Origin: Anaerolineae bacterium
GTDB lineage: Bacteria; Chloroflexota; Anaerolineae; Anaerolineales; UBA11657
Direction: 5' to 3'
Length of the DNA stretch: 53,812 nucleotides
NCBI GenBank assembly: GCA_963578565.1
Contig: CAUZCX010000003.1
Coordinates: forward strand, 1 to 53,812
In this document: positions 1 to 53,812 of the stretch, piece after piece
Position numbering within the stretch: position 1 is the stretch's first letter
Layout: each line of letters begins with the position of its first letter
The notes under the pieces: generated by a model
What the model was told of the DNA's origin: nothing
Databases searched by the model: none
Seen by the model: only the letters and a program-made list of their open reading frames with translations
Position numbers and translations under genes: made by a program

Positions 1-1978
1 CAGTCTGGCCTACCCCGGACAGCGCAATATGGGTCAAGATCACGCGCGTTTGCTCCGGTGTATTGCGTGCCAGCGCGATGGCCACACTTACAGCCAACCG
101 ACCATTCGGGCCGCCCGCCACCGGCACCAGAATTGACCGTAGTTGTTCATAAGGTCGATGCCGCACAATGGCAATGTCGGTGGGTGGATTAGAGGCAATG
201 CGGTCAATTACCGAACCGAACATTTGGTCACGCGAACCGGTAAAGCCCGGCCATCCAAACACCACTAGATCGCTCGCGTTCTCAGAAATGGTTTTCAGGA
301 TCGCTTCGGAAACGGAGCGCCCGAGTCGTATCATCGTATGTACCGGCACATCCAGAATACGGGCCTGCTCAATAACCTTCTCCAGATACGGCCGCCGCTC
401 TCGTAGGAATAGACGACCATCATAGAGGTGCAGCTGCCGGGGTACCTTGAGTACGTGCAAAGCCAGCACCTCCCCATCATGTTCCTTTGCCAGGATGCCC
501 CCGAGCCGTCCCAGCCTCTTCGCCTGGTCCAAATCAGCCACCGGAAGCAGCACGGAGTAATCCACAGAGATAAGCGCTTCTTCGTGGAGCACCTCTTTCG
601 GACGCTCCTCCTCTTCCCGCTTGCTGAAGTATCCCCAATACAACAGAAGCCCGACTGCAATCCAAGTCACGCTGACCAATCCTACCCGATCCATTTTAAT
701 TGCCAGAAACACAGCCATTCCTAAGTTGATGACAATGCCCATCACCGGAATCCACGGAAAGAAGGGCACTTTATACCCTCGGATAATTTCAGGCCGGCGG
801 CGGCGCAATGTCATCACCGCAATGTTGACCTGAGCAAACAGAAGCAGAAACATGACGTTAGCCGCCGCTGCCACCTGTTCGATGGGCAGGGCCATTCCCA
901 TCACAACAACTAGTATCGCAGACAGAAACACTGCCCAATACGGGGTGTGCAGCTTCGGATGAATGAAGCCAAAAGCGGGTGGCAAATTGTTGTCCCGCCC
1001 CATGGCAAATGACACGCGCGATGACGAGTAAATAGTGGCATTCAAAGCCGACATTGTGGATGCCAGTCCACTGATTAAAATCAGAACTCCACCCATCGGC
1101 ATGAATTGCTCGGCGGCCCGAACAATCGCCACCTCCTTGGCCTGCGCGAGGTAGTCCCAGACTGCCATACCGGGAGGCGGAACCACTGCCGCAATTACTA
1201 CAAAGCCGATCAGGACATATATGATGACTACTACAATAATCGAATAGAAGATCGCACGCGGAATATTGCGGGTTGGGTTTTTCACTTCCTCGCCGCTCTG
1301 GGCGATGATCTCGTAGCCCTCAAAGGCGATAAAGGTCATCCCCATCGCTACGAATACTCCACCTATTCCGTTAGGCAGCAGGCCCTCGGAAAAACTGTCC
1401 GTCCAATTCGGATTGCCAGCTATAGCATACAACCCGAAGCCAATAAAGATTAGCAGGATGATTACTTTCGCACTAGTAACCACGTTACCCACCAAGCCTG
1501 CTTCACTGGCACCTCGAGAGTTGATGTAAGCGAATATCGCGATAACGACAACCATCAACACTAGGGCAAGTTGATGCTCGCTGAAGGGAGAGGGGATCCC
1601 CGTTAGTATCCACAACTCAACGGCCATTCTACCGAATCCCAACCCGTACAAAGAGCAAGCAACGATATAAGCAAACCAATTCATCCATCCAGCGAGGAAA
1701 CCCTGGGTGCCGCCCATGCCCTCTTTCACCCACCGATATCCCGCACCAGCAGCGGGCAAGCATGACCCCAGCTCTGCATACGACAGCGCGGTGAATGTTG
1801 TCACTATTCCATTAAGCAGGAACGCGACGACCAACAGCGGCCCCGCGTGGCCAGCCGCAATGCCGATCAGTACAAAGATGCCGGCGCCAATCATTGCGCC
1901 GATGCCAATCATGGTAATATCGAACAGGCCGAGCGTACGACTCAGGGTGATTTCTGCAGCGTTTTTTCGGTCATTCAT
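1..1978 (-). CDS. APC-family amino acid permease with C-terminal universal stress protein (USP)-like domains; 3' end runs off the window
   Basis: Manual translation from ATG 1978 (GGAGAG RBS upstream): MNDRKNAAEITLSRTLGLFDITMIGIGAMIGAGIFVL, the APC TM1 signature, followed by many TM helices. Near the window edge the reading is FGSVIDRIASNPPTDIAIVRH..RSILVPVAGGPNGRLAV (USP-like). Missing from the ORF track because it has no stop inside the window. Confidence 0.88.
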   Translation of the reverse strand, partial: MNDRKNAAEITLSRTLGLFDITMIGIGAMIGAGIFVLIGIAAGHAGPLLVVAFLLNGIVTTFTALSYAELGSCLPAAGAGYRWVKEGMGGTQGFLAGWMNWFAYIVACSLYGLGFGRMAVELWILTGIPSPFSEHQLALVLMVVVIAIFAYINSRGASEAGLVGNVVTSAKVIILLIFIGFGLYAIAGNPNWTDSFSEGLLPNGIGGVFVAMGMTFIAFEGYEIIAQSGEEVKNPTRNIPRAIFYSIIVVVIIYVLIGFVVIAAVVPPPGMAVWDYLAQAKEVAIVRAAEQFMPMGGVLILISGLASTMSALNATIYSSSRVSFAMGRDNNLPPAFGFIHPKLHTPYWAVFLSAILVVVMGMALPIEQVAAAANVMFLLLFAQVNIAVMTLRRRRPEIIRGYKVPFFPWIPVMGIVINLGMAVFLAIKMDRVGLVSVTWIAVGLLLYWGYFSKREEEERPKEVLHEEALISVDYSVLLPVADLDQAKRLGRLGGILAKEHDGEVLALHVLKVPRQLHLYDGRLFLRERRPYLEKVIEQARILDVPVHTMIRLGRSVSEAILKTISENASDLVVFGWPGFTGSRDQMFGSVIDRIASNPPTDIAIVRHRPYEQLRSILVPVAGGPNGRLAVSVAIALARNTPEQTRVILTHIALSGVGQT

Positions 1979-2259
1979 GATGCACTCTCCGGTTCAGTGC
2001 TCAGACAAAAGCATATCCTTAACGGGCAAGTACAAATAGATTAATATTAGCACAATTGGGAAAACTAGAAAACAAACTGTCGCGCCGCACAGTGCCGTTG
2101 ATTCCGCTTCATATGATCAGGATAGACACAGCCAGATTATGGCGCAGTGAATCGGGCGCTTCCGACGAGTGATTTGTGACATGCTACGGATCTGGTTATC
2201 CTGTCATTGAACCTGACGGGTGATCTAAGCGACAGGCATATGTGGCCGGAGGAGCGTGT

Positions 2260-4023
2260 TCAGCGCTGCAGTTCAGTCGCTATCAAGTTGTCCCATTCTA
2301 GCTGCAGCTGATGCGATTCTACCGAGCGTGCGAACACCCCGAACTCGCCCGAGGTGACTTCATCCAGTCCCTCCACAAAGAGGCGATCAACATACGTGCC
2401 GTTAACGTACAGGCTGAATCCGTCCCGTTGCAACAGTACTCCCAACCGGTACACACCCGGACCGTCGGGCACAGCATCGGAAGCAGCCACGCGCAAATCT
2501 TCGTAAATGTCATTTTGCTGGCGCACCAACCGGTAGTTGCCCTCGCAGGTGATTGTGGCCGCATAATAATCCGGAAGCCTGGCCTTGAAAATCAGTCCAT
2601 AATAATCTTTACCTGTGCAAGCTTCCACGATTACATCGCCTTCATAGAGGAAATCGCGTTCGACCAGATGAAATGCGGGACCGGTAGAGTAAAACAGTTT
2701 CCCGCGCTGCTTCATGCTAAGTCGTAGTACGCCGTTAACAATGCCGGAATCCCAGAATTCGTTCCGGTCATAGCCCCACGGAAACTGTGTCGGCTCAAAA
2801 TCCTCCATCCATAGCACAGATACCGGCATCACAGTTGGGTCAAGGTCACTCACACTTTGCGGAATCGCAATCTCCCGAGTCGCGGCGGGCGGAGAGGTTA
2901 CGCTGGGGGCGATTGTCGGTTTGGGTGTTGTGGACGGCGGATGCAAGGTTGCTGCAGGAGATATCTTAGTGGCGGCGAGCAAACTGGTTGCGCTGTCGGC
3001 CAGGGCGAAAACAGTGCTGGTAGGCTCAGTTCCGCTCTGAGTGCTAGTCGCAGAGGGTGCAACATGCGTGGGGGCGATTGCTGGATCTGTTGCTCGCGAA
3101 GAGAATATAGACTGCGTAATTGCATCACCGAACCATCCATAAGCCTGCAAAACGCTCATTACTAGCGCTGCAATCACCGCCGCACCCAATAAACGCCTCC
3201 GGTTTCGTCGGGGACGCATGCCGAATTCGATTTCCACGGTTTTCCAGTCTCGGCGCAATTCTCTGGTAACAAGACGCGTCGCCTGGAATACCTCCCCTTC
3301 CAAGATTTCCGGGGCAATACGAACCGGAGCTTTGCCATCCACAATTCGCGGCCCGAAAAGCTCCTGAACCGTCTCAACTTCCAGTGGGTCGGCTTGTACC
3401 ACAGTTCTATCCGCGTCAGCCGTGGACAGAACATCCTCCTCGTCAAAGGAAGGCATTGAGTCAATTTCAAAAGCCTGTACCACCGCACCCTTTTCCTCAG
3501 CTTGTACGTATTCTTCTTGCCTCGACTGGAGTACTGGGATGGAATGCGCTGCACGCGGGACACGCCAATGCTGGCGGAGAGCCACGTAAAGCTTCGGACC
3601 CACACCCCTGACACGCTGCAGTTCTGCCAGCCGGATATACGGCCTTCCAGCCACAATTGCCTCAGCGAGAGTCCCTCCGACACCGGGTAGTGCGGATAAT
3701 TCCTGCATTGTGGCTCTATTGAGATCCAGCTTCGCGGATGGTGTATCCGCTGGTGGAACGGCCTCACTCTCGGGCGCGGCCGCAATGGCCAACCCGATCT
3801 GCGATACGCTGACATGCGTCTTGAGAACAAAGAACAGTTTTTCCCCAATCCCTGGGACATGCCTAAGATCGGAGAGCCGGCGATAGGGACGCCCGGCCAT
3901 GATAGCGCTAGCAATCCCAGGGCCCACCTGTGGCAGCCGCAGCAGCTCGGTAAAAGGGGCAGTGTTTAAATCAGCTTTATGAGAACGAGACACCATCATC
4001 AGGTCACGGCGCAGGGAATACAC
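2260..4023 (-). CDS. Membrane protein with two N-terminal ComEA-like (HhH)2 repeats, one TM helix, a Pro/Thr/Ser linker and a C-terminal beta-rich domain (DUF1080/ConA-like by eye)
   Basis: Repeats DLNTAPFTELLRLPQVGPGIASAIMAGRPY..VPGIGEK and DLNRATMQELSALPGVGGTLAEAIVAGRPY..VRGVGPK; RPRRNRRR followed by hydrophobic LLGAAVIAALVMSVLQAYGWF; C-terminal WMEDFE..YYGLIF..YRLGV..FSLYVNG..GEFGVF..WDNL. Start may be GTG 4023 or ATG 3999. Confidence 0.8.
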   Translation of the reverse strand: MYSLRRDLMMVSRSHKADLNTAPFTELLRLPQVGPGIASAIMAGRPYRRLSDLRHVPGIGEKLFFVLKTHVSVSQIGLAIAAAPESEAVPPADTPSAKLDLNRATMQELSALPGVGGTLAEAIVAGRPYIRLAELQRVRGVGPKLYVALRQHWRVPRAAHSIPVLQSRQEEYVQAEEKGAVVQAFEIDSMPSFDEEDVLSTADADRTVVQADPLEVETVQELFGPRIVDGKAPVRIAPEILEGEVFQATRLVTRELRRDWKTVEIEFGMRPRRNRRRLLGAAVIAALVMSVLQAYGWFGDAITQSIFSSRATDPAIAPTHVAPSATSTQSGTEPTSTVFALADSATSLLAATKISPAATLHPPSTTPKPTIAPSVTSPPAATREIAIPQSVSDLDPTVMPVSVLWMEDFEPTQFPWGYDRNEFWDSGIVNGVLRLSMKQRGKLFYSTGPAFHLVERDFLYEGDVIVEACTGKDYYGLIFKARLPDYYAATITCEGNYRLVRQQNDIYEDLRVAASDAVPDGPGVYRLGVLLQRDGFSLYVNGTYVDRLFVEGLDEVTSGEFGVFARSVESHQLQLEWDNLIATELQR

Positions 4024-5097
4024 TCATGGCAGCAATCCACCTACCCGCACAGAACCAGAAAAAAACAAGAGCAGCATACCAGCGATCAGGGCAAACGCCA
4101 GCACCCAGCCGGAGATAAACAGGGGCATGCGCCGGCGGATCTCCTGCGCGACTGCAGCCTCGTACGCCACCAGTGACATTACCGAGTCGCGCACTTGCGG
4201 TAAGCCCGACGCGTTTTCAAAATAGGAGGGTTCGAAATCATCCTCCGTGAACCAGTGCTCGTCCTCCACGAACTCTGCTTCGACTGCTGTTGGGGGCATG
4301 GAATGGAGTTCACATGCCTGGCGCAAACGCGCCAACACGCCCATACCAACTCCTTTCAGCTCCAGCAGCTCCTCCCAGTGCGTATAGGGTCGCCCCAAAA
4401 TGATGCGCATCGCCAGCTCCGGACCAACGCTGCGCAGTCGCTGCATCTCCTGCGGACTACATGTGTTCAAGTCCGGGCGCTCAGACGGAGCTCGTGCGCG
4501 AACCGACAATCGTGTACGTAACGGCGAGAAAATGGCCGGGCCGATGCCCTTGACCTCGAGGAGAGAATCAACATCTACAAACGGACGAGCCAACACGATT
4601 CTGCGCGCCAGCGCCGGGCCAACGCGTGGCAGCCCACACAGGGAGGCTTCATCACATGAATTCAGATCGAGAAGCTCTACATCCGGTGAGACCTGTGCCG
4701 GGTGCTCAAACGAATGTCGGTCATCAACATCAGCGCGCTGGCGCAGCGTGAGCATCACTGCCTGACTGATGCCTTTTACTCCATACAGCTCATCCAATGT
4801 GGAGTACGGGCGCGCGGCGATGATGCGCCGCGCCAGAATTGCACCCAAGCCGGGGAGCCCCTGCAATGCCTCTGGTGCACACGTATTAATGTTGATGGGT
4901 GATGGAGGGACTACCCGCGCAACCGCGGCAAGATCGCGCAGGGTCTTCCTGCCGAATCCCGGCAGCATGCGCAACTCAGTGTCTTCCCAGAATGGGCGCG
5001 CATTTACTAGTACCTCCACCTTGCGAATATCTAGCGCCGTCTCTCGAAGCAGCGTTGTAGGGTCGGCTGAATTCAGGTCGATGTGGCGGCCATCCAT
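4024..5097 (-). CDS. Protein with four tandem ComEA-like (HhH)2 repeats, an acidic linker and a C-terminal TM anchor
   Basis: Four repeats beginning IDLNSA, ININTC, LDLNSC and PDLNTC, each with an RP(F/Y) motif and a VKGIG-like second hairpin; the LPGxG-type first hairpin is degenerate in repeat 1. Then IRRR and hydrophobic MPLFISGWVLAFALIAGMLLLFF. ATG 5097 preferred over GTG 5106 because an extended -10 lies at 5107-5115. Confidence 0.85.
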   Translation of the reverse strand: MDGRHIDLNSADPTTLLRETALDIRKVEVLVNARPFWEDTELRMLPGFGRKTLRDLAAVARVVPPSPININTCAPEALQGLPGLGAILARRIIAARPYSTLDELYGVKGISQAVMLTLRQRADVDDRHSFEHPAQVSPDVELLDLNSCDEASLCGLPRVGPALARRIVLARPFVDVDSLLEVKGIGPAIFSPLRTRLSVRARAPSERPDLNTCSPQEMQRLRSVGPELAMRIILGRPYTHWEELLELKGVGMGVLARLRQACELHSMPPTAVEAEFVEDEHWFTEDDFEPSYFENASGLPQVRDSVMSLVAYEAAVAQEIRRRMPLFISGWVLAFALIAGMLLLFFSGSVRVGGLLP

Positions 5098-5106
5098 GGC
5101 ACGCAC

Positions 5107-5115
5107 ATTTTAGCA
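5107..5115 (-). promoter_or_regulatory. Extended -10 element (TGcTAAAAT) for the HhH gene pair
   Basis: Minus strand TGCTAAAAT ends 9 nt before ATG 5097; no obvious SD sequence. Confidence 0.45.
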
Positions 5116-5257
5116 TAACGGCAGAAAGGGCAGGCGTTAACCGCCCGAATTTATATCACGGCAAGGGAGGGATTGCTGTGCTTATGGATTTTCTAGGGAA
5201 CTTGAGAAACAGCCCGGCGACCACCATCCGAGCATAAACTAGGGATATTCCCAATGT

Positions 5258-5578
5258 TTAGAACTGAAAATGCCGCCGCAGTGGCACCACCCGGCAGCGG
5301 TAGTTGCTCACAAATTCCTGAAGCCGTTCTTCGAGCGCGTAGAATTCCGCGCTCTCCAACACCTCGTTGGCGGTATCCTCGCCTTCCGCCACAAACGTAA
5401 CTAACCTGATGGGATAATCACCCGCAGCAGTGTGCCAAGCCTCCACCATAGAGAGCCCAAGTTTGTCCAGTGTAGGCACCATTTTCTTGAGCATAAATTT
5501 ATAATAACCCTCCGCAGAATGCGGATTGATATCATAAGTCAGTAAAACTTTAACGTAATCTTCCAGGCCCTCTGGCAT
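5258..5578 (-). CDS. Small hypothetical protein, NIPSNAP/dimeric alpha-beta barrel-like
   Basis: VKVLLTYDINP..YYKFM..MVPTLDKLGLSMVEAWHTAAGDYP..EFYALEERLQEFVSNYRCRVV; ATG 5578 with upstream GCAGGCGG and TGaTATAAT at 5610-5618. Confidence 0.6.
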   Translation of the reverse strand: MPEGLEDYVKVLLTYDINPHSAEGYYKFMLKKMVPTLDKLGLSMVEAWHTAAGDYPIRLVTFVAEGEDTANEVLESAEFYALEERLQEFVSNYRCRVVPLRRHFQF

Positions 5579-5649
5579 CACGCACCGCCTGCAACGGGAA
5601 CCGACTGAAATTATATCATCCGCAAAGCATTCCACTGATACAATTAGGT

Positions 5650-6944
5650 ATCGCCTCCGATCCGCCGCCACCTCTGTTCGACGTGCACCGCGTCCGCGCT
5701 AGATTCCCCGCCCTTGCCATCACGGACAATGGCGGGGCGCGAATTTATCTGGATAACCCCGGAGGCACGCAGCTGCAGCTGCCACGATCTGCTCTGGAGC
5801 GCATGCAACATTACCTGCTGCGTCAAAACTCCAACCGCGGCGGCGTCTTCCGTACCTCTGTGGAAACCGATCGGCTGCTAAGTGAATCGCGCCGTGCCAT
5901 GGCGGACTTTCTCAACGCTCATTCCGAGTGTGAAATAGTCTTTGGCGCGAACATGACCAGCCTGACATTCACGCTCTCGCGCGCCATGAAGCACTCGCTG
6001 AATCCCGATGATGAGATTAGAGTCTCCCGGTTAGACCACGATGGAAACATAGCACCCTGGCTGCGCCTTGCGGCAGACGCCGGCGCGCGTATCCGCTGGC
6101 TGGATTTCAACCCAACGGATTGCACGCTCAACATGGATGAACTTAAAGAATTGCTAAGCGACAAGACTCCTGACGATTGGTTGCGCGTCAAACGCCGTGG
6201 GAACCATAAGCCCGGTGCAGCAGATGGCGGCTCTGGCACACTCCGTCGACGCGATGGTCTTCGTGGACGCGGTGCAGTACGTTCCCCATGCCCCTGTGGA
6301 TGTGCAAACACTAGGCGCCAATTTCCTGATCTGCACCCTACAGTTTCTTCGGGCCGCATCAGGGCGTGCTCTGGGGGCACTACGATCTACTCGACCGGCT
6401 GCCCGCCTACAAAGTGCGTCCATCGGGAGAGCGACCGCCAAACAAATTTGAGGCCGGCACCCAGAATCACGAGGGGCAGGCGGGAACCTTGGGCGCGCTC
6501 GAACATCTAGCCTGGGTCGGCAGCCAGTTTGGGACCGAGTTTAACGGTCAGTTCCCTGAGTTCACACAAAGGAAACTAAAGCTGGACAGCGGCATGTCTG
6601 CTATCCAGGCTTACGAAATGACACTCAGCGCGCACCTTATCGACGGACTCCAGCAAATTCCTGGTGTAAGATTCTGGGGGATCACAGATAAGCAGCGGCT
6701 TGACGAGCGCGTACCAACCATAGCTTTCACCATGACGGGGCACGCCCCTCGGGAAATCGCCGAACGCCTGGCAGAGCATAATGTCTTTGTCTGGGATGGG
6801 CATTATTACGCCGTAGAAGTGGCGGAGCGGCTTGGATTAGCGCATAGCGGAGGCATGGTGCGCGTAGGACCAGCACACTACAACACCGTTCATGAGTTGG
6901 ATAAGTTGCTTGATGTCCTAACCCGATTACAGCACGGTCAGTGA
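5650..6944 (+). pseudogene. Cysteine desulfurase-like protein (class V PLP aminotransferase, VC1184-like), disrupted by two frameshifts
   Basis: Homologous segments lie in three frames: IYLDNPGGTQ..IVFGANMTSL..LDHDGNIAPW (5683 frame); ASNAVGTISPV..FVDAVQYVPH (6197 frame); FFGPHQGVLWG..FEAGTQNHEG..WDGHYYA..GMVRVGPAHYNT (6366 frame). Shifts near 6170 and 6335. Confidence 0.8.
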
Positions 6945-6968
6945 ATTCCATCCCGCCACTTTGACGAA

Positions 6969-7041
6969 TACCCCGGGAGGGACTTGAACCCCCAACCTAG
7001 GCTTTAGGAGAGCCTCGCTCTTCCATTTGAGCTACCGGGGC
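6969..7041 (-). tRNA. tRNA-Arg(CCT)
   Basis: GCCCCGGTAGCTCAAATGGAAGAGCGAGGCTCTCCTAAAGCCTAGGTTGGGGGTTCAAGTCCCTCCCGGGGTA folds as a cloverleaf; anticodon stem AGGCT/AGCCT with loop CT-CCT-AA; A20 arginine identity element; G1-U72 pair; CCA not encoded. Confidence 0.95.
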
Positions 7042-7104
7042 ATAAAACTGCAACCCGGCCAGAGCCAACCGGAGAGTGAAATTAACTAGGCCGTAGCGTT
7101 GAGT

Positions 7105-7113
7105 ATTATAGCA
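7105..7113 (-). promoter_or_regulatory. Extended -10 (TGcTATAAT), likely the tRNA-Arg promoter
   Basis: Perfect TGnTATAAT about 60 nt upstream of the tRNA 5' end. Confidence 0.55.
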
Positions 7114-7327
7114 CCCAGGCTACCTATTCCCATACGGGGCATCCTTCTGATTGTCGTTGACACCATCTCATGACTATTACACGTTATACACTCGCGTGGC
7201 CATAGCAACCGCAAGTTGATTATCTACCAGTTGTCTCCGTTACAAAGCAGCAACATAAATACAATGACAAGCAAATATAGCGCAACAGAAACATGTAACC
7301 TCGTGTTTACATACATATGGCTTGAGT

Positions 7328-8086
7328 TCAGTCTGCACTACGCCCGATCATACCTACAACCTTACGGCTGAGCCAAGCTAGCGGATCGTAATACCGATCA
7401 GCAACTCGTTCCTTAAGTGGGATGATTGCGTTGTCGGTGATACTAATGTGCTCAGGGCATACATCGGTGCAGCAACGCGTGATGTTGCAGAAGCCGGAAC
7501 CTAGCTGTTCCCGGATTGCAGGAACCCGATCCTCGACGTCCAAGGGGTGCAAAGCCAAGCTGGCAGCGCGAAGCAAGTAACGTGGGCCGACGAATCTGTC
7601 CATACGATCCTGGTCACGTAGCACATGACACACATCCTGACAAAGGTAGCACTCAATGCACTTACGGAACTCTTGAACCCGATCTACGTCCTCCTGCATC
7701 ATTCGGTACCGACCATCCGAGCCAGCGGGACGGGGCCTGAAGGGGGTGATCCGTAGGTTCTGTTCATAGTTCCATGACACGTCACAGACCAGGTCTTTGA
7801 TCACGGGAAATGTCTTCAAAGGCTGGACGGTGACAACATCATGCTGCGAATAATTGTTCATACGAGTCATACACGCAAGTTTAGGGATTCCGTTGATCTC
7901 CATACCACATGAGCCGCATTTGCCAGCCTTACAGTTCCAGCGCACCGCCATATCGCCTGCTTGCTTGGTTTGGATACGATGTAGAACGTCAAGCACAACC
8001 ATGCCATCATCGACTTCAGTTTTATAGTCGACGAACTCACCTCCCGAAGAATCACCTCTCCAGATCCGGAAAATATGCTCAGACAT
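7328..8086 (-). CDS. sdhB: Succinate dehydrogenase/fumarate reductase iron-sulfur subunit
   Basis: NCKAGKCGSCG..LAC (2Fe-2S), CIECYLCQDVC, CNITRCCTDVCP; start ATG 8086 (MSEHIFRIWRG) overlaps the sdhA stop. Confidence 0.95.
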   Translation of the reverse strand: MSEHIFRIWRGDSSGGEFVDYKTEVDDGMVVLDVLHRIQTKQAGDMAVRWNCKAGKCGSCGMEINGIPKLACMTRMNNYSQHDVVTVQPLKTFPVIKDLVCDVSWNYEQNLRITPFRPRPAGSDGRYRMMQEDVDRVQEFRKCIECYLCQDVCHVLRDQDRMDRFVGPRYLLRAASLALHPLDVEDRVPAIREQLGSGFCNITRCCTDVCPEHISITDNAIIPLKERVADRYYDPLAWLSRKVVGMIGRSAD

Positions 8087-9917
8087 GTATCCCGCCCTCC
8101 AAAGAATCAAGACTAGAGTAGGCGATTGACGCAAGATAGTCAGGTGGTGTCCCGCGTTCCACTTTGCTAACGCCCATGGAACCATCAGATTTCTTGCGAA
8201 CCACCACATTCACCTTGCCCCATTCATCGCGCTCGCCCTCAAAATCAAGGCGTGTGTGGGCACCGCGACTTTCCTGACGTACCAGCGCGGCATGCGCGAC
8301 AGCCTCCGCAACAACTATCATCGACCGCAAAGAAAGAGCCTCATGCCATGCTGGGTTATATTGACTCGCACCAGACACTCGGACACGACTTGCTTTTTCC
8401 TTTAGTTTATTAAGCTCTACGATGGCTCGCTCAAGACCATCCTCGGTGCGTACTATATTGCAGTCCTTGTTCATGATGGACTGAAGTTCTTCATGTACCA
8501 AGTAAGGATTCGCGCCATCATCACGGTTTAATGGTACGACCGCATCGCGACGCGCCTGCTCAATCTGTTCAGGTAATACCTGCGGGCTGTCCGCCAATCC
8601 GCTCACATATACGCCCACGCCCCTACCAGCCAGACATCCAAACACAAGTAGATCGCTCAGAGAGTTGCCACCCAGACGATTTGCGCCATGCATACCGCCG
8701 GTGCACTCACCGCACGCGAACAGACCTGACACGGTGGTCATCTGCGTCTCTCCATCCACGGCAATACCGCCCATCATGTAGTGAAGCGTCGGACCGACCT
8801 CCATTCTCTCCTTAGTGATATCCACCTCCGCAAGTTCCCTAAATTGATGGTACATACTCGGGAGCTTGCGCTTGATGAGTTCAGCATCTCTCTGGCCCGC
8901 GATGTCTAGGAACGCACCACCATGCGGAGATCCCCGACCTTCAGCCACCTCTTCCAGAATGGCCTTGGCAACCACGTCGCGTGTTAGCAGCTCTGGAGGT
9001 CTCCGAGCACTCTTGTCTCCCTCCAACCAACGCTGCGCTTCCTCCGGGGACGCCGCAGTCTCTTCTCTGAAACGATCCGGAGTGTAGCGAAACATGAACC
9101 TCTCTCCCTCACTGTTAAGCAGGATTCCACCCTCACCACGTACCCCCTCAGTAACCAAGATACCTCGAACGCTTAATGGCCAGACCATTCCTGTAGGGTG
9201 AAACTGGGTAAACTCCATATCTATCAACTCAGCACCGGACGTATAGGCCATTTCCATACCATCCCCGGTGTACTCCCAGGAATTGCTGGTAATCCGCCAG
9301 CACTTCCCAGCGCCTCCGGTCGATAGCACAACTGCCTTCGCCTTGAAGGCTACAAATCTTCCGGAATCCAGCCAATACCCGAACACACCACTGATTCGGT
9401 CAGAGTCCTTCAGCAGCCTGAGCGCAGTACACTCCTGATAAACATGAATCCCCTGATGTACGCCATGATCCTGAAGAGTGCGGAGGATCTCCAGACCGGT
9501 GCGGTCACCTGTGTGCGCAAGCCGCGAGTAGCGATGTCCGCCAAACGGACGTTGGTTTATATACCCGTCAGCGTTACGATCAAACACCGCGCCCCATTCC
9601 TCGAGCTCCCGAATGCGCTCAGCGGAATGAAGCGCGTGCAGCTCAGCCATGCGCCAATGGTTCAGGAACTTGCCGCCACGAATAGTGTCTCTAAAATGTA
9701 CCTTCCAGTTGTCACGCGGATCGGTATGACCTAATGCAGCGGCAGCGCCACCCTCCGCCATGACAGTGTGCGCCTTTCCTAGCAAAGACTTGCATACCAC
9801 CGCAGTGTCAAGACCCTGAGCCGAGCATTCTATAGCTGCCCGAAGCCCAGCTCCACCTGCGCCGACAATCACCACGTCATGCTCAAATGTCTGGATTTGA
9901 GCAGTATCAGTGTTCAC
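8079..9917 (-). CDS. sdhA: Succinate dehydrogenase/fumarate reductase flavoprotein subunit
   Basis: GAGGAG dinucleotide fold, AHTVMAEGG covalent-FAD His, QFHPT, TEGVRGEGG, HYMMGG, HGANRLGGNSL, RQESRGAH. Confidence 0.96.
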   Translation of the reverse strand: MNTDTAQIQTFEHDVVIVGAGGAGLRAAIECSAQGLDTAVVCKSLLGKAHTVMAEGGAAAALGHTDPRDNWKVHFRDTIRGGKFLNHWRMAELHALHSAERIRELEEWGAVFDRNADGYINQRPFGGHRYSRLAHTGDRTGLEILRTLQDHGVHQGIHVYQECTALRLLKDSDRISGVFGYWLDSGRFVAFKAKAVVLSTGGAGKCWRITSNSWEYTGDGMEMAYTSGAELIDMEFTQFHPTGMVWPLSVRGILVTEGVRGEGGILLNSEGERFMFRYTPDRFREETAASPEEAQRWLEGDKSARRPPELLTRDVVAKAILEEVAEGRGSPHGGAFLDIAGQRDAELIKRKLPSMYHQFRELAEVDITKERMEVGPTLHYMMGGIAVDGETQMTTVSGLFACGECTGGMHGANRLGGNSLSDLLVFGCLAGRGVGVYVSGLADSPQVLPEQIEQARRDAVVPLNRDDGANPYLVHEELQSIMNKDCNIVRTEDGLERAIVELNKLKEKASRVRVSGASQYNPAWHEALSLRSMIVVAEAVAHAALVRQESRGAHTRLDFEGERDEWGKVNVVVRKKSDGSMGVSKVERGTPPDYLASIAYSSLDSLEGGIHV

Positions 9918-9929
9918 GTCTTGCAGAAT

Positions 9930-10922
9930 TTACCATGTGTTGAGGTCATTAATAATACCCATTGAGCAAAACCGAACATAAACGTCACTAAAGCCAACCG
10001 ATAGCATACTGATCCAAGCAAACAACATATGCCTCTGGTTTAACCAGCTAACCCTCTTCCACAAATTAAATCTGATGCGTGAAACAATACTGCCAGAGAA
10101 ACAATTCGTGCTACCACCCACCAAATGTCGGCACGAATGACAACCAAATGTATACGTCGCCAGTAGTAAGGGATTGAGTAACAACACAATGGACCCAACA
10201 CCTATTCCCAAGCGCCCATAAAAAACAGCACCACCCTCCCACAATGATACAAATCCATCCCAGGACAGAATAGCGATATACCCACATGCTACATACCAAG
10301 TGAAGCGATGTAGATTCTGAAAGAGAAACAGCACTGTTTCCCCTTTGTACTGTATTGGCTTTGTGCTAATCGGACCGACAGCACACCCAGGCGGACTCAT
10401 GAAATATGAACGGTAATAAAACTTCCGATAGTAATAGCACGTCAAACGGAATGCTAAAGGACCGGCCAAGATCAACCAAGCTGGTGAAGTTGGAAAGAAT
10501 GGCGGCCAAATATAACTAATCCAGTCAGGCCATACACCAAACAAAGAATGCCCCACCGGGGCAGCGCCAACTCGCGAAATATCAACGAACAGAACGGGAG
10601 AGTACAACGGCGAAAGATATGATCCATGCCAATAATGCTCTCCCTGAAATGCAGCCCAGTTAGCATAAACCACAAAGGATAGAAATCCAAAACCGGTCCA
10701 TAAGGGTTCAAACCACCATCGATCTTTGCGCAGGGTCTGCCAGAAACCTGATACGTGACCCCCCTCTAAAGGAGAATTTATTAGACGCGGAACTGAATCC
10801 GCCGCAACTATGAGGCGGTTAGCTTGATACAGTGCGATTGCTAGAGTGACTCCGCCACCTATCACTAACATGACTATAGCAGCCACTGCTATAACTAAGG
10901 GCTGTATCTCATCCATTAGCAA
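9930..10922 (-). CDS. sdhC: Succinate dehydrogenase membrane anchor, Rv0249c-like (mycobacterial Sdh1/type F)
   Basis: Multi-TM protein with YLSPLYSP, FRLTCYYYRK, FQNLHRF, GCHSCRHLVGG and LNQRHMLFAWIS; directly upstream of sdhA. ATG 10916 is an alternative start. Confidence 0.8.
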   Translation of the reverse strand: MLMDEIQPLVIAVAAIVMLVIGGGVTLAIALYQANRLIVAADSVPRLINSPLEGGHVSGFWQTLRKDRWWFEPLWTGFGFLSFVVYANWAAFQGEHYWHGSYLSPLYSPVLFVDISRVGAAPVGHSLFGVWPDWISYIWPPFFPTSPAWLILAGPLAFRLTCYYYRKFYYRSYFMSPPGCAVGPISTKPIQYKGETVLFLFQNLHRFTWYVACGYIAILSWDGFVSLWEGGAVFYGRLGIGVGSIVLLLNPLLLATYTFGCHSCRHLVGGSTNCFSGSIVSRIRFNLWKRVSWLNQRHMLFAWISMLSVGFSDVYVRFCSMGIINDLNTW

Positions 10923-10946
10923 ATAATTGCAACAAACATGCAGAAC

Positions 10947-12245
10947 CTAACCCATCTTGGTAATGACAGCATCACCAAATCCAGAGCAGGTAAGAAGAGT
11001 AGCCCCTTCCATTAATCTGTGAAAGTCGTAGGTAACAGTCTTAGATTTGATGGCACCACTTATACCCTTAATGACCAAATCGGCGGCTTCTGTCCAGCCC
11101 ATATACCGCAGCATCATTTCACCAGAGAGCGTGACCGATCCGGGGTTCACTTTGTCCTGATTGGCATACTTGGGCGCAGTGCCATGAGTGGCCTCGAAAA
11201 TTGCTACGCCAGTGTCGTAATTAATGTTACCGCCCGGAGCGATACCTACACCGCCCACCTGCGCCGCTAGAGCGTCGGAGAGATAATCACCGTTAAGATT
11301 CATGGTGGCAATCACATCGAACTCGCTTGGGCGAGTGAGTACCTGCTGCAAGGTGATGTCTGCAATAGTGTCCTTAACCAATATCCGCCCCGCATCAACG
11401 GCTTCCTGTAGCGCATCGTTGGCCACCGATTTACCTCTCGTTGATGCAGTGCGCTCCCACTCTTCCCACGTATAGGTCTCCGCACCAAACTCGCGCTCGG
11501 CCAATTCATACCCCCAATTCCGGAACGCACCTTCAGTGAACTTCATGATGTTTCCCTTATGCACCATAGTGATACTCTTGCGACCGTTCTCAATAGCATA
11601 ACGAATGGACGCGCGCATCAGTCGCTCAGTGCCTTCACGCGAGATCGGCTTTATGCCGATGCCGCTACTCTCGGGAAAACGAATCTTTCTGTACAGCTCC
11701 GGGAAAGACTGTTTGAAAACCTGATTGAAACGGGCGGACGCTTCTGTTCCTTCCTCGAATTCGATACCGGCGTAGATATCCTCAGTATTTTCACGGAAGA
11801 TGACCATATCCACCCATTGTGGGTTCCTGACAGGAGAGGGCACCCCCTCGAACCAGCGCACCGGGCGCAGACAAACGTAAAGATCCAACAATTGCCGCAG
11901 AGCCACATTGAGAGAGCTAATGCCACCACCTACAGGCGTTGTGAGCGGACCTTTGATGCCCACGATAAACTCCTGGAAGGCCTGCACAGTCTCATCCGGC
12001 AGCCATTCTCCAAAGCGGTCGAATGCTTTCTGCCCGGCGAACACTTCCATCCAAGCGATTTTGCGTTTTCCGCCATAAGCCCGTGCCACCGCCGCATCCA
12101 GGATGCGTTGCGAGGCCTGCCATATATCCGGGCCGATACCGTCGCCCTCGATGAACGGCAGAACTGGATTGTCAGGCACTCGCAACTGGCCATCGACGAT
12201 ACCAAATGTATCCCCTTCGGGCACCACTGTGGTTGAATAGCTCAT
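10947..12245 (-). CDS. icd: NADP-dependent isocitrate dehydrogenase (E. coli type)
   Basis: [69 protein letters not shown]. Confidence 0.97.
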
Positions 12246-12299
12246 CAGTTACCCTTGTAAACCTGGATCGTTACCAGTTCATAATACGCGAGACGCCTG

Positions 12300-12995
12300 C
12301 TACGGAGCCTGGGCCAGTTTGCGCTCGATCAATTCTCGATAGACCTCGAATGATTGTGCTCCCTCAACCTTCTCTCCGTTGATGAAAAGGGTCGGGGTAG
12401 CCTTAACCCCCATCTGGGAAGCTAATTCGACATCCTCCTGTACTACCCCTCGAGAGTCCCCGTTACGCAGGCAACTACGGAATTTACCCCCGTCCAAGTT
12501 ATGCTCAGCGGCGAAGGCCAAGAGCCGACGCTCTGAATACTGGTCACTGCTCCCGGTCTGGTTGGCATACAGAATGTCATGATATGGCCAGAACGCACCC
12601 TGTGAATTGGCGCATTCAGCTGCCTCCGCCGTAAGTTGCCCCGCAGGTCGGTTAAAGGTGACGTAATAATATTCGTAACGCACATGCCCATTGTCAATGT
12701 AATTTTCTTGGATTAGGCGCGCCGCGCCCGTGGCCAATGTGCGGCAGTGTCGTCAGGTGAAATTCGAGAAATCCTGCACCAGCACCGGAGCATCTATTCG
12801 CCCAAGTGCTTTGCCATCTGAAAATGCTGGCACAGTGCTAGGAACCGCCACGATTTCCCCGACCGGTTTACTGCTCTGACGAATCACCAGCAAAGCCACA
12901 ACCACAGCTACGGCCGTAACCACCCCGATAGTGGTCAGGCGTCTCTTGCGTTTATGTTGCTGTTGGTGGGCACGCATCAGCGCGCGTTTGCTCAT
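12300..12995 (-). CDS. Membrane-anchored DsbA/BdbD-family thiol-disulfide oxidoreductase; predicted selenoprotein (U-R-H-C)
   Basis: ORFs 12753-12995 and 12300-12737 are in frame. The junction reads TTC ACC TGA CGA CAC TGC = F-T-U-R-H-C after LGRIDAPVLVQDFSN. N-terminal basic stretch plus TM; AAECANSQGAFWPYHDILY; GVKATPTLFING cis-Pro loop. 231 aa if TGA is decoded. Confidence 0.85.
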
Positions 12996-13126
12996 GACAA
13001 CATTTACCTTAGTGCTCGCCGAGATGGCCCTTCCGAAACCGGGCTACGAGCCACTATAGTATAAACCAGGAATTCCTCAAGGCAATGGTACGTGGACAGT
13101 GCCCACAGATCCAGCTGCTCACGCAG

Positions 13127-14692
13127 CTACCAAGAGACAATCTGGTACAGTAGTTGCGCTGCCTCTTCCCCGTCATCGTACAGCCATGGCCCGGCTTCCA
13201 CACGCGGTATTTCTCCGGCCGGAATGCGATCCAGCCATGATGCTGTGTTCTCCGGATGCACAAAGAGGACTCCATCGGAACCTGACAACTCTGTGCCCAC
13301 GGACAGTGAGTGCAAACCGGGAAGCTCATCTGGATACCCTGGCACCAAGAATTGAGCATAAGGGTTCCCGTCCCACACGACAGGTTCCACCCATATATCG
13401 ACGGATCCGCTCAGAGATCCGGACCGTGCCGCCAGATTGCTGCCCATCCAGCCAACGCCTAGCCGGCGGTTGATTTGCAACGCCAGCGTTGTCTCCTCCC
13501 CGTTGTAAGCCCGGAAAACATACGGCTCGCGCAAAAAATCGCGCAAAATGAAGTCGCGCGTCGTGGCGAAGACCGAGACCGCCATCAACCCACCCACCAC
13601 CATGTTCGCCACCATGTAGTTGGTAGTATGTCGCAGCCAGTGGTGTAATTGCAGCAACCCCAGCGCGGGAAAGATGAAAAGTACGGGTAGAATCCCGACC
13701 GCGCGTAAGAAATGCGGAGCACTCTTAGAAAGAAAGGTGGGCAGCAGAAACACCGCAGCCCATACCACGATGACCAGTCCGCGCCGGCGATAACGCGCAT
13801 GCACAAGGACGGCTAACCCCAAGAGGAAAGGAAGCGCCATGGCGGCATCAAAAACCGGCCGACCGGGGATGTTATGCAACGGGTTCACATCGCCGCGTAG
13901 CAAGAACATACGCAACACCAGCACTGTCTGCGTCACCAACGTCTTCGCGAAATCCGTCGGACCCTGACCAGCGTAAAACGCCGCCAGATGTTGCGGCCGA
14001 GAAAATGATTGAGTGATAAAAGCGCCCCGATAAATCCACATGGGGAAAGCCAGTAGCACGGTCACCGCTATCGTCACAGCTATTCCGCGGCCGTTATTGC
14101 GCACATATCCATTTCGATGCAGCGCAGCGCCAGCAAGAACCAGCACGATCGCAGGTAACACTAATAAGTTGACCGGATAGGTATAGTAAGAGGCCCCAAA
14201 CAGAAACCCGGCCCCAACCCACCACACGATTGCACCAGAGCGCCAAGCCCGCGCCGCACAAAAAAGCGCCAGGGCTGTAACCAACGCAAACAGCACCGAC
14301 CGCGTGCCGTAACGCCCCAGATACACCGGCCAAAGCGTACCGGCGCACAGTAATGCACTTAGCCAGCCCACCTTGCGTCCGAACATCTCACGCGCCAGCA
14401 GGCACACAGCGATAACTAGGCCAATGCTGCCCAGCACAAACGGAAGCCGCAACGCTCCGGGTGTTTTGCCCAGCACCGCGATAGAGGCCGAAACCAAATA
14501 GAAATGGATAGGCTCCCGTCCATCTTGCAGCATCAGCAGGCCAGGGTGTTCTCCGGCAAGAATGCGCACAGCCGTCAATCCGTTAACCGCTTCATCGTAT
14601 TGCAGCGCCTCTGGAGCTGCGCCTATTCCCCACAGGCGCAGCACTGCCGAGAGGGCGACAATTCCAGTCAGGGTATAGGAACGCCTTAACAT
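13127..14692 (-). CDS. GT-C fold membrane glycosyltransferase (ArnT/PMT-like)
   Basis: LRLW..QYDEAVN acidic motif after TM1, GREPIHFYL, ALRLP, GASYYTYP, many TM helices. Confidence 0.85.
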   Translation of the reverse strand: MLRRSYTLTGIVALSAVLRLWGIGAAPEALQYDEAVNGLTAVRILAGEHPGLLMLQDGREPIHFYLVSASIAVLGKTPGALRLPFVLGSIGLVIAVCLLAREMFGRKVGWLSALLCAGTLWPVYLGRYGTRSVLFALVTALALFCAARAWRSGAIVWWVGAGFLFGASYYTYPVNLLVLPAIVLVLAGAALHRNGYVRNNGRGIAVTIAVTVLLAFPMWIYRGAFITQSFSRPQHLAAFYAGQGPTDFAKTLVTQTVLVLRMFLLRGDVNPLHNIPGRPVFDAAMALPFLLGLAVLVHARYRRRGLVIVVWAAVFLLPTFLSKSAPHFLRAVGILPVLFIFPALGLLQLHHWLRHTTNYMVANMVVGGLMAVSVFATTRDFILRDFLREPYVFRAYNGEETTLALQINRRLGVGWMGSNLAARSGSLSGSVDIWVEPVVWDGNPYAQFLVPGYPDELPGLHSLSVGTELSGSDGVLFVHPENTASWLDRIPAGEIPRVEAGPWLYDDGEEAAQLLYQIVSW

Positions 14693-14725
14693 AGATGCAG
14701 AAACGATCTCCAGAATCGTGGGAAT

Positions 14726-15943
14726 CTAGCCAGCCGTCTGGCGCTCCGGACGATTATCATTCATCCTAATAAAATCGAGGATTCGAGTCGCCCGCTTCAC
14801 CCACGTGTGGGCGACCACAGCATCGCGGGAGTTCGCAACCAGACGACGCGCGAGCGCCGGGTCGGCACGCAACCTTCCAACCGCAGCTGCTATGGCGCTG
14901 GAATCATCGGGGGGCACCAGCAGAGCAGTCTCTTCATGTGCAATTATTTCCCGAAGCGCCGGCAGGTCAGAAGCGACGATTGGTCGTTCAGAGGCCATAT
15001 ATTCAAAAAGCTTCAGCGGCGATGTATAGTAGCGCGAAACCGCCGCCTTGGCGCTGTTCGGCACTACCAGCACATCGGCAGCTGCCAGATAAGTCGGTAT
15101 CTGCGTTGGAGGGACATAACCCACCAGTTTCACTCGGCCAAAGCCGGATTCCCTCACGAGCTTCTCGATGCGCGGCAACTCCTCCGGAGTACCGCCAACC
15201 AGCCAGACGCGCGCATCGTCCGGAAGGAAAGCTCCAGCTGCCACCAGAGTATCCACTCCTTTCCATTTGTACATCTGCCCCACATACATCACAATGAAAT
15301 CAGCCTGACCAATGCCCAATTCGTGACGAGCTTCTGCTTTCCCTTGCAGACCAAATGCCTCGATATCCACGGCGTCCGCGATGACCGCCACTCTGCGTGG
15401 TGGAATCGCCATTTTAACGTAGTATTGCGCTAGCAATTCGGTCAACACAATCAGGCCATCCAGCCTGGGAACCAGCCAGCGCTGCAGCACCAGCCCCACC
15501 CGACTGCTAGGAAAACTATGAGATTCATAAAACACCTTTCCCGAGCTACCCTTGCCGATCAGGATTAACAACGCGGCCGTCAGGCTGTCACGGGTGTAAT
15601 AAATGTCGGCTTTTCTCATCAGCAGTATCGGGATTAGAGCGAGATGATAAGTCAACATCTGAACAACAAAAACGATTCTGTAAGCCCCCGAGCGCCATAA
15701 CGGCAGATACGGCACGAATTGGAAAAGATCTAGAGACAGAATCGCCTGGCACGGGACATCACACGGAAGATCATAAAATGCCCGTAAATCAGTGACGCTG
15801 CGCAGCCAGGGACGATTGGCGCGCCGCGGATGGATGATGCGCACATCCACATGCGCGGCCAGTGCGGAGCACGTCTTCATGATCTGAATGGCGTGCGCTT
15901 TCTCACCCGGTATGCGGGAGTTAGTAAGGTATAGAATGTTCAT
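14726..15943 (-). CDS. Glycosyltransferase family 4 (GT-B)
   Basis: YVGQMYKWKGVD, AADVLVVP, SPLKLFEYMASERPIVASDLP. Confidence 0.92.
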   Translation of the reverse strand: MNILYLTNSRIPGEKAHAIQIMKTCSALAAHVDVRIIHPRRANRPWLRSVTDLRAFYDLPCDVPCQAILSLDLFQFVPYLPLWRSGAYRIVFVVQMLTYHLALIPILLMRKADIYYTRDSLTAALLILIGKGSSGKVFYESHSFPSSRVGLVLQRWLVPRLDGLIVLTELLAQYYVKMAIPPRRVAVIADAVDIEAFGLQGKAEARHELGIGQADFIVMYVGQMYKWKGVDTLVAAGAFLPDDARVWLVGGTPEELPRIEKLVRESGFGRVKLVGYVPPTQIPTYLAAADVLVVPNSAKAAVSRYYTSPLKLFEYMASERPIVASDLPALREIIAHEETALLVPPDDSSAIAAAVGRLRADPALARRLVANSRDAVVAHTWVKRATRILDFIRMNDNRPERQTAG

Positions 15944-15991
15944 GCAATCCGGAAAACTTAAACCGAGAACGGTTTGGGCATCAGATTAGAC

Positions 15992-16693
15992 TCACCGGAA
16001 CCTACCATCTTCCTGTACGAACACGATGTCGACATGAGCCAGAGCGCCGGGCGATCCATCTGCCGCACCAACAATATCGTACGCTACGAAACCGTAGTCT
16101 TTCATTCGTGATATCACTTCACAAAACTCCGGTGTTTCACCTCCCCTATCTAGCACAGCAACCTCCAAGATTACGACTTCAGTGTGTTCTAGCACACCTA
16201 CCGCTCCCTGCAGCGCAACCAATTCTGCCCCTTCTACATCAATCTTAATTAAGTATGGTTCGCCATAATCTCTCGACGCAATCAAGCCATCTAATGAAAC
16301 CAATGGAACCGTTCGTGTAGAAGCAACGCCCCCTCTGACATCCATGCGCACCAATGATGATTTTCGAGCATCATTGCCGATATGGAGCGAGCCTTTCCCC
16401 GCTTCTGCCCCAGCCGCAGCGATGTAATATTCACCGGTATACTGAGAGCAAATGTTTTCCAGATCGGGCTGATATTCTAATAACGGTTCGATAAGCACCA
16501 TATACGCGTGTGGGAAAACTTTATACAAATCGTGTGTTCCATCCGCTACACCCACATCAAAAACAGTGCCGGGTTTGAACCCCTTCATCTTAAGCTGCCG
16601 CAATGACTCGCCGAATGTTCTTAACGGATTATTGCTGCGAGAAACCTTGTAACCCAGATTGTAGAAAAAGGTTTTCATCAAACGTCGTATCAT
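15992..16693 (-). CDS. FkbM-family SAM-dependent methyltransferase
   Basis: VFDVGVADG, LIEP, SLDGL, LIKIDVEGAELVALQGA. Confidence 0.9.
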   Translation of the reverse strand: MIRRLMKTFFYNLGYKVSRSNNPLRTFGESLRQLKMKGFKPGTVFDVGVADGTHDLYKVFPHAYMVLIEPLLEYQPDLENICSQYTGEYYIAAAGAEAGKGSLHIGNDARKSSLVRMDVRGGVASTRTVPLVSLDGLIASRDYGEPYLIKIDVEGAELVALQGAVGVLEHTEVVILEVAVLDRGGETPEFCEVISRMKDYGFVAYDIVGAADGSPGALAHVDIVFVQEDGRFR

Positions 16694-16841
16694 GACCTGC
16701 CATCACTCCAATACTACATGATGACCAGCGATGTCTGGCCTACTATCGAAGACGGCAGCTTACATGGCTGCCAAAGGATATACATTCGACAATCCCGCAC
16801 CCCTAGTAGAAACTCCGCAGATTCCACAAATGTTTCGGAAA

Positions 16842-19550
16842 CTACTCGACGATTACCGTCTCTCTCAGAACCACCCAATCCTGAAATATCGCCAGTCCGT
16901 CAGCCGATACCACCGGCAGCCGCTCACCACCAACAGGGTCGTAGAAACCCGTGGTCAACATGTATTCTCCTGGACCTGGAGCGGTTAATTGCACGTATTC
17001 GCTCACGACCTCCCCCTCTGCCCACCACGAAGTGGGGTATTGATTCGCTCGCGGCACGGCATCAGCCTGCGACATAATCTGCCCGTCACTCCAGAGATGC
17101 ACGAAATACTTATAGTCCTTGTCAATCTCACGCTGTGCAAGCCAATATAAGGTCAGGTCAATTCTATCTCCATCCTGCGCGATATCGTAGCCCAACACAT
17201 TGATCTGACCACTGTAATCAGCGTCTAACCGGTGTTGTATCTCTGGCGAGGAAAAGACCCGCCCGCGGGCCGCAACCGTAAGCGCAGTGCTGAAATAATC
17301 CTCTGTTTGTTGCCTATCACCTGACACCATAGTAATCCATAGATTGTAATCGCCAGGTGGGATCGAGGCGCCGAGCGACAGGCGATAATGCACTGTAGTC
17401 AGCAAGCCCTCTGGAAGAGAAGTTGCGGCGTTGCCGGGCACGATTTCTGTCTCGGTTTCATAAGCCAACTCTCCGTCATCAGCTATCAATTGCCAGCGCA
17501 ATTTCACGCCATCTGCGGGGACATGCAGAATGCGCCAGGTGGCAAGCACTTCAAGAGGGGGGCCTGTCTGGAACTCATCAGGCACAACTAGGTCAACCAG
17601 ATCGAGGTCGTCCCAGCTGCCAAGCGGCTGTCCTCTCGCCCGAATCTGGATAACGCCCAACGTGCCAGCGCTATCACCAGAGGCGCGGAGCGTCTCAGCT
17701 CTGTGAACATCATTGTACATGCCAAAATGCAGAAACAGGGATGTGTCCTCCGGTAAGCTCTCGTCCACCATGAGTTCCATTCGATTCATCACATGCTCGC
17801 CGATACGCTGGTCCCCAACCGGAAGCGCTGGCATATCAACCTGGGCGTACTTCACACCGCTCGCATCAACCAGATGTGTGAATATTGTGTAGGACTCCGA
17901 CCACAGCTCATCAACGCGCCAAATCATGAAAACCGTCCACGGCTGCCCGGCCCAAGGCAAACTGAGAGAGTCCTCACGCAAGAAACCGAGCACCGTCACA
18001 CCATTTGAGAAACGCACAGGCTCAAGCGAAATCAAATCAGGTCTGAAATACACTGATTCAGGAAGTTCGATCATACGAAACCCACGCTGCACAATCTCGC
18101 CATCCGAGAACACAGTGGGCCTGCCAGCATATTCCTGTGCGCCTAGCAGAACCGCGCCATCGGCTGGAAGCGGAAGCGCGCGGTCGGACCGCACCACACG
18201 CGCATCCCGGCCTTCACGAAGCGCCTCCCAGCGCAGCCAATCATCGGATGCCAGCAGCAAAAGAGCGCGGTCAGAAGCACGAGCCCGGGCCGCAGCCACG
18301 TCAAGGGCGGCCACATGTTCATCAAGGGACACGTGCCCCAAGCCAAGATCATATCGGATGTTAAAAAGAATCTGCTTCAACGCTAGCAGAGCCAACGCAA
18401 GGCAGACGAACCACTTAAAGCCATTGCGCAGCACGCCATCCCAACGTCGACCGTCCATATCACCGTCTCGTATTTTCCGCGTCGGCAGCAGGTAACCGAC
18501 GACCACACCCTGGATGAGAAAGGCAAATCCATAACCCGACCAGATGAAATGATCCTCGTAGCGCGCGGAGAGGGCGAGCAGCATAAATGGCGGCAGAAGA
18601 TATCCGAGGGCAACTACCCCTCCGGCTACCTGGCCACGGCGGAAAATCGCGGATGCAAGCAAAGCGACCAAACCTATAATGGTGAGGACCGGCTGAACCG
18701 GTTGCGTCCAGTTCTGCTCCCAGTTCCCAAGCTGTTGATACATGCGAGTAAACATGTACAGTGTGGACTGACCTTCCGCGCCAGCGTTGACCTGCAACAT
18801 TTCGCCATCACCGACTCCGCTCACACCTACGTTGTCGACATTATCGAGGTACAAGCCGATCATCCATGGAACTGTGAGAAAAAGAGTCAGTGCTGCTCCG
18901 ATCAGTGTGTGCACCACGATGGACCTGCGGACACTGCCACTGCGCTTCCAAGCACCCACCCAGAGCACGACGGTAATAGGCGTTAACAGAAAGGTTCCGG
19001 GGTGACATTGCCCACCTAGAGTGAGCATCGGCAGATGCGCGATTCTGGCCCATTTATTTCCTTTGCAGTATCCTAGCAATCCGGTCCAAACATATGCGAG
19101 CGCAAACGGCGTCTGCAATGTGGGATTCCAGATGCCACGAGCCAAGTACACTGCCTCCGGGTGCACAGCAAAAAGAAATGCGGAAATTACTCCCGCTCGG
19201 CGCCCGAAAAAACGGCCGCCGATTGCAAAAATGAGAGCAGTGGACACGACATGGGCCATGCCGGTCATCATCCGCGCCAGCCGGGGGTCGGCCTTAATTA
19301 ACATGGGCAGCGCGTACAGATAAATCGAGACGGGCCCGTGCCACCCCCGGAAGTTGAAGTAGGGCATCGGAGGTCCCAATAGCTCTATCCTCCCATGACG
19401 GGCGACTGCGATAGCCTTCAAAGTGTGCACTGACTCATCCGTCGACAGGCGCTCCAACCCAGTATTCATCCAGCGCAGCCCGGCTGCCAGAACGAGCACC
19501 ACCACCATGGGGATGTAGCGAGCCGTAGTTCCAAGTTGCCGGTCATTCAT
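16842..19550 (-). CDS. Large GT-C (ArnT/PMT-like) glycosyltransferase with repeated C-terminal extracytoplasmic beta domains
   Basis: LRW..STDES, LLGPP..HGP, multi-TM N-half; C-terminal repeats YTIFTHLVD..AQVD and GYD..LTLYW..DYKYFVHL..YPTSWW..GEVVSE..GFYDP..GERL. Start ATG 19550 overlaps the upstream stop. Confidence 0.8.
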   Translation of the reverse strand: MNDRQLGTTARYIPMVVVLVLAAGLRWMNTGLERLSTDESVHTLKAIAVARHGRIELLGPPMPYFNFRGWHGPVSIYLYALPMLIKADPRLARMMTGMAHVVSTALIFAIGGRFFGRRAGVISAFLFAVHPEAVYLARGIWNPTLQTPFALAYVWTGLLGYCKGNKWARIAHLPMLTLGGQCHPGTFLLTPITVVLWVGAWKRSGSVRRSIVVHTLIGAALTLFLTVPWMIGLYLDNVDNVGVSGVGDGEMLQVNAGAEGQSTLYMFTRMYQQLGNWEQNWTQPVQPVLTIIGLVALLASAIFRRGQVAGGVVALGYLLPPFMLLALSARYEDHFIWSGYGFAFLIQGVVVGYLLPTRKIRDGDMDGRRWDGVLRNGFKWFVCLALALLALKQILFNIRYDLGLGHVSLDEHVAALDVAAARARASDRALLLLASDDWLRWEALREGRDARVVRSDRALPLPADGAVLLGAQEYAGRPTVFSDGEIVQRGFRMIELPESVYFRPDLISLEPVRFSNGVTVLGFLREDSLSLPWAGQPWTVFMIWRVDELWSESYTIFTHLVDASGVKYAQVDMPALPVGDQRIGEHVMNRMELMVDESLPEDTSLFLHFGMYNDVHRAETLRASGDSAGTLGVIQIRARGQPLGSWDDLDLVDLVVPDEFQTGPPLEVLATWRILHVPADGVKLRWQLIADDGELAYETETEIVPGNAATSLPEGLLTTVHYRLSLGASIPPGDYNLWITMVSGDRQQTEDYFSTALTVAARGRVFSSPEIQHRLDADYSGQINVLGYDIAQDGDRIDLTLYWLAQREIDKDYKYFVHLWSDGQIMSQADAVPRANQYPTSWWAEGEVVSEYVQLTAPGPGEYMLTTGFYDPVGGERLPVVSADGLAIFQDWVVLRETVIVE

Positions 19551-22293
19551 CGGGAGTCTCAATAAGCGTCACCCAGTCAACTTCTGCCGTTGCGCCGTTC
19601 GACAGCACTACGCTTAGCCGCTCTCCATCTGCGGGGTCGTAAAACCCGGTGGTCACACCAAAGTCATCATTCTCAAAATCCGTAATATCGAACAGTATCT
19701 GTTCGCTTACCACCTCACCCGGCGCCCACCAGGAAGTCGGGTATTGCCAGGCCGCAGGCATTGAATCGAACTGCAACACCACTGCGTCGCCCTGCCACAG
19801 ATGCACAAAATATTTGTAGTCTCGCGAGATATATCCAAGCGCGCGCCAGAAAAGAATTAGCTCCAGATTCGCCTCCTTCTGCGCCAACTCGTATCCCAGG
19901 ATTTCAATCTCTCCACCAAAGGTAGCCCGAACAGCATCTATAGACGTAGGAGCGGCAAACGCGCGGTCGCGAGCAGTAACCTCCAGAGTCGTCACAAATG
20001 GTTCGCCGAATGACTCGCCCTGCTGGCTGACCAGACGCAACTCGAGGCGGTATTCGCTCGGCGCAATATCGGTCGGCACCAGCAGCTCGTATTTTTCGGT
20101 GGTGAAGACACCTTGCGGCCAACCGGACTGAGCCAGATCAGGAACAATATCAGTCACGGTCGAGTAAACCTGAAAATCATTGTCGTCAACCACTCGCCAG
20201 TGCAGCTGCAGTTTTTCTGTCAGATCCTCAGTAGCGTGCCAGGTGGCACTGACGTTGATCGGAGGCCCCGGCTGTATAGGACTGATCACCTCTAAACCAA
20301 TAAGTTCCAGGCCATTTCGCCAGACGGCCGCCGGGGGACTCATGGCGCGAATCTGGATCATCCCTTGACCTCCGCTACTGTTACCAGCGGTGTCTAGCAG
20401 CTCCGCCTGCTCCTCGCCACCGTACATGCCAAAGCGGAGAAAAAGGGCCGCGGTCTCCGGCAAATCATCCGCCAAATCTAGATCAAACTGGCTCGCGTAT
20501 AAGCCTCCGGAACGCCACTGCTCAATAGCCAATCCGGGCCGGTCGGCCTGCGCGTATTTGTTGCCATCAGCATCGATGAGGTGCGTGAAAACTTTGAAAT
20601 CTTGCGGGGCGCCGTCCTCAGCCTGCCATATCATGATGATGCTCCAGCGCTCCCCGGACCGAGGCAGACTTTCTGTATCTGGTCGGAAAAAGCCGTGAAT
20701 GACAACGCCATTGGAGAATCGAAGCGGACGCAGCGCACGCACATCAGGGCTCAAACGCTCAGCCGGGGGCAGCTGCGCCATTCGCGCTCTGCCGGGCATA
20801 ATCTCTCCAGCAGCGAACCAATAATCGCGGTTTTCGTTGTGCGCATCAGCCACCAGCACCGCTCCCTCATCTGGCAGTGGCAAAGCGCGGTCGGCCTGCA
20901 CAAGCGCGGCCTTCAGGCCATGCTCCAGGAAAGCATATTCCCGTAGAAACGCCCAGGTTAGCCCTCCATGTCCGGGCGAAAGCAGCACCATCAATACCTG
21001 GTCCACCTCCCTTGCCCGGTTGACAGCAACATCCATGGCGCTCACCAGATCATGCGACGAAACCGGAGGCGGCGGATGCTCCGTGAAGATGAAATCAATG
21101 ACCTGGTTGGAGACCAGCGTCAACGTCAACAAAAAAGCAAGCCATTTAAGGCTGCGCTTGACCACAGGATCAGGATATTCCCTCTGGTGCTCCCTTTGCC
21201 CAAATGCCGCCTGGCCCGTCACAACCGCTCCTAAAAACGCTCCCTGGATCAGAAAGGCGCTCGGCAGGCTGGGCCACCAGTAATCCACAACCCAGTGAGC
21301 CTGAAAAATCCACGTCACCGCAGGTACGATTATCAGGCCAAGCACCATTATTAGGCCAGGGAGTTCCTTTCGATGCCGGAGTGCCCTGACTAGCAACCAA
21401 ACCGCTCCAGTGATGGTAATACCGGCCTGCACCGGCCGCAGCCAGTTTCTCGGCACTCTCTCCAGGTCGTAAGACAGCCGCAGGATGTGTCCGAGGCCTC
21501 CAAAGCCGATACTATCTTGCACCTCGCCCGTGGAGGGCATGTTTTGGACTGTATGAAGCACATCCACGTGCTGCGAAAATTGATACACGCCTATGCCCCA
21601 TGGCACCAGCGTCACTGCCGCGATGCAGGCGCCTACCACTGTCTGGAGCAGAACAGTACGACGTTGCCCGGGCCGATGATTAATCCAAGAGTGAACAAAG
21701 AGGGCCACAGAGATTGGCGCAAGCGCGAAAGAATGCGGGTGGCACTGCCCTGCCAAGCTGAGCAGCGGAAAATGTGCCAGCCGCGCCCAGCCTCTGTTTT
21801 CATAATAACCTAACAACCCGGTGAAAATGTAGAGCATCACCAGCGGCGCGCCCAACTGGGCGTTGTTTATCACCCGACTAGCAAACACCATGTGGGGATG
21901 CACAGCATATAAGACTGAGCCTAAAATTGCGGCCCACAGGCCGAAATATCGATACAAGACAAGATACAGCACGCCCACTGCAACAGTATTCATCAACCCG
22001 GTAAAAATCTGTGCACCTCTCGGGTCAGGGCTAAAGATATAAGGGATCGCGTAAAGATAGACCGAGAGCGGCGAGTGTACCAACCCCAAAGAGGATGGTG
22101 GGCCCAGTAAGTGGGTCTCGCCATAACGCGCAATTTGGATTGCTTTGATACTTATGTAAGCATCATCACCGCCAAAGAACTCGGTATCGGATTCGTAAAT
22201 GCGCAGGAAGGCAGCCAGCAGCAGAATGGGACAAAGGAAGGCGAGCTGCCTAGCCAAGCTGATTGTTCTCACATCCGACTCGCCCTGTATCAA
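19543..22293 (-). CDS. Large GT-C glycosyltransferase, tandem paralog of 16842-19550
   Basis: LRI..GGDDA, LLGPP..HSP; shares GQCHP, RALPLP, RFSNGV and YPTSWW..GEVVSE motifs with its neighbour. Start TTG 22293 or GTG 22272. Confidence 0.8.
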   Translation of the reverse strand: MIQGESDVRTISLARQLAFLCPILLLAAFLRIYESDTEFFGGDDAYISIKAIQIARYGETHLLGPPSSLGLVHSPLSVYLYAIPYIFSPDPRGAQIFTGLMNTVAVGVLYLVLYRYFGLWAAILGSVLYAVHPHMVFASRVINNAQLGAPLVMLYIFTGLLGYYENRGWARLAHFPLLSLAGQCHPHSFALAPISVALFVHSWINHRPGQRRTVLLQTVVGACIAAVTLVPWGIGVYQFSQHVDVLHTVQNMPSTGEVQDSIGFGGLGHILRLSYDLERVPRNWLRPVQAGITITGAVWLLVRALRHRKELPGLIMVLGLIIVPAVTWIFQAHWVVDYWWPSLPSAFLIQGAFLGAVVTGQAAFGQREHQREYPDPVVKRSLKWLAFLLTLTLVSNQVIDFIFTEHPPPPVSSHDLVSAMDVAVNRAREVDQVLMVLLSPGHGGLTWAFLREYAFLEHGLKAALVQADRALPLPDEGAVLVADAHNENRDYWFAAGEIMPGRARMAQLPPAERLSPDVRALRPLRFSNGVVIHGFFRPDTESLPRSGERWSIIMIWQAEDGAPQDFKVFTHLIDADGNKYAQADRPGLAIEQWRSGGLYASQFDLDLADDLPETAALFLRFGMYGGEEQAELLDTAGNSSGGQGMIQIRAMSPPAAVWRNGLELIGLEVISPIQPGPPINVSATWHATEDLTEKLQLHWRVVDDNDFQVYSTVTDIVPDLAQSGWPQGVFTTEKYELLVPTDIAPSEYRLELRLVSQQGESFGEPFVTTLEVTARDRAFAAPTSIDAVRATFGGEIEILGYELAQKEANLELILFWRALGYISRDYKYFVHLWQGDAVVLQFDSMPAAWQYPTSWWAPGEVVSEQILFDITDFENDDFGVTTGFYDPADGERLSVVLSNGATAEVDWVTLIETPDE

Positions 22294-22324
22294 AGGTCAT
22301 GGATTCCCGCAGGATCTCTGAACT

Positions 22325-23386
22325 CTACACAACCGCTTGTATTATATCCACCAGCCGTAGCGCAAATTGTTGCAACCCGTGGGCCCGCTCCACAGCACGC
22401 CGCAAGGCATTCCCGAACACCCCTCGTTCTTCCTCAGAAATGCTGATCGTGTTGCGCAATTGCTGCGAAAGCGAGGCCGCATCCTCGGCGCCCACAAGCT
22501 GCAAACCGGATGTAGCCCCTGCAAGTGCCGCGAATGCCTTGTTGCGTACCAGCGTCGGTACACCGCACGCCATGCCCTCCAGAACGGCTTTATCCATACC
22601 TCCAGTCGGTGCAAGATTGACGTGCGCGCTAGCACGTTGATATTCGGGCACAACCTCTGCATACGGAATAGGGCCGACCAATTCCACAATTCCCTGCAGC
22701 CCGGCGCGCAAGATGCGTGCTTGTAGTTCCGCTGAATAATTTGGCGGTGCATTGCCCTCGTCACCGCCGACTATTCGCACCCGGAAGCTGCCGCGCCCTA
22801 GGCTCTCAGATAGTAGCGCCGCGGCGTCAATCAATAACTCGTAATTCTTAATCGGCGCGCGCCGTCCAACCGCCAGTACGACCGGCGGTGAAACTCTCGC
22901 GTCCGGTTCCGGTTTGAAACAGTCGGTATCGATCCCGTGCCCAATGACACCTAGCTTCGACGAACTTAAACGGAAGCTTTCCGGAGCGGCCGTCACCACG
23001 CTATCCACCAGCGAGGTCGCCAGACGGAGCTGCCAGCCCACATACCGATGCGTATACCAGAAGACAATCGGCCAGCCCAACAGTTTTGCCAAAGGCGCGA
23101 TTGCGAGCACATACTGCGGGCTAAACTGACAGAACACAGCATCGACCCCATCGCGCAGCCGCCACACTGCCTGAAAAAAACGTACCCATCGCGCGATACG
23201 GCTTCCTCCCCGCTCCTTGCCCAACGAGTACACGCGCACATTTTCCGGCAATGCGGCTTCACCCGCTGCCAGACAAACCAGTTCGATACGCTCCAAATGG
23301 GAGGCCAGTGCTGTGACCCAGCCAACCACATGACCGACCAGTGAGTCGTGGGAGTCAGCTCTGTAGGTGATATAGAGCAATCGCAT
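22325..23386 (-). CDS. Glycosyltransferase family 4
   Basis: GHGID, AVGRRAPIKN, GGMDKAVLEGMACG. Confidence 0.9.
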   Translation of the reverse strand: MRLLYITYRADSHDSLVGHVVGWVTALASHLERIELVCLAAGEAALPENVRVYSLGKERGGSRIARWVRFFQAVWRLRDGVDAVFCQFSPQYVLAIAPLAKLLGWPIVFWYTHRYVGWQLRLATSLVDSVVTAAPESFRLSSSKLGVIGHGIDTDCFKPEPDARVSPPVVLAVGRRAPIKNYELLIDAAALLSESLGRGSFRVRIVGGDEGNAPPNYSAELQARILRAGLQGIVELVGPIPYAEVVPEYQRASAHVNLAPTGGMDKAVLEGMACGVPTLVRNKAFAALAGATSGLQLVGAEDAASLSQQLRNTISISEEERGVFGNALRRAVERAHGLQQFALRLVDIIQAVV

Positions 23387-23438
23387 TCGAAAATTGGTGC
23401 GCGTAACGGGGAACGTGATGCATTAGGGATTCAACTTT

Positions 23439-24560
23439 TCATGTTTCACTTTTCACCAGGTCTTGATAACCCAACGCGTAATCGCGCAGCACGCGCGATT
23501 TCTCGAAGCGCTGCACCGAACGCGGTGCAGCCAGCGCCATTCGGGCGCGCAAGTCCTGGTTAAAGAGGATTTGCTCCATTCGCACCGCAATATCAACCGG
23601 CGACCAATCCACAAGAAATCCGGTCACCCCATCCTGAACAAGCTCTCGCGCCAAGCCCACACGCGTGCTAATTACCGGCACGCCACACGCCAGCGCTTCG
23701 GCCACCACCCGCGGTCCGCCCTCGCTGAAAGAAGTACAAATTAGACAGTGGGAGCGACGGTACAAATCGGCCATCTCACCGGGCTCGGCCACCCAATCGC
23801 GGAACTCAACCCTAGCAGCCGCTCCAAGTGCAGCAGCCCTAGCGCGCAATCGCGCTCTCAACGGGCCAGCGCCGATTATCAACACGCGCAATCCGTCACG
23901 TTTGCGTGCCACGGCCGCAATCCCATCCAAAAACAGAAAGGGCGCTTTGTTCGGCGTCAGGCGGCCGACAAAAATTGCGTCGTATTCAATTAGTGTGCCT
24001 TCTGGCCGAAAGACGTCAAAATCCAGATACAGGCTGTAGAGCAAAAAAAGTTGCTCGGGCGGCACTCCCCAACTAAGCAGCAACGGCCGCAGCTCACTCT
24101 CGTTAGTAATACGAAAGCCGAGCGAGTGGGACATCGCACCACTCACAAACCTGCGTGTCAGCCAAGGTTGCATGCGCTCGCGCAAATTGGCCGCACGCGG
24201 GTAGCCGTCCACATGATGGATTTCGCTGACATGAGGCACACCGCTCGACTGCGAGAGCCAGCGCGCGCCAGTGCCGTGCAAGAAGAAACCATAGTCATGT
24301 GAGACGATTAAATCATAACGCTCTCTTGCCACCAGCGCGCGTCCTCTCTTCCATACAAAAAAAGGCTGCATCATCTTGCCCCAAGGCGATGGGTAGAAAG
24401 TAACGTTATCAAAACAATTGTGGCGCGCAACACCCGGAATGCGGTGAGTGAGAATATCGATTCTGTCCCAGTAGTTCGAGAACTCGCTCAGTGTGTTGTG
24501 GAAGGCGCGATGCTCACCGCGAACAACCGATGTGTCGCCACCTAGCATGAGCAAGTTCAC
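23439..24560 (-). CDS. Glycosyltransferase family 4
   Basis: FVGRLTPNK, SFSEGGPRVVAEALACGVPVI. Confidence 0.9.
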   Translation of the reverse strand: MNLLMLGGDTSVVRGEHRAFHNTLSEFSNYWDRIDILTHRIPGVARHNCFDNVTFYPSPWGKMMQPFFVWKRGRALVARERYDLIVSHDYGFFLHGTGARWLSQSSGVPHVSEIHHVDGYPRAANLRERMQPWLTRRFVSGAMSHSLGFRITNESELRPLLLSWGVPPEQLFLLYSLYLDFDVFRPEGTLIEYDAIFVGRLTPNKAPFLFLDGIAAVARKRDGLRVLIIGAGPLRARLRARAAALGAAARVEFRDWVAEPGEMADLYRRSHCLICTSFSEGGPRVVAEALACGVPVISTRVGLARELVQDGVTGFLVDWSPVDIAVRMEQILFNQDLRARMALAAPRSVQRFEKSRVLRDYALGYQDLVKSET

Positions 24561-25723
24561 GCCGCCACCTCCAGTAGTAACGCTTCTGTATCAGCAAGCA
24601 ACCGGCCCCATGAAAAGCGTCTCAATTCATCATGCGCACAGTCAGCCAGAGAACGAGCAAACTCCGGTTCCTGCAACACTCTGCAGATGGCCGCAACCAG
24701 CGCTTCTTCATCATAGGGCGGCACAAGCAAGCCGGAGCACTCATCTGTGACCACCTCCACAGTACCGCCGACGGCTGAGGCCACCACTGGAGTGCGGCAA
24801 GCCATAGATTCCAGCACTGTGTGCGGCAATCCCTCGTAGGTGGAAAAAAGGACAAACACGTCCGCCGCGCGCATCAGCTGATAGACGCGCTGCTGCGACT
24901 GCGTCCCGAGGAATTGCACCGCATCGTTACAATGTGCGGCAAGCGCCTGCAGCTCGGCACGCTCCGGCCCATCACCGACAATGAGCAGCCGAGCATTTGA
25001 GAAACGACGCTGCACGCGTGGCAACGCGCGGATAATCCCGGAGATTCCTTTCCATGGTGTCAGTCTAGCCACCGTAAGTAGCAGCGGGGCCGCGGCCGGC
25101 AGACCGCATTGCGTCCGCGCGGCAGCCTTTTCCGGAAGATAGGCAAACTGCCGCTCGTCCAGAGCATTGTGAATCACCCGTGTGCGCTCAATGGAGACAT
25201 CCCAGCCAGCGACCAGTGTTTCAATGTATCCGCTGGGAACTATCACTACATTAGCCAAGCGCACGTACCATGCACGCAGCCGCTGCAGCAGACGCACATG
25301 CAACCTGTGACGCCGCCGCTGAAACTCGTCTATGGTCTGGTCGGCTGGCAGCCAACCATTGCGGATGGCGAATTCCCAAGCGAAATCGCTCACGTTTTTC
25401 AGCACCAGCGGCTTACGCAAGAGCAAATTTGCCAAGGCCGCCGGCAAGCCATAATCGCTGACGAAAAGCAGGTCAGCTGCCCGCCCGTCCCGCAAAACAC
25501 GCCGCGTGAACAGGAGTAGTCGGAAAGGAATCGGCCATAGGCGGGAGATACGATATACGGGATAGGAGAAGCTGCTGTCAGGGCCACTGCGGCTAGCATC
25601 AGTATGAGTGACTACGGTGACGTGATGACCTCGTTCTATTAGCGCGGGGATCAGTCTGTGCAGATAAGTGGAGGGGCCGCCGACCTCGGGATGAAAAGAG
25701 CCAGCAACCACGCAAAGACGCAT
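24557..25723 (-). CDS. Glycosyltransferase family 4
   Basis: FHPEVGGP, VARLTPWKG, STYEGLPHTVLESMAC. Confidence 0.92.
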   Translation of the reverse strand: MRLCVVAGSFHPEVGGPSTYLHRLIPALIERGHHVTVVTHTDASRSGPDSSFSYPVYRISRLWPIPFRLLLFTRRVLRDGRAADLLFVSDYGLPAALANLLLRKPLVLKNVSDFAWEFAIRNGWLPADQTIDEFQRRRHRLHVRLLQRLRAWYVRLANVVIVPSGYIETLVAGWDVSIERTRVIHNALDERQFAYLPEKAAARTQCGLPAAAPLLLTVARLTPWKGISGIIRALPRVQRRFSNARLLIVGDGPERAELQALAAHCNDAVQFLGTQSQQRVYQLMRAADVFVLFSTYEGLPHTVLESMACRTPVVASAVGGTVEVVTDECSGLLVPPYDEEALVAAICRVLQEPEFARSLADCAHDELRRFSWGRLLADTEALLLEVAA

Positions 25724-25738
25724 CTGTGATTCGGCTCT

Positions 25739-27049
25739 CTATAGCGTCACTACCCTGGCGCGGCCCCGCAGGTTAGCTGTAGCGTTGCGCGTATCTACCA
25801 CCAGTTGCGCGTTGTCGATAATCTCGGCCCAATCATAAACACTATGGTCAGTCACAATCAGTACACAGTCAGCGGCCCTGAACATTGCCGTTTCGTACTC
25901 GACCGCGCACATCTCGACACCATCAAACTGTAACTCAGCAACATAGGGATCGTGGTAAGACACAACTGCACCCTGCTGCTGCAGTAATTGAATAATGTCC
26001 AGCGCCGGAGATTCGCGTACATCGTCGACGTCCGGTTTGTAGGCAACCCCCAATATCAACACCTTCGACCCGCGCACCGGCGTGCTATCTTCGTTCAGCG
26101 CCTCGGCTACCTTGGTGACTACATAGCGAGGCATATTCGTGTTGATCTCATCGGCCAGCTCGATGAAGCGCGCATTGAAATTTAGCGATTTCAGTTTCCA
26201 GGAAAGGTAGAGCGGATCAATAGGGATACAATGCCCGCCTAGGCCTGGCCCCGGATAAAATGGCATGTATCCAAATGGTTTGGTCTTCGCCGCGGCAATA
26301 ACCTCCCACACATCCACCCCAAGCTTGTCACACATGATTGTGATTTCGTTAATCAGCCCGATGTTCACCGCCCGGAAAGTGTTTTCCAGCAGCTTAACCA
26401 TTTCGGCCGCCTGAGTCGATGATACAGGCACCATATGCTCAACCACCGTGGAGTACAGGGCCATGGCCACCTCAGTGCAAGACGGCGTCACTCCACCGAT
26501 CACCTTCGGGGTGTTACGCACGCCATACGTCGGGTTTGCGGGGTCAATACGCTCCGGGGAAAAAGCAACGAAGACATCCTTTCCAGCAGTGAAACCGTTG
26601 CTCAACATACGCGGCAGCACCACCTCGGTGGTAGTACCGGGATAGGTTGTGCTCTCCAACACTATCAACATACCGGGCCGCAGATGCTCACCGATTTGAT
26701 CTGCCGCGCTAACGACATAGGACATGTCTGGATCCCGCGTTTTGCGCAACGGAGTGGGCACACAGATGCTAATAGTATCTAGCTCCGCTATGGCCTCATG
26801 ATTCTGGCTGACTGTCAGTCGTCCACTAGAGACCAAACCCCCGATGACATCAGCGGGCACATCCGGAATGTAGCTATCCCCGGCCGTCAGGGACGCCACC
26901 TTGCACGCATCGGTATCGATACCCAGCACCGAGAAACCTGCGTTCGCGAACTCCACGGCCAGTGGCAGACCAACATAACCGAGCCCAACCACACCAACGC
27001 GGGCACTGCCCTGGTTTATTTTTTTTATCAGTGTTGCTTTTACAGTCAC
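25739..27049 (-). CDS. Nucleotide-sugar 6-dehydrogenase (UDP-GlcNAc dehydrogenase, WbpA/TviB-like)
   Basis: GLGYVGLP, CVPTP, ESTTYPGTT, SPERIDP, KLLENTFR, GPGLGGHCIPIDP. Confidence 0.92.
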   Translation of the reverse strand: MTVKATLIKKINQGSARVGVVGLGYVGLPLAVEFANAGFSVLGIDTDACKVASLTAGDSYIPDVPADVIGGLVSSGRLTVSQNHEAIAELDTISICVPTPLRKTRDPDMSYVVSAADQIGEHLRPGMLIVLESTTYPGTTTEVVLPRMLSNGFTAGKDVFVAFSPERIDPANPTYGVRNTPKVIGGVTPSCTEVAMALYSTVVEHMVPVSSTQAAEMVKLLENTFRAVNIGLINEITIMCDKLGVDVWEVIAAAKTKPFGYMPFYPGPGLGGHCIPIDPLYLSWKLKSLNFNARFIELADEINTNMPRYVVTKVAEALNEDSTPVRGSKVLILGVAYKPDVDDVRESPALDIIQLLQQQGAVVSYHDPYVAELQFDGVEMCAVEYETAMFRAADCVLIVTDHSVYDWAEIIDNAQLVVDTRNATANLRGRARVVTL

Positions 27050-27070
27050 CTGACCGGCCCCGGCGGGCGC

Positions 27071-28087
27071 TCAGCCCACCACTATTCTCTCGCTCACCGG
27101 GCGTTCTGAGATCGAGTCGCCCGGGCCTTCCTGCTTGAATTGCGTGATGATGTCGTCGATTGAGCGCTCCAGCGGGATACGTGGCTCCCAGCCCAACAAC
27201 TCACGAATACGGCTGATATCAGGAACGCGTCGTCGCATATCTTCAAAACCATGTTCGGTGGCCTGCTCATATGGCACCAATATTATGGCAGATTGGCTGC
27301 CGGTCATCTCTTTTACCTTGCGTGCCAAATCGAGAATAGTGATCTCCGCCTGCTTACCAACATTGAACACACAACCCTCGGCCCGAGGCTCAGCAGCCAG
27401 TTCTATTATCGCTGGCACCACATCGCGCACATCGCAAAAACAGCGAGCCTGCTGCCCATCGCCGTAAACCGTGATATCCGCACCTGAGAGAGCCTGCCGC
27501 ACAAAACGCGGCACCACCATTCCATAGCGCCCACGCTGACGCGGACCGATGGTGTTAAACAACCTGAAAACTACTACCGGCAGGTCCATCTCTTTGTGAT
27601 AAGCAAGCGCCAAAAATTCGTCCAGCGCTTTCGAGGTAGCATAAGCCCAGCGGTGATGAGTAGTGGCGCCAATCAAGCTATCATCATCTTCACTAAACGG
27701 CACACTGTTTAGTTTGCCATAAATTTCGGATGTAGAGGCTAGGAGGGTCTTTTTGCGATAGCGGCGGGCATTACGTAGCACAGTCTCTGTACCCAACACG
27801 TTGGTTTCTATGGTGCGTACCGGGGAACGCACAATCAGCTCCACGCCAACTGCCGCAGCCAGATGCACAATCAAATCGCACTCGCTCACCAGCCGGTCCA
27901 TCACCATAGAATTGGTGATGGACTCAACCACCAGATGGAAGTTACAGTCCTCCACCAATGTCCGCACATTAAGCATGCGCCCGGTGGAAAGATCGTCAAT
28001 GGCGGTGACCTGGTGGCCAGCACCCACTAACACCTCTGCTAGGTAACTGCCTATGAATCCGGCTCCGCCCGTAATGAGATATCGCAT
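27071..28087 (-). CDS. NAD-dependent nucleotide-sugar epimerase/dehydratase (extended SDR, UDP-glucuronate decarboxylase-like)
   Basis: ITGGAGFIGS, HLAAAVGV, ASTSEIYG, YATSK, RLFNTIGPRQ; start ATG 28087. Confidence 0.9.
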   Translation of the reverse strand: MRYLITGGAGFIGSYLAEVLVGAGHQVTAIDDLSTGRMLNVRTLVEDCNFHLVVESITNSMVMDRLVSECDLIVHLAAAVGVELIVRSPVRTIETNVLGTETVLRNARRYRKKTLLASTSEIYGKLNSVPFSEDDDSLIGATTHHRWAYATSKALDEFLALAYHKEMDLPVVVFRLFNTIGPRQRGRYGMVVPRFVRQALSGADITVYGDGQQARCFCDVRDVVPAIIELAAEPRAEGCVFNVGKQAEITILDLARKVKEMTGSQSAIILVPYEQATEHGFEDMRRRVPDISRIRELLGWEPRIPLERSIDDIITQFKQEGPGDSISERPVSERIVVG

Positions 28088-28199
28088 CTGAAATCGCTCC
28101 CTACGCACACTCAACCAAAAAAACGGATCCTATCCCTCTAGTGCTAACCCCATTTTTTAGGCTAATGTTATGGTAGGGACCTTATTGTCTCGAACGATG

Positions 28200-28228
28200 A
28201 TTATAACTTCACGCAGGCACCTTGTCTA
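28200..28228 (-). promoter_or_regulatory. Sigma70-type promoter for the minus-strand glycan operon
   Basis: TAGACA-N17-TATAAT on the minus strand, in the gap between udg and the epimerase gene. Confidence 0.6.
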
Positions 28229-28244
28229 CCGAACCCAGTCTCCC

Positions 28245-28862
28245 TCACAGTAGACTCAATTGCTCCGGCGGTTGCTCAGCAGCGGCTTCAGAACCGCCCT
28301 CAGCCTGCAGCTGCGCGATAAAGCCGGGTATCTGTTGAAAATCCTGGTGCAGCATCGGACGGTATTTCGGCTGGTGCAGCGCGGCCGCGGGATGGAACAT
28401 CGGCACCACCACACGTGCGCCGACGCGCTTCGGTTGCCCATGGATGTCGCTAATCCGTACACCGGGAAACCAGCGCGCCATCGAGAAGCGTCCCAAGGTG
28501 ACTATCACGCGCGGGTCAATCAGTTGAATTTGCCGATCGAGGTACGCTCGGCAGGCATCAATCTCATCCGGCTGTGGGTCGCGATTGCCCGGCGGCCTGC
28601 ACTTAACCACATTGGTGATGTACACATCATCTCGGTTTAACCCGATGCCAGCGAGGAGATCGTCAAGAAACTTTCCGGCCGCACCGACAAAGGGAAGCCC
28701 CTGTTCATTTTCGTGGTATCCCGGCCCCTCGCCAATTAGCATGATTTCTGCATCCGGACGGCCAACGCCCGGAACGGCGTTTTTTCGCGTGTCGGCCAGT
28801 GGGCACAGATAGCATGTACGCACCCGGTTTTCAATCTCCGCGAGCGTATCAGGTATAATCAT
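28245..28862 (-). CDS. Uracil-DNA glycosylase family 4 (4Fe-4S)
   Basis: CYLCPL, IGEGPG, PFVGAAG, NVVKCRPPGNRDP, HPAAALH. Confidence 0.93.
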   Translation of the reverse strand: MIIPDTLAEIENRVRTCYLCPLADTRKNAVPGVGRPDAEIMLIGEGPGYHENEQGLPFVGAAGKFLDDLLAGIGLNRDDVYITNVVKCRPPGNRDPQPDEIDACRAYLDRQIQLIDPRVIVTLGRFSMARWFPGVRISDIHGQPKRVGARVVVPMFHPAAALHQPKYRPMLHQDFQQIPGFIAQLQAEGGSEAAAEQPPEQLSLL

Positions 28863-29902
28863 CGCAATCCATCAGATTGTTCCGCCGCAAACAGGACCCC
28901 ATTCTCGTTCACCCAATTCCATAAACGCCGTAATCCGATCCTCGGATCCACAGTCGGCTGCCATCCGAGCCGCTTCACGGCGCGGATATCGCTTATGTAC
29001 ACCTTCTGATCTCCCGGACGCCAGTCATAATAATTGGCCTCTACCGCCCTGCCCGCCAGCTCGCTCAGCAGAGGCTGCACCTCCTGCCAGATGGCAAGCG
29101 TGAATTCCGGACCGCCGCCGATGTTAAACACCTTACCCGTCACCTTGTCTGGGTACTGTAAAGCTAGGTCAAAGGCAGCCAGTAGATCCTCTACCCAGAG
29201 CAAATCACGCACCTGCTTACCATCACCATAGATTCTTATCTGCCGCCCCTGCACCGTGGCGATAACGAAATGAGCCAGCCAGCCCTGATCTTCTATTCCA
29301 AACTGACGCGGCCCATATACGCATGATTGGCGGAAGACGACAGTCGGCAGCCCGTAAATTCGGGCGTAATCGCGCACATACTGATCACCAGCGCCCTTAG
29401 AACAGCCGTAAGGAGAATGGAAGTCCAACGGCTGCGTTTCCGGCAAGCCCATTGGCAGGTCTGCGTATTCCCAGCGTTTATCCGTCTCCACCACGTGCAC
29501 CTGCTCGATGTCACCATAAACTTTGTTCGTCGAGGCGTAGACTACCAACGGTTGACAGTCGGAAAGGCGTGCTGCCTCCAGCACATTGAAAGTGCCCAGC
29601 ACATTTATTTCAAAATCCTCGCGCGGGTCAGTCACCGAGGAAGTTACAGCAACTTGAGCGGCCAAATGAACGACCGCATCCTGCCCACCCACCGCCTTCA
29701 GCAGCGCATCGGCATCGCGCACATCAGCGCGCACGAATTCGAAACCTCCCTCGAAACATTCCTGAAGCCAGTTCAGATTGCTGTCCGCCCCTCGCCTTGA
29801 GAGGTTGTCAAAAAGGGTGACATCGTGTCCGGCATGCAGCAAATGAGCAGCATAATTGCAGCCAATGAAACCGGCACCGCCCGTGATAAGCACTTTCGTC
29901 AT
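28859..29902 (-). CDS. rfbE: CDP-paratose 2-epimerase-like SDR
   Basis: ITGGAGFIG, HLAAQVAVTSS, STNKVYG, FHSPYGCSKGAGDQY, FRQSCVYGPRQFGIEDQGW, WRPGDQ; start ATG 29902. Confidence 0.82.
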   Translation of the reverse strand: MTKVLITGGAGFIGCNYAAHLLHAGHDVTLFDNLSRRGADSNLNWLQECFEGGFEFVRADVRDADALLKAVGGQDAVVHLAAQVAVTSSVTDPREDFEINVLGTFNVLEAARLSDCQPLVVYASTNKVYGDIEQVHVVETDKRWEYADLPMGLPETQPLDFHSPYGCSKGAGDQYVRDYARIYGLPTVVFRQSCVYGPRQFGIEDQGWLAHFVIATVQGRQIRIYGDGKQVRDLLWVEDLLAAFDLALQYPDKVTGKVFNIGGGPEFTLAIWQEVQPLLSELAGRAVEANYYDWRPGDQKVYISDIRAVKRLGWQPTVDPRIGLRRLWNWVNENGVLFAAEQSDGLR

Positions 29903-29909
29903 TTCAGAA

Positions 29910-30617
29910 TCAGGCTGTATAAGTATAGGGAACGGAGTGTTCCGAGGCCGCGGGCAGCTGCTCACCACCCCCCGGCGCACGCAAATAGAGCGGCGCTAGC
30001 GAGTCGGGGTCATCCGTCTGCCCAGAAGACAGTCTCTGTCGGGCAATCGCAATCAGGCAGCCAGCACGGCGCACGTTCAGAGGAGGTGGAGCGAAGCTCA
30101 CCCGTTCTCCCAATGTAACGCGCGCAATGGCATCGATTTCACCACATACGTAAACGTTTTCTGTGTCGAGGCCTCGGAGCAGCTTATCCCAGCAGGTCAA
30201 GCGCGCCGGGCCATTAGCCTGCCATCCTGCCTCGCTCCAACGATACTCCCCCACCGCGATGCGGCCCCTGCCGGCCGAAACCACGGCCAGCAAAATGCCG
30301 TCACGCTTCGGCTGAGCGTACGCGACGATACCCAGCGTGGGCACACCCAGCAGCGGCAGCGATTGCGCTAGGGCAAACCCCTTTGCGAAAGCCAGACCAA
30401 TACGCAGCCCGGTGAATGAACCTGGGCCGAGCGCAACCGCAAGCGCCTCCAGAGCATCAGCCCGGACGCCGGCAGTGCGCAGCATGTGTTCCACCTGTGG
30501 AGCAAGTTCCACAGTGTGATTGTTGGCGCAGAGCCAATTATGTTCAGCCAGAATCTCGGCGCCGTCGTCAAGTGCCAAACTGGCCCGGTCAGTCGCAGTA
30601 TCGATAGCTAGTAGCAT
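29910..30617 (-). CDS. tsaB: tRNA t6A biosynthesis protein TsaB
   Basis: LLAIDTAT, GPGSFTGLRIG, C-terminal PLYLR. Confidence 0.95.
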   Translation of the reverse strand: MLLAIDTATDRASLALDDGAEILAEHNWLCANNHTVELAPQVEHMLRTAGVRADALEALAVALGPGSFTGLRIGLAFAKGFALAQSLPLLGVPTLGIVAYAQPKRDGILLAVVSAGRGRIAVGEYRWSEAGWQANGPARLTCWDKLLRGLDTENVYVCGEIDAIARVTLGERVSFAPPPLNVRRAGCLIAIARQRLSSGQTDDPDSLAPLYLRAPGGGEQLPAASEHSVPYTYTA

Positions 30618-31124
30618 TCAGAGGTTTCCATATTGGAAAGCAATTTTCCGGAAGCCGGCCAAAAGCTTCTCAAAGCGCGCGCCGGCCGCCCGTATTTCCA
30701 TATTGCGCTTCTCTTTCTCGACGTATCTCATGCCAATCCACAATCGCTCCCCCGGCAGTGCCGCCACAATGTTCTCCGGCCACTCCACCATCAGACTTGC
30801 TCCGGCTGCAAGTCGCTCGTCAAGGCAAATGTGTTCTGCATCGCCGGGCTGTACCATGCGGTGACAATCTAGATGGTGCAACTGCGCCCCATCCGCGCGA
30901 GAGTATTCATTAGCGAGTACATACGACGGGCTTGTGACCTGCTCCAGGGCTCCCCAGCCACGCCCTATACCAATTGCAAGCATAGTTTTACCGGCGCCCA
31001 TGTGGCCACTGAGGCAAACCAGGTCGCGGGGTCGCAGCAACTGCCCCAGTTTCACACCGTAGCGCAACGTCTGTTCACAGTTGTAACTCATGAAATCCAG
31101 CGCGTGCGCATTCATTATGGGCAT
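30618..31124 (-). CDS. tsaE: tRNA t6A biosynthesis ATPase TsaE
   Basis: LSGHMGAGKT Walker A, VTSPSYVL, HLDCHRM, VEWPE; start ATG 31124 (the ORF-track start overlaps the divergent gene). Confidence 0.92.
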   Translation of the reverse strand: MPIMNAHALDFMSYNCEQTLRYGVKLGQLLRPRDLVCLSGHMGAGKTMLAIGIGRGWGALEQVTSPSYVLANEYSRADGAQLHHLDCHRMVQPGDAEHICLDERLAAGASLMVEWPENIVAALPGERLWIGMRYVEKEKRNMEIRAAGARFEKLLAGFRKIAFQYGNL

Positions 31125-31212
31125 GACGTAGGCATTATAGCCGCCCATTGGCAGCGGAGCAAGTAGGGGTTGTGCGAACCGTGTTATTATTATCTCGCTG
31201 TCAGAATCAGTT

Positions 31213-31941
31213 ATGCGCTCCCTGATAATTGCCGACATCCACGCCAACCAGACCGCGCTCGAAGCGGTGCTGACACACGCCCAAAGCACCTTCGACACAG
31301 TCTGGTATTTGGGCGACCTTGTCGATCATGGCCCAGAACCGAACGCATGTGTGCAGCTCTTGCGTACATTGGACGGATTGGTGTGCCTTTCCGGCAACCA
31401 CGACCACGCGGCCATCGGCAAAATGGATCTGAATACCTTCAACCCAGTGGCCGCCACGGCACTACGCTGGACCCAAAGCACACTGCTGCCGGAATCACAC
31501 GATTTCCTTGACACACTCCCCTCCATGCAAGAGGTAAACGGAACCACGCTTGCGCACGGCAGCCCGCGCCACCCAGCATGGGAGTACATTTCCGATGCGG
31601 CTCTAGCGAAGCAAAACTTTGCACACTTCACCGGGGCAATATGCATCGTCGGGCACACACACATGGCGCGCGTGTTTCACCAGGACGGCAATCGGTGCCG
31701 CGAGTTAATAGCACCCGCTGGAAAGCCGTTTAGTTTGAACGCCGATCGGTATATACTTAACCCCGGCGGCGTGGGCCAGCCACGCGATCACGATCCACAA
31801 GCAGCGTACGCGCTTTTAGATATGGATACCGCCAGTTGGGTACAACGGCGCGTGCCATACAACATCCCGGAAACACAGCGCCGAATACGGGTATGTGAAT
31901 TACCCGAAACATTGGTTGCGCGGCTGGATTTAGGAGCATGA
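31213..31941 (+). CDS. Metallophosphoesterase (calcineurin-like, YfcE-type)
   Basis: [34 protein letters not shown]. Confidence 0.92.
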
Positions 31942-32084
31942 AGATGAGAATGCGCAAAGAACTGAACATGAAAAGTATACAGACAGCGACAATGTTAGCA
32001 CTGGCAACCTGCGGAGCTGGTCAGCAGGCGCAGAAGCAAGTGAACTACCCGGCCATATTCGGACTGAAGGCAGCAGTACAATGA
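31938..32084 (+). CDS. Putative small protein (46-48 aa) filling the gap before moaC
   Basis: Open frame [48 protein letters not shown]; ATGA overlaps with both neighbours; AGGAG lies 7 nt before the in-frame ATG 31944. Confidence 0.35.
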
Positions 32085-32578
32085 CTGACAGCACACCGCT
32101 TAGCCATCTGGACGAACAGGGTCAGGCGCGCATGGTGGATGTAGGCCAGAAACCGGAGACAAAACGAGTGGCCATCGCCCGTGCCGAGGTACACATGCGG
32201 CCAGAGACACTGGCCCTCATCCGCTCTGGAGATCTAATAAAAGGCGATGTATTCACAGTGGCCAAACTTGCCGGAATCCAGGCCGCCAAACGTACCGCCG
32301 AACTGATTCCGCTCTGTCACCCGCTGACGCTCACGCACATCGAGGTGGAGCTGGCGCCAGCCAACCGTCTCTCCGCTCAGGAGTGTGGAGTGGAAATCAC
32401 CGCAATCGCCCGTGCCACGGGAAGAACCGGTGTGGAAATGGAAGCACTCACTGCTGTTACGACCGCCGCTCTCACCGTCTACGATATGGCGAAAGCAGTC
32501 GAGAAAACTATGCGCATTGCAAACGTGCGCCTGGTGGAAAAACGGGGCGGCGCGAGCGATGACATAATTAACGAATGA
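32081..32578 (+). CDS. moaC: Cyclic pyranopterin monophosphate synthase MoaC
   Basis: [41 protein letters not shown]. Confidence 0.97.
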
Positions 32579-33327
32579 ACATCACCGTTCTGTTTTTCGC
32601 AACGCTAAAGGAGCGCGCCGGAACTGAGCGAGTCGTGCTGGAGCTGGCCAAAGACTCCAGCGTGTCCGACCTGAAAGCTGCACTGCAGCGACAGATGCCC
32701 GCACTGGAAAAGTCGCTGACCTCCGCGCTGGTCTCGATCAATCGTGAATTCGCGTTCCCGGAAGACCCGCTTCCACCGGATGCCGAAGTGGGAATTTTCC
32801 CACCGGTCTCTGGCGGCGAGGAACCACCAACGATAATAGAGATACGCACCGGCCCGCTAAGCATCGATGAATTTACTGCTAGAATTATCCACGCGACCAC
32901 TGGCGCTCTATGCGTGTTTTCCGGCATCGTGCGCGCCCGCACCACCCGCGCCGAGGCGCACCATCCTCCGCACGACACTGAACAGCTGCAATACGAGGCG
33001 TACGCTCCCATGGCGGAAGTTAAAATGCAACAGGTAGCCGAGGAGATCCGAACGCGCTGGCCGAAAGTAGACGGTATCGCCATCGTGCAACGTATTGGCG
33101 TCCTGGCGCCGCGCACGACCACGGTGTTGATTGCCTGCTCCGGAGCACACCGCGATTCGGGGGTTTTCGCCGCCGCCCGCTACGGCATCGACCGTCTGAA
33201 AGAAATTGTGCCAGTGTGGAAAAAGGAAATTGGCCCAGACGGAGCCGCCTGGGTACAAGGCCAGTACCAGCCCACCCCCGAAGACCACGCATCTCCCGAA
33301 TCAGCGCTGGACAAAAGAACGCAATGA
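32575..33327 (+). CDS. MoaD-MoaE fusion molybdopterin synthase (MoaX-like)
   Basis: N-terminal [16 protein letters not shown] (MoaD) fused to [28 protein letters not shown] (MoaE). Confidence 0.93.
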
Positions 33328-33719
33328 CCATATTTGCGCACTCATGGTTCTTTCGATCTCCCGGGAGAGACATTCATAACGTCGCCGAGCGTGTGCGCCA
33401 ATCGCTGTGGGCATCCGGGTTATACTCCCTCTGGCTGGAAGCCGGCAGCGCCGCTGCGCCATTTAAAATGGTGGGCAATCACGGTAAGGAGCCGCTGGAA
33501 CTTGAATGGGAACCGGCCACGTGGTTACGATTGAGAACCAAGAGCAAAGACTCGCCCGTGTGTGAACATCTTGCCTGGGTACTCGGACGGGGTCCGAGCC
33601 TGCGGTTCACCGACCAGCATGGATGGGCGGTCTGGGAGTGGCTGCTACAGGACAGCACCGCACGCTGGAGCGAAATCTCCGGAAACCCGATCTATCAGAA
33701 CCCGCGGCGCTTCGATTGA
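33324..33719 (+). CDS. Hypothetical Trp-rich protein
   Basis: ATG 33324 overlaps the moaDE stop (ATGA); [28 protein letters not shown]; no family recognised. Confidence 0.55.
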   Translation: MTIFAHSWFFRSPGRDIHNVAERVRQSLWASGLYSLWLEAGSAAAPFKMVGNHGKEPLELEWEPATWLRLRTKSKDSPVCEHLAWVLGRGPSLRFTDQHGWAVWEWLLQDSTARWSEISGNPIYQNPRRFD

Positions 33720-33748
33720 ACACGTTCACGCGTCGTCGCACCACTGAC

Positions 33749-34330
33749 ATGTCCGATCTGTTGCACGATCTCGCCACCCTGCAGTCTATGGTGACAGATT
33801 TCAACGATTTCGTCCGCTCAGACACGGTGTTCTGGCAGCTCTCAGATGCCGGCCCGTTCCGGAAACGTTTCCCAAAATTGACCATCGCTGGGCTACTCTT
33901 TTGCCAGCACAAACTCACCGTGTTCCAGGAAAAGATACCGACCGAAAAGCAAGCATACCTGCAGCAGGTGCAGACACAAGTTGACCGGTATCTATATAGT
34001 TGGCACGCAAACGTGGAGAGGAAAGCGTTGCGTGAAATCGGCGGCCGCTTGCACTCGTGGGAGTGGTATATTTCTGATTGTCGCGAAGACTCGGGTGACT
34101 GCACAACACACTACGCCACAGAGGTGTACACACGTGTTTACGTCCACTTCCTGCTGCAACTGCTCAGCGAACTACCCGCTGCCGACACCGCCCGCGCCCA
34201 GGCTGAAGCAGCAGATGCTGAATTGCGCACCGTATTCCATCCAGGCTCGTTCGTGTGGGAGTATGCCCTGAGCACTGCCTTCCCGACCGAAGAATACTGG
34301 TTTCTGTACGGACGGCCTGGAGACACATAA
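33749..34330 (+). CDS. Hypothetical helical protein
   Basis: MSDLLHDLATL..FWQL..PKLTIAGLL..KALREI..RLHSWEWY..PGSFVWE..FPTEEYWFLY; plausible composition and operon position; TTG 33716 is an alternative start. Confidence 0.65.
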   Translation: MSDLLHDLATLQSMVTDFNDFVRSDTVFWQLSDAGPFRKRFPKLTIAGLLFCQHKLTVFQEKIPTEKQAYLQQVQTQVDRYLYSWHANVERKALREIGGRLHSWEWYISDCREDSGDCTTHYATEVYTRVYVHFLLQLLSELPAADTARAQAEAADAELRTVFHPGSFVWEYALSTAFPTEEYWFLYGRPGDT

Positions 34331-34353
34331 CTTTTCTTTCTTCGCCACGCAAT

Positions 34354-35880
34354 CTATTTGGCGTAATCTACCGCACGTGTCTCCCGTATCACGGTAACTT
34401 TGATCTGACCCGGGTATTGCATAGTCCCCTCTACTTTCCTGGCCACGTCACGCGCAATCTGTAGTGCGGTTAGATCATCCACTTTGTCCGGGCTGACGAT
34501 TATGCGTACCTCGCGCCCAGCCTGCAGGGCGAAAACCTCGCCCACCCCAGCTGTCTGACTGGCGATTTCCTCCAGCGTGCGGATGCGCTTGACATATTGA
34601 TCATAGTTCTCGCGGCGGGCCCCAGGACGCGCGCCTGAGATTGCGTCGGCCACCTCCACAATGGTCGCCTCCACACATTCTGGATCCACCTCATGGTGAT
34701 GGGATGCAACAGCATTGCACACCATCGGAGAAACCCCGTAGCGGCGGCATATTTCCGCCCCGATGGCAGCGTGTGTGCCCTCAACTTCGTGATCGACTGC
34801 CTTGCCTAGATCATGCAGCAGCCCACCCGCTTTCGCCAACTCAACATTTGCGCCAATCTCCGCGGCAATCACGCCCGCAAGCCGTGCCGTCTCAATCGCA
34901 TGCGCATGTTGGTCTTGACCGTATGAGGTACGAAACTTAAGTTTGCCAACAAGCTGCAGGATTTCAGGTCGCAGGCCGGGCACACCGGCATCATGGCTGG
35001 CACTTTCACCCTCCTCTTTGATAATTACCTCGACTTCTCCTTTTGCATCTTTCACTGTTTTTTCGATTTGTGTAGGGTGAATACGCCCATCCAGAATGAG
35101 CTTTGTAAGCGCCCGCCGGGCAACCTCCCGCCGCACCGGATCAAACGAAGAAACCATGACTGCCTCAGGCGTATCGTCCACCACCACATTCACCCCAGCG
35201 GCTTGCTCGAATACACGGATGTTGCGCCCGTTACGCCCGATGATTCGCCCTTTAAGATCGTCGGAAGGAATAGGGACAATGGAGATGGAATGTTCCGACA
35301 CCTGTTCGCTTGCCAAGCGCTGCATGGCCACCACTAGCAATTTCCGGGCCCGGTTTTCGCTCTCGATTTTGGCTTCCTCTTCGATGCGTCGAATCATGCG
35401 CACCATGTCACCGCGGGATTCCTTTTCCGCTCCCGCCATGATCTCCTCTCTGGCCTCGTTCGGACTAAGCCCAGAAATGCGCTCTAACTCGTCCAGTTGT
35501 TGTTGTTTATGCTGCTCCAGTTCTCGCGCCAGCTTGTCAATAGCGCTCTGACGCTTGCTCAATTGGTTCTCACGCTGCTCGACCTTATCAGCACGGTTTT
35601 CCGTCTCGGTACGACGCTCGTACAGACGTGTTTCTTCGCGCTGTACATCTCGGCGGCGGTCGGAAATTTCTTTCTCCAGCTTGTCACGCCGACGATGCAG
35701 TTCCTCCTTCAACTCCATTTGAAGGTCACGCTCCTTCTCGAGCATAGCCGCATCCATACGCTCCCTTTCCGCCTGAAGCTGCGCACCGACAGCACGGCTC
35801 TGGTATCGGTACAACAGGAACCCGACCAGCGCTACCAGAACAATCACTGCCGGACCCACAATCAAAATGTTTTCGGCCAT
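34354..35880 (-). CDS. rny: Ribonuclease Y
   Basis: N-terminal TM plus coiled coil, KH domain KGRIIGRNGRNIR, HD domain LLHDLGK, ADAISGARPGARR, YPGQIKVTVIRE. Confidence 0.97.
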   Translation of the reverse strand: MAENILIVGPAVIVLVALVGFLLYRYQSRAVGAQLQAERERMDAAMLEKERDLQMELKEELHRRRDKLEKEISDRRRDVQREETRLYERRTETENRADKVEQRENQLSKRQSAIDKLARELEQHKQQQLDELERISGLSPNEAREEIMAGAEKESRGDMVRMIRRIEEEAKIESENRARKLLVVAMQRLASEQVSEHSISIVPIPSDDLKGRIIGRNGRNIRVFEQAAGVNVVVDDTPEAVMVSSFDPVRREVARRALTKLILDGRIHPTQIEKTVKDAKGEVEVIIKEEGESASHDAGVPGLRPEILQLVGKLKFRTSYGQDQHAHAIETARLAGVIAAEIGANVELAKAGGLLHDLGKAVDHEVEGTHAAIGAEICRRYGVSPMVCNAVASHHHEVDPECVEATIVEVADAISGARPGARRENYDQYVKRIRTLEEIASQTAGVGEVFALQAGREVRIIVSPDKVDDLTALQIARDVARKVEGTMQYPGQIKVTVIRETRAVDYAK

Positions 35881-35883
35881 TAC

Positions 35884-36513
35884 TTAGTCCTCGTTATCGT
35901 ATTGTTGTGCCATCAGTTCATCAATGACATCACTGACGATCTCGTATACAAAACCACGCCGTGCTAGGAATTCTCGCAGCTTTCTACGCCGTTCGGGCAC
36001 AGGCAAACCTCGCAGCCGAACTGCCTTCTGCCTAGTTGCCCGACGAGCATCCGCCAGTTCATCCACATTCTCCAGTACGGCTTCAATCACCTCATCCAAA
36101 ACCCCCTTCTGGTGCAATTCAACACGCAACGCACGCCGTCCGCGAGGCCTAAAAGTGCTCCTGTTCTCCACCCAAAATTCGGCGAAGACTGCATCATCAA
36201 TTAAACTCGCCGTGCGAAGCCGTTGCAGCACCGCCTGCGCCACTCCCTTCGGTAACCCGTGCCTCGCTAGCCGCATGCACACCTCCGCCTCAGACCGCGG
36301 TCTGTGCGCCAGAAAGCGCAGCGCCTTCTCGTACGCTCTTTCCACCTCGTCTCCTTCCCGCAATCGAGCCACATCGCTCTCCGAAAGTGCTTGGCCAACG
36401 TTCAGTTCATGCACCTGATGAAGCGCCAGCCCAAAAGCAAACTCGCCATCCAGAAACACGTTCACGCGTTTCTTGGCGCGCTTTTGCGGCTGTAAGGCGG
36501 TGATTGTGTGCAT
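35884..36513 (-). CDS. recX: RecA regulator RecX
   Basis: RVNVFLDGEFAF, ALRFLAHRPRSEAEV, LIDDAVFA, ELHQKGV, FLARRGF; downstream of recA. Confidence 0.93.
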   Translation of the reverse strand: MHTITALQPQKRAKKRVNVFLDGEFAFGLALHQVHELNVGQALSESDVARLREGDEVERAYEKALRFLAHRPRSEAEVCMRLARHGLPKGVAQAVLQRLRTASLIDDAVFAEFWVENRSTFRPRGRRALRVELHQKGVLDEVIEAVLENVDELADARRATRQKAVRLRGLPVPERRRKLREFLARRGFVYEIVSDVIDELMAQQYDNED

Positions 36514-36527
36514 ACGCTCCCCGAATC

Positions 36528-36555
36528 AAAAAACCGTGACACTAAATGTCACGGT
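36528..36555 (-). terminator. Intrinsic terminator immediately upstream of the recX RBS
   Basis: Minus strand ACCGTGACA-TTTAG-TGTCACGGT followed by TTTTT (perfect 9-bp stem). Confidence 0.75.
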
Positions 36556-36974
36556 CATCGCCAGCTATCGGCTCAAAAGTGCCGGTTGCGTCACTGCCAG
36601 ATTACCCTGCTAGTATGATGCTGAATGTACCGCAGGCCTCCGCGATTTATGTCGCGAATCATCCAATGCGGAAAATAACAATCAGAAAAGCTAGAACCGC
36701 CGTCGCAATTATCCTGTCGATTTCAACGCGTTCGTTCTCTGCTCAATTCCGATTTGTTTATTCAAACACCTGCGCCCGTCTCATTAAGAGAAAGGTGACA
36801 CAGCATAATCCGACTTTTTCGCTTGCTAAGTTACGGTCTGGCGACGACCTGACCGCCGATTTCTCCCGACGGCTATTGCCATCCACACTGAGCAATCCCT
36901 TTACTACCCACGACTGCTGACCAGCAGCACATTAGGATCACGTTGAGCACGCGCAGATGTGGCCCTCCGGACGG

Positions 36975-38015
36975 CTATTCCACACCTGCTTCGTCATTCT
37001 CGTCCGTCTTTGTTGTCCCAGGATTATCCGGAGCAACAAGCTCTCGAACATCTTTTTCAATACCGGCTGCTACCTCTGCGTTCTCCTTAAGGAAACGCTT
37101 AGAGTTTTCTCGGCCCTGTCCCAGTCGTACTTCACCATAAGCGTAAAACGCCCCGCGCTTGTCGATGATTTCATGTTCCACGCCTAGGTCAAGCAAATCA
37201 CCAGTCTTGCTGATACCCTCATCATACATGATGTCAAACTCGGCCTGTCTGAACGGGGGAGCGACCTTATTTTTCGTCACGCGCACGCGAATGCGGTTAC
37301 CCACCATCTGCTGCCCATCTTTAATTGCCTGCAGGCGGCGTACATCCAGGCGCACGCTAGCGTAATACTTCAGCGCCTGACCACCAGTAGTCGTTTCCGG
37401 GTTACCGAACATCACGCCTATTTTCTGACGCAGTTGATTGGTGAACACCATGGCGGTGTTCGATTGCTTGATCGCTCCCGAAAGTTTGCGCAAAGCCTGA
37501 CTCATCAAACGAGCCTGGTTTCCCATCGTTGCGTCGCCCATATCGCCTTCCAATTCAGCCCGCGGCACTAGAGCAGCTACAGAATCTATGACAATTACAT
37601 CAATTGCCCCAGAGCGAACCAGAGAATCTGCTATTTCCAGGGCCTGCTCACCGGTGTCGGGCTGCGCGACATACATGTTTTCGATATCCACTCCCACTTT
37701 CGCCGCATAGTTCGCGTCTAGAGCATGTTCCATATCGATGAAAGCGCACACCCCACCAGTCTTTTGCGATTCGGCTACGATATGTTGACAGAGGGTGGTT
37801 TTTCCAGCCGATTCCGGGCCATAAATCTCGGTCACGCGACCACGCGGAATGCCGCCAATGCCTAAGGCAATATCTAGAGAAATAGAGCCGGTGGAAATGG
37901 CTTCCACCGCCAGAGTGGCAGCATCACCCAGGCGCATGAGCGCACCCTCACCGAAACGTTTCTGTATTTGCGAAAGCGCAGTTTCTAACGCTTTTTCGCG
38001 ACCACTACTACTCAT
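36975..38015 (-). CDS. recA: Recombinase A
   Basis: [51 protein letters not shown]; start ATG 38015. Confidence 0.98.
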
Positions 38016-38209
38016 TGAAGCCCTCCGCAAAATCCTGAAACAAAGTTTACCGTATTATGTGGCACAAGGCAAATGAAAACGCTATGTCTGCGCCGGCTCG
38101 CTTCAATGTATAATGCATATTCAATCCTGACTAAAATTTGCGCCACCTCACGGGTGGCGCAAATTTCTCAAATGACCTACTCGAGGAAGGAAACAAACGA
38201 GGGTTAGCA

Positions 38210-39499
38210 ATGACGGAAAACACCCTGACAATTACTGACAACCGCACTGGGCACACTTACGAAATCCCCGTCCAGAACGGCACAATCCGCGCCCTCGACC
38301 TACGCCAAATAAAGACGCATGATGATGATTTCGGCATGATGTCGTACGACCCCGGATATACAAATACGGCCGCTTGCAGCAGCCGAATCACCTTCGTAGA
38401 CGGAGAGAATGGTGTTCTCAGATATCGAGGCTATCCAATCGAGCAGCTGGCTGAGCAGAGCAGCTTTCTGGAGGTTTCTTATCTACTCATCTACGGTGAA
38501 TTGCCCGATGCACAACAATTGAAACATTGGGAAGAACGGGTGATGCATCACACCTTCCTCCACGAAAACTTGGCAAAGTTGATGCAGTCTTTCCGTTACG
38601 ACGCTCACCCGATGGGAATGCTGATTGGAACCATCGCGGCAATGTCCACATTACACCCCGACGCGAAGGATATTCACGATGAGAAATCCCGTCAGAAACA
38701 GATTTGGCGTCTCCTCGGAAAGCTTCCAACCGTGGCTGCCTTCGCATATCGCCGCCGCATAGGTCGTCCGTACAACTATCCCGATAGCTCACTCGGATAC
38801 ACAGCCAATTTGCTATACATGATGGACTACATGAATCAGAGCGACTACCAGGTCAACTCAGTACTGGCCAAAGCACTTGACGTGCTCTTCATCCTGCACG
38901 CAGATCACGAGCAGAATTGCTCCACCGCTGTCATGCGCGGCATAGGCTCCAGCCTCACCGACCCTTACAGCGCTATGGCCGGAGCCGCCGCCGCCCTATA
39001 TGGCCCACTGCACGGCGGCGCGAACGAAGCCGTATTGCGCATGCTAAATGAAATTTCCACGGTGGAAAACATCCCAGGATACATTGAGAAGGTCAAGGCA
39101 GGGAAATTCCGATTGATGGGGTTCGGACACCGCGTGTACAAAAATTATGACCCACGTGCCCGTATTATCAAGAAAGTAGCCGATGACGTTCTGGCCGTAA
39201 CCGGCCGCAATCCTATCCTGGATATCGCGCTAGAATTGGAGCGCATAGCGCTAGAAGATGATTATTTCCGCTCGCGTCGACTGTACCCCAATATTGATTT
39301 TTACAGCGGCATCATTTACCAGGCGATGGGATTCCCGCTGGATATGTTCCCGGTACTGTTTGCTCTCGGACGCGCCCCAGGATGGCTCGCCCAGTGGCTT
39401 GAGCTGATTGATGACCCGGCTCAAAGCATCGCCCGCCCACGCCAGGTGTTCATTGGCTCGGAGAAGCGTGATTATTCACCACCGGCGCAGCGTGGTTAG
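38210..39499 (+). CDS. gltA: Citrate synthase
   Basis: YDPGYTNTA, LRYRGYPIE, ILHADHEQNCST, GPLHGGAN, GFGHRVYKNYDPRA, YPNIDFYSG; start ATG 38210. Confidence 0.96.
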   Translation: MTENTLTITDNRTGHTYEIPVQNGTIRALDLRQIKTHDDDFGMMSYDPGYTNTAACSSRITFVDGENGVLRYRGYPIEQLAEQSSFLEVSYLLIYGELPDAQQLKHWEERVMHHTFLHENLAKLMQSFRYDAHPMGMLIGTIAAMSTLHPDAKDIHDEKSRQKQIWRLLGKLPTVAAFAYRRRIGRPYNYPDSSLGYTANLLYMMDYMNQSDYQVNSVLAKALDVLFILHADHEQNCSTAVMRGIGSSLTDPYSAMAGAAAALYGPLHGGANEAVLRMLNEISTVENIPGYIEKVKAGKFRLMGFGHRVYKNYDPRARIIKKVADDVLAVTGRNPILDIALELERIALEDDYFRSRRLYPNIDFYSGIIYQAMGFPLDMFPVLFALGRAPGWLAQWLELIDDPAQSIARPRQVFIGSEKRDYSPPAQRG

Positions 39500-39535
39500 A
39501 GTAGATCTGCAGCACAGCGCCCCTCTCCACTCCCT

Positions 39536-40390
39536 GTGATCATCCAACCGCACACCGAGGTCCGCTCGGCGAGCACCACCCACCTCCGGGAACTTCTGCG
39601 GCTGCTGCGCACGTCCGAACGCACCCATCACCACCTCGACTGGCAAAATACTGCAGGCTGGCTGCAACAGCATCCGTGCCATGTTGCGTTCGCTGACAGC
39701 ATTCCGATCGGGATGCTGTCAATACCTGTGGAAACGGCCAGTGCAGCGTGGCTGCGCCTAGCCACGGTAAGAGACGATGAGCCCGACACGTCAACGATGA
39801 CCCCGCTCTGGACGACTGCAAGGGAAGAACTGCAACAACAGGGCGTCACGCGCGCAGTTGCCCTGACCGCCAACGTTTGGCCAGAGCGTCTGATACCGCC
39901 ATGGGGATTCGTGCCATGCGGGCATGTCGTAGTACTCCGGCGTGAACAGGCACCTCCGCCGCCAATCGCGAAGACCGCTGCCCTAATACGTGCTGCCACC
40001 CATACCGATTTGGAAGCAGTATTCCGGATAGACCAAGCGGCTTTCGGGCCAATGTGGAGGTACTCGCTGCGAATGCTGGATATGGCAGTGCAGCAGGCGA
40101 ATTACGCCACAGTAGCCTATCAGGACAATGACATTGTCGGGTATCTTCTGGCCACTAAGGCCAATGGAAAGATGTTTCTGGCGAGACTGGTGGTGACGCC
40201 GGAATTTCAGGATCGCGGGATCGGTCGAACGCTAACTCTAGACATGCTGCACCACTTTTCGCGCGGGCACACACCAATGGTGGAGGTGAACACCCAAGAA
40301 AGCAATGTAGCTTCAATTGCTCTATACCAGGCACTGGACTTTGAACTCACCGGTGAAAAGGCGCAGGTCTGGCAATGCCAGATCAACTAA
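39536..40390 (+). CDS. GNAT-family N-acetyltransferase (RimI-like C-terminal domain)
   Basis: LARLVVTPEFQDRGIGR acetyl-CoA motif, VNTQESNVASIALYQALDF. Confidence 0.85.
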   Translation: MIIQPHTEVRSASTTHLRELLRLLRTSERTHHHLDWQNTAGWLQQHPCHVAFADSIPIGMLSIPVETASAAWLRLATVRDDEPDTSTMTPLWTTAREELQQQGVTRAVALTANVWPERLIPPWGFVPCGHVVVLRREQAPPPPIAKTAALIRAATHTDLEAVFRIDQAAFGPMWRYSLRMLDMAVQQANYATVAYQDNDIVGYLLATKANGKMFLARLVVTPEFQDRGIGRTLTLDMLHHFSRGHTPMVEVNTQESNVASIALYQALDFELTGEKAQVWQCQIN

Positions 40391-40482
40391 TAATGGTGCG
40401 TACCAGACAGCATGAACTGCCGGAACGGCACCGCCGAGTTCAGGTACAATCGTCAGCGCGGCGCTCAAATGCAGTCTGAGAA

Positions 40483-41862
40483 ATGAGCAGCCCACCCCGG
40501 ACTAGAAACCCGCTGCTGGTACGGCTACGAAACGCCGTAATGGACACCGCTCTCCACCACGTGGCTCGTAACACCGGTTGGCTGCTGGCAGCTGAAGTGG
40601 TGGCCATTATGGTGAGCGCTATTCAGTTTCCGCTTGTCGCTCGCATACTCGGGGTCGAAGGTTACGGCATGGCCGTACTAGTCATGGGATGGATTGGACT
40701 GATGACCGCGCTGCTCGGTGTGCAGACCCGGAAAACATTGGTCAAATACCTCAGTCTCTTTCTCTCTGATGAAAGTGAACCGCAAGTACTAGCGATGGTC
40801 AAGCTCGGGATAGGACTGAACCTCTTGCTTTCCACCCTCACTTTCATGCTGCTGTTCATGGCCGCACCGCGACTGAGTATCTGGCTGCTGGACACTCCTG
40901 ATGGTACTCTCTTTTTCCGCCTTGTAATTCTACGTGACTTTTTCGCGGCAACCGGCGGTACCACCTCGGCTGTACTCAGGGTATTAGACAGATTCAAGTG
41001 GCTTTCTATATTCAACGCGCTGTCGTCAATCGCCACCTTTGTGCTCGTCAGCACGGTGTTGATCGCCGGATGGCAGGTGGACGGTTACCTGGCTGCTATG
41101 ATGCTAGTTTCCGCAGGGCAAGCCATTACCCTCTACCTAGCATGCCAGCGCGAGCTACACACCCGCTACTGCACAAACTGGTGGCAAGCCGACCTTCACG
41201 CGCTCCACAAACACAGACACGAAATCACAGTGATGTTGGTGAGCCTAAAACTGGACGGCCTAAGAAAAATCGCCACCGACAAGGCCGATGTGGTCATCCT
41301 GGGATTATTCGCGGACATCCACAGCGTGGGTCTTTATAAAATGGCAAAGCAACTTGCGGGATATCTCAGTCGCCTCAGTAATCCAATTTACAAAGCGCTC
41401 TACCCGGAGATAGCGCGTTTATACCATGAATCCGGATTTGAACGCCTGCCACGATTCATAGGCCAGTTGACGCGCTGGCTTGTGGCCGGAGTTGGCGCTT
41501 CATCCATGCTCATAACATTACTGGCCGGGCCGCTTGTATCAGTAGTGTTCGGTGCGGAATACACTGCAGCCTTGCCTCTCTTCTACGTTATGATGCTCAT
41601 GCATGTGTGGTTGGGCTTGATATGGGCACCGGGTTTATTGCTGACACTTGGCAAAGCCCGCCAGCTTACGGCGATCAATCTCACCAGTGCGCTGATTCTA
41701 TTATCCTTATTATTCATTCTAGCGCCAACCTGGGGCGCAACCGGTGCTACCATTGCGTTGGTTGCAAACTACTGGGTATGGACTGTGCTTGTCATATGGT
41801 ACATTAGTCGGATACCTGGTCTCGTTCATTGGCCCCGAAGAGCGCAATCGGCACTGAATTGA
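40483..41862 (+). CDS. Wzx-like (MOP family) oligosaccharide flippase
   Basis: About 12-14 TM; ARILGVEGYG, DVVILG..VGLYKMA, ALYPEIAR, VFGAEY. Confidence 0.85.
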   Translation: MSSPPRTRNPLLVRLRNAVMDTALHHVARNTGWLLAAEVVAIMVSAIQFPLVARILGVEGYGMAVLVMGWIGLMTALLGVQTRKTLVKYLSLFLSDESEPQVLAMVKLGIGLNLLLSTLTFMLLFMAAPRLSIWLLDTPDGTLFFRLVILRDFFAATGGTTSAVLRVLDRFKWLSIFNALSSIATFVLVSTVLIAGWQVDGYLAAMMLVSAGQAITLYLACQRELHTRYCTNWWQADLHALHKHRHEITVMLVSLKLDGLRKIATDKADVVILGLFADIHSVGLYKMAKQLAGYLSRLSNPIYKALYPEIARLYHESGFERLPRFIGQLTRWLVAGVGASSMLITLLAGPLVSVVFGAEYTAALPLFYVMMLMHVWLGLIWAPGLLLTLGKARQLTAINLTSALILLSLLFILAPTWGATGATIALVANYWVWTVLVIWYISRIPGLVHWPRRAQSALN

Positions 41863-42998
41863 AACTGCTTTATATCACCACCCAAGCTTTCCCAGCGCCC
41901 AAGGCCAGCACGGTACAGGTCATGCAAATGTGCGCGGCATTCGCCACAAATCGCATGGATGTAAAATTGGTCGCCCGCGCGCCAGAAGATGACCAGCTCA
42001 CAGCGGCTGCGCTACAACATCATTATGGTGTGCCTAAAAACTTCGAGGTGGAACAATTCACATTATCCGATGGCTTCCGCGCATCGGAGAGATTTCAACT
42101 ACGCGCGCTCTGGAAAGAGCGACACGAGACCAACTTGTGTTATTCACGCGGAAGAGATGTGACTGCCCCTTTGTTGGCGTTGGCGCTAGGTGCCTCTGCT
42201 GTAGTGGAAATACATGGCCATCCAACTTCATTACGAGAGCAACTCATGCTTCGTGCAATCCAAGCACACCCGCGTGGATTCCTAACAGCCAACTCCCAAA
42301 ATCTTCGGTCATTCTGCATCAACAGTTTCCGTATGCGGCCTGAACGGTTCTTCGTCGCTTCAAATGGCGTTGACTTAGCACGTTACACACCACCAATGTT
42401 GCAAAAGACAGCACGCACCATTTGCGGACTATCTGCCGACCAGTGTTATGTGGTATATACAGGTGGGCTATATGATGGACGCGGTCTGGATACATTGTTT
42501 ACAGCAATTCGAGATACGCCCGTGAAATTATTGCTTGTCGGTGGGCGCACACAAGAAGAAATTACTACATGGCAAGACAAAGCACTTGCCATGGATGCCA
42601 AAAACGTTTGCTTCACAGGATATCAACCACCAATGCGAGTACCCTTGTACCTAGCGGCTGCGGATATGCTGGCAATGCCGTACAGCAACAAAGTTATAAG
42701 TCCAAGTGGAGAAGACACTACAAACATCATGTCACCGCTCAAAATGTTTGAATACATGGCCGCAGCCCGCCCGATTGTAGCGACTGACTTGCCCATGATT
42801 CGAGATGTGCTAAAAGACCAACACAACGCTCTACTTGTGCCGCCGGGAGACGCCAGTACCCTACGGGCTGCCCTGCAGCGGCTGGCTGCCATGCCGGAGT
42901 TGGGCCGGATGTTGGCAGCCAATGCTCGCGCCGATGTGGCTCAACACACGTGGGAAGCGCGTGCCCGACATATTCTTGCCAACGTGGGAGTGAATTGA
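41859..42998 (+). CDS. Glycosyltransferase family 4 (similar to 14726-15943)
   Basis: YTGGLYDGRG, AADMLAMP, SPLKMFEYMAAARPIVATDLP; TTG 41859 overlaps the flippase stop. Confidence 0.9.
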   Translation: MKLLYITTQAFPAPKASTVQVMQMCAAFATNRMDVKLVARAPEDDQLTAAALQHHYGVPKNFEVEQFTLSDGFRASERFQLRALWKERHETNLCYSRGRDVTAPLLALALGASAVVEIHGHPTSLREQLMLRAIQAHPRGFLTANSQNLRSFCINSFRMRPERFFVASNGVDLARYTPPMLQKTARTICGLSADQCYVVYTGGLYDGRGLDTLFTAIRDTPVKLLLVGGRTQEEITTWQDKALAMDAKNVCFTGYQPPMRVPLYLAAADMLAMPYSNKVISPSGEDTTNIMSPLKMFEYMAAARPIVATDLPMIRDVLKDQHNALLVPPGDASTLRAALQRLAAMPELGRMLAANARADVAQHTWEARARHILANVGVN

Positions 42999-43002
42999 AG
43001 AG

Positions 43003-43923
43003 ATGAAAATACTAATTACCGGCGGTTTGGGTACAATCGGAGGCCCGCTCTATGCAGAGCTGCGCAGGCGCAATCACACCGTACTGCTATGCGACTTGCC
43101 CCACGCCCCTAACACCAACTATATGCGCTGCGATGTGGCCGACTTTCGACAGGTCCAACGGGTTATGGACACGTTCCAGCCCGAATTAGTCTACCACCTA
43201 GCAGCCGAGTTCGGGCGCCAAAACGGCGAGGAGCATTACGAGAAAGTCTGGCGCACCAACGCCATCGGTACAAAAAACTTGCTTTGCTTACAGGAGCAAC
43301 GCAGGTATCGTATGTGTTTCAGCAGCAGCTCGGAAATTTACGGCGATTGGGAAGGTTCCATGTCCGAAGATGTGCCTCTGCGGAATCCAATCCGGCAGCT
43401 GAATGATTATGCCATTTCAAAGTGGGTCAACGAGATGCAAATCGTGAATTCGGCCGCCCGATTCGGCACCGAGACAGTGCGAGTACGCTTGTTCAACACA
43501 TACGGCCCCGGGGAGCATTACTCTGAGTATCGCAGCGTGATCTGCCAGTTCGTTTACCGCGCGCTGCACGACTTGCCTTACACGGTTTACCTAGACCACC
43601 ACCGCACTTCTTCATACATCAGCGACACGGTGCACACCATGGCGAATATCTCCGACCCGCAGTACTTCAAACCAGGCGAAGTGTACAACATCGCAGGGCA
43701 CGAATATCACGATATCAAGACTGTCTCAGACATGATTCTGGCACAGCTCGGAAAAGATGACCGCCAAGTGAAATATGAGCGCCGCGAGGCACACAACACT
43801 CGCGACAAAAAAAGCGACCTGAGCAAAGCGCAAAGCGAGCTAGGACATCTGACTCGAATCAAACTATCCATGGGTATCCCACTCACGATAGCGTGGCAGC
43901 AAGAAACCTATGGTATCGACTGA
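43003..43923 (+). CDS. NAD-dependent nucleotide-sugar epimerase/dehydratase
   Basis: ITGGLGTIG, HLAAEFGR, SSSEIYG, YAISK, RLFNTYGPGE. Confidence 0.9.
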   Translation: MKILITGGLGTIGGPLYAELRRRNHTVLLCDLPHAPNTNYMRCDVADFRQVQRVMDTFQPELVYHLAAEFGRQNGEEHYEKVWRTNAIGTKNLLCLQEQRRYRMCFSSSSEIYGDWEGSMSEDVPLRNPIRQLNDYAISKWVNEMQIVNSAARFGTETVRVRLFNTYGPGEHYSEYRSVICQFVYRALHDLPYTVYLDHHRTSSYISDTVHTMANISDPQYFKPGEVYNIAGHEYHDIKTVSDMILAQLGKDDRQVKYERREAHNTRDKKSDLSKAQSELGHLTRIKLSMGIPLTIAWQQETYGID

Positions 43924-45154
43924 TTTCACGCCCCTCGACATTGTCGTCATTGGTACTGGTTACGTTGGGCTGCCGGCAGCCCTACTGCTGGCGCAGGCCG
44001 GGCACTCCGTTGTAGGGGTGGATATCGATGAGAACATCGTGCGCACCATCAATGATGGCATCCTGCACATCAAAGAAGAACAGTTGCAGGCCATCATGGA
44101 TGAACCAGCAGTGAAAACAAACCTGATGGCGCAATCTGCCCCGTGCGAGGCGGATGTCTTTGTGATTGCCGTCCCGACCCCACTTGACGAGAGCAAGCAA
44201 GTGGCCGACTTGAGCATGGTGATTGAAGCGACCAAATCTCTCATTCCGCATCTGCGCGCAGGTAATCTGGTAATTCTAGAATCCACTGTACCGCCACTAA
44301 CCTGCCGCAACACAATAACGCCTTTACTGGAGCGGTCGGGGTTGAAAGTCGGGGAGACACTTAAACTTGCTCATTGTCCGGAACGGATTCTACCGGGAGA
44401 TGTGTTTCACGAAATTGTTCACAATGACCGCATCATCGGCGCTGAAGATGAGACAAGCCGCGCGATGGCAGCCGATGTCTATGCCTCATTTGTACATGGG
44501 GACCTGCTGCTCACGGACGATGTTACCGCGGAGCTAGTGAAGCTGATGGAAAACACATATCGCGATGTGAACATAGCCCTGGCGAACGAGTTCGCCGCGG
44601 TAGCCCGTACTCTCGAAATTGATGCCGGGGAGGCTATTGCATTGGCAAACCGACATCCTCGGGTGAGTATCCTCAAGCCCGGAATCGGGGTCGGCGGCCA
44701 TTGCATTCCGATTGACCCGTGGTTTATCAAAGAAGTTGACCCGATCAATTCGCGCCTGATTTTCACAGCCCGGATGATTAACGATGATGTGCCGGCTCAG
44801 ATTGCGGCGAATATTAGCGAGGCAGTGCGCGAAATCATAAATCCGCATATCGTGGCTGTCGGAGCGGCTTACAAACCCAACACAGCCGACACGCGCGAGA
44901 GTCCTGCCATTGAAATAGTGCGCATGTTGCGTGCGGATGGATGCCGAGTGGACCACTTCGACCCGCTAGTCGAGGGCATGGCATACCCATCCACTCTGAC
45001 GGAAGCGTGCACGGACGCCGATTGCCTGGCCCTGCTGGTGGAACACAAGGTTGTTATGGAAGATCTGGTGGCACAACGGGAAGGCATACACCGTGAAATG
45101 CGCAACGCTCTGATTATGCAACCAGGCACACAATTGCGTATGCCGACCACATAA
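43910..45154 (+). CDS. Nucleotide-sugar dehydrogenase, UDP-ManNAc dehydrogenase (WecC)-like
   Basis: GTGYVGLP, AVPTP, ESTVPP, HCPERILPG, KLMENTYRDVNIA, GVGGHCIPIDPWF. Confidence 0.88.
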   Translation: MVSTDFTPLDIVVIGTGYVGLPAALLLAQAGHSVVGVDIDENIVRTINDGILHIKEEQLQAIMDEPAVKTNLMAQSAPCEADVFVIAVPTPLDESKQVADLSMVIEATKSLIPHLRAGNLVILESTVPPLTCRNTITPLLERSGLKVGETLKLAHCPERILPGDVFHEIVHNDRIIGAEDETSRAMAADVYASFVHGDLLLTDDVTAELVKLMENTYRDVNIALANEFAAVARTLEIDAGEAIALANRHPRVSILKPGIGVGGHCIPIDPWFIKEVDPINSRLIFTARMINDDVPAQIAANISEAVREIINPHIVAVGAAYKPNTADTRESPAIEIVRMLRADGCRVDHFDPLVEGMAYPSTLTEACTDADCLALLVEHKVVMEDLVAQREGIHREMRNALIMQPGTQLRMPTT

Positions 45155-45438
45155 ACACGTTTGGGCTGATATATCCTATTTGAAAGTCCGTTGACGTTTT
45201 CAGTCAGACGACTGTTCACCTATCTGGTGCCGTCGCTCCTGCTCGATTATTCTGTCAGAATTGTCGCAAAAACGTCAATACAATCGATTTTCCAGTGGTC
45301 TCGTGCATGGATTACTTGTGGGAATACCAGCCGCTTCTCATGGCTTTCCTAATATTGGGGATTGTATTTGCGTTGGTGCGATTCTATCAGTATGTCAAAC
45401 TTTTCCTCAGCCAGAGCATGAAGCCATTGAATGGAGCT

Positions 45439-47445
45439 TCACGGCAATGCAAACTCTTCCAAAGGAAGCCAGTCATTGCCAGCCGCAAGCCCCACAGTAA
45501 TACGCAGCCGATCACCCGATTCAAAATCATACAGCCCGATGCCCAACTGATATACCCCAGCGGGTAATTCAGATAGTTTGAGCAGATGCTGTAGGCTAAC
45601 CGTCTCTTGATTTCGCCATCGGCTAACGGATAGACCACGGTCATTGAGCATAATTTCGTCATATCCATAAGCCAACTCACCGCTGTTCATGTCCATCAGA
45701 TGTAAGAAAACATGGTACGGTTGTTGCAATCGTTTATCCAACTCAAGCTCCAACGCTCTATTCAGAAATGCATACAACCTGTGGCGCACGCTATAAATTT
45801 GGTACTCCACTTGCCAGTTTGTGGTGATTGCCAGCGTGTCATTTCTCAAAACGAAATCGTAACCGAGAAGCCTGAGGTTATTCGCGTAGACTACATCCTT
45901 CTGCACAGATGATTCCGGCACGCGATAGACCGGATGGTACAGCGCTTCGATTTCACGGCGATGCGGATTGATAGACCCCGGCTCCTCATATGCAAACATA
46001 CCCCAGTGAAGCGGCCCCCTGACAAGTGAAAGGCAAACGCCCATACCTGCCACCACGATAACAGCCAAATGGCGCACAGAGGGCTCTCGGCCGAACAGAT
46101 ATAATAACCCAGCTGCCAGCCCACCCAGCATGACAATGCTGCCCCAGCGCCCCGGTAAAACCCAGGCGGTCAGCCAGTGCTGCCATCCGAGCATGATGTA
46201 CATATAAGCACCAACTATGATTATTCCGGTCGCGCCCCACAACCTGACCGGCACCTTCGCCTCAGCGCTTAACCAGAGCCACTCAAAAAAAAGCCCGGCA
46301 CCCAGCAGGCTTGCCGGCAAATAAAGCATGTGGTATCGGCCACCATCGACTCCTTTGTTCAGCTGCACGCCCAATTGCAGCACTATAGCCACCACGATAT
46401 AGATGTACATCGAACACCGCCGCCCACCCTGCATCACCCTCACTACCGCTATGCCACATCCGGCGGCCATTGGCAGCGCCATAAAGGAAAGTGTCGGCCA
46501 TATGTCTGCATGGGAATAGACCAGCAACGCCCAGTACCATGGGCCAGTAATGAAGGATTTGACTTGTTCGCCATAGCCCAATGTCAGCGCAATCACCGGG
46601 TCAAACAGATGCCCGAAATACCCAAGGTCGGATACCCGCACCGAGTGTGTACGAAAAAACCATTCGGCACCCATCCACCACGCCATTAACGGCAGTAGCG
46701 CAATCAGGAGGATTCGCATATCTCCACCCACACTACGCAAATCGGTACGCTTTGTGCTGGAATTCGGGGATGCAACCATCTTCATGGTCATTACTACTAG
46801 CATCACAATCACCAACGCAATCCCTTTTGCCAGAGAGACCGCTAGAGCCAACACGGCCCCGCCCGCCAGTATCCAACGGTCTTTCACACGTGCTCGAGGA
46901 CGCACAAGAACGAAAGCCATCAGTATGGTTGCGACAAACTGCACAGGGGAAGGGTACTGCGCTTTCGAAGACATGTAGCCATGCAGATCATGCGCACTGA
47001 GAAGCAGAGTTACAAGTACCGGTATTGGCCGTGGAAAGACGCCTGCAGCCAGACGATAGAACGCCGCTATGCCAATAATTCCCCATAGCATCGGCAGCAC
47101 ACGATATAGTTTGGTGTCAGCCCCACGGTACAGTATGTCATCATGGCCAGGAATCAATTTGAGCACGCCGGTCTGCATCCACCACCACAAAGGCGCAAGG
47201 AATTGACCGTTCCGGAGCGGAACGCCAAACACCTGTGTTGCTATCCCAGTCCCCAAATGGCGGTCTGGACCCATACCTAACATATCGCGCACGCCGCTTT
47301 GGGTAATACGAGGCTCATCAGCCAGAAAGGGATAAGCCACCGCCCCATGCACTCTCATCCAAGTCCCCAGCAATAATGCGATGGCAAGCAAACCCAGGGA
47401 GAGCCCACTACTGTGCAATTTGTCCCGTGACGAAAATCTTGCCAT
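45439..47445 (-). CDS. Divergent GT-C-like polytopic membrane protein with a C-terminal beta domain
   Basis: MRV..LADEP acidic motif after TM1, PLWWW, YRVLP, GRYHM; C-terminal LRLLGYD..YHVFLHL..PAGVYQLGIGLYD..GDRL like the other large GT-Cs; start ATG 47445. Confidence 0.7.
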   Translation of the reverse strand: MARFSSRDKLHSSGLSLGLLAIALLLGTWMRVHGAVAYPFLADEPRITQSGVRDMLGMGPDRHLGTGIATQVFGVPLRNGQFLAPLWWWMQTGVLKLIPGHDDILYRGADTKLYRVLPMLWGIIGIAAFYRLAAGVFPRPIPVLVTLLLSAHDLHGYMSSKAQYPSPVQFVATILMAFVLVRPRARVKDRWILAGGAVLALAVSLAKGIALVIVMLVVMTMKMVASPNSSTKRTDLRSVGGDMRILLIALLPLMAWWMGAEWFFRTHSVRVSDLGYFGHLFDPVIALTLGYGEQVKSFITGPWYWALLVYSHADIWPTLSFMALPMAAGCGIAVVRVMQGGRRCSMYIYIVVAIVLQLGVQLNKGVDGGRYHMLYLPASLLGAGLFFEWLWLSAEAKVPVRLWGATGIIIVGAYMYIMLGWQHWLTAWVLPGRWGSIVMLGGLAAGLLYLFGREPSVRHLAVIVVAGMGVCLSLVRGPLHWGMFAYEEPGSINPHRREIEALYHPVYRVPESSVQKDVVYANNLRLLGYDFVLRNDTLAITTNWQVEYQIYSVRHRLYAFLNRALELELDKRLQQPYHVFLHLMDMNSGELAYGYDEIMLNDRGLSVSRWRNQETVSLQHLLKLSELPAGVYQLGIGLYDFESGDRLRITVGLAAGNDWLPLEEFALP

Positions 47446-47539
47446 AGTGTGAAATGTTTCGATAGTGAATGTCCAGACTATCTGACCCATACAGACAAGT
47501 TTCCCCGTATGATAAACTACCCGCTGGCTGCCCGGGGCT

Positions 47540-47548
47540 TGATACAAT
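47540..47548 (+). promoter_or_regulatory. Extended -10 (TGaTACAAT) 6 nt before ATG 47555, implying a leaderless transcript
   Basis: Sequence tGATACAATaccctaATG with no SD. Confidence 0.5.
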
Positions 47549-47554
47549 ACCCTA

Positions 47555-49324
47555 ATGTTTCGATTCCTGCTCGCTGCCCTATCAATTCTGATCAGTTTTG
47601 TTTGTCTCTGGCCGCTGACGCGGCGCGCCTTTAATGATGGACATCTGGCGTACGCCGGTGTTTTGGCAACTACCTTCGGGTTGAGCACTGGCATGCTGTC
47701 ACTGTACATGTTGGCGCTAGGGCTGCTGCCCGGCGCGTGGCTGCGCCCAGCGCTGGTGTTACCGCTACCCTGGTTGCTTCTTGGGTTCGGTATCTGGCGA
47801 GCGAAGAACACGCCTTCCCTCAATGGCAGCCGCAGCAGACAAGTACTCATATTCTGGCTGACCTTGATATGCGTCGCTGGTTTCATAGTCATCGTTGTAA
47901 ATACCGTCTCCTATCCTTTTTACCGCTACGATGTACTCGCCCGCTTCGCACCGAATGCGCGGTTGCTATTTGACAATAGCTCCGTACCCAACACATTGAT
48001 AGGTTACCCACTCGCTACACAGTTGCTGTATGCCTTCACGTTCATGGCTTACGGTGCGGTCAACGACCATCTAGCCGGATTGGTGGTGGCGGCTTTTTCT
48101 GGGGCTATGCTGCTGACCACATTCGCCGTTGGCAGGGTAGCCTATTCCCAACGAACGGGTTGGACGGCAGTACTCCTGCTGCTAAGTTCGCGTCTGTTCG
48201 TGGATTGGTCGACATCAGGCTACGTGGATGTGCCCGTTGGGGTTTACCACGGCCTCACTTTTCTGTGCGCGTTTATATGGCTCCAAAGAGGAGAACGACG
48301 CTGGGCACTTTGGTCCGGAGTGATGGCAGGCCTAGCCTTGTGGACAAAACAATCGGCACTGGTGCTGATTCCCGCACTGGCGGTGGTTCCTCTGCTGCGG
48401 ATGCACTCGCATCGCAACATGTACGTTGAGCTTGGCAACGGGTTGATGGCCCTGGGGGCTACACTGCTGCTGGCCGGATCGTGGTATCTGCGGAGCCTTC
48501 TGCTGGGCGGACCCGCGGCCGTGCTACCAGCCCCGGGTGCATATGATGCGCAGTTCACCGACCGGTCACTCGGCGCGCTGATAACGTTTGTGACCGCATA
48601 CATGGAGTGGGGTCCATGGATGAGCGCGGCCACTGTGCTCGGTATAACTCTTTGGTCGACTCATTTCTGGAAACCCGACATCGATAACACATCGCACCAT
48701 CACATTGACCGACGCCAACGCGCGTGGCTGCTAGCAGCCTTCGTAATCCCTTACCATCTCATCTGGTGGCAGGGCTTTTCTTATCAGACACGCTATTTGT
48801 TAGCATCCGCACCCCTCTACGCGGTTATTGCAGGACATTGCATAGACTGGTTGCTCGGACGAGTGCCGGCGCTAGCGCGCACACCGAAATGGGTAGTTTT
48901 GGCCGCCGCCGGCGGAATGGTACTTACAGGGATGAGCAGCCGTTTGGGAGCAGTCTATCATCTAGCCGCTCAGCCGCTCCAGTCAGACGACGCCAAACTA
49001 TCGCGGCTGAGCGGAGAATCGTGGTCTCTGGCAAAACACATCCGCGCGACGATTGAGAAGGGTGCGAGCATCTATGCAATGGACGGGGCACTAGCATACT
49101 GGCTGCACGAATATGATTTCAGACAAGGCTATCCCTTCATGCTCGCCGATTTGAAAGACATTGATTATTTTGTCACCGCAGCAAACGGAGAGTCAGTGTA
49201 TCGCTTTTACGACGCCCACGACAATGAGGTATTGCGCGCGCTCGGTGACGCGGAAACGCTTCCCGAGATCTACAGGCACAACGAATCAGTATCAATCTAC
49301 CACGTGGGTCCGATTGAGCCATGA
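47555..49324 (+). CDS. GT-C fold membrane glycosyltransferase (ArnT/PMT-like)
   Basis: YPFYRYDV, GYPL, SGYVDVP, GLALWTKQ, WYLR, QTRYLL; polytopic. Confidence 0.8.
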   Translation: MFRFLLAALSILISFVCLWPLTRRAFNDGHLAYAGVLATTFGLSTGMLSLYMLALGLLPGAWLRPALVLPLPWLLLGFGIWRAKNTPSLNGSRSRQVLIFWLTLICVAGFIVIVVNTVSYPFYRYDVLARFAPNARLLFDNSSVPNTLIGYPLATQLLYAFTFMAYGAVNDHLAGLVVAAFSGAMLLTTFAVGRVAYSQRTGWTAVLLLLSSRLFVDWSTSGYVDVPVGVYHGLTFLCAFIWLQRGERRWALWSGVMAGLALWTKQSALVLIPALAVVPLLRMHSHRNMYVELGNGLMALGATLLLAGSWYLRSLLLGGPAAVLPAPGAYDAQFTDRSLGALITFVTAYMEWGPWMSAATVLGITLWSTHFWKPDIDNTSHHHIDRRQRAWLLAAFVIPYHLIWWQGFSYQTRYLLASAPLYAVIAGHCIDWLLGRVPALARTPKWVVLAAAGGMVLTGMSSRLGAVYHLAAQPLQSDDAKLSRLSGESWSLAKHIRATIEKGASIYAMDGALAYWLHEYDFRQGYPFMLADLKDIDYFVTAANGESVYRFYDAHDNEVLRALGDAETLPEIYRHNESVSIYHVGPIEP

Positions 49325-51078
49325 ATGAGATAGCATCCTGGCTTTTGGCGCTCCTGCCCGTGCCACTGGCGGCCGGATATTTAGCTCCGCTGATTGCACG
49401 CTCACGTTTGCGACCACCGTCGGAGCTCTTCTGGCCGCTCAGTGTAGGACTCGGCGTCGGCCTTTTTACCCTCTTGCTAACAATGATAGCATTTGCTGGG
49501 ATTACAGCGACCCGTCTATGGCTCATCCTCGCCGCTCTGTGGAGCGTCAGCGCGCTCTGGGGCAATTGGCCGCACGTGGTCTATTCCCCAACGGCATGGT
49601 GGATCCGAATCCGGCGAAGGAAATGTGGCTCGTGGGTGGGGTTGGCTGGAGGCGCAATCCTTCTGGTTATTCTGGCTCAAGCCAGTTATTACCCATTCAC
49701 AGGCGATGACGAAATCAGCCGTTACGCATATTTTGCGCGCCTGATTCTCGAAAACGGCAGGCTGGCCGCGGAGGTCCGTGGATACCCTCCACTACTCCCC
49801 GTAGCATATGCGAGCACTTTCTTAGCGAGCGGCGGCATCCACGAGCAAGCCGCAAAAATGTACCCTGTTCTGATGGCCGTCATGACAGTTTGGGCCACTT
49901 ACGCCCTGGCGTTGCGCTGGTTCGGCCAGTGTGCCGGAATCGCTGCCGCCCTTACGCTGGCAGCCACACCGCTTTTCATCCACTGGGCGCCGATCGGTTA
50001 CGTGGATATCACAAGCGGATTGTATTTCGTGTTGTGCGCACTTGCTCTCGAAATATGGCGAGAACGATTGGAACCAGGCTGGGCTCTGCTAAGCGGAGTT
50101 CTCGCCGGGATGGCCCTGTGGACCAAACAGGCCGGATTCGCGGTTCTGCCGATAATGGGACTGTTCGTTTTCACCCAAGTCATGCGCAAATGGACCCGCT
50201 CCGAGCGCGATGAAGCGCGGCGCGCGCTAGTCCATGGATTGTTAATGGTGCCGGCGGCTATTGCTGCCGGTGGCTGGTGGTATCTGCGCAACGCACTCTA
50301 TGACGGTTGGGGGAGCGCTGTGCCGGATGCTGGCCTGTATCATCTGTTGACCGCACCACGCAGCCCGCTGCAACTCGTCCCATTCATAGGAAACTTCCTC
50401 GAATTCGGCTGGATGACCGCGCCACTTTACTTAGCAGGATTGGGATGGGCGACCGCAGCGTTACGAAAACCCATGGTGAAGCGCGCACTCTTATGGTGCG
50501 GGCCTTATACTATTGTTTGGTGGTGGCGTTTTTCGTTCGACGCACGCTTCCTGTTGACAGTACTGCCGTTCTACGCCGTGCTAGCAGGGGCAGCTGTCAC
50601 GTCCGGATGGCGCCACGTGAGAGCGGCTGCGGACTCAAGAACGCGCCAAATTATCTGCGCCACCATAATCCTGTCAGTTGTTGCAGCCGGGATCTATCAG
50701 GCTCAATTAGGCGGATTAATTCAGTGGGCAAATCACCCTAGAGCCAGCTACGCCGAGCGCCTAACACGAGCTAAAGGTGACCTTTACCCGACGGTACAAT
50801 TCCTACAAACGCACATAGAACCAACAACAAACATCCACTCCAACGACGTCCGTATTCGATATTATCTAATTGACCGCCCCATTACGGTCGGTTACCCCGA
50901 CATGGCAAACATGCGAGCAGAGGACGTCTTCGTGGTCGGCTCATGGAGCGAGTCGGTCTATAATAAGCTCGGTGTTCGGAACAGCCCATTGCCTCATCTG
51001 GGTGACACCCGATTGTTCGAGAAAATCTACGCCGGCCCGGCCGGGAAACTGACAGCATTCCGGGTACTTTCCCCATGA
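49321..51078 (+). CDS. GT-C fold membrane glycosyltransferase, tandem paralog of 47555-49324
   Basis: YPFTGDDE, GYPPL, GYVDI, GMALWTKQ, WWYLRN, DARFLL. Confidence 0.8.
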   Translation: MNEIASWLLALLPVPLAAGYLAPLIARSRLRPPSELFWPLSVGLGVGLFTLLLTMIAFAGITATRLWLILAALWSVSALWGNWPHVVYSPTAWWIRIRRRKCGSWVGLAGGAILLVILAQASYYPFTGDDEISRYAYFARLILENGRLAAEVRGYPPLLPVAYASTFLASGGIHEQAAKMYPVLMAVMTVWATYALALRWFGQCAGIAAALTLAATPLFIHWAPIGYVDITSGLYFVLCALALEIWRERLEPGWALLSGVLAGMALWTKQAGFAVLPIMGLFVFTQVMRKWTRSERDEARRALVHGLLMVPAAIAAGGWWYLRNALYDGWGSAVPDAGLYHLLTAPRSPLQLVPFIGNFLEFGWMTAPLYLAGLGWATAALRKPMVKRALLWCGPYTIVWWWRFSFDARFLLTVLPFYAVLAGAAVTSGWRHVRAAADSRTRQIICATIILSVVAAGIYQAQLGGLIQWANHPRASYAERLTRAKGDLYPTVQFLQTHIEPTTNIHSNDVRIRYYLIDRPITVGYPDMANMRAEDVFVVGSWSESVYNKLGVRNSPLPHLGDTRLFEKIYAGPAGKLTAFRVLSP

Positions 51079-52220
51079 ACAACACTCCTGAAGTTTCAGT
51101 TGTACTGCCCTGTCTTAATGAAGCAATTGCGGTAGGCCACTGCGTAGAAGAAGCACTGAAAGCGCTTTCGGATAGCGGATTGCGCGCCGAGGTCATCGTC
51201 AGCGACAATGGCTCCAGCGATGGTTCGCCAGAGTTGGCACTGCAAGCCGGTGCGCGCGTGGTACATGAATCTCGGCGTGGTTATGGCAGCGCATATCTAT
51301 GCGGAATCGCTGCTGCGCGCGCACCCACCATCATCATGGCGGATGCCGACAACACCTATGACCTGCGCGAAATCCCGAGGATGTTGGCAAAGCTTCGCGA
51401 GGGATACGACATGGTGCTAGGTTCACGTATGGGCGGCGTCATCCTGCCAGGGTCAATGCCATGGTTACATCGCTACGTGGGCAACCCCATCCTGACCGGG
51501 ATGCTGAACCGGTTTTTTGGGCTCCACCTTCAGGATGCGCACACCGGCATGCGTGCCTTCACCCGCGCCGGTTACGATCGTCTGAAGCTGCGCACCACCG
51601 GAATGGAATTCGCCTCGGAGATGATAATCAGCGCAGGACAGCAACACCTGAAAATCGCCGAAGTGCCGATCACTTATCATCCCCGGGCGGGCGATTCAAA
51701 ACTGAATACATGGCGTGACGGTTGGCGCCACCTGCGCTATCTCATGCTCCGCAGCCCCACGCATCTGTTCCTGATTCCGGGCATTGCTCTGGTACTGCTC
51801 GGTTGGCTGCCCCTCATGACGCTAGCTGCTGGCCCGCTGATAGTCGGGGGGTTATTCTTCGATTTTCACTACATGATTGCGGGTAGCGCAGTAGCGTTAC
51901 TGGGACTGCAATTGCTGACTCTGGGCGTACATGGCAAAACCTACCTAGTTGCCAACAATCTCGAGCACCCGGACCAAATGATGGCATGGATGCAGGAGAA
52001 CTTCACACTGGAACGCGGCCTGCTTTCTGGCATAACTCTACTGCTGATTGGCCTCGGTTTCGGCATGCGCATCTTCATTATCTGGGCACAGCACGGTTTT
52101 GAGAATCTGTTCGAACTCCGCACCGGAATCGTCGCACTCACACTGGCTGTAAGTGGCACACAGATTATCCTCGCCACTCTCTTTCTCAGCCTACTACAAA
52201 TCCAGACCCGAAACGATTGA
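51075..52220 (+). CDS. GT2 polyprenol-phosphate glycosyltransferase (DPM1/GtrB-like) with C-terminal TM helices
   Basis: SVVLPCLNE, DNGSSDGS, GYG, MADADNTYD, GSR, DAHTGMR, MEFASEM, EVPITY. Confidence 0.9.
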   Translation: MNNTPEVSVVLPCLNEAIAVGHCVEEALKALSDSGLRAEVIVSDNGSSDGSPELALQAGARVVHESRRGYGSAYLCGIAAARAPTIIMADADNTYDLREIPRMLAKLREGYDMVLGSRMGGVILPGSMPWLHRYVGNPILTGMLNRFFGLHLQDAHTGMRAFTRAGYDRLKLRTTGMEFASEMIISAGQQHLKIAEVPITYHPRAGDSKLNTWRDGWRHLRYLMLRSPTHLFLIPGIALVLLGWLPLMTLAAGPLIVGGLFFDFHYMIAGSAVALLGLQLLTLGVHGKTYLVANNLEHPDQMMAWMQENFTLERGLLSGITLLLIGLGFGMRIFIIWAQHGFENLFELRTGIVALTLAVSGTQIILATLFLSLLQIQTRND

Positions 52221-53404
52221 TGCGAATCGTTGTCGTACAAGAAACCGACTGGCTGCAACGTGGTCCGCACCAGCAGCATCACATTTTCGAGCGACTTTCG
52301 GCGCGTGGACACGAGGTGATAGTTGTCGATTTCGAGATCCTGTACGAGCCATGGCCAACCGCGCCGCTATTCGCCCATCGCATGGAGTGGAGCAATGTGT
52401 CGCGCGTGATCCGTGATGCTGGCGTGCACGTGGTCCGGCCGGCTACCATACGACTGCCTGGCCTAGCGCGAATAATATCTCTAGCGACCTTCTACAAAGA
52501 ACTAGCGCGGATAGTGCGTGGTTTTCGCCCCGATTTGATAGTGGATTATGCGATTTCCACTGGCGCAAGCGCGCTCGCGATTGCACGCTCGCAGCGTATC
52601 CCCTTCGTAATGCACGTCATCGACGCACTTCACACACTCGCGCCCCACAGATGGACTTGGCCGCTCGCCCGCTCGTTCGAGGCGCTACTGCTGCGCAACG
52701 CCGATGCGACCATCTACATTAATGAAAAACTCAAGGAGTACGGCGTCGCCCTCGGCGCCCGCCCGGAAACAGCCTCAACGGTACGCACCGGAGTGGACCT
52801 GGACCGGTTCCACCCAGACCGAGATGTAAGCGAGCTGCGCCGCAAATGGGGCATAGAGCCTGACGAGGTACTGCTAGTATTCGTGGGATGGTTATACCAG
52901 TTCTCAGGTGTGGACACAGTCATGCGCTTGATGCCAGAAATGCCACACAGGCTAAAAATGCTGGTTGTCGGCAGCGGAGAGGCCGAAGACCGATTGCAGG
53001 CGCTGCGCGAGTCGCTGGGATTGCATGACCGCGTTATCTTCACTGGACGGCAAGATTACGAAAGCATACCCGATCTCATTGCAGCCGCTGACGTATGCCT
53101 GATGTGCTCAGACCTAAATCCGATTACGCGCAACATTGTACCCATCAAAACTTACGAATATCTTTCATGTGGATGCCCTGTATTGGCAAGCGAGCTTCCT
53201 GGAGTGATGAGCGAAGTGCCGCCCGGTAACGGCATCATTTACGCGCCGAAAGATGAATTGCTGCCCGCCCTGCAGCGACTCCTCGATCCGACAACCCGGG
53301 AACGGGAGGGCCGTAAAGCGCGCACATTCACGCAAGAGAATTGCGATTGGTCGAAGTTGGCCTACAGGTTTGAGCAAATCCTAAGCAGCATCATCGCACC
53401 GTAA
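52220..53404 (+). CDS. Glycosyltransferase family 4
   Basis: TGVDLDRF, FVGWL, AADVC, PIKTYEYLSCGCPV. Confidence 0.88.
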   Translation: MRIVVVQETDWLQRGPHQQHHIFERLSARGHEVIVVDFEILYEPWPTAPLFAHRMEWSNVSRVIRDAGVHVVRPATIRLPGLARIISLATFYKELARIVRGFRPDLIVDYAISTGASALAIARSQRIPFVMHVIDALHTLAPHRWTWPLARSFEALLLRNADATIYINEKLKEYGVALGARPETASTVRTGVDLDRFHPDRDVSELRRKWGIEPDEVLLVFVGWLYQFSGVDTVMRLMPEMPHRLKMLVVGSGEAEDRLQALRESLGLHDRVIFTGRQDYESIPDLIAAADVCLMCSDLNPITRNIVPIKTYEYLSCGCPVLASELPGVMSEVPPGNGIIYAPKDELLPALQRLLDPTTREREGRKARTFTQENCDWSKLAYRFEQILSSIIAP

Positions 53405-53426
53405 CAATAGGCTGACCATCTGCTAC

Positions 53427-53455
53427 TTGACATCTTTACGCCCGACATATACAAT
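53427..53455 (+). promoter_or_regulatory. Sigma70 promoter for the glycine riboswitch/gcv transcript
   Basis: TTGACA-N17-TACAAT. Confidence 0.8.
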
Positions 53456-53471
53456 GCCATTTACAATTCAC

Positions 53472-53654
53472 CGATCGCGGGGGAGAGACTGCTGAGGCAT
53501 TGGGCGCAGTGGCACCGAAGGGGCAAATCCACACGCGTGGATGAAACTCTCAGGTAAAAGAACCGCGGGATCGCTACATCCTCTGGAAAGTCTTTTGACA
53601 CCGACGGGGCAAACTCGGCATGGCCGGGTGAATCTCTCAGGTCTATGACAGAGG
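53472..53654 (+). ncRNA. Tandem glycine riboswitch (two aptamers, about 53472-53573 and 53580-53654)
   Basis: GGAGAGAC..CACCGAAGGGGCAA..AAACTCTCAGGT and CTCTGGAAAG..CACCGACGGGGCAA..AATCTCTCAGGT..GACAGAGG; upstream of gcvH. Confidence 0.95.
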
Positions 53655-53688
53655 GGGCGCTCGCAATAGTCGATGCGTCCCCTTTTTT
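53653..53688 (+). terminator. Riboswitch expression-platform terminator
   Basis: GGGGGCGC..GCGTCCCC followed by TTTTTT; overlaps the 3' strand of aptamer-2 P1. Confidence 0.75.
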
Positions 53689-53732
53689 GTCGCCGGCCTC
53701 AGGTTGGCAATAAAACCATCAGGAGAAAAGGT

Positions 53733-53812
53733 ATGACTTGGAACACACCTGACGACCGAAGATACACTGAAACAGATGAGTGGGTTATGCTCGCGGATGA
53801 CAACGCCACGGT
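53733..53812 (+). CDS. gcvH: Glycine cleavage system H protein (5' partial)
   Basis: AGGAG RBS; MTWNTPDDRRYTETDEWVMLADDNATV matches the GcvH N-terminus P.D.RY...EWV...ATVG; follows a glycine riboswitch. Confidence 0.85.
   Translation, partial: MTWNTPDDRRYTETDEWVMLADDNAT

Follow-up and report, generated by a model that had tools for sequence, protein, structure and literature searches.

A conserved pair of Anaerolineales membrane proteins with ComEA-like helix-hairpin-helix arrays predicted to face the cytoplasm

The window (the whole 53,812-nucleotide stretch of DNA analyzed here, from a marine Anaerolineales bacterium) contains two adjacent genes, A and B (Table 1), that are the sole HHH_3 genes of the assembly. 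Orthologue alignments place the likely start of gene A at the ATG at 5097 (M4), which gives a protein of 357 aa, and that of gene B at the ATG at 3996 (M10), which gives one of 578 aa. The genes are separated by 27 nt in this genome and overlap by 4 nt in a related genus. A scan for promoters and terminators returned fewer sites than in shuffled sequences and none between A and B, and is therefore uninformative. The sequence-only reading had described a two-gene operon. Adjacency and the shared strand held up, and operon status is what we infer from the 27-nt gap and its lack of a predicted terminator. Gene A's TGA lies nine codons upstream of gene B's ATG in the same frame, and we considered read-through of this stop across the 27-nt spacer. 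We rejected it because the stop is kept in orthologues and because the fusion would leave the repeats of B outside the cell. Contig pieces from seawater runs (four runs compared over 2000–7100) are identical to the window and span the A/B junction, so the stop is not peculiar to this assembly.

Table 1. Positions of genes A and B and of their predicted parts in the window.
Feature	Position	Strand	Details
Gene A	4024..5106	minus	longest ORF 360 aa; tail-anchored: four HhH modules, acidic linker, one C-terminal helix
A repeat 1	4912..5085	minus	residues 8–65; first hairpin degenerate, second LPGFG
A repeat 2	4726..4899	minus	residues 70–127; hairpins LPGLG, VKGIS
A repeat 3	4504..4677	minus	residues 144–201; hairpins LPRVG, VKGIG
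A repeat 4	4306..4479	minus	residues 210–267; hairpins LRSVG, LKGVG
A acidic linker (net -10) and juxtamembrane segment 301–327 ending IRRR	4126..4305	minus	
A transmembrane helix	4057..4125	minus	residues 328–350
A 10-residue tail and TGA stop	4024..4056	minus	after helix
Gene B	2260..4023	minus	longest ORF 587 aa; bitopic, N-in/C-out
B repeat 1	3805..3978	minus	residues 16–73; hairpins LPQVG, VPGIG; net +4
B repeat 2	3559..3732	minus	residues 98–155; hairpins LPGVG, VRGVG; net +5
B acidic linker, predicted disordered	3220..3558	minus	residues 156–268; net -12
B Arg cluster RPRRNRRR and transmembrane helix	3127..3219	minus	residues 269–299; Gln293 invariant
B extracytoplasmic P/T/S-rich linker	2824..3126	minus	residues 300–400; poorly conserved
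B C-terminal concanavalin-A-like beta-sandwich domain	2263..2823	minus	residues 401–587; invariant C469, C493

The HHH_3 model (PF12836; cut-off 27 bits) matches four stretches of A (E 2.7e-38, 130 bits) and two of B (E 8.8e-23, 81 bits), far beyond chance in both proteins and in line with the six ComEA-like (HhH)2 repeats (4 + 2) first read from the sequence. Among named families, the ComEA models score best for both, with scores below their cut-offs for TIGR01259 (comEA; A 61.3 bits, B 55.2; cut-off 152.35) and TIGR00426 (repeat region; A 39.8 bits, B 42.2; cut-off 53.1). The structure matches are 2DUY, 8DSS, and 8DFK, and among solved structures the repeats come closest to 2DUY, a ComEA-related protein of Thermus (E 1e-12). 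Repeat 1 of A has lost its first Gly hairpin and several hairpins of this protein lack a Gly. Conservation in A is highest in the juxtamembrane segment and in repeat 1, the best conserved of its repeats. A search of the ESM Atlas with A returned only its own Chloroflexota cluster (0.93) and a weak match (0.76). In B, a conserved motif (residues 211–229, window 3337–3393) lies within the acidic linker.

Each protein has a sole strongly hydrophobic 19-residue window, which peaks in A at residues 329–347 (Kyte-Doolittle 2.44), 13 residues from the C-terminus, and in B at residues 278–296 (Kyte-Doolittle 1.94). The 15 residues before the helix contain three Lys and Arg in A and five in B, and one follows it in each protein. 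In the AlphaFold2 (AF2) model of B residues 10–310, two folded modules (pLDDT 85–94) are followed by a disordered linker that leads into a single long helix. We looked for a signal peptide in both proteins and found none: the first 60 residues lack a hydrophobic core (Kyte-Doolittle maxima 0.40 in A and 0.84 in B). Nor is there room for one upstream, because in-frame stops (a TAA two codons before gene A's GTG and, before gene B, the TGA of gene A) prevent either frame from being extended. Lacking an N-terminal signal and with its only helix near the C-terminus, A has the features of the tail-anchored class exemplified in PMC6389858 by E. coli ElaB. A sortase- or exosortase-type C-terminal sorting signal was also considered for A and rejected, as an N-terminal signal is lacking and the Arg cluster precedes the helix instead of following it.

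Beyond its helix, B continues into a P/T/S-rich linker (46% P+T+S over residues 299–400) that, at ~100 residues, has the length to span the wall, and ends in a domain (residues 390–587) modeled by AF2 as an all-beta fold of 14 strands (pLDDT 93.9). In Foldseek searches of the PDB, the best match of this domain is the carbohydrate-binding module CBM66 (4b1m_C; E 5.3e-9, TM 0.75 on target) at an identity of ~15%, and further matches include YesU (1oq1), legume lectins, and GH16 enzymes. The domain is thus predicted to be a concanavalin-A-like jelly roll. It has the same fold as the concanavalin-A-like domains of CBM66, DUF1080, and Laminin_G_3, but itself matches no Pfam family at E <= 0.01. Among the short relatives in its 61-sequence alignment, 20 match PF06439 (3keto-disac_hyd/DUF1080) and 14 match Laminin_G_3 (PF13385). 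The relatives of the domain mostly lie behind an export signal or anchor, with a hydrophobic segment within the first 60 residues in 90 of 148 and another N-terminal domain followed by a helix in 18 of 148. The two invariant cysteines of B are in this domain and its cytoplasmic part has none. These models agree with the initial description of a P/T/S linker and a beta-rich, glycan- or wall-binding-like external domain.

Hydropathy, charge, and homology, the three bases of our topology call, agree on the orientation of the pair. The repeats of A and B almost certainly face the cytoplasm, opposite to those of ComEA, because the reading frames cannot be extended and the relatives of the end domain are mostly extracytoplasmic. 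The sequence-only reading had placed the repeats N-terminal to a single helix preceded by an Arg cluster (IRRR in A, RPRRNRRR in B), with cytoplasmic N-termini. Three independent lines point the same way: non-extendable frames, the N-side charge bias, and the extracytoplasmic family of the end domain. Public records label relatives 'ComE-like DNA-binding protein' and proteins of this architecture 'ComE-like DNA uptake protein'. Such names, like the top scores of the ComEA models, would suit an ordinary ComEA-like uptake receptor with its repeats outside the cell, brought there by an unrecognized export route or hidden by miscalled genes. We consider this highly improbable. The helix comes only after 270–325 residues of folded modules that have no signal peptide nor room for one, and the reversed orientation would put the concanavalin-A-like domain and the P/T/S linker in the cytoplasm, against 108 of 148 relatives. 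Furthermore, 61 and 55 bits are far under the comEA cut-off of 152, and neither A nor B matches the SLBB/oligomerization domain (PF10531) that canonical ComEA relatives carry.

The distribution of ComEC also argues against a role in DNA uptake. The lack of comEC noted in the window extends to the whole assembly, which is 88% complete and in which ComEC (PF03772) was not found. Tail-anchored A proteins occur in two genera, g1 and g2 (10 genomes), and ComEC did not score above the cut-off in any of the four g1 genomes (including this one) or the six g2 genomes (the others being 70–93% complete). It is present in all three genomes of the genus g3 and in 27 of 28 genomes of the order's other families. 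Capture of incoming DNA, one of the roles originally suggested, is therefore unlikely, and the public label of DNA uptake protein is probably wrong as to function.

Conservation of the neighborhood, proposed as a check on the pair, was found in 12 of 12 sampled family relatives, which carry A and B at one syntenic site among housekeeping genes. The position of the locus is fixed across three genera, between permease and aminotransferase/succinate dehydrogenase genes, and the neighboring genes are metabolic (eight ORFs scanned) and give no hint about DNA. Of 64 A-type proteins, 62 have the helix after the repeats; among 35 multi-HhH proteins that are more distant, 32 have it before them. The inverted order is specific to this clade. 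All 33 HhH-bearing proteins in a set of 168 have the repeats before the helix. A orthologues in g2 are shorter (290 aa), with three repeats instead of four. Tandem pairs of proteins with HhH repeats, a helix, and an outer domain also occur in g3 and in the families f14 and f4. The presence of the outer domain on both genes in related genera indicates that A is a paralogue that lost it and that the HhH protein joined to an outer domain is the ancestral form. A profile search with 16 diverse proteins of this HhH-helix-domain type recovered only known B orthologues and ordinary ComEA, within the reach allowed by the word index. As judged from these comparisons, A and B are conserved paralogous single-pass membrane proteins restricted to a few Anaerolineales families, and their helix order, synteny, and tandem pairing indicate an architecture under selection.

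The fixed housekeeping locus also bears on an early suggestion that the pair senses injected phage DNA on the cytoplasmic side of the membrane. The geometry is appropriate, as DNA-binding-type modules would lie directly under the membrane, but the site is conserved in three genera, unlike defense islands. In addition, PADLOC matched neither A nor B nor the upstream ORF, and neither protein has a nuclease, NTPase, or other effector domain. The suggestion is unsupported, and we give an anti-phage sensor very little credence.

The two proteins differ in how far their sequences support DNA binding. The HhH array of B is basic (pI 10.4, net charge +7) and retains its Gly hairpins, with an invariant Lys behind each of the second hairpins (K62 and K144, the equivalent of B. 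subtilis ComEA K193). The array of A is near neutral (pI 7.7, net +1). The best-conserved DNA contact of ComEA is the Lys after the first hairpin (K164 in B. subtilis, K166 in G. stearothermophilus), as described by Ahmed et al. (PMC9747964), whose numbering we matched to the lysines of the structure chains via their spacing of 29, 4, and 2 residues. In HMMER alignments to 8DSS and 8DFK, this Lys (in the motif G-P-[AS]-K-A) is opposite an Ile in repeat 1 of B, and in the alignment to 2DUY the Leu of B repeat 2 is paired with another Leu. By register, the K164 position is a Leu in four of the five repeats other than B repeat 1, and in A repeat 1 the hairpin itself is lost. From the pI of the arrays, DNA binding by B is plausible and the case for A is weaker. 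To speak of six DNA-binding repeats, as in the sequence-only reading, goes too far: the array of B is basic, but that of A is near neutral with a degenerate first repeat, and the signature Lys is replaced.

The same features raise the possibility that the HhH modules were re-used for protein binding, as in PsbU, GspK, or the HTH of RodZ, and anchor a cytoskeletal, divisome, or wall-synthesis partner at a site marked by the outer domain. PF12836 also covers PsbU and GspK, which are not known to bind DNA, and the PsbU and T2SSK models match the repeats of A and B. A scaffold would be consistent with the loss of the ComEA signature lysine, with the neutral and partly degenerate array of A, with the short conserved motifs in the disordered linkers, and with the highly conserved juxtamembrane segment of A. 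The concentration of conserved residues in repeat 1 and the juxtamembrane segment of A would fit contacts with protein no less than with DNA. Nonetheless, the modules of B are strongly basic with the Gly hairpins and second-hairpin Lys kept, and their best matches are ComEA proteins, not PsbU. We consider a protein scaffold rather unlikely.

Our best guess from the sequences remains tethering of the chromosome to the envelope. We propose, tentatively and as a possible rather than a probable reading, that A and B form a membrane-tethered cytoplasmic anchor for DNA or the nucleoid that is coupled to envelope glycan. The basic modules of B, and possibly those of A, would bind double-stranded DNA irrespective of its sequence while held by long, flexible tethers under the inner face of the membrane. 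The outer domain of B would bind envelope glycan, so that the two proteins together could couple the nucleoid to the envelope in a system that does not serve DNA uptake. Assembly of A with B may involve their conserved helices and juxtamembrane segments. A complex prediction for whole A with B residues 10–310, run with alignments, scored 0.00 in two runs and counts neither way on binding. Both proteins are rich in soluble domains and amenable to in vitro work.

A more far-reaching version, which we regard as doubtful, is a trans-envelope tether in which the HhH arrays hold the nucleoid while the wall-spanning linker and lectin head hold an external glycan layer or sheath. Such a tether would couple the position of the chromosome, mechanically or informationally, to the surface of these filamentous bacteria, and would be a bacterial counterpart of nuclear-membrane chromatin tethers made from an inside-out DNA-uptake module. 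ComEA-type modules are known as outward-facing transformation receptors, and here arrays of them are predicted on the inner membrane face in genomes in which ComEC was not found. If the arrays bind DNA, they would represent a new bacterial fastening of nucleoid to envelope, the first such described for Chloroflexota. If they bind proteins, they would add another example of a DNA-binding fold turned into a scaffold. The architecture appears to be new and unannotated, and we found no paper on HhH or ComEA-like modules in a cytoplasmic or tail-anchored membrane architecture.

Among known systems, ComEA shares with A and B the HHH_3-type module and, in Gram-positive bacteria, the anchoring to the membrane. 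However, ComEA has an N-terminal anchor or cleaved signal and a DNA-binding module outside the cytoplasm, as described in PMC9747964, whereas the anchor of A and B follows the repeats in the opposite orientation, without a signal peptide. ComEA also carries one module per chain compared to two to four in A and B, which lack SLBB and the B. subtilis K164 equivalent and come from genomes in which ComEC was not found.

RodZ has an overall plan like that of B, in which a DNA-binding-type fold in the cytoplasm is joined through one helix and a disordered linker to an outer domain rich in beta structure, although the domains are unrelated (no match to HTH_25 or RodZ_C in A or B). The cytoplasmic fold of RodZ binds the MreB protein and is not known to bind DNA. 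RodZ itself is encoded elsewhere in the genome (a 314-aa frame on contig C52 that matches RodZ_C), as are two MreB genes; hence, B does not replace RodZ, a point against the scaffold reading.

The layout of B also resembles that of membrane proteins that relay external signals. RsgI anti-sigma factors, which signal through intramembrane proteolysis, are described with a similar layout, in which a helix and a disordered linker outside the cytoplasm connect the N-domain within it to a carbohydrate-binding module (PMC12203970, PMC9732909, PMC10328401). Likewise, in the account of PMC6320335, the membrane-integrated DNA-binding receptors of the CadC/ToxR type bind DNA through an N-terminal module in the cytoplasm and sense through an external domain, with one helix between the two. 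By analogy with either group, B could be a transmembrane signal transducer whose outer lectin-like domain or disordered P/T/S linker senses a glycan or the state of the wall. Clustering or regulated intramembrane proteolysis would then free or reposition the basic HhH array, otherwise inhibited from within by the acidic linker. The position of the basic array beside the acidic linker would suit autoinhibition, and B-type outer domains are fused to a Ser/Thr kinase in one and to a 'Sensor' domain in another of 31 relatives. Yet Pfam and NCBIfam models gave no match in A or B for an anti-sigma domain or for the OmpR-type winged helix, and kinase domains are also absent from both. No sigma factor gene was present among the eight neighboring ORFs scanned, nor was a protease gene found nearby. 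The winged helix of ToxR and CadC is sequence-specific, unlike HhH binding, which is ill suited to gene-specific control. Furthermore, A is strongly conserved yet has no sensor domain at all. We therefore view a transducer role as somewhat unlikely.

For the tether that we favor, the closest working analogue of A is Rv3852 of M. tuberculosis, described in PMC8233713 as a nucleoid-associated protein held at the membrane via a C-terminal helix. The two differ in several ways: the DNA-binding part of Rv3852 is annotated as H-NS-like and has no homology to the HhH repeats, no partner with an outer domain accompanies it, and it belongs to another phylum. Rv3852 is reported in the same source to act by binding Wag31, which would also suit a scaffold. 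What Rv3852 and A would have in common is the plan of a cytoplasmic DNA-binding protein with a C-terminal membrane helix and a link to envelope organization.

Genes A and B are neighbours on the minus strand and encode proteins built on ComEA-type double helix-hairpin-helix modules (HHH_3, PF12836). Pfam detected four such stretches in A (E 2.7e-38) and two in B (E 8.8e-23), and the top named NCBIfam models for both proteins were ComEA models. A hydropathy scan assigned a single strongly hydrophobic segment to each protein, at residues 329–347 of A (preceded by IRRR and ending 13 residues before the C-terminus) and 278–296 of B (preceded by RPRRNRRR), and found none in the first 60 residues of either. 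A TAA lies two codons 5' of A's GTG, and B's ATG is preceded at nine codons by the in-frame TGA of A, so neither protein can gain a signal peptide by extension. Alignments place the likely true starts at M4 of A (27 orthologues) and M10 of B (19 orthologues); the Atlas record of A likewise begins at residue 4. Pfam, hydropathy and the upstream stops thus confirm the sequence-only reading of paired multi-HhH genes with a helix after the repeats and no signal peptide.

Because no terminator was predicted in the 27-nt gap between A and B, and their counterparts in a related genus share a 4-nt overlap, co-transcription is likely. The spacing between A's TGA and B's in-frame ATG is identical (27 nt) in three sampled genomes (G003, G011 and G008) and 35 nt in another (G001); we found no evidence of read-through of A's TGA into B. 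Repeats 2–4 of A carry a cysteine directly after the initial N-[TS], a position occupied by alanine in B and in the ComEA structures, and C76 and C151 are invariant across 28 A orthologues.

Coordinates of the two HhH genes and of neighbouring features in the window
Feature	Position	Strand	Description
Gene A	4024-5106	minus	360-aa ORF, abuts B
Gene B	2260-4023	minus	587-aa ORF, abuts A
TGA of A and ATG of B	3997-4026	minus	same frame
A repeat 2	4726-4899	minus
A repeat 3	4504-4677	minus
A repeat 4	4306-4479	minus
137-aa ORF	5258-5671	minus	directly upstream of A
Class-V aminotransferase	5683-6944	plus	two overlapping ORFs, 5683-6510 and 6366-6944
Insertions in run X3 contig	6169; 6173		small, within the split aminotransferase
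330-aa ORF	9930-10922	minus	adjoins succinate dehydrogenase flavoprotein gene

The modules of both proteins are predicted to be cytoplasmic and followed by a helix that leaves the C-terminus outside, a topology already proposed from the sequence and now well supported by four independent lines of argument. The proteins have no signal peptide, nor room for one, and positive charge concentrates on the N-terminal side of each helix, as the positive-inside rule expects for a cytoplasmic N-terminus. Furthermore, folded modules occupy 270–325 residues before the sole helix, and such a stretch is not exported without a signal. The family of B's C-terminal domain is also extracytoplasmic. Among 148 representatives of this end-domain family, 90 have a hydrophobic segment within the first 60 residues, 13 have HhH modules and a helix, and 5 have another N-terminal part and a helix; the others have no upstream hydrophobic segment (12), carry the domain at the extreme N-terminus (16) or are fragments (12).

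The AF2 model of B residues 10–310 (alignment of 23 sequences) has two well-folded double-hairpin modules (pLDDT 85–94), a linker mostly below pLDDT 50 (model residues 150–260) and one long helix (model 266–298, ORF 275–307). With a pI of 10.4 and a net charge of +7, the array is basic; the linker is acidic (net -12) and carries a conserved motif at 211–229, where 11 of 19 columns reach 90% conservation or more. Past the helix, residues 299–400 are 46% proline, threonine and serine and weakly conserved. The end domain (residues 390–587; pLDDT 93.9, 14 strands) is not itself matched by any Pfam model, and 460 representative relatives were recovered at E ≤ 1e-3; of 61 short ones, 20 match PF06439 (3keto-disac_hyd/DUF1080) and 14 match Laminin_G_3. 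Its Foldseek neighbours are CBM66, YesU, legume lectins and GH16 enzymes. The model identifies the domain as a concanavalin-A-like jelly roll, which probably binds carbohydrate. C469 and C493 are invariant in this domain, and the cytoplasmic part of B has no cysteine.

The inverted order of repeats and helix recurs among relatives. In 62 of 64 relatives of A (P0170–P0233), three or four repeats start from residue 5–30 and the helix lies in the last ~35 residues; the two exceptions are helix-less, one of them a 210-aa piece. HhH repeats occur in 33 of 168 proteins with B's end domain, always before the helix (33/33). The next, more distant multi-HhH proteins (P0234–P0268) have the ordinary ComEA layout, with the helix before the repeats in 32 of 35. 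The inversion is a feature of the clade and not an accident.

Relatives of the pair come from Anaerolineales MAGs, and the sequencing runs containing this stretch are seawater metagenomes. The source assembly (1.63 Mb, 88% complete) has HHH_3 matches in A and B only. Both genes are present in all 12 sampled genomes of the family, with B in two frames in one (G004) and split over contigs in two (G002 and G012). We compared the flanks in two genomes from each of three genera of the family: g1 (the genus of the source assembly), g2 and g3. In all six the pair occupies the same site, flanked on one side by an amino-acid permease/Usp gene and on the opposite side by genes for class-V aminotransferase, succinate dehydrogenase and isocitrate dehydrogenase.

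Architecture of the locus in genera of the family and in related families
Group	Upstream gene	Downstream gene
g1	A: 4 repeats + helix	B: 2 repeats + helix + domain
g2	A: 3 repeats + helix	B: as g1
g3	2 repeats + helix + domain, 548-550 aa	3 repeats + helix + domain, 696-710 aa
Family f14	3 repeats + helix + domain	1 repeat + helix + domain
Family f4	1 repeat + helix + domain	1 repeat + helix + domain
Family f10	single gene: 1 repeat + helix + domain	none

Because A residues 3–347 align with the upstream f14 protein, and given these architectures, A is a paralogue whose outer domain was lost in the small-genome genera. Among 300 other Chloroflexota genomes, sampled evenly, one gave a close match to B's end domain (E 3e-13); its frame, of 266 aa, is not long enough for the whole HhH-helix-domain architecture. 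The family is narrow. In G025, a single-contig 6.4-Mb genome (contig C1), the two-gene locus at ~6348000–6366660 and 1–2103 gives two equal-scoring match sets on opposite strands, one crossing the record start, which reflects either an inverted duplication or an artefact of assembly.

Several neighbours of the pair have features of their own. The aminotransferase halves cover Aminotran_5 positions 1–140 and 271–371, and relatives have a single ORF of ~430 aa; because the X3 contig has insertions within the gene, the break may be an assembly or strain variant and not a dead gene. The 137-aa ORF has no Pfam or PADLOC match and is 70–82% identical at the same position in g1 and g3 (conservation in g3 starts at residue ~34–36); none of the g2 loci that we retrieved showed it. 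The 330-aa ORF, also without a Pfam match and ~74% identical in g2 relatives, may encode the membrane subunit.

In favour of DNA binding, the array of B is basic, its modules retain the glycine hairpins LPGVG, VPGIG and VRGVG, and the lysine after each second hairpin (K62 and K144) is invariant. In alignment to ComEA structures, of which the Thermus ComEA-related protein 2DUY is the closest solved relative, K62 and K144 match the lysine of G-I-G-E-K, which by its 29-, 4- and 2-residue spacing corresponds to Bacillus subtilis K193. Its Geobacillus stearothermophilus equivalent, K195, makes a phosphate contact in the published model (PMC9747964). The same paper names B. subtilis K164 as the best-conserved residue and reports that mutating its G. 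stearothermophilus equivalent, K166, abolishes DNA binding. Against DNA binding, this position is isoleucine in repeat 1 of B by alignment and leucine in 2DUY, facing a leucine of B repeat 2; read by register, it is leucine in A repeats 2–4. The array of A is near neutral (pI 7.7), its repeat 1 is without one hairpin and several of its hairpins are without a glycine. Conservation in A is highest in repeat 1 and the juxtamembrane segment 301–327, where 20 of 27 columns reach 90% conservation or more, a pattern that would suit protein contacts. On balance, B more likely than not binds DNA, and for A the chances are about equal.

Two roles suggested by the sequence-only reading, capture of incoming DNA and sensing of injected phage DNA, are unlikely. 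We found no ComEC (PF03772), the uptake channel, in the source genome (88% complete) or three other g1 genomes, and none above cut-off in six g2 genomes (70–93% complete), although such incomplete assemblies cannot prove absence. It is present in all three genomes of g3 and in 27 of the 28 sampled from the order's other families, a pattern suggesting that g1 and g2, as streamlined marine genera, lost the channel. The 10 g1 and g2 genomes thus keep the pair where no uptake channel is detectable, which argues against DNA uptake. The pair has no PADLOC match, A and B have no effector domain and their neighbourhood is one of fixed housekeeping genes, all of which disfavour defence. We also considered B as a RodZ replacement and rejected it because RodZ and two MreB proteins are encoded by other genes elsewhere in the genome. 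Tethering, also among the earlier proposals, stands beside signal transduction and scaffolding as a candidate function.

Tentatively, and at somewhat less than even probability, the pair may be a membrane-tethered cytoplasmic DNA anchor with the outer head of B on envelope glycan. Basic modules on flexible tethers of ~110 residues would hold the nucleoid at the membrane, while the lectin-like head of B, carried by a linker that spans the wall, would bind the glycan. Q293 is invariant in the helix of B, and P328, L329, S332, G333, W334, A337, I341 and G343 form the conserved face in A; these faces hint at assembly in the membrane.

A literature search returned no description of this architecture. 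The pair departs from ComEA in five tested defining features and shares one, the module itself. Rv3852, a nucleoid-associated protein that carries a C-terminal helix and organises wall synthesis via Wag31 (PMC8233713), is a working analogue, as are the CadC/ToxR receptors (PMC6320335). A third is the RsgI sensors, which have disordered linkers and carbohydrate-binding modules and signal by proteolysis (PMC12203970, PMC9732909, PMC10328401). The pair belongs to none of these groups; it is a variation on known themes, HhH/ComEA-type modules and membrane-anchored DNA-binding proteins.
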